DNA of 64,000 bases, taken from the NCBI GenBank assembly GCA_963837035.1, contig CAWIMH010000035.1:20319-84318 (forward strand). The letters run 5' to 3'. The notes under the pieces are model-generated. The model searched no databases. It was given only the letters and a program-made list of their open reading frames with translations, and was not told the DNA's origin. A program made the translations under genes and the position numbers. Origin of the DNA: an uncultured Pseudomonadota bacterium (GTDB lineage: Bacteria; Desulfobacterota; Binatia; Binatales; Binataceae). This document shows positions 1-64,000 of the stretch, one piece after another (within the stretch, counting starts at the first letter, position 1; every line of letters starts with the position of its first letter).

Positions 1-69
1 TCGCAGCGACGGTAAAGGGGAAACACTCACGCGTCCTGCCAAGAGCGAGTCGAAGCAACGATCGCCCGC

Positions 70-270
70 ATGGCGGCCGGGAAACCTGCCGGCGACGGCG
101 ACACCGACGACGAAGAGCGTTTCTGTACACATGCCGATAACTGCGTGGAAGAAATGACTCAGGCGAAAATGGCGCTGGACGCGGAGGAGCGTCACGGTCA
201 TTTGATTCGCGCGCTCGGCCACGCGGTGCACTGCATAAAGACGCACGAGAAGATGTCAAAAAAGAAGTAG
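70..270 (+). CDS. hypothetical small Cys/His-rich protein (66 aa)
   Basis: ORF with ATG start; no recognisable homology; first of several small Cys/His-containing ORFs at the left end. Confidence 0.25.
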   Translation: MAAGKPAGDGDTDDEERFCTHADNCVEEMTQAKMALDAEERHGHLIRALGHAVHCIKTHEKMSKKK

Positions 271-475
271 GTCGGTTGCCTTCCTCGCTTCACGACCTTG
301 GGGCAGCGTGCAGCAGTGCCACGCGGCTGAATCCCGCAGGCTCTCCGGGGATCAGCCAGCTCCCGCCTAATTTGATCGAGCTGGCTCGCGTGTACCTGTA
401 ATACGCGCGAAAAAGGGGACACGGAGGAATTGCTCACCTCCGCCTCCCCGCCACACTCCATATCCGGGGTGAACT

Positions 476-703
476 ATGGCTTTTGATGATTACGGACTAG
501 CGAATGGGCTCGACGGCGCCGAGCAAAGCCGGCGCTGCGTCGTTTGTAAAAAGGATCGTGCCTTCAACTGGCCGATCTCGAAAGTCTGCTCCGGCTGCGC
601 CGCGAAAAAACCGGAATCAAAGGCATCAGCCCCGGCTGAGAAACCATTCAAGCCTCATCGCCGCGCCGTGTTTTTTCCCGGTGAAGGAAGACGATCGCTA
701 TGA
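476..703 (+). CDS. small zinc-ribbon protein (CxxC...CxxC), hypothetical
   Basis: 75-aa ORF with CVVCKK...W...CSGCAAK motif (C-x2-C-x13-C-x2-C with conserved Trp); stop overlaps next ORF start (ATGA). Confidence 0.4.
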   Translation: MAFDDYGLANGLDGAEQSRRCVVCKKDRAFNWPISKVCSGCAAKKPESKASAPAEKPFKPHRRAVFFPGEGRRSL

Positions 704-1236
704 AACGCGCACTTGTTTGTAAACGCGGCCACGACGCTTGGAAGTTTGACGGCTGCGGCGTGCGCTATTGCGGAGAGTGTCGGCGGATTCGAGTCGAAAG
801 ATATACTGCCTCCTCCGCTCGAAGCGTACCGCGTGAAGTGATTCGCCAGCGTCGGATTGATCTGCTGAAAAAGTTCGGCTGGTTTTTGCATGCTAACGAT
901 GGTGACGACGCCGCCCATATGACGCCCAATTTAGAGTTGGCGCTGAATGGCAGCCGCGCGCACTGGGGCGACTTCATGCGCAAGATGCGCCTAAGAATGT
1001 GCGCCGACCGTTGCGAGCGCTGCACGATTTTAAAGTCGACCTTCAGTGATTTTCCAAACTTCAGATGCTGGGATGTTTCGTGCCCGGTGCGGACGACCGC
1101 CGTCTCCGAAGAAGATCTCGACCGCATCGCCTATGAGTTTGGAAATTTCGGTGCGCTAATCGCGGGCTTGACCTCGATCTCCGAAACGATAGGCGATGGT
1201 AACCGCAGGACACCGGGAGGGCACGCTCGTGTCTAA
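700..1236 (+). CDS. Cys-rich zinc-finger protein, possibly HNH-like nuclease fold; hypothetical
   Basis: 178-aa ORF; N-terminal CKRGHDAW...CGVRYCGEC zinc-ribbon paralogous to neighbours; later AHMTP...NGS...AHW...CADRCERC resembles an HNH arrangement (H-x2-P ... N ... H + CxxC) but does not match the canonical spacing. Confidence 0.4.
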   Translation: MKRALVCKRGHDAWKFDGCGVRYCGECRRIRVERYTASSARSVPREVIRQRRIDLLKKFGWFLHANDGDDAAHMTPNLELALNGSRAHWGDFMRKMRLRMCADRCERCTILKSTFSDFPNFRCWDVSCPVRTTAVSEEDLDRIAYEFGNFGALIAGLTSISETIGDGNRRTPGGHARV

Positions 1237-1384
1237 TCTATGTAAACGGTGCGGCAGCGATGATTGGACTATGCGGGGCACTGGCCACCATCCCTTTTGT
1301 AGCGAGTGCGCTCGGCAACGCTCGCGGAAAGCCTATCGATTGAAGCATCCCGACGCTAAAGTATCGGCCGGCACGGCGCAGTAG
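1196..1384 (+). CDS. small zinc-ribbon protein (CKRCG...W...CSECA), hypothetical
   Basis: 62-aa ORF; same C-x2-C-x(11-14)-C-x2-C + Trp pattern as 476..703 and the N-terminus of 700..1236; an internal GTG at 1229 would give a 51-aa product. Confidence 0.35.
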   Translation: MVTAGHREGTLVSNLCKRCGSDDWTMRGTGHHPFCSECARQRSRKAYRLKHPDAKVSAGTAQ

Positions 1385-1938
1385 ATATGGCGGTGAACTA
1401 TGTGGGCATGGACATAATAACTGGCGCACCGATTCCTCGCCGACTCAAATCGTCCGCAAATGTATCGACTGCGGCAGCGGTGCGCGCAAGCACGGGCGCG
1501 CGCGCGGGCTCCGGCCCGGTGAACTGATCGCGGAAGCGGAAGCACCGCTACCGCTCGATCGAAAGGCGCTGCTGCGAAAGATCTGGGCTGAAATTCAAAT
1601 GGATCGCCATGCCCCGGACGAATAAGCCGGGGCTATAGGCACCCCGGCTATTATTTACGATGAGGACGCCGCGCTACTTCAGGCCAATCTTCTTCGGCGG
1701 TGGGCTCGTCGATCCGAGCGGCGTTGTCGGATAGTGCTTCGACGATCGGATCGACCGCCGTGCGTTTGCCAAATAGACCCCTGATTGACCTTCCTTCTCG
1801 GCTCCTTCGAGTTTCGCAATCTAGCGCATTGCACTGAAGCTGTTGCTTCTTTTGTGCGATTTAGCTTATTCGGAAGTATCGAGTCCGTGTTTAGCCGCCC
1901 GCTCAGAGAAGCGACCAAAATTGGTAACGCTCTTACGT

Positions 1939-2403
1939 TTAATGCGACCTTGCCGGAGTCCCTCGACAATGGAACTGATCAAATCTCGCTCGCCAATGTT
2001 CCCCAAACTTTTGCTGCTCTCGAAAAATGCGCCCGGCCAACTCAACTAAGCGTTGCGCACTGATTTCGGAAATGTCCCGATGAATTCCGTTGACCTCAGG
2101 ATCGGCTGTGTTCCCAGGAATGCTAACTAGTCTGAACCCCAAGTCGAACACCACCGATTCCGGAAAAAGGACGTAATCAAAGCGATCGTACTTGCCTCGT
2201 GCGATTACCAGCGCGGCAGCTATCCGCAACAGGTTCGTGTTGTCATCCTTTTCGACCGAGTAGACTGAAATCGTATTGTTCGAAGTTGTGAGATCGCTCA
2301 AAGGCTCTGCTCCAAATTCCCCTGCTCGCAGCCATGGATGGGGATCGGGGTTATATAGATCCCAGGCCAGCAAGTGATTGAGTTTTCGCAGCAGAAGAGG
2401 CAC
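1939..2403 (-). CDS. hypothetical protein (154 aa), last gene of low-GC minus-strand cluster
   Basis: ORF in a roughly 50% GC island; no recognisable domain. Confidence 0.3.
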   Translation of the reverse strand: MPLLLRKLNHLLAWDLYNPDPHPWLRAGEFGAEPLSDLTTSNNTISVYSVEKDDNTNLLRIAAALVIARGKYDRFDYVLFPESVVFDLGFRLVSIPGNTADPEVNGIHRDISEISAQRLVELAGRIFREQQKFGEHWRARFDQFHCRGTPARSH

Positions 2404-2512
2404 TGCTTAGGAACGAAGTTCAGCGAGAGAGTTATTAAGAGCCATTTTGCAAAGCGGCCGCTTTTCAAGGTTAACAGCGCGCTCCAAAAATAGAATGGCG
2501 CGCTTATCGCCC

Positions 2513-2875
2513 TTAGCAGGCCTCAAACCCAAGCCGGCTGCTTCTCTCACTGATTGGCGACGGATGAGTCAGGCATCTGCGAAGGAGATGCATCCTGGCT
2601 TCTTGAGTGTTTGGGTCACTCATTCTTCCGAGTTCACGCAGCCCCTCCCCAAGGATGGTGATGCTGCTTCCCTCACCAAAACAGAATCTCTCGAATACTT
2701 TTATTCCGATTCCACGGTATCTCAGGATGAACTTCCGAAATTCGTCCGCGAATGCCATAGCACCATCAGTTTCCAGGCTCATCGGAAAGCAGAGCAGCGG
2801 CGGCACAAAAATCCTCTCTAGCAAACTCCAATAGGGTGTCTTCATCCGGGGACGTAGAAGCCTCTGCCAATTCAA
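2513..2875 (-). CDS. hypothetical protein (about 120 aa; TTG start, possibly shorter from ATG 2758)
   Basis: minus-strand ORF overlapping the 3' end of 2766..3140 in another frame; may be a separate gene or the frameshifted continuation of the upstream ORF. Confidence 0.25.
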   Translation of the reverse strand: MNWQRLLRPRMKTPYWSLLERIFVPPLLCFPMSLETDGAMAFADEFRKFILRYRGIGIKVFERFCFGEGSSITILGEGLRELGRMSDPNTQEARMHLLRRCLTHPSPISERSSRLGFEAC

Positions 2876-3140
2876 CTCTCTTCAGCATTTCCGTTAATGA
2901 ACGCTCTACAATCGCATGGAACTCCTCCCACGGCAGAACGGGTTGGAACATATGAGTCACAAAGTATGTACTCTCCAGCCCTGAAGGAACGCTATACCAA
3001 GGTTGAAAAGATTTATAAGCCGAAATCTGGTTGCGTAAGAAAACATTGGCATATTGGCCGTTGATTGACCCAGTGAAAAAGGGAGGCGAGGAAATGCTCG
3101 ATACGTTGAGCGCAAAAGAATTTGAGCATGCAGCAAACAT
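2766..3140 (-). CDS. hypothetical protein (124 aa)
   Basis: minus-strand ORF in the low-GC island, protein-like composition; no SD recognised. Confidence 0.3.
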   Translation of the reverse strand: MFAACSNSFALNVSSISSPPFFTGSINGQYANVFLRNQISAYKSFQPWYSVPSGLESTYFVTHMFQPVLPWEEFHAIVERSLTEMLKRVELAEASTSPDEDTLLEFAREDFCAAAALLSDEPGN

Positions 3141-3203
3141 GGCGGCGCGATTAGAACAACATCAGCCCAGAGTTGCTGACTCGCATTTATTTTGGAGAGC
3201 GAC

Positions 3204-3362
3204 TCATGGACGGCTGATAGCCTTGCTGACCGTGCCAACCCATTCGGCATTAAGAATAGCGGTGTGAGAAGCCGCCTCGGCGAACTTGAGTGCGGACTTT
3301 TCGTAAGCCTCTGTAACCGCTTCGGCGAGTTTGAGTGGAGACGGTTTGTTAGTCTCTGTCAC
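3204..3362 (-). CDS. small repeat-containing protein (52 aa), translationally coupled to upstream gene
   Basis: GTG start overlaps the TGA stop of 3359..4126 (GTGA); the product MTETNKPSPLKLAEAVTEAYEKSALKFAEAASHTAILNAEWVGTVSKAISRP contains an internal peptide repeat encoded by an imperfect tandem DNA repeat; it is below the ORF-track length cutoff. Confidence 0.3.
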   Translation of the reverse strand: MTETNKPSPLKLAEAVTEAYEKSALKFAEAASHTAILNAEWVGTVSKAISRP

Positions 3363-4126
3363 TTGACGTCACCTTGTTCGGCAATTTGGTTGGCTAGTTC
3401 AATAAATTCGCCAAACACTTTGGGCATATTCTCAGCCAGAATTTCGCCTTGATAATCCTGAGCGGTATTTATGTCGAGTTCGAGCCTACAGACAGGCCTC
3501 GCCGAAGGTGAAACAGATGCAACCTGTCTCGGAATTTGAGGGTTGGCGACTGTCAACGACATGAGAGTTGGTTGGACAACTCCCCAGGTAGACAAACGGT
3601 TGATTCTAAGCCCTTCCATTCCAGGTACGTGAGACAATCTCGGTCGGTTTATGCGGTACATAAAATCAAAGGATTCACCGACATCCAACGTAACCGAGGC
3701 TAGGTAATGTTGGAGTACTTCATGCCCCTTGGCCACGGTTTCTACGGGCTGAATCAGCTCGACTCCCAAGGCCAATCGAGTCGCTGGCGGCGAGATTGGG
3801 AACCAGCTTTCCAACAGGTTGGAGAACGTTTCCATGGTTCCTTGATGCGGGCCAAGTGTTGCGAGATCTTCCTCTTCCGAATCGACTTTATCTATCGCTT
3901 GCCAAATCCAATCTATGCGGTCCGGTAAAGAAACGAGGTACAGTTTCCCGGCATGAAAATTGGCTTCCTGTCGCAAGAAGCCTCGCGGACGCTGTCTGAT
4001 CACAGACTCTGCCTCGGAACCGATAACCTTTTGCCACCAGGATTCTGTTTCCTGGACCACTACGGCCGGAAAAGTCGAAAGCCTTATGTGTCGCGTGAGC
4101 CAGGGCAAGTCGTCATCCTCCGTCAC
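3359..4126 (-). CDS. hypothetical protein (255 aa), first gene of low-GC minus-strand operon
   Basis: long clean ORF with ATG start, about 50% GC against about 63% in the surroundings; no recognisable catalytic motif. Confidence 0.5.
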   Translation of the reverse strand: MTEDDDLPWLTRHIRLSTFPAVVVQETESWWQKVIGSEAESVIRQRPRGFLRQEANFHAGKLYLVSLPDRIDWIWQAIDKVDSEEEDLATLGPHQGTMETFSNLLESWFPISPPATRLALGVELIQPVETVAKGHEVLQHYLASVTLDVGESFDFMYRINRPRLSHVPGMEGLRINRLSTWGVVQPTLMSLTVANPQIPRQVASVSPSARPVCRLELDINTAQDYQGEILAENMPKVFGEFIELANQIAEQGDVK

Positions 4127-4195
4127 TATTCGAAAAATCCACAGGTTCTTGGCAGAGGCTGGTTACTAACAACATAACCTCTAGCACGCCTTTGA

Positions 4196-4207
4196 GACAA
4201 CGTACGT
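4196..4207. promoter_or_regulatory. 12-bp perfect palindrome CAACGTACGTTG about 70 bp upstream of the minus-strand operon start (candidate operator)
   Basis: perfect dyad symmetry seen directly in the sequence; its position relative to the start codon at 4126 is consistent with a promoter or operator. Confidence 0.3.
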
Positions 4208-4814
4208 TGTAATGGACTCAACCCCAATTCGCGAGACCTTGGATACTCTTCTTCAGTGCGCCGAAGGTTCAAGCGAGGTACCAGGGTGATTGAGAAAATG
4301 CGCCAAAAACCCAGAATTTTCAAAGAGAATTAGCGGCGCGCCTGATTACGGGCTTGCCCGGCCGTTCCACGGTCAGACGTCCCTCGGCTTCCGCGTCGAC
4401 GCTAGAAACAACGCTCAGGTCGGGATACAGGCCGTTTAGGCCGAATCGTGATTCGGGGCGGAAAAATGTACTCCTGTGGCACAAAACGAAAATAGGCCAA
4501 CCCTCACTAGGGAGCCGGCGACGGCCGGATCGCGGCTCCGACCGCTGAATTGCTCGCGCTGCCGCAGTTGTCCGTACATCCCGAAATCGCTTGGGCGGAC
4601 GTTCTCGATCGCCTGCAGCCGTCATAAATTGAATATCGCGAGCGTGTGACCACTGCGCGAGAATGGACTCTGGTTGAGCGGGTATCTTCGAGCGACTGCT
4701 TACGTTTGGTAATGTTCGGGCCGTAGCTCTCGGTCGGACGGGAGTTGTCGCAAAATTATGTCCTCTCCAACCCAAAAACATCGCCTGGGTCGAGCTAAAT
4801 AGGAGAACCCCTGT

Positions 4815-6107
4815 ATGAAGCGAAGCCGAGTCACTCCCGTATGCCTTTTGGTCGGCACTGTCGTGTTCATTTTTACGTTGCAAAGAAGCGATTCCTTAGC
4901 AAAAACGCCAACGCCGAATCGCTCACATGCTGGTGTCGAGGCAACTAACATTCCGCCCTCAACTCAAATGACCTCCTCCTCAAATGCTTCGAGCGCGGAA
5001 TCTCCGGAACAGGTGCGTCGCATAGCGCGTGAAGAGGTCGAGCTGCATTTGCACGGAATAGGGGAGGCCACGATTGCCGCCGTCATCGAGGGGGCACGCG
5101 AAAATGAGCACACTATGTCTTATGTTTCTTGGGTTGCCTCGATATGGATTGCTCTGTTCACACTTATCGTCGGGGCAGCAGGCGCGTTTCTCTATGGCGA
5201 GGTAGGCATTCTCAAAAAAGCAAAAGAAGAGGCGCAAGCAGCAAGTGAAACTTCAAAAGCCCTGCTGGCTCAGGCAGTTAAGGCTAAGGACGAGGCCGAG
5301 GCGTCAAGCTCGAAAGTGCACGCGGCCGAGGAGGACGCCAAGTTAGCTGCGAGCCGCCTTAGAGCATTCGATGAGGCCAGCAAAAATGCTTTGGCCGATA
5401 TTGATAACTATCACAAGAATTTGCCGTCGGTAGAATCGCCGACCGTCCTAGGGAGCCAGCCCGAACTGCCGCCTATCGACCACGTCATGCAGATGGAAGA
5501 GGCCGATATCCTAACGGTTCTGGGCGAGAAAATCCGACCGCAACCGCCCAAACAACTCGCGCTCGCGTTTCTCTCCTTGGGAAAATACTGGAGACAAATC
5601 GAGAACTATCCTCGTGCACTCACACGGTATCAGAAGGCGGCAACTCTCGACCCAGAATCGTGGGAGCCGCTGGAAGGCTTAGCGCGAGTGGCGACGGAAC
5701 GCGCGCTTGAGGAGGGGCTCACTCCCGAAGCAAGAGAAAGACTATTGTCTCAGGCAAAGATATGGGCAGAAGCCGCCTTCGGAATAGACGACGAGCAACC
5801 AAAAACCGTTTACGACTTGGGCCGCATCGCCCACGTCCGAGGTCATTTTGGAGCCGCAATCGAATTTTATAAACGAGCGCAGGTTCTGGACATTAAGCAG
5901 GAGCGTTTAGAGAATATTTACAACCTAGCCTGCCTTTATGCGCATGACGTAGTGGACTTCGAGAGCGCCATTCAAGAGCTTGAGAAATTCAAAGGACGCG
6001 ACAAAGTGCGAGAACTAGTTGCGAAGGATAGCGATTTCGACGGGTTGAGGGCCGACCCGCAATTTGCCGCTAGACTCTCAGCATTATGGCCTACGAACGG
6101 TCCTTGA
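4815..6107 (+). CDS. membrane-anchored coiled-coil / TPR-like repeat protein, hypothetical
   Basis: 430-aa ORF with a good RBS (AGGAGA 9 nt upstream of ATG). It has an N-terminal hydrophobic anchor, a second TM segment (WVASIWIALFTLIVGAAGAFLYG), an Ala/Glu/Lys-rich coiled-coil and C-terminal TPR-like helical repeats. Confidence 0.6.
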   Translation: MKRSRVTPVCLLVGTVVFIFTLQRSDSLAKTPTPNRSHAGVEATNIPPSTQMTSSSNASSAESPEQVRRIAREEVELHLHGIGEATIAAVIEGARENEHTMSYVSWVASIWIALFTLIVGAAGAFLYGEVGILKKAKEEAQAASETSKALLAQAVKAKDEAEASSSKVHAAEEDAKLAASRLRAFDEASKNALADIDNYHKNLPSVESPTVLGSQPELPPIDHVMQMEEADILTVLGEKIRPQPPKQLALAFLSLGKYWRQIENYPRALTRYQKAATLDPESWEPLEGLARVATERALEEGLTPEARERLLSQAKIWAEAAFGIDDEQPKTVYDLGRIAHVRGHFGAAIEFYKRAQVLDIKQERLENIYNLACLYAHDVVDFESAIQELEKFKGRDKVRELVAKDSDFDGLRADPQFAARLSALWPTNGP

Positions 6108-6137
6108 GCGTGAATGAACGGTCCTTGAGCGTGAATG
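6096..6137. repeat. perfect 21-bp tandem duplication (AACGGTCCTTGAGCGTGAATG x2) spanning the stop codon of the TPR protein gene
   Basis: two identical adjacent 21-mers counted directly in the sequence. Confidence 0.85.
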
Positions 6138-6729
6138 ACTGTCGCAAGTTCTTCATTCCTGACTCTCCTGACGACAAATCTAAGCACTATTCCGCACTTC
6201 TGGTCAACGCCAGCAACGTTCCCGCCTCCCTGCTCGGCGGAGCACAATACTACCATCCTATCGGTCCTAGAGCCATCCGGGCCGACGCTGAACCTCTGTC
6301 AAATTTGACAGAAGTGGCCTGCCACGAACCCGAGGGGCTGCTTTCAATTCCGGGGCCCGGAAACGATGCCGTGGCCATTTACGAAAGCCTTGATCTCGCC
6401 CCCGATTTCATTGGATCACGCCGGGCAGACCCCGGCATCGGCACTAGACTAGCTCCGCCCATCCCTTCCGGGCGCTCCGAATCCGGGGCTGCTTTCTCGT
6501 CTGAACCCGCCCGCGCTTGCCCGTATACCGCCCTGTGTTGGCTCCTTCCGACCGGGGTAGGATCGTCGCCCGTCTGTTTGCTTAGGCCCCGCCTCGTCCT
6601 ATAAATTGCCCGGTTGGCCCCGTATGCTGCTCACTGCCAACAGACCGCCAACACGCTCCCTGCTACCAGCCTGGCGGTCGATGGCTGAAACTCGAATAAG
6701 TGGCCAGTTTACGAAGGTTTTTCGGCGCC

Positions 6730-6806
6730 GGGTCAGTAGCTCTAATTGGCAGAGCATCGGACTCCAAATCCGGGGGCTGCAGGTTCGAATCCTGCCTGAC
6801 CCGCCA
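6730..6806 (+). tRNA. trnW: tRNA-Trp (anticodon CCA)
   Basis: 77-nt cloverleaf: acceptor GGGTCAG/CTGACCC, D-arm GCTC-TAATTGGC-AGAGC, anticodon stem TCGGA/TCCGG with loop CTCCAAA, T-arm GCAGG-TTCGAAT-CCTGC, discriminator G and encoded CCA; lies at the conserved position just upstream of secE. Confidence 0.9.
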
Positions 6807-6838
6807 AAACGATACGCGGCTTGTAAGGGCCTAAGAAA

Positions 6839-7045
6839 ATGGATACATTAAAAAGTTACCTCGATCAGGGCATCAGTTTTGTCCAGGAGTCTTGGACTGA
6901 GCTATCGAAGGTCCACTTCCCGTCGGCCCGCGAAACGTCGCAGGCGACGATTGTGGTGGTCGTCATCTCGCTCGTGTTGGCTTTGTGGCTTGGCCTGACC
7001 GACATGATAGCGACGCGTGGGGTGCATTGGTTGATCACCCAGTAG
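6839..7045 (+). CDS. secE: preprotein translocase subunit SecE
   Basis: 68 aa with a single C-terminal TM helix (TIVVVVISLVLALWLGLTD); conserved position between tRNA-Trp and nusG. Confidence 0.85.
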   Translation: MDTLKSYLDQGISFVQESWTELSKVHFPSARETSQATIVVVVISLVLALWLGLTDMIATRGVHWLITQ

Positions 7046-7109
7046 GGCCAAACGAGCGCAGAGGCTGCAGGGAGCATCACAGTTCGGATTTTTGGGCGAA
7101 GAGCCGCTA

Positions 7110-7679
7110 ATGGAAGACGCAGCGACCACTGAAACCGGGACTTCTCAGGGCAAGAGATGGTATGTCGTGCATACCTACTCCGGCTATGAACAGAAGGCAA
7201 AGTCGGCCCTCGAGGAGCGGGTTCGCGCACTCAAGATGGACCATAAGATCGGCGACATCGTGGTGCCGGTCGAGCGCGTGCAGGAACTCGGCAAAGGCGG
7301 TCTGCGCAAAGTTTCGAGCCGCAAATTCTTTCCCGGGTACATCTTCGTAAACATGGAACTCGACGACGAAACCTGGCACGTCGTCAAGGATACCCCCAAG
7401 GTGACCGGCTTCGTCGGTCATTCGACGACACCGCCTGAAGTGCCCGAATCCGAAGTGCTGGCGATAAAGGCGCAAATGGAAGAAGGGGCGCTGCGGCCCA
7501 AGCCAAAGGTATTATTCGAAGTGGGCGAGGCCGTGAAGGTGGTCGACGGCCCGTTCCAGGATTTCAACGGCACGGTAGAAGAAGTACGTCCGGAGAAGGG
7601 CAAGGTGCGCGTTCTTATCTCGATCTTCGGCCGCGCCACCCCGGTCGAGTTGGATTTTGTGCAGGTCGAGAAGTCGTAG
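7110..7679 (+). CDS. nusG: transcription termination/antitermination factor NusG
   Basis: KRWYVVHTYSGYE N-terminal NGN motif and C-terminal KOW (GEAVKVVDGPFQDFNGTVEEV); ATG 7110 preferred over the upstream TTG 7092 of the ORF track. Confidence 0.9.
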   Translation: MEDAATTETGTSQGKRWYVVHTYSGYEQKAKSALEERVRALKMDHKIGDIVVPVERVQELGKGGLRKVSSRKFFPGYIFVNMELDDETWHVVKDTPKVTGFVGHSTTPPEVPESEVLAIKAQMEEGALRPKPKVLFEVGEAVKVVDGPFQDFNGTVEEVRPEKGKVRVLISIFGRATPVELDFVQVEKS

Positions 7680-7762
7680 ACCCAATGACCGGTCGGGTGG
7701 AACGTCCGCGGTCAGGACGTTCCGGCGGCGGTTGTTCCTGAGTCGTGTGAACGGCAAGAGCG

Positions 7763-8188
7763 ATGGCAAAAAAAGTTACGGGACAGATTAAGCTGCAGAT
7801 TCCCGCGGGCGCAGCGAATCCGTCGCCGCCGGTTGGACCCGCGCTGGGCCAGCGCGGCGTCAATATCATGGAGTTCTGCAAGGCATTCAACGCGCAGACG
7901 CAGAATATGCAGGGATTGACGATCCCGGTAATCGTCACGGTTTATGCCGACCGGTCGTTTACTTTTGTTACCAAGAGTCCGCCGGCGTCAGTCCTGCTGC
8001 TCAAAGCCGCGGGAATCGAGAAGGGCTCTCCGGTCCCGAACAAAAACAAGGTCGGCAAGGTTTCGAAGAAGCAGGTTGAAGAGATCGCAAAAACCAAGGT
8101 CAAGGACCTGACGGCCAGCACGCTCGACGCCGCGATCCGCACGGTGGAGGGCACGGCGCGTTCGATGGGACTGGACGTTACCGAATAG
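7763..8188 (+). CDS. rplK: 50S ribosomal protein L11
   Basis: [44 protein letters not shown] is the L11 signature. Confidence 0.95.
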
Positions 8189-8201
8189 GGAAGCAGCGGC
8201 C

Positions 8202-8912
8202 ATGGCAGGCAAGAAATACGCGAATGCCGCGAAAAACGTCGACCGCGAGAAGCGTTACGCGCTGGAAGAGGCGCTCAAGCTGGTGGTCGCGAACAAAGTG
8301 GCGAAGTTCGACGAAACCGTCGAGATGGCGGTGCGACTCGGCGTCGATCCGCGCCAGGCCGATCAGAACGTGCGCGGCACCGTGGTGCTGCCCAACGGCA
8401 CGGGCAAAGTCTCCCGCGTGCTCGTCCTGGCCAAGGGCGAAAAAGAGCGCGAGGCGCGCGAGGCGGGCGCCGACTTCGTCGGTGGGGACGACCTGATCAA
8501 GCGAATCCAGGAAGAGAACTGGCTCGACTTCGACCGCGTGATCGCGACTCCTGACATCATGGGTGCGGTCGGTCGTATCGGAAAAATCCTGGGACCGCGG
8601 GGCCTGATGCCCAATCCTCGGGTCGGGACAGTGACGTTCGACGTCGCCAAGGCAGTGCAAGAGGTCAAGGCGGGCAAGGTCGACTATCGGGTCGACAAAG
8701 CCGGCGTGATCCACGCGCGGATCGGCAAGATCAGTTTCGGTGAAGAGAAGTTGGCCGAAAACGCCAACGCCCTGTTGGGTGCGATACTTCGTTCGAAGCC
8801 CTCGACCGCGAAGGGCAACTACGTTAAGGGCGTGGCGATTTCTTCGACGATGGGACCGGGAGTGAAGATCGACCCCGCCGTGGCGGGCCGCACGTCCGCG
8901 GCAGCCGCCTGA
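8202..8912 (+). CDS. rplA: 50S ribosomal protein L1
   Basis: L1 family sequence ([16 protein letters not shown]); conserved order rplK-rplA. Confidence 0.95.
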
Positions 8913-8935
8913 TTCGCGGAGTCTGAGCGATCGCA

Positions 8936-9511
8936 ATGAGAAAAGAACAGAAAGGCGCGATCGTAACGCAACTGGCCGAAAGTTTCGGCCGGGCCGGGAT
9001 CGCGCTGGTTTCGGAATACAAGGGCATGACCGCTGGCGAATCCGACGAGATGCGCCGGCGAATCCGTGCGGTCCGGGGCGAGTTCCGGGTGACCAAGAAC
9101 ACCCTGTTGCGGCGCGCCCTCAAGGACACCAGATTTGCGGCGCTCGAGACCCAGCTTGGCGGTCCGGTCGGGCTTATCGTCAGCTCCGCGGATCCGGTGG
9201 AACTGGCCAAGACCGTTACGTCGTTTCGTGAATTCGGCGAGAAGTTCAAACTGCGCGGCGGCGTGCTCGAGGGCAAACCGCTCACCGCAGCAGAGATTTC
9301 GGCGCTGGCCGCGCTGCCGCCACGCGAAGTGATCCTGGCGCAATTGCTGGGGCTGATCCAGGCGCCGGCGACACAGCTAGCGCGACTGCTGAACGAGCCG
9401 GGATCGGCGATGGCGCGCGTGCTCGATGCGATCGCGAAAAAGCGCGGCGCCGAAACGCCAACTGCGGCCGCGTCGGAGCCAGCGCCGGCGGCGGCGGAAC
9501 TGCAGGCGTGA
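8936..9511 (+). CDS. rplJ: 50S ribosomal protein L10
   Basis: L10 family sequence (VTKNTLLRRAL); conserved position before rplL. Confidence 0.93.
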   Translation: MRKEQKGAIVTQLAESFGRAGIALVSEYKGMTAGESDEMRRRIRAVRGEFRVTKNTLLRRALKDTRFAALETQLGGPVGLIVSSADPVELAKTVTSFREFGEKFKLRGGVLEGKPLTAAEISALAALPPREVILAQLLGLIQAPATQLARLLNEPGSAMARVLDAIAKKRGAETPTAAASEPAPAAAELQA

Positions 9512-9652
9512 CCACCGTTAGCGTACGCCGCATCGGTGTAGACGAGGATTGGAGAAGCTCGAGCTTTTCGGCAGGTCAAACAGATCGATTATTCGGCTAC
9601 GCGGCACTCTCGTCTCGGCCCCGGGCCGTTTAAGACAAGGAGCAAGAGGGAA

Positions 9653-10048
9653 ATGTCAGAAGAAGCGTCACTGAACCGCGGTCAGGTCAAGGAATATATA
9701 AAAAACCTGAGTCTGCTGGAGGCCGCGGCACTGGTTAAGGAGCTCGAAGAAGAGCTCGGCGTATCGGCGGCGGCTCCGATGGCGGTGGCGGCGGCCGCGC
9801 CCGCGGGCGGTGGCGCGGCAGCAGCAGCGCCGGAGAAGGATGAGTTCACGGTCATGCTGATGGCGGCCGGCGACAAGAAGATCCAGGTGATCAAGGTGGT
9901 CCGCGAGCTTACCGGACTGGGGCTCAAAGAGGCCAAGGATCTCGTGGATGGCGCGCCGAAGGCCGTCAAGGAGGGTCTCGCCAAAGCCGAGGCCGAGGAC
10001 GTCAAGAAGAAGCTCGAAGAGGTTGGGGGCACGGTCGAGTTGAAGTAG
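9653..10048 (+). CDS. rplL: 50S ribosomal protein L7/L12
   Basis: N-terminal dimerisation domain, Ala-rich hinge, C-terminal [28 protein letters not shown]. Confidence 0.95.
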
Positions 10049-10164
10049 GAGCCGGCGGGTTTTTGACACACAGGTTCCGGCGGCAAAACTGGGTTGGCGG
10101 CGGCGGACGCGGAGTTTCCGTGCCGGCCGTCGTGTGTTCTTCGGAAATTATCGAAAGTGTATGA

Positions 10165-10193
10165 CGGGCGCGCGGCGGAATGCGGTGCGCCCG
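10165..10193 (+). promoter_or_regulatory. GC-rich hairpin in the rplL-rpoB intergenic region (candidate attenuator)
   Basis: CGGGCGC...GCGCCCG stem with a 15-nt loop in the 205-bp rplL-rpoB spacer. A partial terminator at this position is known in other bacteria, but the U-tract here is weak. Confidence 0.25.
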
Positions 10194-10252
10194 TAAATTC
10201 TGATCGCTTGATAGTGCGCCGCGTACGCGGGGCACGTCGCGAGAGGTAGTCA

Positions 10253-14378
<4,126 letters not shown>

Positions 14379-14402
14379 CGAGGCAACAGGGAGTCAACAG
14401 GC

Positions 14403-18650
<4,248 letters not shown>

Positions 18651-18683
18651 CAAGAGGGCCGCTATCCCGTAATAGATGATATT

Positions 18684-18720
18684 CCCCCAAGGACTTCCTA
18701 TGTCCTTGGGGGGTTTGTTT
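18684..18720 (+). terminator. rho-independent terminator after rpoC
   Basis: CCCCCAAGGAC-TTCCTAT-GTCCTTGGGGGG hairpin followed by TTTGTTT. Confidence 0.75.
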
Positions 18721-18847
18721 GAGCAGGCGGCTGGCGGGGACGAGGATGGCATGACTCGGGGGGAAGACCCGAGACAGTTCCAACACAGTTTCCGGCATCG
18801 ACCAGGTGAGGTTAGGATGCCGTGGCCGAAAGAATGAAGTAAGCGAC

Positions 18848-19219
18848 GTGCCGACGATTAATCAATTGATCCGAAATGCGCGAATCAAGAAGCGCTACAA
18901 GATAAGTGCCCCCGCGCTTCAGGGCTCGCCGCAAAAACGCGGGGTCTGCACCCAGGTCAAGACGACCACGCCCAAAAAGCCAAATTCAGCATTGCGCAAG
19001 GTCGCGCGGGTACGGCTGTCCAACGGTTACGAGGTTAATACCTATATTCCCGGAGTAGGTCACAACCTGCAGGAGCATTCGGTGGTGCTAATTCGCGGTG
19101 GACGCGTGAAAGACCTGCCCGGCGTGCGCTACCATGTGATCCGCGGCACGCTGGATTCGATTGGGGTGCAAGACCGGCGCAAGGGCCGCTCGAAGTACGG
19201 TTCGAAGAAACCCAAGTAG
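18848..19219 (+). CDS. rpsL: 30S ribosomal protein S12
   Basis: [15 protein letters not shown]...[16 protein letters not shown]; GTG at 18848 gives the conserved N-terminus, while the ORF track's 18806 start would add 14 non-conserved residues. Confidence 0.9.
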
Positions 19220-19225
19220 GACGAC

Positions 19226-19696
19226 ATGTCACGTAAAGGACAGGCCCGCGTTCGGGAAGTAGTCCCGGATCCAAAGTTTCACGACCGTACGCTCGCAAAG
19301 TTCGTCAACGTCGTGATGGAACGGGGCAAGAAGTCGACGGCCGAGCAAATCCTGTATGGAGCGCTCGACCTTGCCGCGGACCGTTCCAAGGAGGACGGAC
19401 TGGTCGTTTTTAAACGCGCGTTGGATAACGTGCGGCCAGCCGTCGAGGTCCGCTCGCGTCGCGTCGGTGGCGCGAATTATCAAGTGCCAGTTGAAGTACG
19501 TCCGCTGCGGCGCTCTTCGCTCGCGATGCGCTGGTTGGTGACGGCGGCCCGTGCCCGCGGCGAGAAGTCGATGGTGGATCGGTTGGCCAACGAGATTCTA
19601 GAGGCGGCGGCGAATCGTGGTGGAGCGGTCAAGAAACGCGAAGATACCCATCGGATGGCGGAAGCGAACCGCGCCTTCGCGCACTACCGTTGGTAG
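19226..19696 (+). CDS. rpsG: 30S ribosomal protein S7
   Basis: S7 family sequence, follows rpsL as in the str operon. Confidence 0.95.
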
Positions 19697-19728
19697 AACG
19701 CATTAAACCTTAGCTTTAAGTTTTTCAA

Positions 19729-21822
19729 ATGGCTCGTCAGACTCCAATAGAACGGGTGCGCAATATCGGCATCATGGCCCACATCGATGCCGGCAAGACC
19801 ACTACGACCGAGCGCATCCTGTATTACACCGGGATCAACTACAAGATCGGCGAGGTGCATGAAGGCACCGCAACGATGGATTGGATGGTGCAGGAGCAGG
19901 AGCGAGGCATCACTATCACCTCTGCCGCGACCACCTGTTTCTGGCGCGACCATCGGATCAATATTATCGACACGCCCGGCCACGTGGATTTTACCATCGA
20001 AGTCGAGCGCAGCTTACGCGTGCTCGATGGCGCGGTGGGGGTGTTCTGCGCGGTCGGCGGAGTCGAACCGCAATCCGAGACCGTATGGCGGCAAGCGGAC
20101 AAGTACCGGGTCCCGCGCATCGCGTTCATCAACAAGATGGATCGGGTCGGGGCCGAGCACGAGCGCGTGCTGAATGAGATTCGCGACCGGCTCAAAGCCA
20201 AGCCGCTGCTGCTGCAGCTTCCGATCGGCGCCGAGGACAAGTTCACGGGCGTGATCGACCTGATCGAGCAGCGCGCGCTTATCTGGGACGAGGACCGGCT
20301 CGGCGCCAACTTTCGTCTCGAGGAGATTCCCGCAGCGCTGCGCGCACAGGCCGCGGAATACCGCGACAAACTCGTCGAAACCTTGGCCGACCATGATGAC
20401 AAGATCATGGAGCAGTTTCTCGAGGGCAAGCGCCCCGATGCCGAAACGATCCGGGCCGCGATCCGCAACGCCACGCTCAAAATCGAGCTGGTGCCGGTGC
20501 TCTTGGGCTCGGCCTTCCGCAACAAAGGCGTCCAGCCGATGCTGGACGCGGTGGTTGACTATTTGCCTTCGCCCCTGGATCAGCCCCCGGTAATCGGCAA
20601 GGTCGACGATAAGGAAGAGGAGCGGTGGCCGCGCGACGACGCGCCGCTGGCGGCGCTGGCCTTCAAGATCATGACCGACCCGTATATTGGAACGTTGACC
20701 TTCGTGAGGATCTACTCGGGGCGGCTCGAGAGCGGCAGCTCAGTACTGAATTCGACCAAGGGCAAACGCGAGCGGATCGGCCGGCTGGTCAAGATGCACG
20801 CCAACAAGCGCGAGGAGATCTCCGAGGTCTTTGCCGGAGACATCTGCGCGGTCGGCCTTCGCGATACTACTACCGGCGACACCCTGTGCGACCCTGCGCA
20901 TCCGATCATTTTGGAATCGATCGAATTCCCGGAGCCGGTGATCCAGATTGCGATCGAACCCAAGACCAAAGCCGACCAGGAGCGATTGGGCGAAGCTTTG
21001 CAGAAGCTGGCCAAGGAGGATCCTTCGTTCCGCGTGAGCGTGAACCGCGAAACCGCGCAGACCCTGATCTCCGGTATGGGCGAGTTGCACCTCGAGATTA
21101 TCGTCGATCGGATGCTGCGCGAGTTCAAGGTCGACGCCAACGTGGGCAAACCGCAGGTGGCATATCGCGAGACTATCCGGCGTGCGTCTGAGGCGGAGGG
21201 CCGTTTCGTGCGCCAGACCGGCGGTCATGGTCAGTTCGGCGTCGTCGACCTCAGGATCGAACCGCTAGCCAAGGGCGCGGGTTTCGAATTCGTCGACGAA
21301 ACCAAGGGCGGCTCGGTGCCGCGCAACTTTATCCCGTCGATCGAAAATGGGATCAAAGAGGCTATGGAGACCGGGGTGCTGGCCGGCTACCCGATGGTCG
21401 ATCTCAAGGCGTCACTGCTCGACGGAAAGTATCACGAAGTAGATTCCTCCGAACTCGCATTTAAAATTGCCGGCTCGATCGCCTTCAAGGAGGCCTGCGA
21501 AAAGGCGAGCCCCGTGCTGCTCGAACCGGTGATGGATGTGGAAGTGGTGACGCCGCAGGAATTCATGGGCGAGGTGATCGGCGACCTCAGCTCGCGCCGC
21601 GGCAAGATCAGCGAAATGGAGAATCGGGCGGGAGCGCAAGTGATCGCGGCGCGCGTACCGTTGGCGACGATGTTCGGTTACGCGACCCGACTACGTTCAA
21701 TCACCCAGGGCCGCGCCACCTACACGATGCAATTTGCGGTCTATGAGCCGGTGCCGCAGCAGATTTTCGAGGAACTAACCGCGCGAGGCGCCGGCGAGTC
21801 CGAAGCCCGGGCGCGCGCATGA
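19729..21822 (+). CDS. fusA: elongation factor G
   Basis: [13 protein letters not shown]1 motif, DTPGHVDF, 697 aa; str operon position. Confidence 0.97.
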
Positions 21823-21861
21823 GCGCTGCAAGCAAAGGAGAGGATGCCGGGAGGGCATATC

Positions 21862-23061
<1,200 letters not shown>

Positions 23062-23117
23062 GGAGCGCGGTTCAACACTCGAATGTTTCCGGATGAGTCC
23101 GGTACGTGGCAGACAGG

Positions 23118-23426
23118 ATGAATGACAAGATACGGATACGCCTGAAGGCGTACGACTACCGGTTGCTCGACCAGTCGGTGCGCGAGATCGTCGACACGAT
23201 CCGGCGCACCGGGGGCCGCGTTGCCGGGCCGATTCCGCTGCCGACCCGGATCGAGCGTTTTACGGTGAATCGCTCGCCCCATGTCGACAAGAAATCGCGC
23301 GAACACTTTGAGATTCGCACCCACAAACGCCTGCTTGACGTGCTCGAGCCCACCCAGCAAACGATCGACGCGCTGGGTAAGCTCGATCTGGCGGCGGGCG
23401 TGGACGTTGAGATCAAACTCGAGTAA
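23118..23426 (+). CDS. rpsJ: 30S ribosomal protein S10
   Basis: [20 protein letters not shown] matches the S10 N-terminus; the ORF track's upstream GTG 23106 is an alternative start. Confidence 0.88.
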
Positions 23427-23431
23427 CTCCT

Positions 23432-24100
23432 GTGCTGAGTGGACTGATCGGAAAAAAGTTAGGAATGACCCAGGTCGGCGATACCGTCGGCCGGGTGCAG
23501 GCCGTGACCGTAATTCAGCTCGGTCCGTGCGCGGTGACGCAGATCAAAACCGCGCCCACGGACGGCTACGACGCCGTGCAGGTGACCTGGGGCAAGAAGA
23601 AATTGTCGCGGGCGACCAGCCCTGAGCGCGGCCATTTCAAAAAAGCGGAAGTGGCGCCGGGTATCGCCACCCGCGAGTTCCGCAAGCGCGGGGCCGACGA
23701 ACTCAAGCTCGGCCAGGTCGTCGGCGCGGGCGACGTGTTCAAGCCCGGGGATGCAGTTGACGTTTCAGCGGTGTCCAAAGGCCATGGCTACGCGGGCGTG
23801 ATCAAACGGCATCATTTCGCCGGATTTCCGGGTTCGCACGGCACCCACGAATACTTTCGCCATGGCGGCTCGATTGGCAACCGTTCGTATCCGGGCCGCG
23901 TGCGCAAGGGACTGCGAATGGCTGGACAGATGGGCAACGCCATGGCGACCATCCTGAACCTCACTGTGGTCGAGGTCCTGGCGGAGGATAATTCGCTCGT
24001 GGTCGCGGGAGCGGTTCCCGGCCCGGACGGTGGATTGGTCGTAGTCCGGCACGCGGCGAAAACACGGCGTGGTACGCTGGAGGCTACGGCCAATGGATGA
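23432..24100 (+). CDS. rplC: 50S ribosomal protein L3
   Basis: [16 protein letters not shown]-terminus (GTG start), L3 family throughout. Confidence 0.93.
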
Positions 24101-24749
24101 CCAGCAGACCGCAACCGTCAGGGTCCCGTTGTTTTCCGCGAGCCGCGAGCGCAAGGGCGACTTCGAGCTTTCCGGAGCGATTTTCGGCAGTACCGGGCCC
24201 GAGTCGCTTCTGCACGAAGCAGTCAGAATGCAGTTGGCGAAACGTCGCGCGGGAACCGCGTCGACCAAGACGCGCGGATTTATCTCCGGGGGTGGTCGCA
24301 AGCCGTGGCGGCAAAAGGGTACTGGCCGCGCACGTTCGGGCTCTACGCGCTCGCCGATTTGGCGTCATGGCGGCACGATCTTCGGGCCGCAACCCCGCGA
24401 CTATTCGTACAAGATGCCGAAAAAAGCCTGGCGCCGAGCGCTGAGCCTCGCCCTTTCGGACCGCGCGCGCAACGGCAAGATCGTCGTGGTCGAAGCGCTG
24501 GAATTGCCAGAGCCCAAGACCAAACATGCCGTGGCAGCGCTGGCGGCACTCGGCCTGGCGCATACGCTCATCGTGGTGGGAGAGGAGGACCGGGACTTCT
24601 ATCGTGCGGCGCGCAATCTCGCGGCGCATAAAGTCCTGCGGGCAGCGGCGCTCAATGTCTACGATGTGCTCAACTACGATGAATTACTGATGACCGCGAA
24701 AACTGCATCGGCGCTGCAGGCGCGACTCCTCGGGAGCGATAGCCAATGA
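24093..24749 (+). CDS. rplD: 50S ribosomal protein L4
   Basis: GGGRKPWRQKGTGRARSGS signature; ATG 24093 with GGAGG 11 nt upstream preferred over GTG 24069. Confidence 0.9.
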   Translation: MDDQQTATVRVPLFSASRERKGDFELSGAIFGSTGPESLLHEAVRMQLAKRRAGTASTKTRGFISGGGRKPWRQKGTGRARSGSTRSPIWRHGGTIFGPQPRDYSYKMPKKAWRRALSLALSDRARNGKIVVVEALELPEPKTKHAVAALAALGLAHTLIVVGEEDRDFYRAARNLAAHKVLRAAALNVYDVLNYDELLMTAKTASALQARLLGSDSQ

Positions 24750-25033
24750 GTTCCGAGACCGCTATTGTTGCGCCCCTGATCACCGAAAAAGGAACGGCTG
24801 TCGGCGAAAAGGCCAACCAGGTGGTTTTCCGGGTGAGGCCCGGAACCAGCAAGGACCGGATTCGCACGACGATCGAGGACATGTTCAAGGTCACGGTGCT
24901 GAAGGTCCGCACTTCCAATTTTCTGGGTAAGCAGCGGCGGCGCGGGCGCACGGTGGGTCGGCGGCCGAATTGGAAAAAGGCGTACATAACGCTCAAGGCG
25001 GGTGACAAGATAGAGTTTTTCGAGGGCCTCTAG
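24746..25033 (+). CDS. rplW: 50S ribosomal protein L23
   Basis: 95-aa L23 family protein, ATGA overlap with rplD. Confidence 0.93.
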   Translation: MSSETAIVAPLITEKGTAVGEKANQVVFRVRPGTSKDRIRTTIEDMFKVTVLKVRTSNFLGKQRRRGRTVGRRPNWKKAYITLKAGDKIEFFEGL

Positions 25034-25051
25034 GTCCGGAGCGACAGTCCG

Positions 25052-25882
25052 ATGGCAGTAATTCAACTCAAACCGCGCACCCCGGGTCAGCGCTTCATGC
25101 AGTTGGCGGATTTCTCGGCGCTGAGCAAGAAACCGCCGGAGAAGAGCCTGTTGGTGCCGGTCCATAGCTCCGGTGGCCGTAACAACCTCGGCCGGATGAC
25201 CTCGCGCCATCGTGGCGGCGGGCATAAGCGCCGGCTGCGCGTGATCGACTTCAAGCGTAATCGCGACGGTATCCCGGCGGTGGTCGCCGCCCTTGAGTAT
25301 GATCCCAACCGCTCGGCCAATATCGCGCTGCTCAATTACGTTGACGGCGAAAAGCGTTACATCCTGGCGCCCGAAGGGCTCAAAGTCGGGGACAAGGTCG
25401 AATGTGGCGCGTCTGCGGATATCAAGCCCGGTAACGCGCTGCAGTTAAAGAATATCCCGCTCGGTACGCTGGTCCACGCGATCGAGCTTAAGCCCGGAGC
25501 GGGCGCGCAACTCGCGCGCGGAGCGGGCGCGCAGGCGCAGTTGATGGCGAAGGAGGGCAAGTTCGCCCTGCTGAAACTGCCCTCGGGCGAGCAGCGGATG
25601 GTGCAGGCGGAGTGCCGTGCGACGATTGGGCAGGTCGGTAACCTGGATCACGAGAATATCTCGATTGGCAAAGCCGGTCGCAGTCGGTGGCTGGGTAAGC
25701 GCTCGCATGTACGCGGAGTCGCGATGAACCCGGTGGACCATCCGCATGGCGGTGGCGAAGGACGCTCTAAAGGGAATCATCCGCAGTCGCCGTGGGGAAT
25801 GCCGGCCAAGGGTTACAAGACGCGTGGTAAAAAACAGTCGGATCACTATATCGTGAGTCGCCGGCCGCGTGGCAAGCGCTAG
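25052..25882 (+). CDS. rplB: 50S ribosomal protein L2
   Basis: 276 aa, [19 protein letters not shown] and C-terminal HPHGGGEGR signatures. Confidence 0.97.
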
Positions 25883-25894
25883 TCAGGAATTGCA

Positions 25895-26221
25895 ATGAGG
25901 TCATTGAAGAAGGGTCCATTCGTCGACACCCATCTACAGAAGAAGGTGGATACGGCGGTAGGCGCCGGGGACAAGCGGATAATCCGGACCTGGTCGCGGC
26001 GCTCGATGATCGTCCCGGACATGATTGGGCTCACCTTTGCGGTCCACAACGGCCACAAATTCATCCCGGTGTACTGCACGGAGAATATGGTGGGACACAA
26101 GCTGGGTGAGTTTTCACCGACGCGCACTTTCCATGGCCATGCCGGTGAACGCAAGGGTGAGGTGAAAGCGTCCGCCGCCCCAGCTTCCGCCCCATCCGCG
26201 CCAAGAACGCCGGCGGCGTGA
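25895..26221 (+). CDS. rpsS: 30S ribosomal protein S19, with an Ala/Pro/Ser-rich C-terminal tail
   Basis: [11 protein letters not shown]...NGHKFIPVY core; about 16 extra low-complexity C-terminal residues. Confidence 0.93.
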
Positions 26222-26243
26222 GGCGGGCTAGAGGAATCGAGTA

Positions 26244-26582
26244 ATGGAAGCTGTTGCGCGTACCCGTTTTGTTCGTATCTCGCCGCAGAAAATCCGGCTC
26301 GTATGCGGATTGATCGCCGGCAAGCGGGTCGATCAGGCCCTCTCGATACTGGAGTTTACGCCCAAGAAGGGCGCGCGAATCCTGTCCAAGACGCTGCTCG
26401 CGGCGATCGCCAACGCGCGCGATCAGCAGAACGTCGACGAAGACCGGCTGTTCGTCAAACGTGCAGTGGCGGACACCGGACCGACCACGAAACGCTCGCT
26501 CCAGCGCGCCCATATGCATGCGACACCGATCTTGAAGCGCAGCAGCCACGTGACGGTTATCGTTGACGAGCGGGCGTCCTGA
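26244..26582 (+). CDS. rplV: 50S ribosomal protein L22
   Basis: L22 family sequence. Confidence 0.93.
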
Positions 26583-26590
26583 GGGAGCTT

Positions 26591-27265
26591 ATGGGCCAGA
26601 AGACACATCCGCGCGGGCTGCGGCTCGGCATTATCGAAGGCTGGGACTCCAAATGGTACGCGGCGCAGAACTACGCGACGCTGCTGCACGAAGATCTGAA
26701 ACTTCGCGACTTTATCAAGCAGCGCCTATATCACGCCGGAATTTCACGTATCGAGATCGAGCGGATGGCCAACAAGGCCAAGATCAATATTCATACGGCG
26801 CGCCCGGGAATCGTTATCGGCAAGAAGGGGGTCGAGATCGATCGGCTCAAGACCGATATCCAGAAGCTCATGAAGGGCAAAGAGGCGTTCATCAATATTC
26901 ATGAGGTACGGCGGCCCGACTTGGATCCGCAACTGGTCGCCGAGAATATCGCGTTGCAACTCGAGCGCCGGGTGGCGTTTCGCCGGGCGATGAAGGAAGC
27001 CGTGTTGCGCGCGATGCGGATGGGGGCGCAAGGGGTCAAGGTGCAGGTCTCCGGAAGGCTCGGCGGCGCGGAAATCGCACGCCGGGAATGGTATCGGGAG
27101 GGACGGGTACCGTTGCAGACTCTGCGCGCGGACGTCGCCTATGGATTCGCCGAGTCGAGAACTACTTACGGAGTTATCGGCGTTAAGGTCTGGATTTTCC
27201 GCGGTGAGATATTGACCCGGCAGGAAGAGGCCGCCAAGCGCGCCGGTGCGGCCCAGCAAAATTAA
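26591..27265 (+). CDS. rpsC: 30S ribosomal protein S3
   Basis: [15 protein letters not shown]-terminus with KH domain. Confidence 0.96.
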
Positions 27266-27297
27266 AGGCGGCTTCACCGAATCAGGATTAGGCAACG

Positions 27298-27723
27298 ATG
27301 CTCTCACCCAAGAAAGTAAAGTACCGCAAGATTCAGAAGGGGCGCGTGCGCGGTGCCGAGTCTCGCGGCCTGGAACTTGCCTTCGGCGATTTCGGGCTCA
27401 AAAGCGCCGAGACTGCGCGAGTCGATACGCGCGCGCTTGAAGCCGCACGAATCGCGCTGACCCGGCATATCAAGCGCGGTGGACGCGTTTGGATCCGGGT
27501 CTTCCCCGACAAGCCGTTCACCAAGAAGCCGGCGGAGACGCGCATGGGCAAGGGCAAGGGGTCACCCGAAGGGTGGGTTGCACGAGTACGGCCCGGACGG
27601 ATCCTCTTCGAGATGGAAGGGGTCGATCCGGCCACGGCGCGCGAAGCGATGCGCCTCGCGGCGCATAAGCTGCCGATCAAAACGGTCGTGGTCGAGCGGG
27701 AGGCTCAGGGCTTTGGAGCTTGA
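27298..27723 (+). CDS. rplP: 50S ribosomal protein L16
   Basis: [11 protein letters not shown]...RMGKGKG signature. Confidence 0.96.
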
Positions 27724-27943
27724 CGAATTGAGACAGATGAGTGCCGCCGATCTGGCGGTCAAAGAGGCGGAAGCGCGCGAGGAAATCTTCAAGTTGCGCT
27801 TGAAGCTGCGCACTAATCAGCTCGGTAATCCGGCGAACTATCGCAAGGCGCGCAGGGAGTTGGCGCGGATCGTTACTCTGCGTCGCGAGAAGGCCCCGGG
27901 GGCTGGTGTCCACAAGCAGGTGAGCGATGCGACAGCGGGTTAA
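27713..27943 (+). CDS. rpmC: 50S ribosomal protein L29
   Basis: (M)[31 protein letters not shown] matches the L29 helix pattern. It is not in the ORF track as its own entry (it lies inside a longer spurious reading). Start is TTG 27713, overlapping rplP by 11 nt, or alternatively ATG 27737. Confidence 0.75.
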
Positions 27944-28181
27944 GCGGCGCGAAGGTACTGTGGTAGCCGCGCGCATGGTCAAGACCGTAATGGTTCAGGT
28001 CGATCGTCTCGTCCAGCATCCGCTTTACGGTAAAAGGGTTAACCAGCGCGCGCGCTTCATGGCGCACGATGAAGGGAGCCAATGCCACGAAGGGGACCGC
28101 GTGTTGATTATCGAGTCGCGGCCGCTCTCCAGGCATAAACGCTGGCGGGTGAGCCGGATTCTCAAGCGGGCGGCGCAATAG
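27927..28181 (+). CDS. rpsQ: 30S ribosomal protein S17
   Basis: 84 aa S17 family protein ([18 protein letters not shown]...HPLYGK). Confidence 0.92.
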
Positions 28182-28194
28182 GGAGCGGCACGCG

Positions 28195-28563
28195 ATGGTC
28201 CAGACGCGAACGATCCTTGGGGTGGCGGACAATTCGGGTGCCCGCAAAGTCATGTGCATCAAAGTGCTCGGCGGTTCGCGCCGGCGCTACGCGACGGTGG
28301 GCGACGTGATCGTCGTCGCGGTGAAAGAAGCGATCCCCAACGCCAAGGTCAAAAAGGGCGATGTGTCGCGCGCGGTTATCGTCCGTACGAGCAAGGAAGT
28401 GAGCCGCGAAGACGGCAGCTATATACGGTTTGACGACAATTCGGCGGTGCTGCTCGATGCCCAGCACGAACCCGTCGGCACCCGAATTTTTGGTCCGGTG
28501 GCGCGCGAGCTCCGCGCTAAGCGCTTCCTCAAGATTATCTCGCTCGCGCCGGAGGTGCTGTGA
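28195..28563 (+). CDS. rplN: 50S ribosomal protein L14
   Basis: [27 protein letters not shown] signature; ends ISLAPEVL. Confidence 0.97.
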
Positions 28564-28904
28564 TGGCGGCGCAGAGTTCCGCAGGTAAGTGCAAGATCCG
28601 GAAGAATGACACCGTGATGGTGATCAAGGGACGTGAGCGCGGCAAGACCGGCAAGGTACTTCGGGTGTTTCCCGAAGATCGACGTGTAGTGGTCGAGCGG
28701 TTGAACGTCGTCAAGCGCCATTCCAAGCCGCGCGGCGCCGCCAGTCCGGGCGGAATTGTCGAAAAGGAAGCCCCGCTCGCCGTCGCCAACGTGATGATCA
28801 TGTGCGACCGCTGCAATGCGCCGGTACGTATCGGTATCAAGACGGCGCCCGACGGCGACACCAGAGTATGCCGCCGCTGCGGCGAATCACTGGGGAATGA
28901 ATGA
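28560..28904 (+). CDS. rplX: 50S ribosomal protein L24, with a C-terminal Cys4 zinc-ribbon extension
   Basis: KOW domain ([15 protein letters not shown]) plus C-terminal CDRCNAPVR...RVCRRCGE. Confidence 0.93.
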
Positions 28905-29605
28905 TGGCCGACGAGAAAAAAAGCGAAAAGGCGCAGCCGAAGGCACCGCGCGAACGCGGTGCCAAAAAAGGACCACGCGCCGAGAGCGCCGCGCCGGTCG
29001 CGGAAGCGAAGCCGCGCGAGCCCGAGCCCAAGCTCCCGGCGCGGCTGCGCCTGCGCTACGAGCAGGAAATTGTGCCCGAGCTGATGCGCGAGCTCAAGAT
29101 CGAAAATCGGATGCGCGTGCCGCGACTGCAAAAGATCGTCATCAATATGGCGCTGGGCGAGGCCCGCGAGAATGCCAAGATACTCGATGCGGCCGCGGAG
29201 GAATTGCGCCAGATCACCGGGCAAAAACCGGTCATTACCCGGGCGCGCAAGGCGATCTCAAATTTCAAGCTGCGCGAGGGCATGCCGATCGGTGTGATGG
29301 TGACGTTGCGGCGCGAGCGGATGTGGGAGTTCTTCGATCGGATGGTGAACGTCGCGATGCCACGCGTGCGCGACTTTCGGGGGGTCGCAGACAAGTCTTT
29401 CGACGGACGCGGCAACTACTCGATGGGTCTGCGCGAACATACGATTTTCCCTGAACTGAATCTCGACAAAGTCGAAAAAGTAAAGGGCATGACGATTTCG
29501 ATCACCACGACGGCGCACAGCGATTTCGAGGGGCAAACCCTGTTGAAGGCGCTCGGGATGCCGTTCCGGGGCGCTGGCGGCGATAGTGCCGTCCGTGCCG
29601 CGTAA
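28901..29605 (+). CDS. rplE: 50S ribosomal protein L5, with a roughly 47-aa Lys/Ala/Pro/Glu-rich N-terminal extension
   Basis: core [12 protein letters not shown]...[15 protein letters not shown] is L5; no alternative start codon sits between the annotated ATG and the conserved core, so the extension appears genuine. Confidence 0.9.
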
Positions 29606-29620
29606 GAAGGATTACGCAAT

Positions 29621-29806
29621 ATGGCGAAGACCTGTCTTCGGGTTAAGGCGGCGCGAACGCCCAAGTTCAAGGTGCGCGGCTACAACCGCTGTCCGCTGTG
29701 CGGACGCTCCCGCGCCTTTTACCGGCGCTTCAGGATGTGCCGCCTATGTCTTCGAAAGCTCGCGCTGCGCGGGGCGTTGCCCGGCGTAGTCAAGGCCAGC
29801 TGGTAG
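29621..29806 (+). CDS. rpsZ: 30S ribosomal protein S14 type Z (zinc-binding)
   Basis: 61 aa, C-x2-C-x12-C-x2-C (CPLCGRS...CRLC). Confidence 0.95.
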
Positions 29807-29822
29807 AATTGAGGGATCACGG

Positions 29823-30221
29823 ATGTCGCAGACTGATCCGATTGCCGAACTGTTGACCCGCGTCCGCAACGCTATTCGGGCGCGGTACAACCAGGTTGAG
29901 CTCGCGCATTCGCGCATCCGTGAAGCAATTTGCCGCGTATTGCTGGCGGAAGGCTTTCTGGCCGGAATTGAAACCGCGGGCGAAGGTTACAAAAAGAAAC
30001 TGCTCCTCGCGCTGCGCTATTCACCCTCGCGCGAGCCGATAATTCGCGGAATCGATCGGATCAGTAAGCCGAGCCTGCGGCGCTACGCCGGTTCCAAGAC
30101 GATGCCGCGGGTATCGGGCGGGATGGCGGTTCACGTGGTCTCGACTCCGCTCGGCGTGATGACGGATCGGGAGGCGCGGCGGCGCAACGTTGGGGGCGAG
30201 ATTCTGCTGAGGGTATGGTAG
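29823..30221 (+). CDS. rpsH: 30S ribosomal protein S8
   Basis: MSQTDPIAELLTRVRNA signature. Confidence 0.96.
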   Translation: MSQTDPIAELLTRVRNAIRARYNQVELAHSRIREAICRVLLAEGFLAGIETAGEGYKKKLLLALRYSPSREPIIRGIDRISKPSLRRYAGSKTMPRVSGGMAVHVVSTPLGVMTDREARRRNVGGEILLRVW

Positions 30222-30231
30222 GAACGGACCG

Positions 30232-30783
30232 ATGTCGCGCATAGGAAGAATGCCGGTTGTGTTGGAGAAGGGCGTCAAGGCGACGCTCGCCGACGGCACG
30301 CTCAAAGTCGAAGGACCTAAGGGCAAACTGGAAACCCGGCTGATGCCGGGATTCACCCTCCAGATCAACGACAATCGGATCGAGGTAAGTCGTCCGGGCG
30401 ACGGCAAACAGGAGCGTGCCGCGCACGGTCTGATGCGCAAGCTGGTGGCCAATATGGTTGAAGGAGTCGGCAAAGGCTTCACCCGCGTGTTGGAGATCAA
30501 CGGCGTGGGTTACCGTGCGGAGGTCAAACCCGGCCAGATCAATTTCACGCTCGGCTACTCGCATCCGATCGTCTATCAACTCCCTCCCGGAGTGACCGCG
30601 CGGGTAGATCGCCAGGTGACCATCACGCTCGAGAGCGCTGACCGCCAGTTAATTGGTTCGGTTGCCGCGCAAATCCGCGAGTTGCGTCCACCGGAACCGT
30701 ACAAAGGCAAGGGCATCAAATATTCGACCGAAACGATTCGGCGCAAGGCCGGCAAGGCAGCGGCCGGAGCGAGCGCCGGCTAG
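30232..30783 (+). CDS. rplF: 50S ribosomal protein L6
   Basis: MSRIGRMPV...two L6 repeats. Confidence 0.96.
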   Translation: MSRIGRMPVVLEKGVKATLADGTLKVEGPKGKLETRLMPGFTLQINDNRIEVSRPGDGKQERAAHGLMRKLVANMVEGVGKGFTRVLEINGVGYRAEVKPGQINFTLGYSHPIVYQLPPGVTARVDRQVTITLESADRQLIGSVAAQIRELRPPEPYKGKGIKYSTETIRRKAGKAAAGASAG

Positions 30784-30801
30784 GAACATCCAGTTGCGAT
30801 T

Positions 30802-31164
30802 ATGGCTTTCGATCGGACCAAGAACCGAATAAAGCGCAGAGTGCGTGTGCGGTTGGCGGTGCGTGGTAGTGACGAACGTCCGCGCCTGTCGATATATCGC
30901 TCACTGCATCATATCTACGCCCAGGTAATTTCGGATGAATCAGGGCAGACCCTGCTCGCGGTTTCGACCCTCGCGCCGGGTCTGCGCGAAGATGCAAAAG
31001 GCAAACGCAACGTAGCCGCAGCTAAGGCGGTCGGTAAAACCGTGGCCGAACGCTGCCGGGAAAAGGGTATCAGCCGGGTAGTTTTTGATCGCAACGGGTT
31101 TCTCTATCACGGCCGGGTCAAAGCTCTCGCCGAAGCCGCGCGTGAGGCCGGACTTAAATTCTAA
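30802..31164 (+). CDS. rplR: 50S ribosomal protein L18
   Basis: L18 family ([16 protein letters not shown]). Confidence 0.95.
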
Positions 31165-31191
31165 AAACAGAGCGCATCAGGAAAAATCACC

Positions 31192-31701
31192 GTGGCACAA
31201 CGGATTGACCCGCAAGGGATGGATATCAAGGAAAAGGTCGTCAACATCAACCGTGTGGCCAAGGTGGTCAAAGGCGGCCGGCGTTTCAGTTTCAGCGCGT
31301 TGGTGGTGGCGGGCGATCAGAACGGGTTGGTGGGGTTCGGATTGGGCAAGGCGAACGAAGTGCCTGAAGCGATCCGCAAAGGCGTCGAACGCGCGAAGAA
31401 GAGCCTTATCCGGGTGCCGCTGCGTGCGGGGACGATTCCGCACCAGATCCTCGGCCGTTTTGGCGCGGGTAAGGTGATACTGAAACCGGCGTCGGAAGGG
31501 ACGGGAGTCATCGCGGCGGGCGGGGTGCGCGCGGTGGTCGAACTCGCCGGAATCCGCAACATCTTGACGAAGCGGCTCGGTTCGTCCAATCCGCACAACC
31601 TGGTCAAAGCGACGCTGCAGGCACTCTCGGAATTGCGCAACCCCGAGGACGTCAAAAAGTCCCGCGAAGTCGTGGCTGTCGCCGCGGCGCCGGCGGTCTA
31701 A
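31192..31701 (+). CDS. rpsE: 30S ribosomal protein S5
   Basis: [25 protein letters not shown] signature; GTG start. Confidence 0.95.
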
Positions 31702-31715
31702 GGGTTCACGGCAGA

Positions 31716-31898
31716 ATGGACCAGACGATCAAAATTAAACTAGTGCGCAGCCCGATTGGTACGACCCAGCGAGTGCGGCAAACGCTTAAGGGACTGGGCC
31801 TGGGCAAGCTCGGCAGCAGCCGCACGCTCAAGTTGACTCCGCCCGTGGCCGGGATGCTGCGGCGGGTATCTCATCTCGTTGATGAAGTGAAGGAATAG
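31716..31898 (+). CDS. rpmD: 50S ribosomal protein L30
   Basis: 60 aa, [11 protein letters not shown]...TLKGLGL. Confidence 0.93.
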
Positions 31899-31910
31899 GC
31901 GGCCGTCAGG

Positions 31911-32387
31911 ATGAAACTCCACGAATTGAAACCGTCACCTGGGTCGACTCGCCGGCGCAAGCGTATCGGCCGCGGAATTGGCTCGGGTCATGGCAAGACG
32001 GCGGGGCGCGGCCATAAGGGACTCGGCTCCCGATCGCATGGTAACACGCCCCCCGGCTATGAGGGCGGCCAGATGCCGCTGCAGCGGCGCATTCCCAAAC
32101 GCGGGTTCCGGCGGCTGCAGAAGAACGCGGTGCGGCGCGAAGAGACCGCCCTGGTCAACGTCGGCAGCCTTTCGGTTTTCGCCGAGGGGACGACGGTCGA
32201 CCCGGCGGCGCTGGCTGGTCGAGGGTTGGTGCGCGGCGGTTTGCGCATCAAGGTGCTGGGCGACGGGGAACTCAAGAGTAAGTTAACCATACGAGCCCAT
32301 GCCTTCTCGAAAGGCGCTCGCGAAAAGATCGCGGCGCTGGGCGGCATGGCCGAAGTGATCGAGGGCTCACAAACGCCGAATGCTTGA
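31911..32387 (+). CDS. rplO: 50S ribosomal protein L15
   Basis: MKLHELKP...RIGRGIGSGHGKTAGRGHKG signature. Confidence 0.96.
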   Translation: MKLHELKPSPGSTRRRKRIGRGIGSGHGKTAGRGHKGLGSRSHGNTPPGYEGGQMPLQRRIPKRGFRRLQKNAVRREETALVNVGSLSVFAEGTTVDPAALAGRGLVRGGLRIKVLGDGELKSKLTIRAHAFSKGAREKIAALGGMAEVIEGSQTPNA

Positions 32388-33687
32388 GGGGTTCTCAAAC
32401 GCCTCGCGCGTCCCGGAATTGCGCCGGCGGCTGCTCTTCACAGCCGCGATGCTGGTGGTGTACCGAATCGGTATCGCGGTGCCCACTCCGGGGATCGACG
32501 GACAGGCGCTGTCGGCTTTTTTCAACCAGTTTTCGAATTCACTGTTCGGATACGTCAATTTGTTTTCGGGTGGTGGACTGGAGCGATTCTCGGTCTTCGC
32601 GCTCGGAATCATGCCCTATATTTCGGTTGCGATCATTCTGGACCTCCTTAAGATCGGCTGGCCCTATCTGGAAGAACTCTACAAAGAGGGAGAAGCGGGG
32701 CGGCGCAAGATTTCCCAGTACACTCGCTACGGCACGGTCGGGCTGGGAATCGTCCAGGGAACCGGAATCGCCTATGGCCTCCAGAGCGCGCAGGCCCCCG
32801 GCGGCGGCGCGATTGTATACCATCCGGGGCTCGCGTTTATCGTCATGACCGTAATTACGGTTACGACCGGAACCATGTTCGTGATGTGGATCGGAGAGCA
32901 GATAACCGAGCGCGGGGTCGGCAACGGAATCTCGCTGATTATCATGGCGGGAATCGTGGCGCGGCTGCCCAGCGCGGTTGGTACGACGACTCAGTTCCTG
33001 CGCGAAGGCGAAATGAGCATCTTCGTGCTCGTCATCATCATTCTCGTGGTCTTTGGAGTGACTGCCGGAATCGTCTACGTTGAAAGTGGCCAGAGGCGGA
33101 TTCCGGTCCAATATGCACGGCGCGTGGTGGGGCGGCGGGTCTACGGCGGTCAGAGCAGTCATCTGCCGCTGAAGGTCAATACATCGGGGGTTATCCCGCC
33201 GATTTTCGCCTCTTCGCTACTGGTGGTTCCGGCCACGCTCGCGGCCTTTGTGCCCGCGCTCAAGCCCTTCACGGGCTATCTTACGCCGGGCGGGTTTATA
33301 TATAATATCATCTACGTTGGGCTTATAGTTTTCTTTTGTTATTTCTATACCGCGGTCACGTTCAACCCGGTCGACGTTGCCGACAACCTCAAGAAGTACG
33401 GTGGATTTATCCCGGGAATCAGGCCGGGGCGCTCAACCACCGACTATATCGATCGAGTGCTGTCGCGGATCACACTGGGCGGCGCGATTTACGTAAGCGC
33501 GGTATGCGTATTGCCGACGATCCTGATGCAACGCTTTAATGTGCCGTTTTATTTCGGGGGTACGGCCTTGCTGATCGTGGTCGGCGTGGCACTGGATACG
33601 GCGGCTCAAATACAGAGCCATTTGCTGGCGCACAACTACGAAGGTTTCATGCGCCGCGGTCGTGTTCGATCGAGGAGAGGAGAATAA
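32380..33687 (+). CDS. secY: preprotein translocase subunit SecY
   Basis: 435 aa, 10 TM segments, LRRRLLFT...GIMPYISVAIIL signatures; overlaps rplO by 8 nt. Confidence 0.96.
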   Translation: MLEGFSNASRVPELRRRLLFTAAMLVVYRIGIAVPTPGIDGQALSAFFNQFSNSLFGYVNLFSGGGLERFSVFALGIMPYISVAIILDLLKIGWPYLEELYKEGEAGRRKISQYTRYGTVGLGIVQGTGIAYGLQSAQAPGGGAIVYHPGLAFIVMTVITVTTGTMFVMWIGEQITERGVGNGISLIIMAGIVARLPSAVGTTTQFLREGEMSIFVLVIIILVVFGVTAGIVYVESGQRRIPVQYARRVVGRRVYGGQSSHLPLKVNTSGVIPPIFASSLLVVPATLAAFVPALKPFTGYLTPGGFIYNIIYVGLIVFFCYFYTAVTFNPVDVADNLKKYGGFIPGIRPGRSTTDYIDRVLSRITLGGAIYVSAVCVLPTILMQRFNVPFYFGGTALLIVVGVALDTAAQIQSHLLAHNYEGFMRRGRVRSRRGE

Positions 33688-33691
33688 GCTC

Positions 33692-34363
33692 GTGCGGCTT
33701 GTCCTGTTAGGTCCGCCAGGCGCCGGCAAGGGCACTCAGGCGCGTATGCTCGAAGCGGAACTCCACGTTCCACAGGTCGCCAGCGGCGACCTCCTGCGGG
33801 CCGCCGTGCGCAATCGAACGGCGCTTGGCTCCAAGGCCAAGAACTTCATGGACAAAGGGGCGCTCGTGCCGGATGAACTGGTACTCGGCCTGATCAACGA
33901 GCGGCTGAGTCAGCCCGACGCAACCAGCGGGTTTATTCTTGATGGATTTCCGCGGACTGTGGCTCAGGCTGAAACGCTGGCGCGGATGCTCGCGGATCGC
34001 AACGAGAAACTGGACAAGGTAGTGGCGATCACTGTCCCGGATGATGAAATCGTCAAGCGCATCTCGGGGCGGCGCACCTGCCGCAACTGCGGCGCGATGT
34101 ACCATGAGATATACGACCCGCCGCGCAATATGAATATCTGCAACTCGTGCAACGGCGAGCTTTATTTGCGGGAAGACGACGCGGAGGACACCGTACGCGC
34201 GCGGCTTGACGTCTACGCCGCGTCGACGCGGCCGTTGCTGGAGCATTACGGGCGGCAGGGCCTGCTAATCCAGATCCAGGGGATCGGACAGCCACAGGAG
34301 ATCGAGAAAAAAATCATGGCTGCGCTCGCAGCGGAAACGCCGGCATCTAAGAGGCAGAAGTGA
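33692..34363 (+). CDS. adk: adenylate kinase (zinc-lid type)
   Basis: MRLVLLGPPGAGKGTQA P-loop; lid with CRNC...CNSC; GTG 33692 with GGAGAGGAG SD preferred over the upstream start of the ORF track (33662), which overlaps secY. Confidence 0.92.
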   Translation: MRLVLLGPPGAGKGTQARMLEAELHVPQVASGDLLRAAVRNRTALGSKAKNFMDKGALVPDELVLGLINERLSQPDATSGFILDGFPRTVAQAETLARMLADRNEKLDKVVAITVPDDEIVKRISGRRTCRNCGAMYHEIYDPPRNMNICNSCNGELYLREDDAEDTVRARLDVYAASTRPLLEHYGRQGLLIQIQGIGQPQEIEKKIMAALAAETPASKRQK

Positions 34364-35139
34364 TCACTCTCAAAAATCGCGACGAGATCGAGTTGATGCG
34401 TCAGGCCAACCAGATCGTGGCCGAAGTGCTCGAGGAATTGATCACGGCGGCGCGGCCGGGAGTCAGTACGCTCGATCTCGACCGGCTGGCCGAGGAACTG
34501 ACTCTTAAAAAGGGCGCCCGGCCGGTGTTCAAAGGCTACAAGCCCGGCGCCGTCGAGTATCGCCATAGCCTCTGCGTGTCGATCAACAGTGAGATCGTGC
34601 ATGGCGTCCCGCGGGCCGGGCGACGGCTCAAGCCTGGCGATATCGTCGGGCTCGACTTCGGCGTGATCTATAAAGGCTACTGCGGCGACGCGGCCCGCAC
34701 GATCGCGATCGGAAAGGTTACCGATCAGGCGCAACTGCTGATGAAGGTGACGCGCGACGCGCTCTACGCTGCGATCGCTCAAGCACGGGTGGGCAACCGG
34801 ATGAGCGATATCGGCCGTTCGGTGCAGGCCACCGCGGAGAGTGCCGGCTTCTCTGTAGTAACCGAATTCGCCGGACATGGAATCGGCCGCAGATTGCATG
34901 AAGATCCCCAGGTGCCGAACTACTTCCGTGTCGGCATGCCGAATCCGCGCCTGCAGGAAGGGATGGTCCTCGCCATCGAACCGATGATTAACGAAGGTAC
35001 ACCGGACCTGGAAATACTCGATGATGGTTGGACGGCCGTGACCGCCGACGGCAAGCTTTCGGCTCACTTCGAGCACTCCATCGCAATAACCGCCAACGGG
35101 CCTAAAGTCTTGAGCGAGTTGAGTAATGTCGAAGGGTGA
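34360..35139 (+). CDS. map: type I methionine aminopeptidase
   Basis: 259 aa MetAP family with conserved metal ligands (D..D..H..E..E pattern). Confidence 0.93.
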
Positions 35140-35344
35140 CGCAATTGAAGTGAGCGGAATGGTGCTCGAGGCCCTTCCTAATGCGATGTTCCGGGTGTCG
35201 CTCGAGAATGGGCACCGCGTACTCGCCCACATCTCTGGTAAGATGCGCATGCATTACATCAAAATTCTTCCGGGTGATCGCGTGACGGTCGAGCTGTCGC
35301 CTTATGATCTTACGCGCGGACGAATCACCTACCGGATGCGCTGA
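35126..35344 (+). CDS. infA: translation initiation factor IF-1
   Basis: 72 aa S1-like OB fold, [25 protein letters not shown]. Confidence 0.95.
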
Positions 35345-35361
35345 GCGGAACGGGAAATGCC

Positions 35362-35475
35362 ATGAAGGTTCGCCCCTCAGTCAAAAAGATTTGCAAGAAC
35401 TGCAAGGTAGTGCGCCGCGAAGGCGTGGTCAGGATTTTGTGCTCGAACCCACGCCACAAGCAGCGGCAAGGATAA
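35362..35475 (+). CDS. rpmJ: 50S ribosomal protein L36 (zinc type)
   Basis: hand-translated [37 protein letters not shown] (37 aa, C-x2-C-x12-C-x4-H); absent from the ORF track because of its length; canonical position between infA and rpsM. Confidence 0.92.
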
Positions 35476-35491
35476 GTGGGAGGTTCGTTCG

Positions 35492-35875
35492 ATGGCGCGT
35501 GTGTCCGGAGTCGAATTGCCCAGAAACAAGCGCATGGACATTGCGCTCACCTATATCTACGGCATCGGCCGCTCCATGGCGCGCCAGATTCTTGATAAGG
35601 CCAAGGTGCCGCTGGAGCGTAAAAGCGACGACCTCACCGGCGATGAGCAGGTGCGGATTCGCCAGGTAATCGACCAGGACAGTAAGGTCGAAGGTGACCT
35701 CCGGCGCGAGGTGCAGCAGTCGATCAAGCGGTTGATGGATCTTGGGAGTTACCGTGGCATCCGCCATCGCCGCGGCTTGCCGGTGCGCGGCCAACGGACT
35801 CATACGAATGCGCGGACGCGCAAGGGACCGCGCAAGTTGGTCGCGGGTCGCAAGGCGCCGCCACCAAGGGGTTGA
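35492..35875 (+). CDS. rpsM: 30S ribosomal protein S13
   Basis: [14 protein letters not shown]... S13 signature. Confidence 0.96.
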
Positions 35876-35946
35876 TGGTCAACGTGATGCGAGACGAACA
35901 GGCGAGTACCGCTTTGGTCGCGAACGGGTAACGGACATAGAACAAA

Positions 35947-36429
35947 ATGGCTGACGAAATCAAGGAAGCAAAGCCGGCTCCGCAGCGTGCGGCCTCGACT
36001 CCACCGCCCGCCGGCGGACCAGCGGGTGCAGCTACAGCAGCCGGCGCAGCGCCCGCTCCGCGACGCCGGCGTGCACGGCGTAACGTTCCGGAGGGGATCG
36101 CCCACGTCCATGCGACCTTCAATAACACCATCGTAACGATTACCGATCCGCAGGGTCTGGTCATCGCCTGGTCGAGCGCGGGGTCGGTGGGATTCAAAGG
36201 CTCGCGCAAAGGTACGCCCTTCGCGGCTCAGATGGCGGCGGAAGCGTGCGCGCGCAAGGTTTCGGATTTCGGCATGAGAGCGGTGCTGGTGCATGTCAAC
36301 GGCCCAGGTGGCGGACGCGAATCGGCGGTGCGCGCCCTGCAGGCGGCCGGGCTCAACGTAATCTCGATCAAAGACGTAACGCCGATACCGCATAACGGAT
36401 GCCGGCCGCCCAAGCGGCGACGCGTCTGA
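35947..36429 (+). CDS. rpsK: 30S ribosomal protein S11, with an Ala/Pro-rich N-terminal extension
   Basis: core [18 protein letters not shown]...[16 protein letters not shown]; about 30 extra N-terminal residues. Confidence 0.92.
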
Positions 36430-36454
36430 CGCGGCGGTAGATTAAGGAAGCGAA

Positions 36455-37081
36455 GTGGCTAGAAATCTCGGGCCGGTATGCCGACTGTGTCGGCGCGAAG
36501 GACTGAAGCTCTTTCTCAAGGGCGAGCGTTGCTATACTGACAAGTGCGCGATCGAACGGCGCAACTATCCGCCCGGAGCGCATGGACAGGCGCGCACGCG
36601 TTTTTCGGAATTTTCGATTCGCTTGCGCGAGAAGCAGAAAGTGAAGCGAATTTACGGGTTGCTCGAAAAGCAATTCGCGGGTTACTTCGCGATGGCGGAG
36701 CGGATGCCGGGTATCACCGGTGAAAACCTGCTGGTGCTGCTCGAGCGGCGGCTCGACAACGTGGTTTATCGGCTCGGCTTCGCCAGTTCGCTCGCGCAGG
36801 CGCGCCAGCTCGTTCGCCACGGCCATGTCGAGGTCGATGGCAAGCCGGTCACGATTCCGTCGTACTTGCTCGGAGTCAACCAGGTGGTGAGCATCGGCGA
36901 GAAGAGCCGGCAGAAAAAAGTCGTGGTCGAGGCGATTGAGCTGGCTCAGCGTCGTGGAGTGGCGCCCTGGATCCAGCTCGAACGAGAGCAATTCCGCGGT
37001 ACGCTCAAGGCGTTTCCGGCACGGGCAGATCTCACGATGCCGATTAGCGAGAAGCTCATCGTCGAGCACTATTCGCGTTAG
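36455..37081 (+). CDS. rpsD: 30S ribosomal protein S4
   Basis: [26 protein letters not shown] signature; GTG start. Confidence 0.95.
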
Positions 37082-37139
37082 ATTGCGGTGGCGGATCACA
37101 CGCCCCGTTAAAATTTCCTTCGGCGGTAAGAAGAGAACT

Positions 37140-38165
37140 ATGCAGAATGATTGGCGTGACCTGATCAAACCCAAGACCGTGGAGTTTGAGGAAAAGGAAC
37201 AGACCCAGAGTTACGGGCGCTTTTTCGCCGAGCCGCTCGAGCGCGGGTACGGGACCACGATCGGCAATTCGCTGCGCCGCATCCTGCTCTCCTCGCTGCC
37301 CGGCTTCGCGATCACTGCGGTCCGGATCAAGGGCGTGCTCCACGAATTCTCCACGATCCCCGGCGTCAAAGAGGACGTCACCGATATCGTGCTCAACCTC
37401 AAGGAAGTTCGTTTGCGGCTGCACGAGGGCGATCAGTTGACCGCGACGCTCAAAGCCAAAGGCGAAGCTATCGTAACTGCGCGCGATATCACGGGCGGCC
37501 CGAGTCTCGAAATACTCGAGCCCGATCGGCGCATCGCGACGCTCGATAAGGGCGCCGATCTCGACATGGAAATCGTCATCAAGCGCGGCCGCGGCTACGT
37601 CCCCGGCGAGCGGACCGAGGACGAGGAACCGATCGGCACGATTCGGTTGGACGCGGTCTTCGCGCCGGTAAAAAAAGTCAACTTTACCGTGACCAACGCC
37701 CGCGTGGGCCAGCGCACCGACTACGATCGTCTCGCCCTCGAAATCTGGACCGACGGCTCGATCTCGCCGCGCGAAGCGCTGACCTACGCGGCCCGCGTGA
37801 TCCGCGATCAGATGGCAATCTTCGCCGGTGTCGAAGAAGAGGCCGAAGTCCCGATGGTGGGCGAGCGTCCCGAGATCCGCCCGACCTTCAACGAATATCT
37901 CTACCGCCCGGTCGAAGGACTCCCGATCTCGGTGCGGGCCTTCAACGGTCTGCAGAATGCGGATATCAAGTATATTGGCGAACTGGTGCAGCGCACCGAG
38001 CAGGATATGCTCAAGATCAAGAACTTCGGCCGCAAATCATTGAATGAAATCAAAGAAGTGCTGACCGACATGGGCCTTTCGCTCGGCATGCGGCTGGATA
38101 ATCTCCCGTCGCGCAGCGAGCTCGACCGGATGTGGGAAGAACAGGAACGGCGCGAGTCGGCCTAA
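37140..38165 (+). CDS. rpoA: DNA-directed RNA polymerase subunit alpha
   Basis: MQNDWRDLIKPK...N-terminal domain and C-terminal alpha-CTD (FNGLQNADIKYIGELV); the ORF track's 36936 start is in-frame read-through from rpsD. Confidence 0.95.
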   Translation: MQNDWRDLIKPKTVEFEEKEQTQSYGRFFAEPLERGYGTTIGNSLRRILLSSLPGFAITAVRIKGVLHEFSTIPGVKEDVTDIVLNLKEVRLRLHEGDQLTATLKAKGEAIVTARDITGGPSLEILEPDRRIATLDKGADLDMEIVIKRGRGYVPGERTEDEEPIGTIRLDAVFAPVKKVNFTVTNARVGQRTDYDRLALEIWTDGSISPREALTYAARVIRDQMAIFAGVEEEAEVPMVGERPEIRPTFNEYLYRPVEGLPISVRAFNGLQNADIKYIGELVQRTEQDMLKIKNFGRKSLNEIKEVLTDMGLSLGMRLDNLPSRSELDRMWEEQERRESA

Positions 38166-38195
38166 GCCGCGAGCCGCCAGCCTGGGAGTGAATCG

Positions 38196-38642
38196 ATGCG
38201 CCATCTGAACCAGGGCCGCAAGCTTAATCGTACCTCGGCCCATCGCAAGGCTCTGTTCCGCAATCTTGTGCTTGCGCTCGTGAGCCATGGACGAATCAAA
38301 ACGACCGACGCCAAGGCCAAGGAAATGCGGCGCTACGCCGATCGCATGGTGACACTCGGCAAACGCGGGGACCTCGCCGCGCGGCGCCTGGCGTTCGCCT
38401 TCATGCACTCCCATGATGCGGTCAAGAAGCTTTTCGACGAGATCGCTCCGCGTTTCAAAGAGCGCAACGGGGGCTATACCCGCGTAGTGAAATTCGGCGT
38501 CCGCCGCGGTGACGCGGCGCCGCTGTCAGTGGTAGAGTTCAGCGATTTCTCCGATCAGACGACGGCGAAGAAGCCGCGCAAAAAGCGCAGCGCCCGTCGC
38601 GAAGATCAGCGCGATCAACGGCGAGTCGCCGCGGCCGGCTAA
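38196..38642 (+). CDS. rplQ: 50S ribosomal protein L17
   Basis: [24 protein letters not shown] signature; basic C-terminal tail. Confidence 0.95.
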
Positions 38643-38876
38643 CTCGACCGGTCTTCACATACCGGCCGGATAGTGCGTTTGCCCGGGAGCAAGGGCAGTA
38701 ATTCGTCGCCCAAAACCCAATGCGCTGGCTCTATAGTCCTGGGCGCATCAGGGCTGGTAATTGCGTAGATTTGCCAGCGTACGACTAAAGCCCGGATCAT
38801 TTCTCCAAGCGCTTCGATCGCTTAACTTCGCCCGTCCGTGACCGTCTGGTAAGATAGAAAGCAGGTGAACAAGCCG

Positions 38877-40325
<1,449 letters not shown>

Positions 40326-40341
40326 CGCGGGGGTTGCGGGT

Positions 40342-41694
40342 ATGGCTCAACTCGATGCGGCGCTCGCCGAATGGGTTCTCAGTGAAGCGCATCGCCACGG
40401 TGCTACTGCGGCCGAAGTGCTGTTCGTTGGCGCCGAATCAACCGCCGCCGGCGTCCGGCTGGGTGAGGTCGAGAAGCTCAAGAGTTCGCGCGAACGGCGC
40501 CTGGGCCTGCGTATCTTCATCGACCACTCCTCCGCCAATGCCTCGACGGCTGAGCTCGAGCGCGATTCGCTGGAAGCTTTCATCGCCGACACCGTCAGAC
40601 TGGCGCGTTTGACCGCCGCCGATCCGTCTTCGGGTCTGCCCGACGCCGCGCTCCATCCCGATCACCTGCTCGAACTCGACCTCGCCGACCCGGACCACGG
40701 ACTGGTCGGTGCGGACGAGGCGTTGAAGATCGCGCGCACCGCGGAACGCGCGGCATTGGGCGCAGATCCGCGAATCAAGAATTCCGAGGGCGCGGAATTC
40801 GATTCTGCCCGCTACCAGGTACTCTTCGCCAACAGCCAGGGCTTTTCCGGCGAGTACGCCGGCACTTCGTTCAATCTCGGCGTCGCCCCAATCGCACAAA
40901 GCGCCGACGGCAAAATGCAGCAGGGTTACTGGTACACCGCGAACCGCCATTTCGGCCGACTCGAGGATGCGGCGTCGGTGGGTCTGACTGCGGCGAAGCG
41001 CGCGCTGCGCCGCCTCGGCTCGCAGAAGATCAAGACCACCCGCGCGCCCATCGTGTTCGATCCCGACATGGCGGCGTCATTGCTGCGCTCGGTCGCGGGA
41101 GCGGCGTCCGGGCCTTCGCTCTATAAAGGGGCTTCGTTCCTCGTCGGCAAGCTCGGCGCCCAGATTGCAGCGGCGAACGTCAACGTCTTCGACGACGGTA
41201 CGATGCGCGCCGGGATGGGCTCGCGGCCCTTCGACGGCGAAGGGTTGGCCACGAATCGCAAGGCGCTGGTTGAAAATGGTGTGCTCAAAACTTACCTGCT
41301 CGACGCGTATTCGGCACGAAAGCTGAAGCTCGCCCCCACCGGCAACGCCTCGCGTGCGGTCGGTGATTCGCCCACCGTCAGCCCGACCAACCTCTACCTC
41401 GAGCCGGGCCGTTATACCCCCGAAGAGATCGTCGGCTCGGTCAAGCAAGGGCTCTATGTGACGGAGCTTATCGGCTTCGGCGTGAACGGCGTGACCGGCG
41501 ACTATTCCCGCGGGGCGGGCGGCATGTGGATCGAAAACGGCGAACTGGCCTTTCCTGTGCAAGAGATTACCATCGCGGGAAATCTGAAAGAGATGTTCCT
41601 GTCGATCGAGATGATCGGCAACGATCTCAAATGGCGGTCGCCGGTGGTCTCGCCGACGATCAAAATCGCCGAGATGATGATCGCGGGAGAATAA
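40342..41694 (+). CDS. pmbA: TldE/PmbA protease partner (peptidase U62)
   Basis: 450 aa U62 paralogue lacking HExxxH, immediately downstream of tldD; MAQLDAAL start preferred over in-frame read-through from 40210. Confidence 0.88.
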
Positions 41695-41848
41695 GCGGAA
41701 ACCATCCCCTGTTATCCGTCAGCCGGGCGACGCTCGGCGGACAACAGCTACCTTCGCCGGGTCTGCGCACGCTTTTAAGGCCGCCTCAGCAGTCGTTTGC
41801 GTCTGGCGCGTAAATGGTTATCTTCCAACGGTAGAGGGGCGATCACGA

Positions 41849-44455
41849 ATGAACGTTAACCGTTTTACCGAAAAACTCCAGGAAGCGCTCGGCCGCGCCC
41901 AAAGCACCGCGGTAAGCGCCCATCACCAGGCCGTCGACATCGAGCATCTCGCGTCCGCCCTGCTTGAGGACGAACAGGGGCTGGCGGCGTCGATCTTGAA
42001 GTTGGCGGAGGTCGACGTCGCCAACGTCCGCCGCAAACTGGCCGACGAACTGCGCAAGATTCCCAGCGTGAGCGGCAGCGGCGCCGACAGCGGCCAGACC
42101 TATGTGACCCAGCGGCTAAACCGCGTACTGACCCGCGCCGAGAGCGAAGCCGGCAAGCTGACCGATGAGTTTGTTTCGGTCGAGCACGTTTTGATCGCGA
42201 TGCTGGACGAACCAGGCGCCGCCGCCAAGATCCTGCGCGAGGCCGGTCTTACACACGACAAGCTGATGGCAGTGCTGAAGAAGGTGCGTGGCAACCAGCG
42301 CGTTACCTCTTCGAACCCTGAGGCCACCTACCAGGCGCTAGAACGCTATGGACGCGATCTGACGCAGCTTGCGGCCGCGGGGAAGGTCGATCCGGTGATC
42401 GGACGCGACGAGGAGATTCGCCGCGTGATCCAGGTGCTCTCGCGACGCACCAAGAATAATCCTGTGCTGATCGGCGAGCCGGGTGTCGGCAAGACCGCCA
42501 TCGTCGAAGGGCTTGCACAGCGGATTCTCGCTGGTGACGTTCCCGAGGGCCTGAAGAACCGCCGTATCATCGCGCTCGATATGGGCGCTCTCGTCGCGGG
42601 TGCGAAATTCCGCGGCGAATTCGAGGAACGCCTGAAAGCTGTGCTGAAGGAAGTCCAGGAGGGCGAGGGCGAGATAATCCTCTTCATTGACGAATTGCAT
42701 ACGGTCGTCGGCGCGGGCGCGGCCGAGGGCGCGATGGACGCGTCGAATCTTCTGAAACCAATGCTCGCGCGCGGCGAACTTCATTGTATCGGCGCGACCA
42801 CCCTCAATGAGTACCGCAAACATATCGAAAAAGACGCGGCGCTCGAACGCCGCTTCCAGCCCGTCATGGTCGAGGAGCCCAGTGTCGAGGATACCATCTC
42901 GATCCTGCGCGGGTTGAAGGAGCGCTACGAGGTCCATCACGGCATCCGCATCAAGGACTCCGCGTTGGTGACCGCCGCTATGCTCTCGAAGCGCTACATC
43001 ACCGACCGCTTCCTGCCTGATAAAGCGATCGATCTGGTCGACGAGGCCGCGGCTAAGCTGCGCACCGAAAAAGAATCGATGCCGGTCGAGCTGGACGAGG
43101 CCAATCGCCGGGTGATGCAGCTCGAGATCGAGCGCGAGGCGCTCAAACGCGAGACCGACGCGCCGTCCAAAGAGCGGCTCGAAAAACTCGAGAAGGAGTT
43201 GGCGGAGGCTCAGGAGAAGCAGTCCTCGCTGCAGGCCCAGTGGCAGAGCGAGAAGGGTGGTCTTGAAAAGCTCGCGGGGATCAAGAGTCAGATCGAACAG
43301 ACTCGCCACGAGATCGACAAAGCCAAACGCGAGTACGACCTCAACAAGGTCGCCGAACTGCAGTACGGCAAGCTGGCCGGCCTCGAAAAAGATCTGGCGA
43401 CTGCCGAAAAACAAGCCCACCAGGGTGGCGCCCGCCTGATCAAGGAAGAGGTCGACGAGGACGACATCGCCGAGGTAGTCGCGCGATGGACCGGCGTCCC
43501 GGTATCGCGCTTGATGGAAGGCGAGGTACAGAAACTGGCCCATCTCGAGGAGCACCTCCACAAACGCGTGATCGGCCAGGACGAAGCCGTATCCGCGGTC
43601 GCCGACGCGGTGATTCGCGCGCGCGCCGGCCTCAAGGATCCCAATCGCCCGATCGGTTCGTTCATCTTCCTCGGCCCGACCGGCGTCGGTAAGACCGAGC
43701 TCGCGCGGGCTCTCGCCGAGTTCCTGTTCGACAACGAAGCCGCGATGGTCCGCCTCGATATGTCCGAATACATGGAGCGTCATACCGTATCGCGACTGGT
43801 CGGCGCCCCTCCGGGTTACGTCGGTTACGAAGAGGGTGGACAGCTCACCGAAGCCGTCCGGCGCCATCCCTATTCCGTTATCCTCTTCGACGAAATCGAG
43901 AAGGCGCATCAGGACGTGTTCAATATCCTCCTGCAACTGCTCGACGATGGCCGCCTCACCGACGGTCAAGGACGCACCGTAGACTTCAAGAACACCGTCG
44001 TGATCATGACGTCCAACATCGCCAGTCAGATCATTCTGTCCTTCAAAGGCCAGAACTATGATCGCATGAAGGAAGAGGCGCTCGAGGTTCTGCGCAAGAG
44101 CTTCCGCCCCGAATTTCTCAATCGCGTCGACGAAACTGTGGTATTCCGTCCGCTGACCCGCGAACAATTGCGCCAAATCGTCGAGATCCAGCTTGCTATC
44201 CTCCGGCGACGCCTCGAGGATCGCAAAATCGAACTCGATCTTACTGACAAGGCCCGCGACTACTTCGCCGAACGCGGCTATGACGCAGTTTACGGCGCGC
44301 GACCCTTGCGCCGGCTCATCCAGCGTGAACTCGAAACTTCGCTCAGCCGCAAGCTGCTCACTGGAGAAATCCGCGACGGCGCGCACGTCGTCGTCGACGC
44401 CGGTCCCCGCGGTTTGGAGTTCACCAGCCGCGAGCCGCAGACCGCCGCCGCCTGA
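41849..44455 (+). CDS. clpB: ATP-dependent chaperone ClpB
   Basis: 868 aa with two AAA+ modules ([16 protein letters not shown]), a coiled-coil middle domain and the Clp N-domain. Confidence 0.97.
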
Positions 44456-44489
44456 TCCTTGCGATCGAAGCCTCCGGCATCACACTAGG

Positions 44490-44519
44490 GCCCGCAGCCC
44501 CGGCGCTGCGGGCTTTTTT
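44490..44519 (+). terminator. rho-independent terminator after clpB
   Basis: GCCCGCAGC-CCCGGC-GCTGCGGGC hairpin followed by TTTTTT. Confidence 0.8.
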
Positions 44520-44649
44520 CGTTCCCTCGTACCACCCTCGCAGATACCTTCGCCGACCGGCGGTTGTAGGCCGCGTTGATCCGCGTTATGACGCGACCTG
44601 GGCATGCCGCTTGCCGGGGGCATCGAACCTGGAACGGGGAGGGTCCATC

Positions 44650-45895
44650 ATGCGCAACCGTGATCGGCAGGCATGGGTAATTGTCTCCGGCCTCTTCATC
44701 GGTCTGTTTTTTCTTTGGGGCGGCGGCTACAACACCGCACCGATTTTTGTGGGCGCTCTGCTCAAGTCCTGCGGCTGGAGCCACGCGCGAGTGGCCTGGG
44801 TTCCCGGACTGCTCTCCCTCTCGGTCGGCGTGACCGGACCATTCGCCGGATGGTTGCTCGATCGGGTCGAGGCAGCGTTACGTGATGGGGATTGGCGCGG
44901 CTCTCGCTGGTGCGGGCTTCGTCTGCGCGGGCCGCTCCGATTCTTTCGAGGGATTGCTCCTTTCCGTGGTGCTTCTGGGCGTTGGTTTGGGTGCCTCGAC
45001 CTGGCTCCCATCGGCGCTGATTATCGCGAACTGGTTCGGTGAGCGGCGCGGCACCGCGCTCGGTATCGTCACCGCCGGAATGGAACTCGGCGGCATGGCG
45101 ATGACCTACCTGACCGGCTACATGATCGTGAACCACGGGTGGCGCGCCGCCTACAGCCTGCTCGCGATTCCGGCGCTTGTGCTCGTCATGCCGCTGCTCG
45201 TGCTCGTCGCCCGTACGCGGCCATCCGGCGCAACCGCGCAAAGCGTGGCTGAGTCCGCACGCGCCCTCCCGGGCTTTGAGGTTGGCGACGCCCTGCGCAC
45301 GCGCGCGTTCTGGCTGCTCGCCCTCGTGCAGGTATCGTACGGTCTCGCAGTCGGCGGCACGTTCCATCATCTCGTCGCGCATCTCGAAGGGTTAGGTTAC
45401 ATGGTCAAATCCGCGACGCTCGTGGTCAGCGTCGTCCTCGGAATGGCAGCTGTGGGCAAGGCTGCGATGGGCGTTTTGGGTGATCGTATCGGCGGCAAGA
45501 ACGCCATCGCGATCGGCTTCGTGATGATGGCCGCGGGCGCGATCATCCTGACCTACGCTGCTAGCCTCGCTATGCTCGTGCTCTGGATATTCGTCGCCGG
45601 AATTGCCGGCGCCGCGCCGGTCGCGCTGGTCCCGATGGTCCTCGCGGAAACGCTCGGTCTCAAACGCTTCGGCACACTCTTCGGCTGGCTTGGCCTGGGT
45701 GTCACGACGGGCCTCTTTACCGGACCGCTCTTGGTCGGATGGATTACCGACCTGACCGGTAGCTACACCCTGGGCTTCGAGCTCTGCTCGATAATCCTGA
45801 TACTCGGTGCGGCCTGCAGTTATGCCTGTGTCATCCCGACTGACATGACTGTCGCCGCGGTTCCGCCAACCCCGGCACGCGCCTCCCTCGGATGA
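44650..45895 (+). pseudogene. MFS transporter gene interrupted by a frameshift near 44872-44884
   Basis: N-terminal 75 aa (MRNRDRQAWVIVSGLFIGLFFLWGGG..., GGGAGGG SD) in one frame; the remaining about 337 aa (MMGIGAALAGAGF... 12 TM) in the next frame. Together they form one typical MFS protein. Confidence 0.7.
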
Positions 45896-46083
45896 CTGGC
45901 CCCCGGTTCCATCGCCCGCGAAACTTCCGGCTCTGCCACCTATTGGGAGCGATGCAGGATTTGCCAATCGAAGTAGTTTCGCTAAAATCAGACCTTGCGG
46001 AAGATAACATCCGCTTAACTAAGGAATCGGCGGCCAGGCCGCATGCGACTCCTTTCCGTTCTCGAAGGCAGGGTGATCTCATC

Positions 46084-46482
46084 ATGAGAAGATCTACGCT
46101 TCTTGCAGCTTTCTTCGTCGGCGCTGCGATGACCATCCCGGTCGCCGCCACTACGACGGCCCACGCCGCTGGCAAACCCGCCGCGGTTGTCAAGATGTCT
46201 GATAAACCGCCGATGTTCATGCCGGCGACGGTAACTGTCAAGGTCGGCGACACCATCGAATGGATCAACAACGCCAAAACGCTCCATTCCGTGGACGCCG
46301 ATCCGGATATGGTCCAGCGTAAGCAGGACGTAGTGCTGCCCAAAGGCGCCAAACCGTTCGACTCCGGCTTTATGCAGCCCGGCGCGACCTACAGCTACAC
46401 CTTTACCGTCCCCGGAACCTACAAATACACCTGCGTTCCGCACGAAAAGGACGTGATGAACGGCACCGTCATCGTAAAGTAG
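46084..46482 (+). CDS. cupredoxin (plastocyanin/amicyanin-like type-1 blue copper protein), secreted
   Basis: signal peptide MRRSTLLAAFFVGAAMTIPVAA; copper ligands H...C-x-P-H-x4-M (YTCVPHEKDVM); AGGGTGA SD. Confidence 0.8.
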   Translation: MRRSTLLAAFFVGAAMTIPVAATTTAHAAGKPAAVVKMSDKPPMFMPATVTVKVGDTIEWINNAKTLHSVDADPDMVQRKQDVVLPKGAKPFDSGFMQPGATYSYTFTVPGTYKYTCVPHEKDVMNGTVIVK

Positions 46483-46671
46483 AAGGTCGTCCGTAAACGT
46501 GTGTGCAATTTTCTCGGCGAATTACTCCGCGATTCGCCAAGGAGTCCGGCGATTTGCAAGTTCGGCCATTACGACTCCGGCTATTTGATTGTTGCGGCGC
46601 GGAGGGCTAAGGTGTCGCGGATCGGATTGGGTAACGGTGCGTGGCCGCCCCGTACCGCTTGGAAAATCAGG

Positions 46672-47361
46672 ATGCACAAAGCTATGGGGTTAACCGTCGA
46701 AACGCCGCGCACTACCGCGCGGACCTTGCGTGCCACCGCACGGATCGCGCAAGCCGCCGCAATGCTGGCTCTCGCCGCTATCGCCTTCGTTCCCGCTCCC
46801 GCTCTCGCTTTTCCCTGGAGCATCGACATGTTCCGCGGCCCCGCGGTGCAGCCTCTCGAAGTCGCTCCCCGCGCGATGCCTCCCGGCACTCTCCCCGTGG
46901 ATGGCACGAATTACAACGTGCACTACGGACAGCCCGCTGGAATGCCCAGTGAGCCGGCCATCCCACCCATGAAACTCGAGTTGATGACCGTGCGCTTACA
47001 GAACCCGCTGCAACCCACGCCCGAGGTTCTCGCCCACGGCCGCGAACTCTTCGTCACGGATTGCTCGCCCTGTCACGGATTGAAGGGCAGGGGCGACGGT
47101 ACCGTCGTCCACCTCCTGCAGCATAAACCGGCCAACCTGATGACTGGTGTCAGCAAGAACCTGCCCGACGGCTACATCTACGGCTACATCCGCAACGGTG
47201 GGATCTGGATGCCTTCCTACGATGACGCGATGTCGTCGACGGAAAGATGGGAAGTTGTCGTTTACCTCCGCTCCCTTGAAAAAATCTACGGCGAGACCGA
47301 GGCGAAGGGTCCATCCGCGGCCGCGCCCGGTGCTCCCTCCGCTGGGGCGCCTCAACCGTAA
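46672..47361 (+). CDS. c-type cytochrome (single CxxCH), secreted
   Basis: CSPCHG haem-binding motif; hydrophobic signal-like N-terminus; start uncertain (46672 or 46684). Confidence 0.7.
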   Translation: MHKAMGLTVETPRTTARTLRATARIAQAAAMLALAAIAFVPAPALAFPWSIDMFRGPAVQPLEVAPRAMPPGTLPVDGTNYNVHYGQPAGMPSEPAIPPMKLELMTVRLQNPLQPTPEVLAHGRELFVTDCSPCHGLKGRGDGTVVHLLQHKPANLMTGVSKNLPDGYIYGYIRNGGIWMPSYDDAMSSTERWEVVVYLRSLEKIYGETEAKGPSAAAPGAPSAGAPQP

Positions 47362-47481
47362 CGCATCGCCTGTCAGCTCTGCCGCCGGATCATGCGAGTC
47401 GCAGGCGAATCGACGATCCTGCCGCAACCCTCGCCGCCGCGTCCCAATCGTGGTACATCCCCGCGATAGGAGGATTTCCCG

Positions 47482-48333
47482 ATGGCGACGCTCGAGGTTT
47501 TGGCTAGCGGCTTCGGCCTGCTCGAAGGTCCACGTGTCGACGATCAGAATCGTCTCTACTTCAGCGACGTCCCCAACGGTGGCGTCTATCGACGTGGCGT
47601 CGACGGCAGCGTCGAGACTCTCATCCCCAAGCGCAAAGGCGTCGGCGGGATGGCGCTCAACGACGGCGGCGGCCTCGTTTGCTCCGGCCGCTCGCTCATT
47701 TACTGGAACGAACAGTCCCGTACCAGCCGCGACCTCTTCACCCAATGGGAAGGGCGGCCGCTCAAGGGGCTCAACGATTTGCAGCCCGATGACCACGGCT
47801 CGGTCTACGTCGGCTCACTCGAATTCGACGCGCTCTCCAATCAAAAACCGATTCCCGGCAACCTCTTCCGCGTCGATCCCGACGGCACCGTCACCAAACT
47901 TTACGAAGGTATTCAGGTCACCAACGGCATGGGATTCAGTCCCGACCGCAAACACCTCTTCCACGCCGACTCCACCACGCAGGCCGTATGGGTCTATGAC
48001 GTCCAGCCCGACCGCACCGTCAAGGACCGCCGCATCTTCGCCAAATTACCCGTAGGATGGCCCGACGGACTGGCCGTGGACGCCGAGGGCGGCGTGTTCG
48101 TAGCCGTCGTCAACGACGGCGAAGTGATGCGCTTCAAGCCCAACGGCACGCTCGATACGCGGCTCAAGGTACCCGCCAAGATGGTCACCAGCCTGACTTT
48201 CGGCGGCAAGGATATGCAGGATCTCTATATCGTTACCGCCGACAACACAGACGATAAGGCCAAAAAAGGCACCATCTTCAAGACCCGCTCGGACATCCCC
48301 GGACTCCCGGTTCCCAAGGCCCGCTTCAAATGA
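47482..48333 (+). CDS. SMP-30/gluconolactonase/LRE-like six-bladed beta-propeller hydrolase
   Basis: 283 aa; LEGPRVDDQNRLYFSDVPNGGVYR..., DGLAVDAEGGVFVA motifs typical of the SGL family. Confidence 0.75.
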   Translation: MATLEVLASGFGLLEGPRVDDQNRLYFSDVPNGGVYRRGVDGSVETLIPKRKGVGGMALNDGGGLVCSGRSLIYWNEQSRTSRDLFTQWEGRPLKGLNDLQPDDHGSVYVGSLEFDALSNQKPIPGNLFRVDPDGTVTKLYEGIQVTNGMGFSPDRKHLFHADSTTQAVWVYDVQPDRTVKDRRIFAKLPVGWPDGLAVDAEGGVFVAVVNDGEVMRFKPNGTLDTRLKVPAKMVTSLTFGGKDMQDLYIVTADNTDDKAKKGTIFKTRSDIPGLPVPKARFK

Positions 48334-48392
48334 AAGACTGATCGTTCCCGGCCCGGCTCAATCGATACCAAACCAACACACGGAGAAATCGC

Positions 48393-48860
48393 ATGCCAGT
48401 GGTAGTCGGTCAGAACGCCCCGGACTTCGCCCTGAAGTCCAACAAAATGCAGGACGTCAAACTCTCGGAACTCCGCGGCAGCAAGGTCCTCCTGCTGTTC
48501 GTGCCGCTCGCCTTCACCGGCGTCTGCACCAAGGAACTCTGCGGCGTGCGTGACGCCCTCAAGGACTACGAAGGGCTCGATTGCAAAGTCTTCGGTATTT
48601 CGACCGACAGTCCCTTCGCCCTCGATTCATGGGCCAAGGAACAGGGCTACCAGTTCCCGCTGCTCTCCGATTACAACAAGGAGACGGCCCGCGCGTACGA
48701 TACCCTCTACGACGATCTGATGGGCTTCAAGGGCGTGTGCAAGCGCTCCGCTTTCGTCATCGACCGCGAGGGCAAGGTGCGCTATGCCTCGGTCCTGGCC
48801 GACGCCCGCAACGTTCCGAATTTCGAGGAAATCAAGGCCTGCCTGCAGCAGCTTTCCTGA
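48393..48860 (+). CDS. peroxiredoxin (AhpC/TSA family, Prx5/AhpE-like)
   Basis: PLAFTGVCTKELC peroxidatic-Cys motif, 155 aa. Confidence 0.85.
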   Translation: MPVVVGQNAPDFALKSNKMQDVKLSELRGSKVLLLFVPLAFTGVCTKELCGVRDALKDYEGLDCKVFGISTDSPFALDSWAKEQGYQFPLLSDYNKETARAYDTLYDDLMGFKGVCKRSAFVIDREGKVRYASVLADARNVPNFEEIKACLQQLS

Positions 48861-49113
48861 ACTTGCCTGATACGAGCGCGGGAGACGGATCGGTAATCCG
48901 CCTCCCGCGCAATAAGATCATAGATCACCAGTTAAGTAATCTAAAATCAACACTCTTAGGGAGCGAGGCCTTCTTCGCCATCTGACCGTTTTCTTCCTAT
49001 CGGATCGATCCCTTTAACAGATCGATGCCGTGCGTGTTAGTAACTATTTTCTGTTTCGCTTGACTTTCGCCCCATAGGAGGCAAAAAGATTGAGTCGTGG
49101 GGGAGGATGAAAA

Positions 49114-49407
49114 ATGATGGGCTCATGGCTCAAGAGCGGCAAAATCATTCGCGTTAAATGCGACATTCAGCCAGGCCCGCTTGGCGAAGAACTGGTCACG
49201 ATAAACTCCGAGCCCTTAATTCTTTCTGGTTTCATAAAGAAAAATCTCGTCGAAAAAAAAGGCCCCGCAGCTTACTTACGGGGACAAGTGCTGACGCTCA
49301 CCCCTAAAGCAGTCAATATTCGGTTTCCTGCATCCTTTTTTACGGCTGCATCAGGAATCGCCTCGATCGCTCGCGAGTGGGCTGAAAAAAATATGGAACC
49401 TGCCTAG
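49114..49407 (+). CDS. hypothetical protein (97 aa) in an AT-rich islet
   Basis: ORF with GGGAGGA SD in an about 45% GC segment; no recognisable domain. Confidence 0.35.
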   Translation: MMGSWLKSGKIIRVKCDIQPGPLGEELVTINSEPLILSGFIKKNLVEKKGPAAYLRGQVLTLTPKAVNIRFPASFFTAASGIASIAREWAEKNMEPA

Positions 49408-49418
49408 AAAAGCTGTTC

Positions 49419-50018
49419 ATGGTTCTATCCCAGCCGGAAATCAGAAAAGCCGTAAAAAACCAACAGATCGTTTTCGACCCTCCATTGGAAGAAAGCCAAT
49501 GGGGCGAAGCGTCGGTAGACTTAAGACTCGGATTTCAGTTTACGATGTTGGAGGCGATACCGGGATTTAAAGTCTCCATTGCCGAAGGTCTTTCCGCACT
49601 AGCAAAATCTGGCTTCTGGAAAGACATGGTGCTTGACGAATTTAATTAACTTCAACAACGTCAGACATTCATCCTAGAACCGAAACAATTTGTTCTCGCG
49701 CTAACCCACGAATCCATTAAGATTGCTAGGAACCTGATTGGTCTAGTGGAAGGGCGCACCACTTACGCCAGAGTCGGACTCAGCATGCATCAGACAGCAC
49801 CGTGGATACAGCCCGGATGGGAAGGGCCAATCGTATTGGAGATGATGAATGATGGCCCCTTAGATATCGTACTTACCCCGCTGGTCGATCGTCCCTGCCA
49901 ATTGACGTTCTTGAAGCTTAATAAAGCTCTGCCAAAAAACTTGGCTTATGGACTTAAAGCCGTTGACTCATATCAAGGCCAGAGTCATCCCCTAAAGCCA
50001 GCAAAGAAGAAAATCTAA
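49419..50018 (+). pseudogene. dcd: dCTP deaminase (Dcd/dUTPase superfamily) homologue interrupted by an in-frame TAA at 49647-49649
   Basis: N-terminal part (VDLRLG...) and C-terminal part (ARVGLSMH...PGWEGPIVLEMMNDG) align to Dcd over its full length and are in the same reading frame; a single TAA codon inside a short insertion separates them. Confidence 0.75.
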
Positions 50019-50028
50019 AAAGCGAAAG

Positions 50029-50068
50029 GCCGAACCTTTCGATCCGGCCTTTCTGAAATCTCCCCAAA
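50029..50068. terminator. bidirectional rho-independent terminator between dcd (+) and the BNR gene (-)
   Basis: GAAAGGCCG-12 nt-CGGCCTTTC hairpin flanked by an A-run on one side and a T-rich run on the other. Confidence 0.7.
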
Positions 50069-50126
50069 GAGATAGAGCTTTCGCCCCACTCAACAGGACG
50101 ATTCCGCTGTCCACCGGCCCTAAAGG

Positions 50127-51149
50127 CTAGTTTGGCACCCATGCCAGCGCCCGGATCTCGCCGAACTCTCGCCGGTTCTTCTCCCACGACTGGCCACCGT
50201 CGACGCTCGTGTAGATATACCCGTGCAGACTGTTGGCGACCACGATATTCGGGTCTGCTGGATTTGTCGCCAACCAGTAGATCACCGAATTCGGTTCCAC
50301 CGGCAATGCGCACGCCGACCAGGTCTGGCCGCCATCTGTCGTTCGCTGAATCGCACCACGTTTGCCCGGGATAAAGTCGCCATTGCCGACGAACATCACA
50401 TTCGGGTCATCGGGCTTGAGCGCGACTCCACGGCAATACGAAATTGTGTCGCGTTCGGCGAAACGCGGAAAACCGTGCAGGTTCCAATGCTGGCCCTCGT
50501 CCGTGCTGGTCCAGATTCCATCCGGCGTCGTCGCCAGCAACCGGTTCGGTTCGCCCGGGCTCAGCGTCAAGCCATGGATATCCTGGTTTAACTCCTTGTC
50601 GCCCAGCGGCGGCAGATGGGTCCAGGTCTCACCACCGTCGCGGCTGCGATACACGCCATCGATTTCCACACCGACGTAAAGGTTTTTTGCGTCGCGCGGA
50701 TCGCACACGATCGCCGTGACTTTGGGTGCTCCGGCCAGGCACTGCTTCGCGATTGGAATCGCCAGCTTGTCCCAAGTCTTGCCGTTATCCCTCGAACGAA
50801 AGACCGCCGGTGGCTTGGTCCCCGCGAAAATCGTATGTGCGTCCGCCGGATGCCACGCGGCCGACCAGATCTGCATCCCACCCATCGGCGATTCGATCAG
50901 TTGCCACGTCGCACCGTTATCCTCGCTGCGATAGAGGCCGGCCTCCGAACCCGCGAGTAGATGGTGCGGATTGTGCGGCGACGCCGCCAACGACCGGATC
51001 TGAATTTCTCCGGGCTCCGCCTCGAACGGCAGTTTCATTTTGCTTCTGCGCCAATGGTCGCCGCCGTCGGGGCTGAACCATACGCCGGCTCCAACGGTTC
51101 CCACGCAGATCGTATATCCTTGTGCCATGGTTTTTACCTCAGAGGCCAC
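50127..51149 (-). CDS. BNR/Asp-box repeat beta-propeller protein (sialidase/Ycf48-like fold)
   Basis: multiple S-x-D-x-G-x-T-W motifs (SEDNGATW, SRDNGKTW, SRDGGETW, TTDGGQTW, SVDGGQSW), 340 aa. Confidence 0.8.
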   Translation of the reverse strand: MASEVKTMAQGYTICVGTVGAGVWFSPDGGDHWRRSKMKLPFEAEPGEIQIRSLAASPHNPHHLLAGSEAGLYRSEDNGATWQLIESPMGGMQIWSAAWHPADAHTIFAGTKPPAVFRSRDNGKTWDKLAIPIAKQCLAGAPKVTAIVCDPRDAKNLYVGVEIDGVYRSRDGGETWTHLPPLGDKELNQDIHGLTLSPGEPNRLLATTPDGIWTSTDEGQHWNLHGFPRFAERDTISYCRGVALKPDDPNVMFVGNGDFIPGKRGAIQRTTDGGQTWSACALPVEPNSVIYWLATNPADPNIVVANSLHGYIYTSVDGGQSWEKNRREFGEIRALAWVPN

Positions 51150-51245
51150 TCCCGGCCTTGGGCCGCCGCGTTAAAGTCTCCAAGCTCTCGAAGCTCCTGA
51201 TCAGCCTTATAAATCACGGCGAGCAAACCGACAAGACTAACCCGC

Positions 51246-51640
51246 TCAGTAGTGCACCACTTCGAGCTTGATTCCGTCGGGATCGGTGAAAAACACCGAA
51301 TAATAGCCAGGGCGATAATCGTATTCGCGCGGCGCGTCGAGAATCTTTCCGCCCCGCGATGTTATCTCTCTGGCCACCTCGTCGATCTGCGCGCGGCTGT
51401 CTCCGCGAAACGCAATCTCCCGCAAACCCACCCGTACTTTGTCGAACGCCTGCCGACCGCCGCCTGCGCCGGAAGGCGAGACCCAAAAGCCGCCGCCCTC
51501 TCCGACGAAACCCGTCATCGGAGGCTCATCGAAGCTCATCTTCTCCGTGTAGCCGAGTTTCGGCATCAACCACGAATAAAGCGGACTGCCGCATCATGGT
51601 CATTACAGTTGATCATGAGGTGATCGATTCCACTGCCCAT
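51246..51640 (-). CDS. VOC/glyoxalase-family protein with an apparent 1-nt deletion frameshift near 51588
   Basis: C-terminal module YSVFFTDPDGIKLEV in the ORF-track frame; the N-terminal module MGSGIDHLMINCNDHDAAVRF is in another frame, starting at ATG 51640. The two join as ...AVRF|YSWLMPKLGY if one T is added to a TTT run. Confidence 0.65.
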
Positions 51641-52097
51641 GGCGCACCTCCCCTGGTCGTTTACGACGACGACTGGAAAGCTGATTACGACCTTCCCTCC
51701 CTGGAATTGTCAAACCCGCTCCGACATCGAGCGGATGCGTAAGGCGGGGCGTATAAACCGCGGTCACGGCCTCAGTTCGGCCCTCGGAATGAGGGAGCGC
51801 GACCAGGAACATAGGAGAGCCATTCTGAGCGAAGTCCGCGGAGTGAAGATCTCGCGAACCTGTTAGTTCTTTCGTATCGAAGACTCTCTTCGGATGATGC
51901 CAGGCATGGTAAGTTGACCTAATATATGTTTCTTGATAGTTTAGTATTGCTACATATGTTGCTCCTTCCGCTCCGGCCTTGACCGTCTCCTCGCCGGGTT
52001 CCGTGATGCCGACCACTCGAGTTGCATCGCAAACGGCGTAAACTGCGGAGGAGTTGCCCGATTGATGGGATGATCTCTTCGAGAGAGGGGGCGAAGA

Positions 52098-52520
52098 ATG
52101 GACCGCGAAAACGCTTTGCGCAGACTCAGGGCGCTGCGGAATCTCAGCGAGGATCACGGCGCCTTTCCCGCCGAGGTCGAAAGTGCCAAGCGCCTGATTC
52201 ACCGGATCGAGCAGCGCTACCGCGTCGACGAGCCGCTCCCCGAACCGGAACTACCGCCCCCGTCGGACTGGGCGGCCTGGGATTGGATGCTGCGCGAATT
52301 TGGCATAGTGGGACGCCGATTCCTCAAAAGCGCCAGCGCCGATCTCGATGCGACCAGAACCATCATCATCCGGCTCGACACCGGGCACTGGCAGGTCCAG
52401 CTCAAGACCCAGTCTGGCGCTCGTGTCATCGCGGAAAATCATAATCCCGAATCGTTGCGCGCATATTTGAACAAGAACACCCCGCACAAATACACTTTTG
52501 GTCAAGCTTCAGGGAGTTGA
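52098..52520 (+). CDS. hypothetical protein (140 aa)
   Basis: ORF at native GC preceded by an AT-rich intergenic region carrying TTGACC / TTGATA promoter-like hexamers (51914-51960); no domain recognised. Confidence 0.4.
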   Translation: MDRENALRRLRALRNLSEDHGAFPAEVESAKRLIHRIEQRYRVDEPLPEPELPPPSDWAAWDWMLREFGIVGRRFLKSASADLDATRTIIIRLDTGHWQVQLKTQSGARVIAENHNPESLRAYLNKNTPHKYTFGQASGS

Positions 52521-52992
52521 GCTGGCCTCGGCTGATTCCGCACGCTGATGACCCGCCGCGATATGCGCTAAGCAGGGCGCGCTCTGAATCCAGATTTCGC
52601 ATAGTCGTTCCGGTTAGCCTTCCTGCCCACAGGCTCGATCCTTTCTATTCAATTGATGAGCAACGGCGGTTCCGTTGCGAATATGGCGGAACCGGGACCT
52701 GCTCAGAAATCGCTTCGAATCACTGTGCGGTGCTAGCTACTTGGAGCATCCGCGAAAGGTTGGATTCGCGAAAGATAAAGGATCTCGTCGTGGCACCACA
52801 GTTGCGGTATCAATCGGCCGGCTCGCGTACCCCCGAACGCGACCGGCCTGGTTACGGGTGTCGGCCGGTCTGCTACGTCCCTCGTCCTCCCGTGGCAGTG
52901 CGGGTCGGCGCCAAAAGCTAGGCGCCTCGCTACCGTATCTCTGTCGTCACCTTATCGTCCCTTCCCTCAGTGGAAGATACGACAACTGGGTT

Positions 52993-54420
52993 TCAAAGTT
53001 TCAGAAGCTGTCGATAAAAGTCGATCGCGCCGGATACGTCAACCAGGAAGTTGTGCTCGTTGGGCGCGTGAATCACCCCGGTCGAAGGTCCCGGTCCGAA
53101 AACTACTGGCCGCAGTCCGGCAGCCGCGTAGATTCCCGCCTCCGTACATCCCGCCTTGACCCCAGTCTCGAGCGGAAGGCCAGCCCGGGCCAGCGCCGCC
53201 ATCGCCAACTCGACCGTTTCGCTGTCCAGCGCGCTCCGAAAGCCCGGATTCGCACGCCGCTCATTGAATTCAAGCGTTACTTGAGAAACTGTCAAGGCGT
53301 CCGTGCGACCTGGTGTCGCGCTCGCGGAGCGTTGTGCCTCGACTATCGCGGCAACGCCCGTCCGCACTGCTCCAAGATCGAGCGAAGGCGGCGGCCTCAG
53401 CTCGAATTCCAGGGTCAATGAGTCCGCCGACCCCCGGATCACCCCCGGATTGCAGGTCAGGGTCGGCGCGGCGTAGTCCGGCTCGGCGACGCCCGAGTGG
53501 TCGGCGAACTTCTGCAACTCGCCGACGAAGTGCGCCAGTGCTCTGATCGCCGAGTGTGGAATACCGGTTGTAGAGACAGTTTCACCGGTCTCGACACTGG
53601 TAACGCCGCCAATACCCGCGAAATCGCCGCTGACCACGGCTTCGCATCGCGCTGGCACCTTGTTGACCGCGTCTCCGCCGCTGATCGATGCGACGTAAAT
53701 CTGTGGATTCGCCACCAGCACCGCCAGCGCATCGGTAATCGCGTTGCGGCCCAGCGCGGGCGTGCTCGAATGGGCCGCGCGTCCCGCGAATATGAGCCGG
53801 GCGCCTGCGCGTGCTTCGCGCCGCTCCGGCTCGAACCGCACCGTCAGTTCAAATACCATCAGCCCCTTGTGTGCGGTGATCACCTGTAGGCGCGACGGTT
53901 CGCCGATATATGCCAGTGCGCCGCGCGGCAGCAGCCCTGCCGCCGCGATCTCCTTGGCTCCGACCAGTCCGTGCTCTTCGCCGAAGGAACCGACCAGGTA
54001 GACGTCCCGCCGCGGCGTCCCACATGCTGCCAGGGCCATAACTTTAGCGACAAAATCCAGCTTGGTGTCCGCGGCTCCCAACCCGTAGATTCGATCGTCA
54101 CGAATGGTCGCGCTGAATGGGTCTCCCCCCGTCTCCGTCCACGCCGCAGCATCGCCTGGCGGCACAGTATCGAGATGGGTATTCAGCACCAGCGGCGTGG
54201 CGTTGGTGTCATGACCCTTAATCGTCGCGATCAGGTTCGCCTGCTCTTTGCCCTCGCGCACCGAAGGAATCAGGCGGACTTCGATACCGTGCGGATCGAG
54301 CGGTTTGAGCAGATCGAGTAGATCGCGCGCGCACATCTCCGCGATGGCCCGGGTGCCTTCGCCGGTAACGCTTCGGCATCCGATAAGCCGCTTGCACCAC
54401 GAAAGCACTCTTGCGTCCAT
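52993..54420 (-). CDS. M20 family metallopeptidase / deacylase (ArgE/DapE-like)
   Basis: 475 aa; HLDTVP, GAADTKLD, SFGEEHG metal-ligand motifs typical of M20. Confidence 0.8.
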   Translation of the reverse strand: MDARVLSWCKRLIGCRSVTGEGTRAIAEMCARDLLDLLKPLDPHGIEVRLIPSVREGKEQANLIATIKGHDTNATPLVLNTHLDTVPPGDAAAWTETGGDPFSATIRDDRIYGLGAADTKLDFVAKVMALAACGTPRRDVYLVGSFGEEHGLVGAKEIAAAGLLPRGALAYIGEPSRLQVITAHKGLMVFELTVRFEPERREARAGARLIFAGRAAHSSTPALGRNAITDALAVLVANPQIYVASISGGDAVNKVPARCEAVVSGDFAGIGGVTSVETGETVSTTGIPHSAIRALAHFVGELQKFADHSGVAEPDYAAPTLTCNPGVIRGSADSLTLEFELRPPPSLDLGAVRTGVAAIVEAQRSASATPGRTDALTVSQVTLEFNERRANPGFRSALDSETVELAMAALARAGLPLETGVKAGCTEAGIYAAAGLRPVVFGPGPSTGVIHAPNEHNFLVDVSGAIDFYRQLLKL

Positions 54421-54487
54421 GCGCTCGCTCCGTGCGGACAGCCTGCGCGACCCGCCCTACGATTATAGAGTAGTGCGCCGGTGCGAA

Positions 54488-55195
54488 TCAGCCGGACTTC
54501 CGCGCCAAATGGATCGCGACCGTGCCGAAGCCGGCGAGCCTGTAGCTGACTGCGGAAAACCCCGCCTTACGCATCATTTCGCACAGGCTGGCGGCGTCGG
54601 GATGAATACTGAGCGACTGGAACAGATAGCGGTAAGCACTGTAGTTGCGGCCGACGACCACTCCGAGCATTGGCACGACGGTAGCGATATAGAGGTCGAA
54701 GAACCGGCGCATCGGACCGCGAGGCGGGGTGAGATCGAGGCATGCGAGCCGTCCTCCGGGTTTGAGCACTCGGCAAAGTTCGGCGAAGGTGGCGCTCAGG
54801 TCGGCTACGTTGCGTAACATAAAGCCGTTGACGATAAAGTCGAAAGTGGCATCGGCGAACGGCAGCCGCATCGCGTCACCGGCGGCGAACCGCACTCGCG
54901 CCTGGCTCCGAGACGACCTGGTCTTGCGCACCGCGCGCTCAACCATCTCGACGCAAAAATCCGCCGCGATTACCGTTCGCGCGTCCTGACGGACCATCTC
55001 GAAGGCGAGTTCACCAGTGCCGGTGGCGATATCCAGTCCGACGCCGCCGCGCGGCTCGGCCATCGCGACGGTCTGACGGCGCCACCGCCGATCAAGACCC
55101 AGCGTCATCAGGGTATTGATAGTGTCGTAGCGCGGCACGATCGAGGCGAACATGTCGCGGATTCTCTGCGCCTTGGTATTGTCGCCAACGTTCAT
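54488..55195 (-). CDS. ubiE: ubiquinone/menaquinone biosynthesis C-methyltransferase UbiE/MenG
   Basis: IRDMFASIVPRYDTINTLMTLGLDRRWRR N-terminal signature; SAM motif LDIATGTG; VLKPGGRL. Confidence 0.85.
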   Translation of the reverse strand: MNVGDNTKAQRIRDMFASIVPRYDTINTLMTLGLDRRWRRQTVAMAEPRGGVGLDIATGTGELAFEMVRQDARTVIAADFCVEMVERAVRKTRSSRSQARVRFAAGDAMRLPFADATFDFIVNGFMLRNVADLSATFAELCRVLKPGGRLACLDLTPPRGPMRRFFDLYIATVVPMLGVVVGRNYSAYRYLFQSLSIHPDAASLCEMMRKAGFSAVSYRLAGFGTVAIHLARKSG

Positions 55196-55325
55196 TCGTT
55201 GGGCTTCATTATAGAGGTAAGCAGGGCGCGCCGAGCATCATCCGCACTCCGCCAGGAATGCGCTAGGGTAGTTACCGGCATTGGTAGCAAAGAAGTCGCG
55301 CAGTACTCGAAAACGAGGTGAGCAC

Positions 55326-55784
55326 ATGGAACAAGGACCTGAGCCGTTTCGCAAGCCAACCGCAGTTGAAAGAGTGTTCAACCGGGTCTTCGGCATTGTT
55401 GTCGGCTTGGGAATAGGGCACGAGCACAACTATGTGCTCGAAGTGCGCGGGCGCAAGAGCGGGCGCATCTACTCGACTCCCGTCAATTGGATCGAAGTGA
55501 GTGGTCGCCGTTACCTGATATGTCCGCGCGGGCGAGCTCAATGGGTGCGAAATGTGGAGGCGAGCGGCGACGTCACATTGAAAAGAGGGTCCAAGCAAAT
55601 CAGGTGCAAGCTGCGTGCGGTTGGCGATGCAGAAAAACCTGAGCTCCTGAAGGCTTACCTCGATCGTTTCAAGACCGTCGTACAGCGCTATTTTCCGGTT
55701 CCCGCGGGATCGCCCGCCGCCGCATTCCAGCCCTATCTGGACCGCTATCCGGTTTTCAAAATCGAGACGCCGGATGGCGTTTAG
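55326..55784 (+). CDS. nitroreductase-family deazaflavin (F420)-dependent oxidoreductase-like protein (DUF385)
   Basis: [12 protein letters not shown]...[27 protein letters not shown] pattern typical of the DUF385/Ddn family; GAGGTGA SD before ATG 55326. Confidence 0.55.
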
Positions 55785-56539
55785 CCTCGGCCGATGAAGG
55801 GCATCTTGGTCGCCATCACGGTCATGAATTCAACGTTAGCGTCCAAGGGCAGGCTCGCCATGTATAGGACAGCGCGCGCGACGTGCTGCGAATCCATCGT
55901 CGGCTCGACCGCAATCGATCCATTGGCCTGCGGCACACCCTGGCTCATTCTAGCGGTCAACTCGGTTGCGGCGTTGCCGATGTCGATTTGACCGCAAGCG
56001 ATATCGTACTTGCGCCCATCAAGCGAGGTGGATTTGGTAAGTCCGGTCAAGGCGTGCTTGGTGGCAGTGTAGGGCGCCGAGTTGGGACGCGGAGTATGGG
56101 CCGAAATCGATCCGTTGTTGATGATTCTCCCGCCGCGAGGATCCTGGCTCTTCATGATGCGGAAGGCCTCCTGGGTGCACAGAAATACTCCGGTCAGGTT
56201 GGTATCAACGACCTTCTTCCATTGGTCGTAAGTCAGGTCCTCGAGCAGTTTAGGCGCGCCTCCGATACCGGCATTGTTAAACAGCAGGTCGAGCCGGCCG
56301 AAGATCTCCTTCGTTCGACCGAACAGCGCGGCGACGGCGGCCGGATCGGCGACATCGGTGGGTACGACCAGAGTCCGTGAAGCGTGAGGAGGCGAGGCGG
56401 CGGCGGTCGCATCGAGCATCTCCTTGCGGCGCCCGGCCAGAACCACCGAATATCCATCGGCTAACAAGGCGATGGCGACCTGCTTACCGATTCCGGAGCC
56501 GGCGCCCGTTACGATCGCTACTTTGCCAGGTGAGCTCAT
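55781..56539 (-). CDS. SDR family oxidoreductase
   Basis: TGAGSGIG Rossmann motif, NNAG, catalytic Y-x3-K (YTATK). Confidence 0.88.
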
Positions 56540-56648
56540 CTATCGATCTCCTCCCATGCAAATCGATATAACCCGGAGTCATGGGTGATGTCGTGTGCCC
56601 GCGATTCTGCCGATTGCCCGCAAAACTCCGAATAATGGCGAGATTATC

Positions 56649-57821
56649 ATGAGCAAGCTTCCGCTTTCCCGCTTCAGAGTCATCGATCTTACCCGTGCGC
56701 GGTCCGGTCCGACGGCCGTGCGCCAACTGGCCGATTGGGGCGCAGATGTGCTCAAGGTCGAGGCACCCGGCAACGACCCCAACGAGGTGGGAGCGCGCTA
56801 CAGTCCCGACTTCCAGAACCTGCATCGTAGCAAACAGAGCTTGACGCTTGACCTCAAGGATCCGGAAGGTGTCGAAATTCTCAAACGGCTGGTGGCGCGT
56901 GCCGACGTCCTCGTCGAGAACTACAGGCCTGATGTCAAGCATCGACTCGGCATCGACTACGAGCGCATGCGCGCCATCAACCCGCGGCTGGTCTACGCGA
57001 GTATCTCCGGCTTCGGTCAGGACGGTCCCTACCGGGAGCGGCCCGGGCTGGATCAAATCGCGCAAGGGATGGGCGGGCTGATGTCGATCACCGGGCTGCC
57101 CGGTCAAGGTCCGGTGCGCGTCGGGGTGGCGATCGCCGACCTCACTGCTGGAGTGTTCTGCGCGATGGGCATCCTGATCGCGCTACTCGAACGCGAAGAA
57201 TCGGGCGAGGGACAGTGGGTGCAATCCTCGCTCCTGGGTGCGCAGATCGCGATGCTCGATTTCCAGGCCGCCCGCTGGCTAATCGCCAAGGAGGTGCCGG
57301 AACAGGCCGGCAACAACCATCCCACGGCGATCCCGACGGGGGTTTTCGCGACCGCGGATGGGCACATCAATATCGCGGGTTCGGGCGGGGAGCTATTCGC
57401 GCGCCTGTGCAAGACACTCGGGGCCGAACACTTAATGAGTGATCCGGCATATTCGAGCGGGAAGGCCCGGCTGCGCAACCGCGATCAGCTCAACGCACAA
57501 ATCGATGCGATAACCCGCACCAAAACCTCCGCCGAATGGATCGATCTGCTCAACGGCGCCGGGGTGCCGTGCGGTCCAATTTATCGAATCGACGAGGTCT
57601 TTTCCGATCCACAGGTGCGCCACATGGGGATCGCGCGCGCGGTCGAGCATCCAAAGCGTGGCCGGCAGGAACTGGTCGGCCAAGCCGTCGAGTTGAGTAG
57701 AACGCCGTGGGCCCTGCGCTGGTCGGCGCCGGAGAAAGGAGAACATACCGACGCTGTCCTGCGCACGCTGGGCTACGACGACGACGCTATCGCTCGGTTG
57801 CACGCCAAGGGTGTGGTTTGA
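56649..57821 (+). CDS. CoA-transferase family III (CaiB/BaiF) protein
   Basis: RVIDLTRARSGPTAVRQLADWGADVLKVE N-terminal signature and the catalytic Asp region. Confidence 0.85.
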   Translation: MSKLPLSRFRVIDLTRARSGPTAVRQLADWGADVLKVEAPGNDPNEVGARYSPDFQNLHRSKQSLTLDLKDPEGVEILKRLVARADVLVENYRPDVKHRLGIDYERMRAINPRLVYASISGFGQDGPYRERPGLDQIAQGMGGLMSITGLPGQGPVRVGVAIADLTAGVFCAMGILIALLEREESGEGQWVQSSLLGAQIAMLDFQAARWLIAKEVPEQAGNNHPTAIPTGVFATADGHINIAGSGGELFARLCKTLGAEHLMSDPAYSSGKARLRNRDQLNAQIDAITRTKTSAEWIDLLNGAGVPCGPIYRIDEVFSDPQVRHMGIARAVEHPKRGRQELVGQAVELSRTPWALRWSAPEKGEHTDAVLRTLGYDDDAIARLHAKGVV

Positions 57822-57969
57822 CGTCGTACCGTACACGACAATCCCAGCTTCAAGTGACGAATCAATCGCGTACGCATAGATGTTTTGCCTTCCTCTTCTT
57901 TCACCTCCGGGCTTGTGCTGACGGCACATGCCAAGTTAATCAAAGAGCGATGGCGGCGCCGTCCCTCAG

Positions 57970-59019
57970 GTGAAAATCTCGCTGCGTAATTTCCTGCCGG
58001 TTGTGGGCATGGTCGGCGCGATAGTGCTTACGGTTGTGGGCTGGCGCTACTACGACTACTTCGAGCGCCACGTTTCGACCGAGGACGCGTATGTTGATGG
58101 GTCGGTGGCCGTGGTTGCGCCGTCGATAGTCGGCACCATCGCAAAAGTTATGGTTGAGGACAATCAGCAGGTCCGGCGAGGAGACCTGTTGATAGCACTC
58201 GACCCGCAGGACTATCAGGCGCGGGTCGAGCAAGCACAAATCGACCTGGAACGCGCGAACGAATCGACAAATCCGTTGGGGCAATTGGAAGCCGCCGACG
58301 CCGCGCTGAAGCTTGCAGGGTCACAGCTCGGAGAAGCCCGGCTCGACTTCCAGCGCGCGCGCACGATGCGCATGAAGAGCGCAGCGTCGCGGGAGTACTA
58401 CGATCAGGCGGCCGCGGTCCTGCGATTGGCGCTGGCCGACTTGGCGCTCGCCCAGCGCCAGGTGCAGAGTGCTCGAGCGGACCTCGATCACGGCTCGGAA
58501 GGTCATTCGCCTGACGATTTCGCGGTGGTCCGCCGGGCGCAGGCGGCCTTGGACCGGGCGCGCGTCGATCTCAGCCAGACCCAGATCAAGGCGGCGATAG
58601 CAGGGACGGTCGTGCGCAAGAATGCGCTGGTCGGCGATCACGTCCATCCCGGCGAAGCGTTGATGGCGATAATTCCAGTCGACCGCCTTTACGTCACGGC
58701 TAACTTCAAGGAGACGCAACTTACAGGCGTGCGCTTGGGGCAGCCCGCCCGCATCACGGCCGACCTCTACCCGGGTTATGTGTACCGTGGCCGCGTCTCT
58801 TCGATCAGCGCCGGCACCGCTGCGGCATTCTCGGTACTTCCGCCTGAAAACGCCACCGGCAATTGGATCAAGGTCGTGCAACGCGTGCCGGTCAAGATTA
58901 CGCTCGACCAGTCGCCGCCGCCCGATCGGATGCTGCGGCTGGGATTATCGGTCGAAGTGACGGTGGAGACCGACTCGACCGGCGACGTACCCGCCCCGAC
59001 AACCGCGCCGCGTTCCTAA
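57970..59019 (+). CDS. emrA: HlyD/EmrA-family efflux periplasmic adaptor
   Basis: N-terminal TM anchor, coiled-coil, biotinyl-lipoyl-like and beta-barrel segments; immediately precedes an EmrB-type pump. Confidence 0.85.
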   Translation: MKISLRNFLPVVGMVGAIVLTVVGWRYYDYFERHVSTEDAYVDGSVAVVAPSIVGTIAKVMVEDNQQVRRGDLLIALDPQDYQARVEQAQIDLERANESTNPLGQLEAADAALKLAGSQLGEARLDFQRARTMRMKSAASREYYDQAAAVLRLALADLALAQRQVQSARADLDHGSEGHSPDDFAVVRRAQAALDRARVDLSQTQIKAAIAGTVVRKNALVGDHVHPGEALMAIIPVDRLYVTANFKETQLTGVRLGQPARITADLYPGYVYRGRVSSISAGTAAAFSVLPPENATGNWIKVVQRVPVKITLDQSPPPDRMLRLGLSVEVTVETDSTGDVPAPTTAPRS

Positions 59020-59028
59020 CCGAAATTC

Positions 59029-60645
59029 ATGGAAGCATCCGAAGGCGCCGGCGCAGCGATCGCCTCGACGGTTCATCAAGCGGCGACGCAAATCGCGGAA
59101 GCCGGCAAATGGGTGGTCGCGGCATCGGTACTTTTGGGGTCTTTCGTTTCGGTCATGGACTCGACCATCGTTAACGTCTCGATGCCGCACATGATGGGCT
59201 CCTTCGGTACGGATCTGATCGACATCACCTGGGTTTCCACTGCGTACAGCATCGCCCAGATCATCATGATCACGATGGCGGCATGGTGGAGCGCGCTGCT
59301 GGGGCGCAAGCGGCTGTACCTTTTTTCGATGGCATTGTTCCTGGCGGGCTCGGTGCTCGCCGGACTGTCGCAAACGCTGACCCAGATGATTGTGTTTCGT
59401 GTGATCCAGGGAATCGGCGGTGGCAGCCTGATGCCGGTTTCGCAGGCGATCGTGCGGGAGAAGTTTCCGCCGGAGGAGCAGGCGGTCGCGATGTCGCTCT
59501 ATGCAATGGGTGTGATTCTGGCGCCCGCGATCGGTCCGGTGATCGGCGGGTTGATCGTCGATTCGATGGGCTGGCCTTGGGTTTTCTACGTAAATGTACC
59601 GTTCTGCATCATCGGGATGATGATGGTCAGTTCGTTCGTGCAGGATCCGCCCTACCTCAAGCGTGGCCTGCGGAAAATCGATTGGGGTGGACTGATTTTG
59701 CTCGGCGTCGGCATCATCACGCTGCAGATCGTCCTCGAACGGGGCGAAAAGCTGGACTGGTTCGCGTCGAACTGGATTATCGCCGGCGCGATCATAGCAG
59801 TCCTGTCGCTCGCGGCGCTGGTGGCGTGGGAGATGCGCGTTGAAGAACCGATCGCCAATTTCAGGTTGTTCGCCAACCGCCCGTTGGCGGTCGGCGCGAT
59901 CTACATCGCGATCATCAGTTTCGCCCTCTTCGGTTCGACCTTCATCTTGCCGCAGTACACGGAAACCCTGTTGGGCTATACCGCCTACCAGACCGGGATG
60001 GTGATGGTGCCGCGTTCGATCGCGATGTTCCTGATGATGCCGCTGAGCGGGTTTGTATATAACTACTGCGATACCAGGCTCCAGGTGACGGGTGCGCTCG
60101 CTGCTATGTTCGCTTCGTTCTGGATGATGAGCCGTTTCGCCCTGAACGTCGGCTACTGGGACTTTCTCGCGTGCACCACGCTGATGGGCATCGGGATCGC
60201 CAATTCGAACGTGGTCATATCGACGATGTCGCTGAGCACGATACCGCGCCCACAAATGACGCAGGCGTCGAGCCTGTACACGCTTTCTCAGCGGGTTTCC
60301 GGCAACCTCGCGTACGCGGTGTTGGCGACGATGCTCGCCCGCGGCACGCAGGTTCGCCGTTCCTATCTGATTCACAACCTGTCGTTCCTGAACGAGCCGT
60401 ACCTCCGGATGCACGCCGGGCTGACTGCGCGTCTCCTGCGGCGCGCCGGCAGCGGAATGACCCCGCACATGACCGTCGACGTGGCGAAGCATCATGCGAC
60501 CATGATGGTCAACCATATGGTCAACGCTCATGCCACGATGCTCGCGTACAACGACATCTATTGGTTTCTTCTCAAGATGCTGTCGGTGGCGCTGATCGTG
60601 CTTTGGGTCGCACCGAGCAAGGCGTTTCCCAAAGGTGTGAGGTAG
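59029..60645 (+). CDS. emrB: DHA2-family MFS drug efflux pump (EmrB/QacA, 14 TMS)
   Basis: 538 aa; ASVLLGSFVSVMDSTIVNVSMPHMMG and GIGGGSLMP motifs. Confidence 0.9.
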   Translation: MEASEGAGAAIASTVHQAATQIAEAGKWVVAASVLLGSFVSVMDSTIVNVSMPHMMGSFGTDLIDITWVSTAYSIAQIIMITMAAWWSALLGRKRLYLFSMALFLAGSVLAGLSQTLTQMIVFRVIQGIGGGSLMPVSQAIVREKFPPEEQAVAMSLYAMGVILAPAIGPVIGGLIVDSMGWPWVFYVNVPFCIIGMMMVSSFVQDPPYLKRGLRKIDWGGLILLGVGIITLQIVLERGEKLDWFASNWIIAGAIIAVLSLAALVAWEMRVEEPIANFRLFANRPLAVGAIYIAIISFALFGSTFILPQYTETLLGYTAYQTGMVMVPRSIAMFLMMPLSGFVYNYCDTRLQVTGALAAMFASFWMMSRFALNVGYWDFLACTTLMGIGIANSNVVISTMSLSTIPRPQMTQASSLYTLSQRVSGNLAYAVLATMLARGTQVRRSYLIHNLSFLNEPYLRMHAGLTARLLRRAGSGMTPHMTVDVAKHHATMMVNHMVNAHATMLAYNDIYWFLLKMLSVALIVLWVAPSKAFPKGVR

Positions 60646-60969
60646 CGCCGATTCCGATCTCTCCAGGTGCCGAGGTTGGACTCGAACCCGCATGTCCCTG
60701 CTCAAGCGCTTCGAATAAGAAGCGTCGCGCCGCGAAGCCTCTCCTTCAACGCGTAGAGCTTGCCATCAGCTGGTTGCACCTTGCCGAAAGCAACACAATT
60801 GCAACGACAAAGATTGTCCAAAGACATGGGGCCGTAATGATGCGGGTTGTCGGCCAGCGCCCGTTCAGCCAAATTAGGGGAAGAAGATACTTCGCTCACC
60901 AAGCCTGCTGGTCGCGACGTGACAGGTTGGCGCTTTGATTGCATTGCGATCTAACTGAGAACTACACAA

Positions 60970-61254
60970 ATGGGTAAAATCGTCAATTTAACAAAGGGCC
61001 ATCCAGTGATCGCTCAGGCGACACGTTGGGAAATTTACAAGAGTCGGATTCGGGAAGCGGTAATTATGACGCTCGACTTTTTACGCATACCCGCTCCCCT
61101 GAGAACTGTAGAAATCGATGATCCTGTTACAGGCGACGTAATTCGCATTCGCGCGACAGGGCTCTTTACGACGATCACAATCAATGGTCGAGACTATTAT
61201 TTTGATAGGTTGACAGGCCGGTTCGACGGAACCGGCCTGGGTTGCGATGCGTGA
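60970..61254 (+). CDS. hypothetical protein (94 aa) in lower-GC region
   Basis: ORF at the start of the right-hand accessory region; no domain recognised. Confidence 0.3.
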   Translation: MGKIVNLTKGHPVIAQATRWEIYKSRIREAVIMTLDFLRIPAPLRTVEIDDPVTGDVIRIRATGLFTTITINGRDYYFDRLTGRFDGTGLGCDA

Positions 61255-61256
61255 CC

Positions 61257-61541
61257 CTAGCCCACTTTCTGATTACAGATCGGGTGGAGTTCGGCGATCA
61301 GCCTTTTTTCTTCGTTGTCAGCATCAGTCGTGACAACGGCCACGTAATGCGTAGGCTGATTACGCGTGATACATGGATTTTCGCCATTCAGATGCGAGAG
61401 CAGTCTGGTTCGGATATCGCCTTTCCCGACGTAAATCCAAGCTCCGTTCCGGTAAATCCCGTAGCATCCATACTGGTTGGGATTGAGAATTTCGATACCA
61501 GCACGGTTGAATGACCGCGTTGGTTGTTCTGGAAATGGCAT
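61257..61541 (-). CDS. GIY-YIG nuclease-domain protein (94 aa)
   Basis: YGCYGIYRNGAWIYVGKG... contains the GIY and YVG signature elements; the downstream R and E/N residues fit the GIY-YIG catalytic core. Confidence 0.6.
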   Translation of the reverse strand: MPFPEQPTRSFNRAGIEILNPNQYGCYGIYRNGAWIYVGKGDIRTRLLSHLNGENPCITRNQPTHYVAVVTTDADNEEKRLIAELHPICNQKVG

Positions 61542-61781
61542 AATGTACCTCTTAAATGTTTTAATTGCTTGAGCCCTAGGACCGGGGGCCGAAGCCCCCC
61601 CAAACTCTCCTCCCGATGGGTTTGCTGAACCACATACACAAAAGCCCTTTCGGAGCGGATTGGCCGTCTGCTCCTCCGGGGCTTGTCAGTCTGTTCGTGA
61701 TGTTCTAGCTTGTACCATGCTACTTGGTAGGCTAGACTTAGGGATGGTATCGGACTGACAAGCCAGTTAGTTGGACCATCA

Positions 61782-61815
61782 GCGGATCAGTGGTGGTGAC
61801 TCACCACTGATCCGC
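61782..61815. repeat. 14-bp perfect inverted repeat (GCGGATCAGTGGTG / CACCACTGATCCGC) with a 6-bp spacer
   Basis: perfect reverse complementarity seen directly in the sequence; lies just 3' of the wHTH gene and upstream of the GIY-YIG gene. Confidence 0.8.
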
Positions 61816-61827
61816 AACATCAAAAAC

Positions 61828-62277
61828 TCATTCTAGGCTCTCCATAGTGTCCTCTTCGACCGGTGTTCCAATCACGTAGCGCCCCCGACTTTCCCGTTTC
61901 AAACTGCCGCTTTCAGTAAGCTTCACAAAAGCCCATCGCACGCTGGGCTCCGGCACGCCGGTTCCAGCCACCACGCTTTTGGCATCTTGCGCAGCCCCCT
62001 GTTCAAAGACGTAGCGATACACTTTCTGTAAAACTGTGCTGGCCGAATGATTCCCATTTCCGTTCATCGGAACGGCAGTAGTCACCGACACGCTAGGCTT
62101 TGCGGGGTGCGCGGCTTTAGTCCGCTTTTCACCGTTTAGGCGGGAGATTGCCATCTCCACGGTAGTCTGAATCCGCATGAGGGCATCGAGCGTGATTTTG
62201 CGATCACGATCAATGAACTCCTGGGCGGCCTCTTTCACGGCGCTCTTGAACAGCTTATCAAGGCCTCGGCGATCCAT
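61828..62277 (-). CDS. hypothetical protein with a C-terminal winged-helix-like segment (possible DNA-binding regulator)
   Basis: 149 aa; the C-terminal VKLTESGSLKRESRGRYV resembles the wing and recognition-helix region of wHTH regulators; low confidence. Confidence 0.4.
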   Translation of the reverse strand: MDRRGLDKLFKSAVKEAAQEFIDRDRKITLDALMRIQTTVEMAISRLNGEKRTKAAHPAKPSVSVTTAVPMNGNGNHSASTVLQKVYRYVFEQGAAQDAKSVVAGTGVPEPSVRWAFVKLTESGSLKRESRGRYVIGTPVEEDTMESLE

Positions 62278-62716
62278 GACTTAATAATGCCGCCAACATG
62301 AGAGATCAGCAAGTGTGTCGTTGGCTGGTCTCTGTTATTCCAATGTTGGTGTTTTCCGCGAACGGCGACGATGCTTGCTGTGGGATTTGCCCATCACGCT
62401 TGGTGCGTCAAACATATCAATGCCCAACTACCAGAATTAAACCGGCGTTGACCTTGTAGCGTGCTGACCGCTATGCCGCTTGCTTTCGCCAAAGCGTAGC
62501 GGGACCCGAACTCCGCAACCAGCTCTTCGAGACGTGGCGAAAAATGCGACTCCGAATCCAGCTCCTGACCGCGCCCGGATATTTTCTTGTTGATGGTTTC
62601 GCCAAACTAGAGTGCGTAACACCGTATGATCCCGTATATTGTACTAGGAGCCGCCTGGAAAACGGGCCCGCAAGCTCTAGCCGAGAATTACCCCAGAAAT
62701 AGCCGAGAAATAAGCA

Positions 62717-63304
62717 ATGTCGACGCGAAATCCGGACGGACGCTTCCGCAATCTCAACCAACCGATCGTGCTCTCCTCAGAAATGCTGCGCGCGCAGTGG
62801 GTTGAAATTGAGGCGATGCGCCTCAAACGAGACGGCCTTAGCTACGAGGCGGTGGCGCAGTCTATTACGCAGGTCGGGCGCGGGCTGCAGCCGCCGGTGA
62901 CACCGCTGCTGGACGGCATACACTTTCCGCCCGATTATAAGATCAGCGCAACGGCCTGCCATAAAGCCGTGCGGAGAGCGCTTCGGCGATCTCCCGCTTT
63001 GGAAGCGTACGAGATGAGACGCCTTGATACCGAACGGTGCGAGGAGCTGTACCACTGCCTGACGGCCGGCATTCAGCAGGGCGATCCGCAAAGCACGCGA
63101 GCCGCGGTTAGCGTTCTCGCCCATAAAGCCGCGATCAACGGTTACAAGTCGGGCGAGGTCAGGGTTGCGCCTCGACCTGGACCGAAACCGCTGCCGCTAT
63201 TCCTTGAGCCGTACAAAGCGATGATGGCGCTCCTGCGTGAAGCCGACCGGCCAGAGTTGGATTTGCAACCAGCCGGTGATGCGGACGATCCAGCTCTTCC
63301 ATAA
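62717..63304 (+). CDS. hypothetical protein (195 aa), divergent from the wHTH gene, followed by iteron-like repeats
   Basis: clean ORF; no motif recognised; its stop codon lies inside the first copy of the 17-bp repeat. Confidence 0.4.
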   Translation: MSTRNPDGRFRNLNQPIVLSSEMLRAQWVEIEAMRLKRDGLSYEAVAQSITQVGRGLQPPVTPLLDGIHFPPDYKISATACHKAVRRALRRSPALEAYEMRRLDTERCEELYHCLTAGIQQGDPQSTRAAVSVLAHKAAINGYKSGEVRVAPRPGPKPLPLFLEPYKAMMALLREADRPELDLQPAGDADDPALP

Positions 63305-63377
63305 ACCGCCGCATGGCATCAACCACCGCATGGCATCAACCACCGCATGGCATAAACCACCGCATGGCATAAACCGC
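63304..63377. repeat. four tandem 17-bp direct repeats (CGCATGGCAT[C/A]AACC[A/G]C), iteron-like
   Basis: CGCATGGCAT recurs at 63310, 63327, 63344 and 63361 with an exact 17-bp period. Confidence 0.85.
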
Positions 63378-64000
63378 CGACGCCTTCCCGAGGGTGGTTC
63401 GTATGCGCAGCAATCCTCAGATTCGTTAGCGTGCTCTCCTCGCCTTTGCGAATGTGTCCCCCCAGCTCATTCGCCCGACGCATCGGCAGCACGAAATGGT
63501 ATAGCCAGGTGATAATTCCTTATCGGCGTGGTGGACCTGATTTGGAGCCTCTTACCCACAAGCGGCTATTGAATGTACCGGCGTACTAATTGATTCTTGG
63601 CATGTAAGCTGCGTAACTTCGGGTTACACTTTTGGTTATCAATAAAAGACAGCAGTTATGAATCACAGAACCCGCGCACTGCTTCGAGAGGGGAAACACG
63701 TCCTTGACCTTCACGTGTCGCGCCCAGTGAAGGCACTGCCCAGGCTCTTTGCTTCATCGTCGAGGCTTGTGGGCAAACGGAATGCACCGTTGCGATCACG
63801 CTCGGACCCGGAGAACGCTTCGAGCATGCGACGTAACGACCTCGCTCTTCGCGGAGCTGGTAGTTAAGAACGGCACGATCATTAGCCAGTTGAATCGCCG
63901 GCATGAAAAAGCCTCAACCGGCCCACCGCCTCCGGCACCATTGCTCGCATGGCAGACGGCGATTTCGCTTGGGCCAGTCTACATGCCTTCACGAACCATT

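Follow-up and report, generated by a model that had tools for sequence, protein, structure and literature searches.

Small zinc-ribbon ORFs, including a conserved overlapping gene pair, in an integrated primase-encoding element adjoining tRNA-Trp

The window analysed here, a stretch of 64 kb, begins with a cluster of small Cys-rich open reading frames (ORFs), all on the + strand. As originally predicted, three consecutive ORFs with Cys motifs are present at positions 476–703 (ORF1, 75 aa), 700–1236 (ORF2, 178 aa) and 1196–1384 (ORF3, 62 aa), and both their coordinates and the peptides quoted for them match. The stop codon of ORF1 overlaps the start codon of ORF2 by 4 nt (ATGA, 700–703), and ORF2 and ORF3 overlap by 8 nt. 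ORF3 encodes a stand-alone ribbon protein and more probably starts at GTG 1229 (1229–1384, 51 aa) than at ATG 1196 (62 aa), as judged from the surrounding sequence: GGGAGGG is located at 1215–1221, 7 nt upstream of the GTG, the GTG overlaps the stop codon of ORF2, and the gene caller picked the same GTG on a sister contig, L003. Beyond ORF3, an open frame at 1344–1625 (ORF4) contains the ribbon-like sequence CGHGHNNW...RKCIDC, i.e., CGHGH..W..CIDC at 1401–1472, followed by a basic/helical tail. Up to a late Met, this frame holds none of the start codons ATG, GTG and TTG, so that the description of a fourth, frame-broken copy lacking a start of its own is upheld. Right after the stop of the ORF4 frame, a GC-rich hairpin followed by UAUUAUUU forms a candidate intrinsic terminator (1626–1656); the fold of 1620–1662, comprising hairpin and U-tract, has an energy of –16.8 kcal/mol (z –2.8). 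The terminator consensus scan did not pick up this hairpin, its 9-nt loop being the probable reason. Upstream of the operon, ORF0 (70–270) encodes a 66-aa Cys/His-rich protein.

To describe this cluster, Cys motifs were counted in six frames over the 64 kb. The strict motif C-x2-C-x(8-20)-C-x2-C occurs six times, two of these in the cluster, and the relaxed motif C-x(2-3)-[CH]...C-x2-C nine times, four of these at 536–1401, a span for which we calculate an expectation of ~0.13. The clustering of zinc-knuckle motifs, with 4/9 relaxed motifs in 0.9 kb, is beyond chance. Two zinc knuckles (C-x2-3-[CH] and C-x2-C, 8–20 residues apart) are found in ORF1, in the N-terminal part of ORF2 (ORF2-N), in ORF3 and in ORF4. 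Codon-position GC did not tell the frames of the cluster region apart, and scans of the four ORFs and their neighbours against Pfam, NCBIfam, PHROGs and PADLOC gave no significant match; the profile HMM searches proposed together with the original prediction thus returned nothing significant for these ORFs from Pfam, NCBIfam or PHROGs.

The wider context is provided by the sister contig L003, which is 97.8% identical to positions 1–6723 of the window and extends the region leftwards. L003 encodes a tyrosine integrase (192–1400; Phage_integrase 6e-25, phrog_1 3e-61, Arm-DNA-bind_3), a D5_N primase-helicase (D5_N/primase 1e-16, phrog_1156 2e-42) and MT-A70 methylase fragments. On the + strand of the window, a 23-nt direct repeat at 6630–6652, the candidate attR, is located 78 nt upstream of the tRNA-Trp gene (6730–6806), and its left copy (L003 126–148), with matches at 21/23 positions, just precedes the integrase gene. 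The two copies are 15,326 nt apart and short; by our estimate, the chance expectation of an exact 15-nt match over 15 kb is ~10%. The GC content is 0.50–0.58 in the element, compared to ~0.61 in the adjacent core genes. The ORFs sit in an integrated element, of ~15.3 kb if bounded by these repeats, that is prophage-like or satellite-like. The suspicion of phage- or plasmid-type cargo was well founded, as an integrated mobile element with integrase, primase and candidate att repeats is what the neighbouring contig revealed when checked for phage genes (integrase, D5_N primase-helicase and MT-A70 fragments). No HNH domain was detected in the ORFs scanned, i.e., those of the window island and of L003, and the element yielded no enzyme partner, HNH or otherwise; L003 is noisy, and therefore a fragmented HNH gene could have been missed there.

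P4-like satellites and other small integrative elements of the integrase-plus-primase kind measure ~11–15 kb, have a tyrosine integrase at one of their ends and a D5_N-type primase-helicase, and carry numerous small ORFs as well as variable cargo. The present element resembles them in its size, its end integrase, its D5_N primase-helicase, its small ORFs and its cargo region. It differs from them in that none of the satellite-specific genes psu, sid, delta and cos was identified here, and in that the candidate att precedes the tRNA gene instead of lying within it.

In the ORF2 protein, a helical linker connects a CKRGH ribbon at the N-terminus with a 4-Cys domain at the C-terminus. The N-terminal Zn ribbon (718–780, located by HMM) is of the CKRGH..W..CxxC type, and the C-x2-C motif first given for it is corrected to C7-KRG-H11...C19...C24-x2-C27. 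The C-terminal domain (1012–1092) has the form C105-x2-C108...C123-W124-x3-C128-P-x-R131. The exact ORF2 sequence was found in the public collection, on a contig of 662 kb. Its distant homologues detected by phmmer number only four among 1.84 billion (1.84e9) representative proteins (E 3e-9 to 4e-5). Across the alignment of ORF2 with these four (A1), W89, C105, C108, C123, W124, C128 and R131 are invariant, and the type of the N-terminal zinc motif varies between orthologues. ORF2 gave no Pfam, NCBIfam, PADLOC or PDB profile match, and a word-indexed homologue search gave nothing. A scan of genome contigs with ORF2 yielded only two 25-residue chance matches (L001 and L002); with the ORF2 alignment, the viral contigs yielded no relative and the metagenomes only L006, which is the same element as contig L004. 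AlphaFold modelled ORF2 poorly (pLDDT 57), and the fold searches were empty. A ZAS anti-sigma motif noticed by eye (C101-x3-C105-x2-C108) was dropped because C101 is not conserved in A1. Comparable to ORF2 are the ORF2-like proteins P0010–P0013, an uncharacterised metagenomic family, which share the C-terminal CxxC...CWxxxCPxR with a VSExELDR helix behind it, a small zinc-ribbon gene directly before their own with a 4-nt overlap (seen in L004 and L036), and a mobile-element context with primase. Unlike ORF2, each of them has another type of N-terminal zinc motif, and no ORF3/ORF4 follows the pairs in L004 and L036. ORF2 would thus be built from a family-specific C-terminal CxxC...CWxxxCPxR domain and an N-terminal ribbon that is interchangeable between orthologues.

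The relatedness of the ribbons was assessed by shuffles with the Cys positions anchored, the form in which the pairwise alignment proposed with the original prediction was run, and by a module HMM built from 19 independent viral copies from IMG/VR. In the shuffles, ORF2-N and ORF3 are similar (z 5.6, p 2.5e-4), as are ORF2-N and M0 (z 8.1), a still better copy of the module located upstream, just beyond the window, at L003 ~8090–8190. ORF2-N and ORF4 are marginal (z 3.6, p 0.005), ORF3 and ORF4 gave p 0.65, and ORF1 gave p > 0.2 with every copy. The module HMM recovered M0 (E 7e-11), ORF2-N (E 1.2e-7) and ORF3 (E 4e-5), whereas ORF1 (E 0.32) and ORF4 (E 1.1) did not rise above the best noise (E 0.2). 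Thus the expectation of one and the same module throughout the array holds for ORF2-N and ORF3, marginally for ORF4, and fails for ORF1; likewise, pairwise alignment supports paralogy of ORF2-N with ORF3 and not that of ORF1 or of ORF3 with ORF4. By their sequences, the ORF2 N-terminus, ORF3 and M0 share a CKRGH..W..CxxC ribbon, to which the likeness of ORF4 is marginal; the best PHROG for ORF4 is phrog_23777 (E 0.051), the same PHROG that genuine viral modules match. The module has probably multiplied locally within the element, because ORF3, M0 and probably ORF4 carry the ribbon type of ORF2-N.

The CKRGH ribbon recurs in viruses. In IMG/VR, 27 loci fit the pattern, 26/27 of them in frame, and ~19 show conservation that the pattern does not force; the viral copies are joined to HNH_3 endonucleases or to WhiB (Whib) regulators, or stand alone. 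The module maps inside the ‘HNH endonuclease’ PHROGs 1492 and 826 and to the small PHROGs 23777, 1081 and 18310, and neither Pfam nor NCBIfam has a model for it. Against phages and plasmids, tblastn found no match for the 36-aa module consensus, and otherwise only matches at E of ~0.5–0.7; an ‘endonuclease’ match among the tblastn results, to an R.SnaBI-type restriction enzyme at E 0.5, was dismissed. A literature search for ‘CKRGH’ found nothing.

Phage HNH nickases often have extra zinc-ribbon (ZR) domains or adjoining stand-alone zinc-ribbon proteins (PMC3592412), and the stand-alone proteins were put forward, without a test in that study, as subunits that confer specificity or as regulators (Xu & Gupta, Nucleic Acids Res 2013, PMC3592412). 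Like the ribbons described there (PMC3592412), which are short CxxC/CxxH ribbons of phages and prophages, fused N- or C-terminally to HNH or separate, the viral relatives of the ORF2-N/ORF3 ribbon are fused to HNH_3 and fall inside ‘HNH endonuclease’ PHROGs. Unlike Group 4 of that study, in which the ZR protein adjoins an HNH endonuclease, the present element yielded no HNH gene; the sequence family seen here has the form CKRGH..W..G.R.CxxC.R. The phage WhiB-like regulators (IMG/VR L009, L010, L013 and L034) carry the same CKRGH ribbon, C-terminally and with a basic tail, but the proteins of the window have no WhiB domain. Because these regulators carry the same ribbon and basic tail, the analogy suggests that the ribbon could be a DNA-contacting appendage of a transcription factor.

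ORF1 stands apart from this module. It encodes a C-x2-C-x13-C-x2-C protein with the tail RRxV[FY][FL]PxE, and its orthologues, at L004 2662–2913 and L036 2715–2954, are 35–37% identical to it (alignment A3); R19, C21, C24, C38, C41, R62, R63, V65 and P68 are invariant in A3. Each orthologue is directly upstream of an ORF2-like gene, and the two genes overlap by 4 nt in L004 (2910–2913) and L036 (2951–2954) as in the window, on three unrelated contigs; order and overlap are kept in L004/L006 and L035/L036. Aligned by hhalign, ORF1 and the ORF2 family gave a probability of 0.6%. The claim that ORF1 is paralogous to its neighbours was not sustained by HMM, hhalign or shuffles, as its likeness to the module ends at the Cys spacing. 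On the aligned sequences, ORF1 is a member of a small family distinct from the module, whose genes in every case seen run 4 nt into the start of an ORF2-like gene. L004 also encodes a DUF3854 primase-like protein and an HTH_17 protein, and shares with L003 another gene after the primase (E 3e-7). ORF0 has a weak similarity (E 0.036) to the protein of L036 1256–2203, which is itself homologous to that of L004 1719–2306 (E 1e-3), a gene upstream of the ORF1/ORF2-like pair of L004; ORF0, ORF1 and ORF2 may therefore be a conserved three-gene arrangement. ORF1 and ORF2, with their ATGA overlap, would be coupled in translation; other primase-bearing elements have kept the two genes together, and their products probably act as a complex.

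L003 is without T1364, and there the two frames are fused into one two-ribbon protein, the gene call running VSNLCKRCG...AKVRPARRSRYGGELCGHGHNNW unbroken. ORF4 had been taken to be frameshifted from an ATG at 1387; it is simpler to see it as a continuation of ORF3, as in L003, and ORF4 would most simply be the 3′ half of an ancestral two-ribbon gene, ORF3+ORF4, which a 1-nt indel near 1364 has split. We give a little less than an even chance to the view that ORF3 and ORF4 are one ~131-aa two-ribbon gene split by insertion of T1364, whether as a pseudogenising mutation or as a residual assembly error. Besides the L003 gene call, this view is favoured by the ORF4 frame, which from 1344 onwards is open across the end of ORF3 and lacks a start codon, by the terminator-like hairpin that comes only after its stop, and by viral contigs (L024, L025 and L015) that encode proteins with at least two ribbons. 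Against it, 52 gaps open over the 6.7 kb of L003 aligned with the window, and 7/7 of its substitutions in ORF2 are non-synonymous; L003 therefore looks error-prone, and the fusion may be an artefact, a random deletion within the 38-nt overlap having a probability of ~0.2 by our estimate. The ORF4 ribbon is also below significance against the module HMM. The one-gene reading refines the main account of the cluster and does not displace it. That only ORF1 and ORF2 are real genes, ORF3 and ORF4 being chance open frames with Cys pairs in GC-rich DNA, appears unlikely. No whole-protein homologues of ORF3 or ORF4 were detected in word-indexed searches or by tblastn against phages and plasmids, GC1/GC2/GC3 are flat in ORF3, and a 94-codon open frame has, by our calculation, a ~3.5% chance per frame at the local composition; yet ORF3 matches an HMM of independent viral sequences at an E-value to be set against a best noise of 0.2 among 2164 six-frame segments, reaches z 5.6–6.0 when compared with ORF2-N and M0 at fixed Cys positions, and has a Shine-Dalgarno sequence and a start overlapping the ORF2 stop, and the clustering of the Cys motifs also speaks against chance. 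Finally, the frames overlap over 1344–1384 and the ORF4 frame stops right at the terminator-like hairpin, as might be expected if ORF4 were made by programmed frameshifting (from ORF3 by +1 or from ATG 1387 by –1) or by initiation at a non-canonical codon. We regard this as very improbable: reading of the sequence at 1344–1400 found no X XXY YYZ slippery heptamer, the same region has no stable structure (fold z +1.1), ATG 1387 is not preceded by a Shine-Dalgarno sequence, and there are no conserved relatives in which the split ORF3/ORF4 arrangement is maintained.

The HNH-like core originally suggested for ORF2 would make it a divergent nuclease of the HNH (His-Me finger) type, flanked by zinc knuckles. 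ORF2 does contain AHM...NGS...AHW...CADRCERC, its type of N-terminal ribbon is often joined to HNH_3 or HNH enzymes elsewhere, and two of its homologues weakly match the ‘HNH endonuclease’ phrog_1271 (best E 0.006), matches that presumably come from their N-terminal ribbons. The conservation pattern contradicts this reading: H73 sits in an insertion unique to the window protein and absent from 4/4 homologues, and these homologues have P, G, A and A at the position of N83 and K, E, D and D at that of H88. The C-terminal domain of the family has zero conserved His/Asn/Asp between its Cys pairs (A1), ORF2 has no Pfam, NCBIfam or PHROG HNH match at E ≤ 1, hhalign against ribbon-plus-HNH proteins gave a probability of 4.8%, and the candidate segment is predicted, at low confidence, to be helical. 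With none of H73, N83 and H88 conserved, the HNH core is refuted, and a nuclease of this kind is barely credible. A toxin-antitoxin, defence or anti-defence module in place of a regulator is suggested by the form of the ORF1/ORF2 pair, a cassette of two genes coupled in translation that is carried by mobile elements and adjoins a low-GC cargo region. We hold this to be quite unlikely, as PADLOC found no match for any ORF of the region, neither protein has a toxin-like domain, and both are Cys-rich and basic, as is usual for nucleic-acid binders. A bolder proposal, which we put forward only tentatively, is that ORF1 and ORF2 are a new, rare two-protein zinc cassette of primase-bearing integrative elements, in which a swappable ORF2 ribbon, combined with the CxxC...CWxxxCPxR domain and drawn from the pool that also serves the HNH_3 homing endonucleases of phages and the WhiB regulators, sets DNA specificity, and that M0, ORF2-N, ORF3 and ORF4 are a snapshot of module shuffling.

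From the observed anatomy, family relationships and mobile-element context of the cluster, we consider it probable that these ORFs are the distal end of a + strand operon in an integrated, primase-encoding element, and that they encode small zinc-binding, most likely nucleic-acid-binding proteins without a catalytic domain. Zinc binding and DNA binding are predicted properties of the encoded proteins. Most likely, they would bind DNA and serve the element in a regulatory or accessory capacity, and DNA recognition would regulate its transcription or replication.

The value of these findings is chiefly one of annotation: a false HNH lead is removed, and the ORFs are now assigned to a defined integrated element adjoining tRNA-Trp. 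The finding is otherwise an ordinary one and leaves current understanding unchallenged. It brings out a recurrent phage zinc-ribbon module that is unmodelled by Pfam and NCBIfam and has been absorbed into ‘HNH endonuclease’ PHROGs, through which stand-alone ribbon proteins could get misnamed as nucleases. In addition, the ORF1/ORF2 pair is a small, conserved, rare and completely uncharacterised cassette.

The three + strand, Cys-rich ORFs of the original prediction are present with the peptides quoted there: ORF1 at 476-703 (75 aa), ORF2 at 700-1236 (178 aa) and ORF3 at 1196-1384 (62 aa). A fourth frame, ORF4, is open at 1344-1625 and encodes ...GGELCGHGHNNWRTDSSPTQIVRKCIDCGSGARKHG.... Chance ORFs were one of the readings weighed, and the clustering of Zn-knuckle motifs at ORF1-ORF4 is genuine: over the whole 64 kb window in six frames, 2/6 strict motifs (C-x2-C-x(8-20)-C-x2-C) and 4/9 relaxed motifs (C-x2-3-[CH]...C-x2-C) belong to this cluster, the latter four within 536-1401. 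Of the relaxed motifs elsewhere, several fall by eye in ordinary zinc proteins, e.g., ribosomal protein S14 and the adenylate kinase lid, another lies in a minus-strand frame and another at 29073. The ORF1 stop and ORF2 start overlap (ATGA), and the 'EGR' following the RRxV[FY][FL]P tail of ORF1 also serves as the Shine-Dalgarno sequence of ORF2. The most likely start of ORF3 is GTG 1229, with GGGAGGG before it and an 8-nt overlap with the ORF2 stop. Directly 3' of the ORF4-frame stop lies a GC-rich hairpin (-16.8 kcal/mol, z -2.8) with UAUUAUUU after it. The region is a compact operon with translational coupling, carried by an integrated, primase-bearing element.

The window is bacterial chromosome, in which a tRNA-Trp gene (6730-6806) is followed by nusG, rplA, rpoB, rpoC, fusA and tuf, and the GC content of the first ~6.7 kb is 0.50-0.58 versus about 0.61. 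The public collection includes the ORF2 protein, from a 662 kb contig, and the cluster of this protein also includes two fragments from L003, an ENA metagenome contig of 15,545 bp that extends leftwards beyond the window start and has its right end at window position 6723. L003 matches window 1-6723 with 97.8% identity; many of the differences (84 mismatches, 52 gap openings) fall in homopolymers, and 7/7 of its substitutions inside ORF2 are non-synonymous. The contig represents the window's own element in a noisy assembly, with errors typical of unpolished long-read assembly, and its gene calls are therefore fragmented, ORF2 and the TPR gene each being broken in two. The left part of L003 encodes a tyrosine integrase carrying an Arm-DNA-binding domain, together with a D5_N primase-helicase and MT-A70 methyltransferase fragments. 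A 23-nt direct repeat (21/23 identical; L003 126-148 and window 6630-6652, copies 15,326 nt apart) encloses all element genes from integrase to TPR cargo, about 15.3 kb; its right copy is 78 nt upstream of tRNA-Trp, not within the tRNA gene. Given the integrase and primase genes and these repeats, the zinc-ribbon ORFs are mobile-element cargo, as had been proposed, of a ~15.3 kb integrated element. The last large gene of the element is the TPR gene (4815-6107, + strand), whose 430-aa product has a coiled-coil-like middle rich in Ala, Glu and Lys, ends in TPR repeats and gives a weak PADLOC LeoBC match (E 0.0036). Within the island, GC is lowest (0.50) at 2000-4000, where there are several minus-strand ORFs. 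For the minus-strand ORF 1939-2403 the match is phrog_10743 (E 4e-9), a family of unknown function, and ORF 3359-4126 (255 aa) had no match in any library scanned. A perfect 21-nt tandem duplication (GAACGGTCCTTGAGCGTGAAT x2; window 6095-6136, L003 14910-14951), for which the chance expectation is none, lies where the TPR gene ends and ORF 6086-6604 begins.

In IMG/VR, 27 loci matched a degenerate DNA pattern written for CKRGHxxW...CxxC, the type of N-terminal ribbon in ORF2 (ORF2-N). The variable gap is in frame in 26/27, compared to one third by chance, and ~19/27 lie in real ORFs and have features that were not built into the pattern, namely G-x-R preceding CxxC and a basic tail behind. In viral contigs, WhiB-like proteins (Pfam Whib, 1e-6) and HNH_3 endonucleases (4e-8 and 5e-10) both carry the ribbon C-terminally. 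Proteins whose end, DHIVP...N...N, is nuclease-like (phrog_1035 'endonuclease VII', 1e-14) have it N-terminally, and it also stands alone in proteins of 46-88 aa. In two 'HNH endonuclease' PHROGs, 1492 and 826, the ribbon falls on internal stretches. In viral locus L018, two ribbon-bearing genes (31-510 and 507-755) stand by eye in tandem with a 4-nt overlap, so ribbon arrays occur outside this element. Stand-alone ribbon genes in viral contigs (L018 and the L028/L033 neighbourhoods) have, by eye, replication or early-type surroundings, including primase-polymerase-like giants, MazG-like and WhiB-like proteins. The closest published concept that we found is that of phage HNH nickases with extra zinc-ribbon domains and adjoining stand-alone zinc-ribbon proteins, which were proposed, without test there, to be regulators or specificity subunits (Xu and Gupta, PMC3592412).

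The ribbons were compared by a shuffle test in which residues were permuted with every Cys held in place. ORF2-N was similar to ORF3 (z 5.6, p 2.5e-4) and marginally so to ORF4 (z 3.6, p 0.005); ORF3 and ORF4 gave p 0.65, and ORF1 gave p > 0.2 against any other copy. A better copy, M0 (...KRCKRGHADWHLRPDGWRVCRSCERERIRRIY), lies just outside the window, where it ends a 151-aa gene (L003 7784-8239) ~600 bp before the window start; its z scores were 8.1 with ORF2-N and 6.0 with ORF3. The protein that this gene encodes, including its domain N-terminal to the ribbon, had no Pfam, PHROG or NCBIfam match. An HMM built from 19 viral copies and run against 2164 six-frame segments (window, left L003 and L004, a contig with an ORF1/ORF2-like pair) ranked M0 top among the ribbons of the element (E 7e-11), followed by ORF2 (E 1.2e-7) and ORF3 (E 4e-5), with the best noise match at E 0.2, ORF1 at E 0.32 and ORF4 at E 1.1. 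The ORF3 score is an independent confirmation, since ORF3 played no part in the design of the pattern. The best PHROG for ORF4 is phrog_23777 (E 0.051), which genuine viral modules match at 2e-9; this match and the similarity to ORF2-N weakly suggest that ORF4 is a module copy. Paralogy among all the ribbons, as originally predicted, therefore holds for ORF2-N and ORF3, is weak for ORF4 and fails for ORF1.

The ORF4 frame indeed has no ATG, GTG or TTG start, as predicted, and its beginning overlaps the ORF3 end. The further suggestion of a frameshift from ATG 1387 is not supported, as this codon has no ribosome-binding site and L003, which is without T1364, has a gene call running instead from the ORF3 GTG on through the ORF4 ribbon. 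The fusion product would be ~131 aa with two ribbons, a layout that viral loci L024 and L025 share. A single fused ORF3-ORF4 gene is the leading reading; it is not proven, because L003 is error-prone and a random deletion would fall inside the 38-nt ORF3/ORF4 overlap with an estimated chance of ~0.2. Neither a slippery site nor a stimulatory structure was seen that would allow programmed frameshifting.

Exhaustive searching of 1.84 billion representative proteins with phmmer returned only four distant ORF2 homologues, P0010-P0013 (E 3e-9 to 4e-5). Invariant in their alignment with ORF2 are W89, C105, C108, C123, W124, C128 and R131, and a helix V..L.R.A after R131 is likewise conserved. The HNH-like core read into ORF2 does not survive this comparison: H73 is inside an insertion that only the window protein has, N83 stands opposite P, G, A and A, and H88 opposite K, E, D and D. 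Family library scans gave no HNH profile match, profile-profile comparison with ribbon-plus-HNH proteins gave no similarity (probability 4.8%), and there was no PDB sequence match. We therefore ruled out ORF2 as an HNH enzyme. What is true in the idea is that the ORF2-N ribbon type accompanies HNH enzymes in other phages.

ORF1 and ORF2 form a conserved pair. P0012 is encoded on L004, which represents the same element as L006, and P0011 is encoded on L035/L036. Each of these two ORF2-like genes follows a small Cys4 gene that overlaps its start by 4 nt, as with ORF1. The three ORF1-like proteins align with 35-37% identity and share both Cys pairs and the C-terminal RRxV[FY][FL]P tail; ORF1 and ORF2 have no profile similarity to each other. 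L004 further encodes a giant, primase-like protein with DUF3854 and an HTH_17 protein, and the gene after the primase is common to L004 and L003 (E 3e-7). The N-terminal zinc motif varies by orthologue, being CKRGH here, CxxC...CxxC in P0012 and P0013, and C..KPC...YCC..H in the L036 protein, and the ribbon in this element is of the same type as M0 and ORF3. These differing motifs and the match to M0 and ORF3 point to module swapping and local duplication. Upstream, the Cys/His-rich ORF0 (70-270, 66 aa) shows weak similarity to a helical, Cys/His-rich region in L036 1256-2203 (E 0.036), whose protein lies upstream of the ORF1/ORF2-like pair and is homologous to L004 1719-2306 (E 1e-3). ORF0, ORF1 and ORF2 may represent a three-gene synteny.

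A toxin-antitoxin or defence role was also weighed. No catalytic domain was found in the operon proteins. We favour a role in which these proteins would be zinc- and nucleic-acid-binding, the products of ORF1 and ORF2 would function as one complex, and the ribbons would recognise DNA and thereby control the element's transcription or replication. As mobile-element cargo, the zinc-ribbon genes, now correctly delimited, are of an ordinary kind, and the novelty is modest: a zinc-ribbon module that is recurrent in viral contigs and has no Pfam or NCBIfam model, and a rare, conserved ORF1/ORF2 cassette.

Follow-up and report, generated by a model that had tools for sequence, protein, structure and literature searches.

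The window, i.e. the whole 64,000-nucleotide stretch of contig CAWIMH010000035.1 analysed here, carries a cassette of three adjacent genes, designated A, B and C, on its minus strand between positions 4126 and 1866. Gene A is intact, while B and C are each disrupted by extra bases. The following features can be distinguished at this locus:

4197..4210, no strand: 14-bp palindrome ACAACGTACGTTGT, 71 nt upstream of the A start, with no role supported
3359..4126, minus strand: gene A, intact, encoding 255 aa; it is conserved and opens the cassette, with a predicted duplicated beta-alpha-beta4-alpha fold
2407..3362, minus strand: gene B, disrupted, with a GTG start; its N-terminal region is variable and carries repeats, and its C-terminal domain consists of HEAT repeats
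3272..3359, minus strand: two tandem copies of a 45-nt repeat (TRF), encoding the repetitive N-terminus of B
3227, 3159 and 3156, minus strand: three extra bases, located by alignment to the independent assembly L006 and a repair test
2775, minus strand: extra T (GAGCC[T]GGAAAC), the frameshift separating ORFs 2766-3140 and 2513-2875
2551, 2522, 2513 and 2512, minus strand: four extra bases in the HEAT-coding end of B, located by alignment to L006 and a repair test
1866..2403, minus strand: gene C, disrupted, encoding a candidate toxin of ~178 aa; it holds ORF 1939-2403, beyond which the coding sequence changes frame and runs to 1866
2004, minus strand: extra G in a G run, frameshifting C after residue 133

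Gene anatomy and the disruption of B and C

The initial annotation described this locus as a five-gene operon in which a 52-aa repeat peptide is translationally coupled to the preceding gene and two of the other genes overlap. All five ORFs occur at the coordinates it listed, but four of them are collinear pieces of just two genes, both of which are uninterrupted in all orthologous loci. The ORFs at 3204-3362 (52 aa), 2766-3140 (124 aa) and 2513-2875 (120 aa) are all pieces of B, and tblastn searches with intact orthologues as queries identified a further piece at 2413-2550, with the fragments of B spread over three frames. For example, L005_B, the orthologue from a close relative, yields HSPs in frames -1, -2 and -3 across the B gene of the window. 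What had been taken for two overlapping genes (2766-3140 and 2513-2875) is thus one frameshift within B. Both the GTGA overlap, in which the GTG start of B overlaps the stop of A, and the repeat are real, but the 52-aa peptide is the N-terminal fragment of B rather than the product of a separate gene. The stop of B and the start of C are 3 nt apart. In the intact orthologous loci, the order is A (~255 aa), B (175-335 aa, HEAT_2) and C (~160-200 aa). Given this collinearity, and the rejoining of the fragments by nine single-base deletions, we consider the existence of five separate genes extremely improbable.

Eight extra bases are found in B and one in C, within 1.5 kb. The frame is shifted between the extra bases at 3227 and 3156, and the 52-aa ORF ends at the TGA (3204-3206) which this shift creates. 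Deletion of the eight bases gives an uninterrupted B ORF of 315 aa that aligns to L005_B up to the C-terminus, while deletion of one G restores a C protein of 178 aa. The repaired C shares 63 % identity with L005_C, and the C-terminal half of the repaired B ~75 % identity with L005_B, with neither protein showing in-frame stops or a loss of conservation. The independent assembly L006, which is 97.8 % identical to the window, lacks all nine extra bases. Since L006 lacks these bases and their removal restores B and C, the breaks appear somewhat likelier to represent assembly error than genuine recent inactivation.

The alternative is that the window copy is a decaying remnant, in which C was frameshifted, B was subsequently lesioned and A was left as an orphan, so that B and C would be pseudogenes rather than parts of a working module. 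This has a reasonable, if lesser, chance of being correct. All nine frameshifting insertions fall in B and C. Intact reading frames were found for A, for the TPR gene and for every core gene checked in the window, and the same concentration would be expected of a dispensable cassette that is truly decaying. Toxin-antitoxin modules are expected to lose the toxin first and the antitoxin second, and lesions in C (the putative toxin) followed by lesions in B (the putative antitoxin) would fit this order. Against decay, the lesions are all insertions, with no deletions and no nonsense substitutions, and the repaired B and C are conserved to the same extent as intact orthologues. Furthermore, L006 is free of every lesion found in the window, yet carries other lesions that the window does not have, some of them in A and the TPR gene, a pattern which points to consensus errors. 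Between the window and L006 there are 52 indel events to about 90 substitutions, and ratios of this kind are typically seen in error-prone consensus sequence. An explanation of the indels by GATC methylation motifs was rejected, as the contexts around the differences revealed no excess on either side when the window and L006 were compared. For annotation, the lesson is that in this window a seeming operon of small novel genes consists of longer genes broken by single-base insertions.

The A, B and C families and their exchangeable partners

The A family comprises 3,789 clusters at 50 % identity. Neither the protein of the window nor its orthologues match any model in Pfam, NCBIfam, PADLOC or PHROGs, and an A alignment profile recovered nothing below E = 0.1 among PDB sequences. 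The concave sheet of A bears the motifs YRINR, NRLSTW and ELDINT. The strongly conserved polar motifs of A are located on adjacent beta-strands of the predicted fold, and could belong to a catalytic or ligand-binding site instead of a chaperone surface. An unlikely reading of A is that of an enzyme, rather than a chaperone or sensor, with an ATP- or ligand-binding beta-sheet like those of guanidino kinases, glutamine synthetase or AdoMetDC; as part of that same reading, the module would be controlled through modification of the gene 2 or gene 3 product, as in type VII toxin-antitoxin systems, or through the making or sensing of a small molecule. Identification of A as the Lamassu/ABC-3C middle component MComp1 (PF20289) was rejected, with a match in one of 27 A relatives at E = 0.16, which is at chance level; the cassette contains no ATPase gene corresponding to the SMC/ABC ATPase expected of these systems.

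A is the first gene in 43 genomes from many phyla, and its stop usually overlaps the start of gene 2. Among the 41 loci with a called gene 2, the overlap is 4 nt in 33, variant types included. Gaps between genes 2 and 3 are short and overlaps frequent; between B and C they range mostly from -3 to +8 nt across 20 loci, with longer overlaps appearing where the automatic start call falls earlier.

Intact B orthologues match the Pfam HEAT_2 family at 3.7e-8 and 1e-6. HEAT repeats are the only domains found in them, and they have no DNA-binding domain (HTH, RHH, AbrB) of the kind seen in classical type II antitoxins. The N-terminal extension of the gene 2 products, about 30-150 aa long, is variable and of low complexity, and it diverges fast and gains repeats: in the region occupied by the tandem repeat in the window, L005_B and L001_B contain unrelated repeats (four copies of 9 aa and two copies of 49 aa, respectively). 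A Trp residue occurs within the first 30 residues in 24 of 38 gene 2 proteins (14.9 expected), in B-type and variant proteins alike, and on the strength of this sequence pattern the Trp-bearing segment may possibly serve as a docking element.

The only library match for C, from among Pfam, NCBIfam, PADLOC and PHROGs, is to phrog_10743, whose function is unannotated, and its alignment profile retrieved nothing below E = 0.1 from PDB sequences. The structural model of C (pLDDT 93.7) suggests a weak resemblance to the ADP-ribosyltransferase-fold toxins (RES/MbcT/ParT, DarT, Tpt1/KptA, Tse2), which are its best structural neighbours at scores below the usual significance; in a Foldseek comparison against the PDB, Tpt1 and DarT were the only non-trivial matches, neither of them significant. 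A strand-1 Arg and a strand-2 Ser are conserved in C as in these toxins (R7, at least 90 % conserved; S47, invariant), and in the model both are placed as in R-S-E ADP-ribosyltransferases. C differs from these toxins in lacking sequence or profile similarity to them, and the C alignment contains no conserved counterpart of the catalytic Glu, with T100, D102 and H109 (at least 90 % conserved) and N106 (invariant) found instead. The original observation that no protein of the locus shows a recognisable catalytic motif is therefore true at the sequence level, but must be qualified by the weak similarity of the C model to the ADP-ribosyltransferase fold.

B and C constitute genes 2 and 3 in 20 of the 43 genomic loci, while in fourteen others the pair bears no relation to B and C (hhalign probability below 1 %). 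The variant third genes include matches to RES (4e-9, above the Pfam cut-off), HEPN (2e-5, above the cut-off, and 4e-4) and PIN (2.6e-4 and 3.4e-4, just below the cut-off). RES, itself an ADP-ribosyltransferase-fold toxin, fills the operon position of C in locus L016, and the gene 2 preceding it shows a weak match to an Xre-like antitoxin HTH (E = 0.07). A is thus followed by B/C, by PIN, HEPN or RES pairs, and by at least one further pair without a family match. The cultured Acidithiobacillus ferrianus MG, for example, carries an A-gene 2-PIN cassette. In L047 and L049, A is directly followed by a C-like gene, with no B, and these C-like genes are the sole exception among the variant gene 2 and gene 3 proteins, which hhalign otherwise found unrelated to B and C, while in three Oscillatoria loci A and B are present and C is absent. 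A simple three-role model does not fit these five loci.

Base composition, genomic context and distribution

The drop in GC content that had been taken as a sign of foreign origin is real, at 0.47-0.53 between about 1.8 and 4.4 kb compared with 0.60-0.65 in the core of the window. The cassette (1870-4126) has a GC content of 0.507, against 0.607 for positions 7000-64000, and the GC3 of A is 0.53, against 0.77-0.83 for rpoB, rpoC, fusA, tuf and clpB. The operon lies 3-15 points below its flanks in all nineteen loci tested. In the closest relatives (L005, L050 and L052) the same cassette occupies unrelated contexts, as a neighbourhood comparison proposed at the outset revealed, and homology with L005 stops exactly at the cassette borders. 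Composition and comparative loci together support the original view of a foreign, tightly packed accessory module of proteins named by no library. Its hosts include Binatia, Acidobacteriota, Acidithiobacillus, Planctomycetes, Dehalococcoidia, Oscillatoria, Alphaproteobacteria, Spirochaetia and others, in a patchy distribution over many phyla.

Other signals attributed to the locus were not borne out. An operator had been proposed on the basis of the palindrome upstream of A, but the window contains seven perfect 14-mer palindromes against 4.8 in shuffled sequences, and 26 perfect 12-mers against 20.3, and the L005 orthologue, which is 60 % identical, has no such palindrome upstream. With counts near those of the shuffles and no conservation in L005, the palindrome is no more than expected by chance. 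Promoter and terminator scans likewise gave counts at the shuffle level. The cassette lies 5' of tRNA-Trp (6730-6806), the sole match in an Rfam scan of the whole window, at a distance of ~2.6 kb. Integration at this tRNA was rejected, with no duplicated, att-like tRNA 3' end in the window or L006, and no significance of the supposed tRNA or ribosomal-protein hotspot is supported.

Some neighbours of the cassette are restriction-modification, reverse-transcriptase, HNH-helicase, Toprim, capsid or excisionase genes; among the large neighbours examined, no more than about half are defence or mobility genes. The five ORFs of the window have no match in Pfam, NCBIfam or PADLOC, and against PADLOC-DB 2.0.0 the intact orthologues scored at chance level, apart from a generic HEAT-ARM match of B (2e-5). 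The PADLOC results would be consistent with a neutral or regulatory accessory operon, in which a HEAT scaffold is accompanied by two binding proteins and which happens to be horizontally mobile but takes no part in conflict, as would the metabolic genes that surround several loci and the searches of phage, plasmid and IMG/VR collections with A and C, which found no homologue. Such an operon is nonetheless improbable, considering that RES, HEPN and PIN are bona fide toxin domains which occupy the third position in variant loci that retain A and the gene overlap, that GC is below the flanks everywhere tested and the phyletic pattern very patchy, and that the gene 2 N-termini diverge rapidly and acquire repeats.

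Proposed function and comparison with known systems

The suggestion that the locus encodes an undescribed defence or toxin system stands in part: the comparative evidence, namely the PIN/HEPN/RES slot and the mobility of the cassette, points to a conflict system, whereas the five-gene, operator and hotspot reasoning is not supported. The widespread, unnamed cassette, of which no description was found in the literature, probably comprises a toxin-antitoxin-like pair and a conserved helper, serving in phage defence or as a selfish addiction element. On balance, we favour the interpretation of window positions 4126-1866 (minus strand) as a single copy of a mobile cassette of three genes (A-B-C, 2.2 kb), which would form a tripartite toxin-antitoxin-like module of the abortive-infection or addiction type. 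A more specific proposal, which we advance tentatively, is that A may be a new and very widespread type of third component, a chaperone or sensor other than SecB, in tripartite toxin-antitoxin defence modules, where it is combined with PIN, HEPN, RES and other warheads, with C being a hitherto unrecognised ADP-ribosyltransferase-fold toxin family checked by a HEAT-repeat antitoxin.

In the proposed mechanism, C would be the toxin, a member of a new family of ~175 aa whose model is like the ADP-ribosyltransferase-fold toxins, and B the neutraliser, holding C via its C-terminal HEAT-repeat domain and bearing a fast-evolving, probably disordered N-terminal extension. A would be the conserved accessory protein, translationally coupled to gene 2 and serving many unrelated gene 2/gene 3 pairs. 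By analogy with toxin-antitoxin-chaperone (TAC) systems, A may bind the extension of gene 2 and stabilise or monitor the gene 2 product; loss of this contact, for example through a competing phage protein, would free the toxin.

TAC systems (HigBAC, CmdTAC) have a proven phage-defence role, and CmdT of CmdTAC is an ADP-ribosyltransferase (bioRxiv 10.1101/2024.02.24.581848; PMC11618068; PMC6377645), the fold weakly resembled by C. Both TAC and the cassette consist of three genes, with a toxin-antitoxin 'warhead' (putative in the cassette) and a conserved third protein that is paired with several unrelated toxin-antitoxin families. The TAC antitoxin has an unstructured extension, as gene 2 has a variable, low-complexity one, but this is located at the C-terminus of the TAC antitoxin and at the N-terminus of the gene 2 product. 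The third component of TAC is SecB-like and encoded last, whereas A, with its duplicated fold and lack of a Pfam match, is not SecB-like and is encoded first.

Classical type II toxin-antitoxin systems (VapBC/PIN, HEPN-MNT, Xre-RES) share with the cassette small adjacent or overlapping genes, with the antitoxin preceding the toxin (these roles being putative here), and the PIN, HEPN or RES domain in the toxin position of the variant loci. They differ in that the cassette has an obligatory, translationally coupled upstream gene A, that B is a HEAT-repeat protein without a DNA-binding domain and that C falls outside the described toxin families. The Panacea-type hyperpromiscuous antitoxin domains similarly associate one conserved module with many unrelated toxin families (PMC8832971, PMC10440598). 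Panacea (DUF4065) is, however, the antitoxin domain itself, of two-gene systems (PMC8832971, PMC10440598), while A is a separate protein encoded upstream of the gene pair, without similarity to any Pfam family.

If the proposed model holds, an unlisted family with thousands of clusters would gain a role as the shared partner of many toxin-antitoxin warheads, and the A-based modules would represent a second, independent invention of the logic of SecB-based TAC systems. It would also add C as a new candidate toxin family, a kind of antitoxin built from HEAT repeats, and a set of testable model loci.

Composition and gene content of the cassette

Between approximately 1.8 and 4.4 kb the GC content is 0.47-0.53, against 0.60-0.65 over most of the window, and the cassette itself (1870-4126) has a value of 0.507 versus 0.607 for positions 7000-64000. 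With a GC3 of 0.53 in the 255-aa ORF, versus 0.77-0.83 in rpoB, rpoC, fusA, tuf and clpB, the low-GC island recognised in the initial annotation is borne out. The five minus-strand ORFs listed there are all present in the window sequence, the GTGA stop/start overlap behind the 255-aa ORF is legible, and the repeat character ascribed to the 52-aa ORF reflects an internal 45-nt x2 tandem repeat. Scans of all five against Pfam, NCBIfam and PADLOC gave no match, and ORF 1939-2403 matches one PHROG of unknown function (4e-9). Their reading as a five-gene operon did not hold, since tblastn of the window with the intact B and C proteins of L005, an orthologous locus, distinguished three genes:

4126-3359, minus strand: A, 255 aa
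3362-2407, minus strand: B, matched by L005 B in frames -1 (3131-2775), -2 (2773-2525) and -3 (2550-2413)
2403-1866, minus strand: C, matched by L005 C in frames -3 (2364-2002) and -1 (2030-1872)

As these matches are spread over shifted frames, the small ORFs map as pieces of B (3204-3362, 2766-3140 and 2513-2875) and as C with a 21-residue out-of-frame tail (1939-2403), judging from the alignments. The overlapping pair 2766-3140/2513-2875 thus represents one frameshifted gene rather than two, and the existence of five separate genes is refuted, its probability being negligible. Twenty-eight homologues of A (~253 aa) were found, and in every longer contig carrying one the start of the next gene overlaps the A stop. 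The B orthologues (175-335 aa) have a C-terminal HEAT_2 domain, and are followed by C orthologues (~160-200 aa) as third gene.

The lesions were assessed against L006, an independent ENA assembly of the same locus (L006 1-6738 versus window 1-6723), which shares 97.8 % identity with the window, with 52 indel events and some 90 substitutions between the two. The share of indels is far too high for ordinary divergence and typical of error-prone consensus sequence. The extra bases are as follows:

3227, 3159, 3156, 2775, 2551, 2522, 2513 and 2512, minus strand: eight extra bases in B, all absent from L006
2004, minus strand: single extra G in C, absent from L006

Removal of the eight bases restores an unbroken 315-aa B, alignable with L005 B to the C-terminus, and removal of G 2004 yields a 178-aa C with 63 % identity to L005 C across 175 residues. 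In L006, all three cassette genes and the adjacent TPR gene carry frameshifts different from those of the window, each sequence being in frame at places where the other is frameshifted, and rpoB, rpoC, fusA, tuf, tldD, pmbA, clpB, rplE and other core genes are full-length in the window. The low-GC island is clearly error-prone or strain-variable and the window core genes clean. Because the nine lesions are without exception insertions, nonsense substitutions are lacking and B and C are well conserved after repair, a local error of assembly, perhaps in an island that varies among strains, is modestly favoured over real pseudogenisation, a possible but less probable explanation that concerns the state of the window copy only. 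This copy may be defective or mis-assembled; under either reading, the A-B-C operon (4126 to 1866) was intact in the recent ancestral state.

The upstream palindrome proposed as an operator, perfect over 14 bp (ACAACGTACGTTGT, 4197-4210), was not found upstream of the A orthologue (60 % identical) in L005, and perfect 14-mer palindromes number seven in the window versus 4.8 in shuffles, so that an operator role is without support. A second such palindrome (AAAGCGGCCGCTTT, 2451-2464), which includes a NotI site and lies within the HEAT-coding end of B, is probably due to chance.

Exchange of the genes downstream of A

Scanning a single genome for each species yielded 43 loci with gene A. In 33 of the 41 loci with a called gene 2, the second gene of the cassette, there is a 4-nt overlap, with gene 2 starting 3 nt before the final base of the A stop codon. 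The genes that follow A are exchanged among loci.

Genes following A
B plus C: 20/43 loci
B only: 5/43 loci (two at contig end, three in Oscillatoria)
C-like gene directly: 2/43 loci
Gene pairs unrelated to B and C: 14/43 loci
Cut off or undetermined: 2/43 loci

Comparison of the 14 variant pairs with B and C using hhalign gave no relationship (probability below 1 %).

Third-gene matches in variant loci
L016: RES, 4e-9, above Pfam's cut-off
L033: HEPN, 2e-5, above cut-off
L039: HEPN, 4e-4
L010: PIN, 2.6e-4, just below cut-off
L017: PIN, 3.4e-4, just below cut-off
L021, L030, L034, L046: one further unknown family, common to all four

The gene 2 upstream of RES shows a weak match (E = 0.07) to the Xre-like antitoxin HTH, which normally accompanies RES. 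On the basis of the RES, HEPN and PIN matches, the third position appears to be a toxin slot, with the second as the predicted antitoxin site and A as the invariant partner; a non-conflict accessory operon is accordingly quite improbable. Reduced cassettes consist of A and B with no C on the same strand (Oscillatoria L022, L025 and L029), or of A and a longer C-like protein (209-220 aa) with no B (Syntrophaceae L047 and L049).

The N-terminal 30-150 residues of B are hypervariable and of low complexity, with independent tandem repeats of 15 aa x2 (window), 9 aa x4 (L005) and 49 aa x2 (L001), and precede a HEAT-like C-terminal region of about 130 residues. Tryptophan occurs among the first 30 residues of 24/38 gene-2 proteins versus 14.9 expected (~3 sd, relatedness of the proteins ignored). 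It is enriched at residues 6-30 with a peak at 18-19, often preceding an acidic or amide residue (for example, L005 2467-2560 and L021 8750-8840). Since the excess is present in B-type and unrelated gene-2 proteins alike, this tryptophan could serve A as a docking motif. That A is instead an enzyme or ligand-binding regulator is unlikely.

Distribution and genomic surroundings

An exhaustive profile search recovered relatives of A in 3,789 clusters at 50 % identity (E <= 1e-3), including 2,058 at E <= 1e-30. The 150 best matches listed are nearly all 240-280 aa, two being longer (291 and 342 aa), and none of them has an added domain. Hosts of the A loci include Binatia, Acidobacteriota, Rokubacteria, Acidithiobacillus, Planctomycetes, Spirochaetia, Alphaproteobacteria, Gammaproteobacteria, Dehalococcoidia and other Chloroflexota, Oscillatoria, Gemmatimonadota, Latescibacterota, Actinomycetota and Syntrophaceae. 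Transfer of the cassette as a whole is indicated by an operon GC 3-15 points under the flanks in 19/19 loci tested, by window-L005 homology ending at the cassette borders, and by the unrelated contexts of the closest relatives (L052, for instance, is flanked by recA and an aldehyde dehydrogenase gene). Searches of phage, plasmid and IMG/VR collections recovered no copies.

Defence or mobility genes beside some A-family cassettes include hsdM and a probable hsdS directly upstream of A-gene 2-PIN (L017 2510-7200), an Eco57I-like methylase (L033 5509-9754), a reverse transcriptase (L022 9954-12551), an RHH-HNH-ResIII protein (L029 7187-9577) and a 1184-aa Toprim protein (L010 10142-13696), with metabolic genes surrounding other loci. 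Around the window cassette lie:

476-1384, plus strand: three ORFs (75, 178 and 62 aa), overlapping or adjacent, in the adjoining island, zinc ribbon-like with abundant CxxC pairs, no family matches
4815-6107, plus strand: divergent 430-aa protein with hydrophobic N-terminal segment, Ala/Glu/Lys-rich middle and TPR repeats (TPR_END_plus, NF047558, 1.3e-9)
6095-6138: perfect 21-nt x2.1 tandem repeat across the TPR gene stop codon, just upstream of tRNA-Trp

The TPR gene is present in L006 and not beside the cassette in L005, L050 and L052, and on this synteny is not part of the module. L006 extends past the left window edge (L006 6738-13016), where it contains numerous short ORFs and a D5_N primase-like gene of 445 aa. 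From this content, window positions 1 to about 6700 appear to be part of a larger island, either mobile or phage-derived; neither an integrase nor an att repeat of tRNA-Trp was found.

Proposed mechanism and relation to known systems

Given the observed anatomy, coupling, partner exchange and mobility, a tripartite toxin-antitoxin-like module is somewhat favoured. In the roles we infer, C would be the toxin, possibly NAD+-dependent, and B would neutralise it via the HEAT domain. Translational coupling would produce A in fixed proportion with B, whose N-terminal extension A would bind as stabiliser or sensor, and disturbance of this contact would release the toxin, any defence function being equally conjectural. 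This model mirrors SecB-based toxin-antitoxin-chaperone (TAC) systems, where an aromatic pattern in the extension of the antitoxin serves as recognition signal for the chaperone and a phage structural protein acts as competitor for chaperone binding (bioRxiv 10.1101/2024.02.24.581848; PMC11618068; PMC6377645). However, A does not resemble SecB, the gene order is not that of TAC and the gene-2 extension is N-terminal, and by this comparison the cassette is not a member of the TAC group despite its predicted TAC-like working. Similarly, it contains a type II-like gene pair, but differs in its obligatory third gene and a putative antitoxin with no DNA-binding domain. It matches no PADLOC system, and no description was found in literature searches.

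In Acidithiobacillus ferrianus MG (L010; NZ_CP127523.1, 1711121-1727891), A-gene 2-PIN is accompanied by a fourth overlapping 152-aa gene, and this strain, being cultured and with a complete genome, is a practical experimental model. The cassette is not paradigm-changing, but offers a good lead, open to testing, on a large family without annotation.
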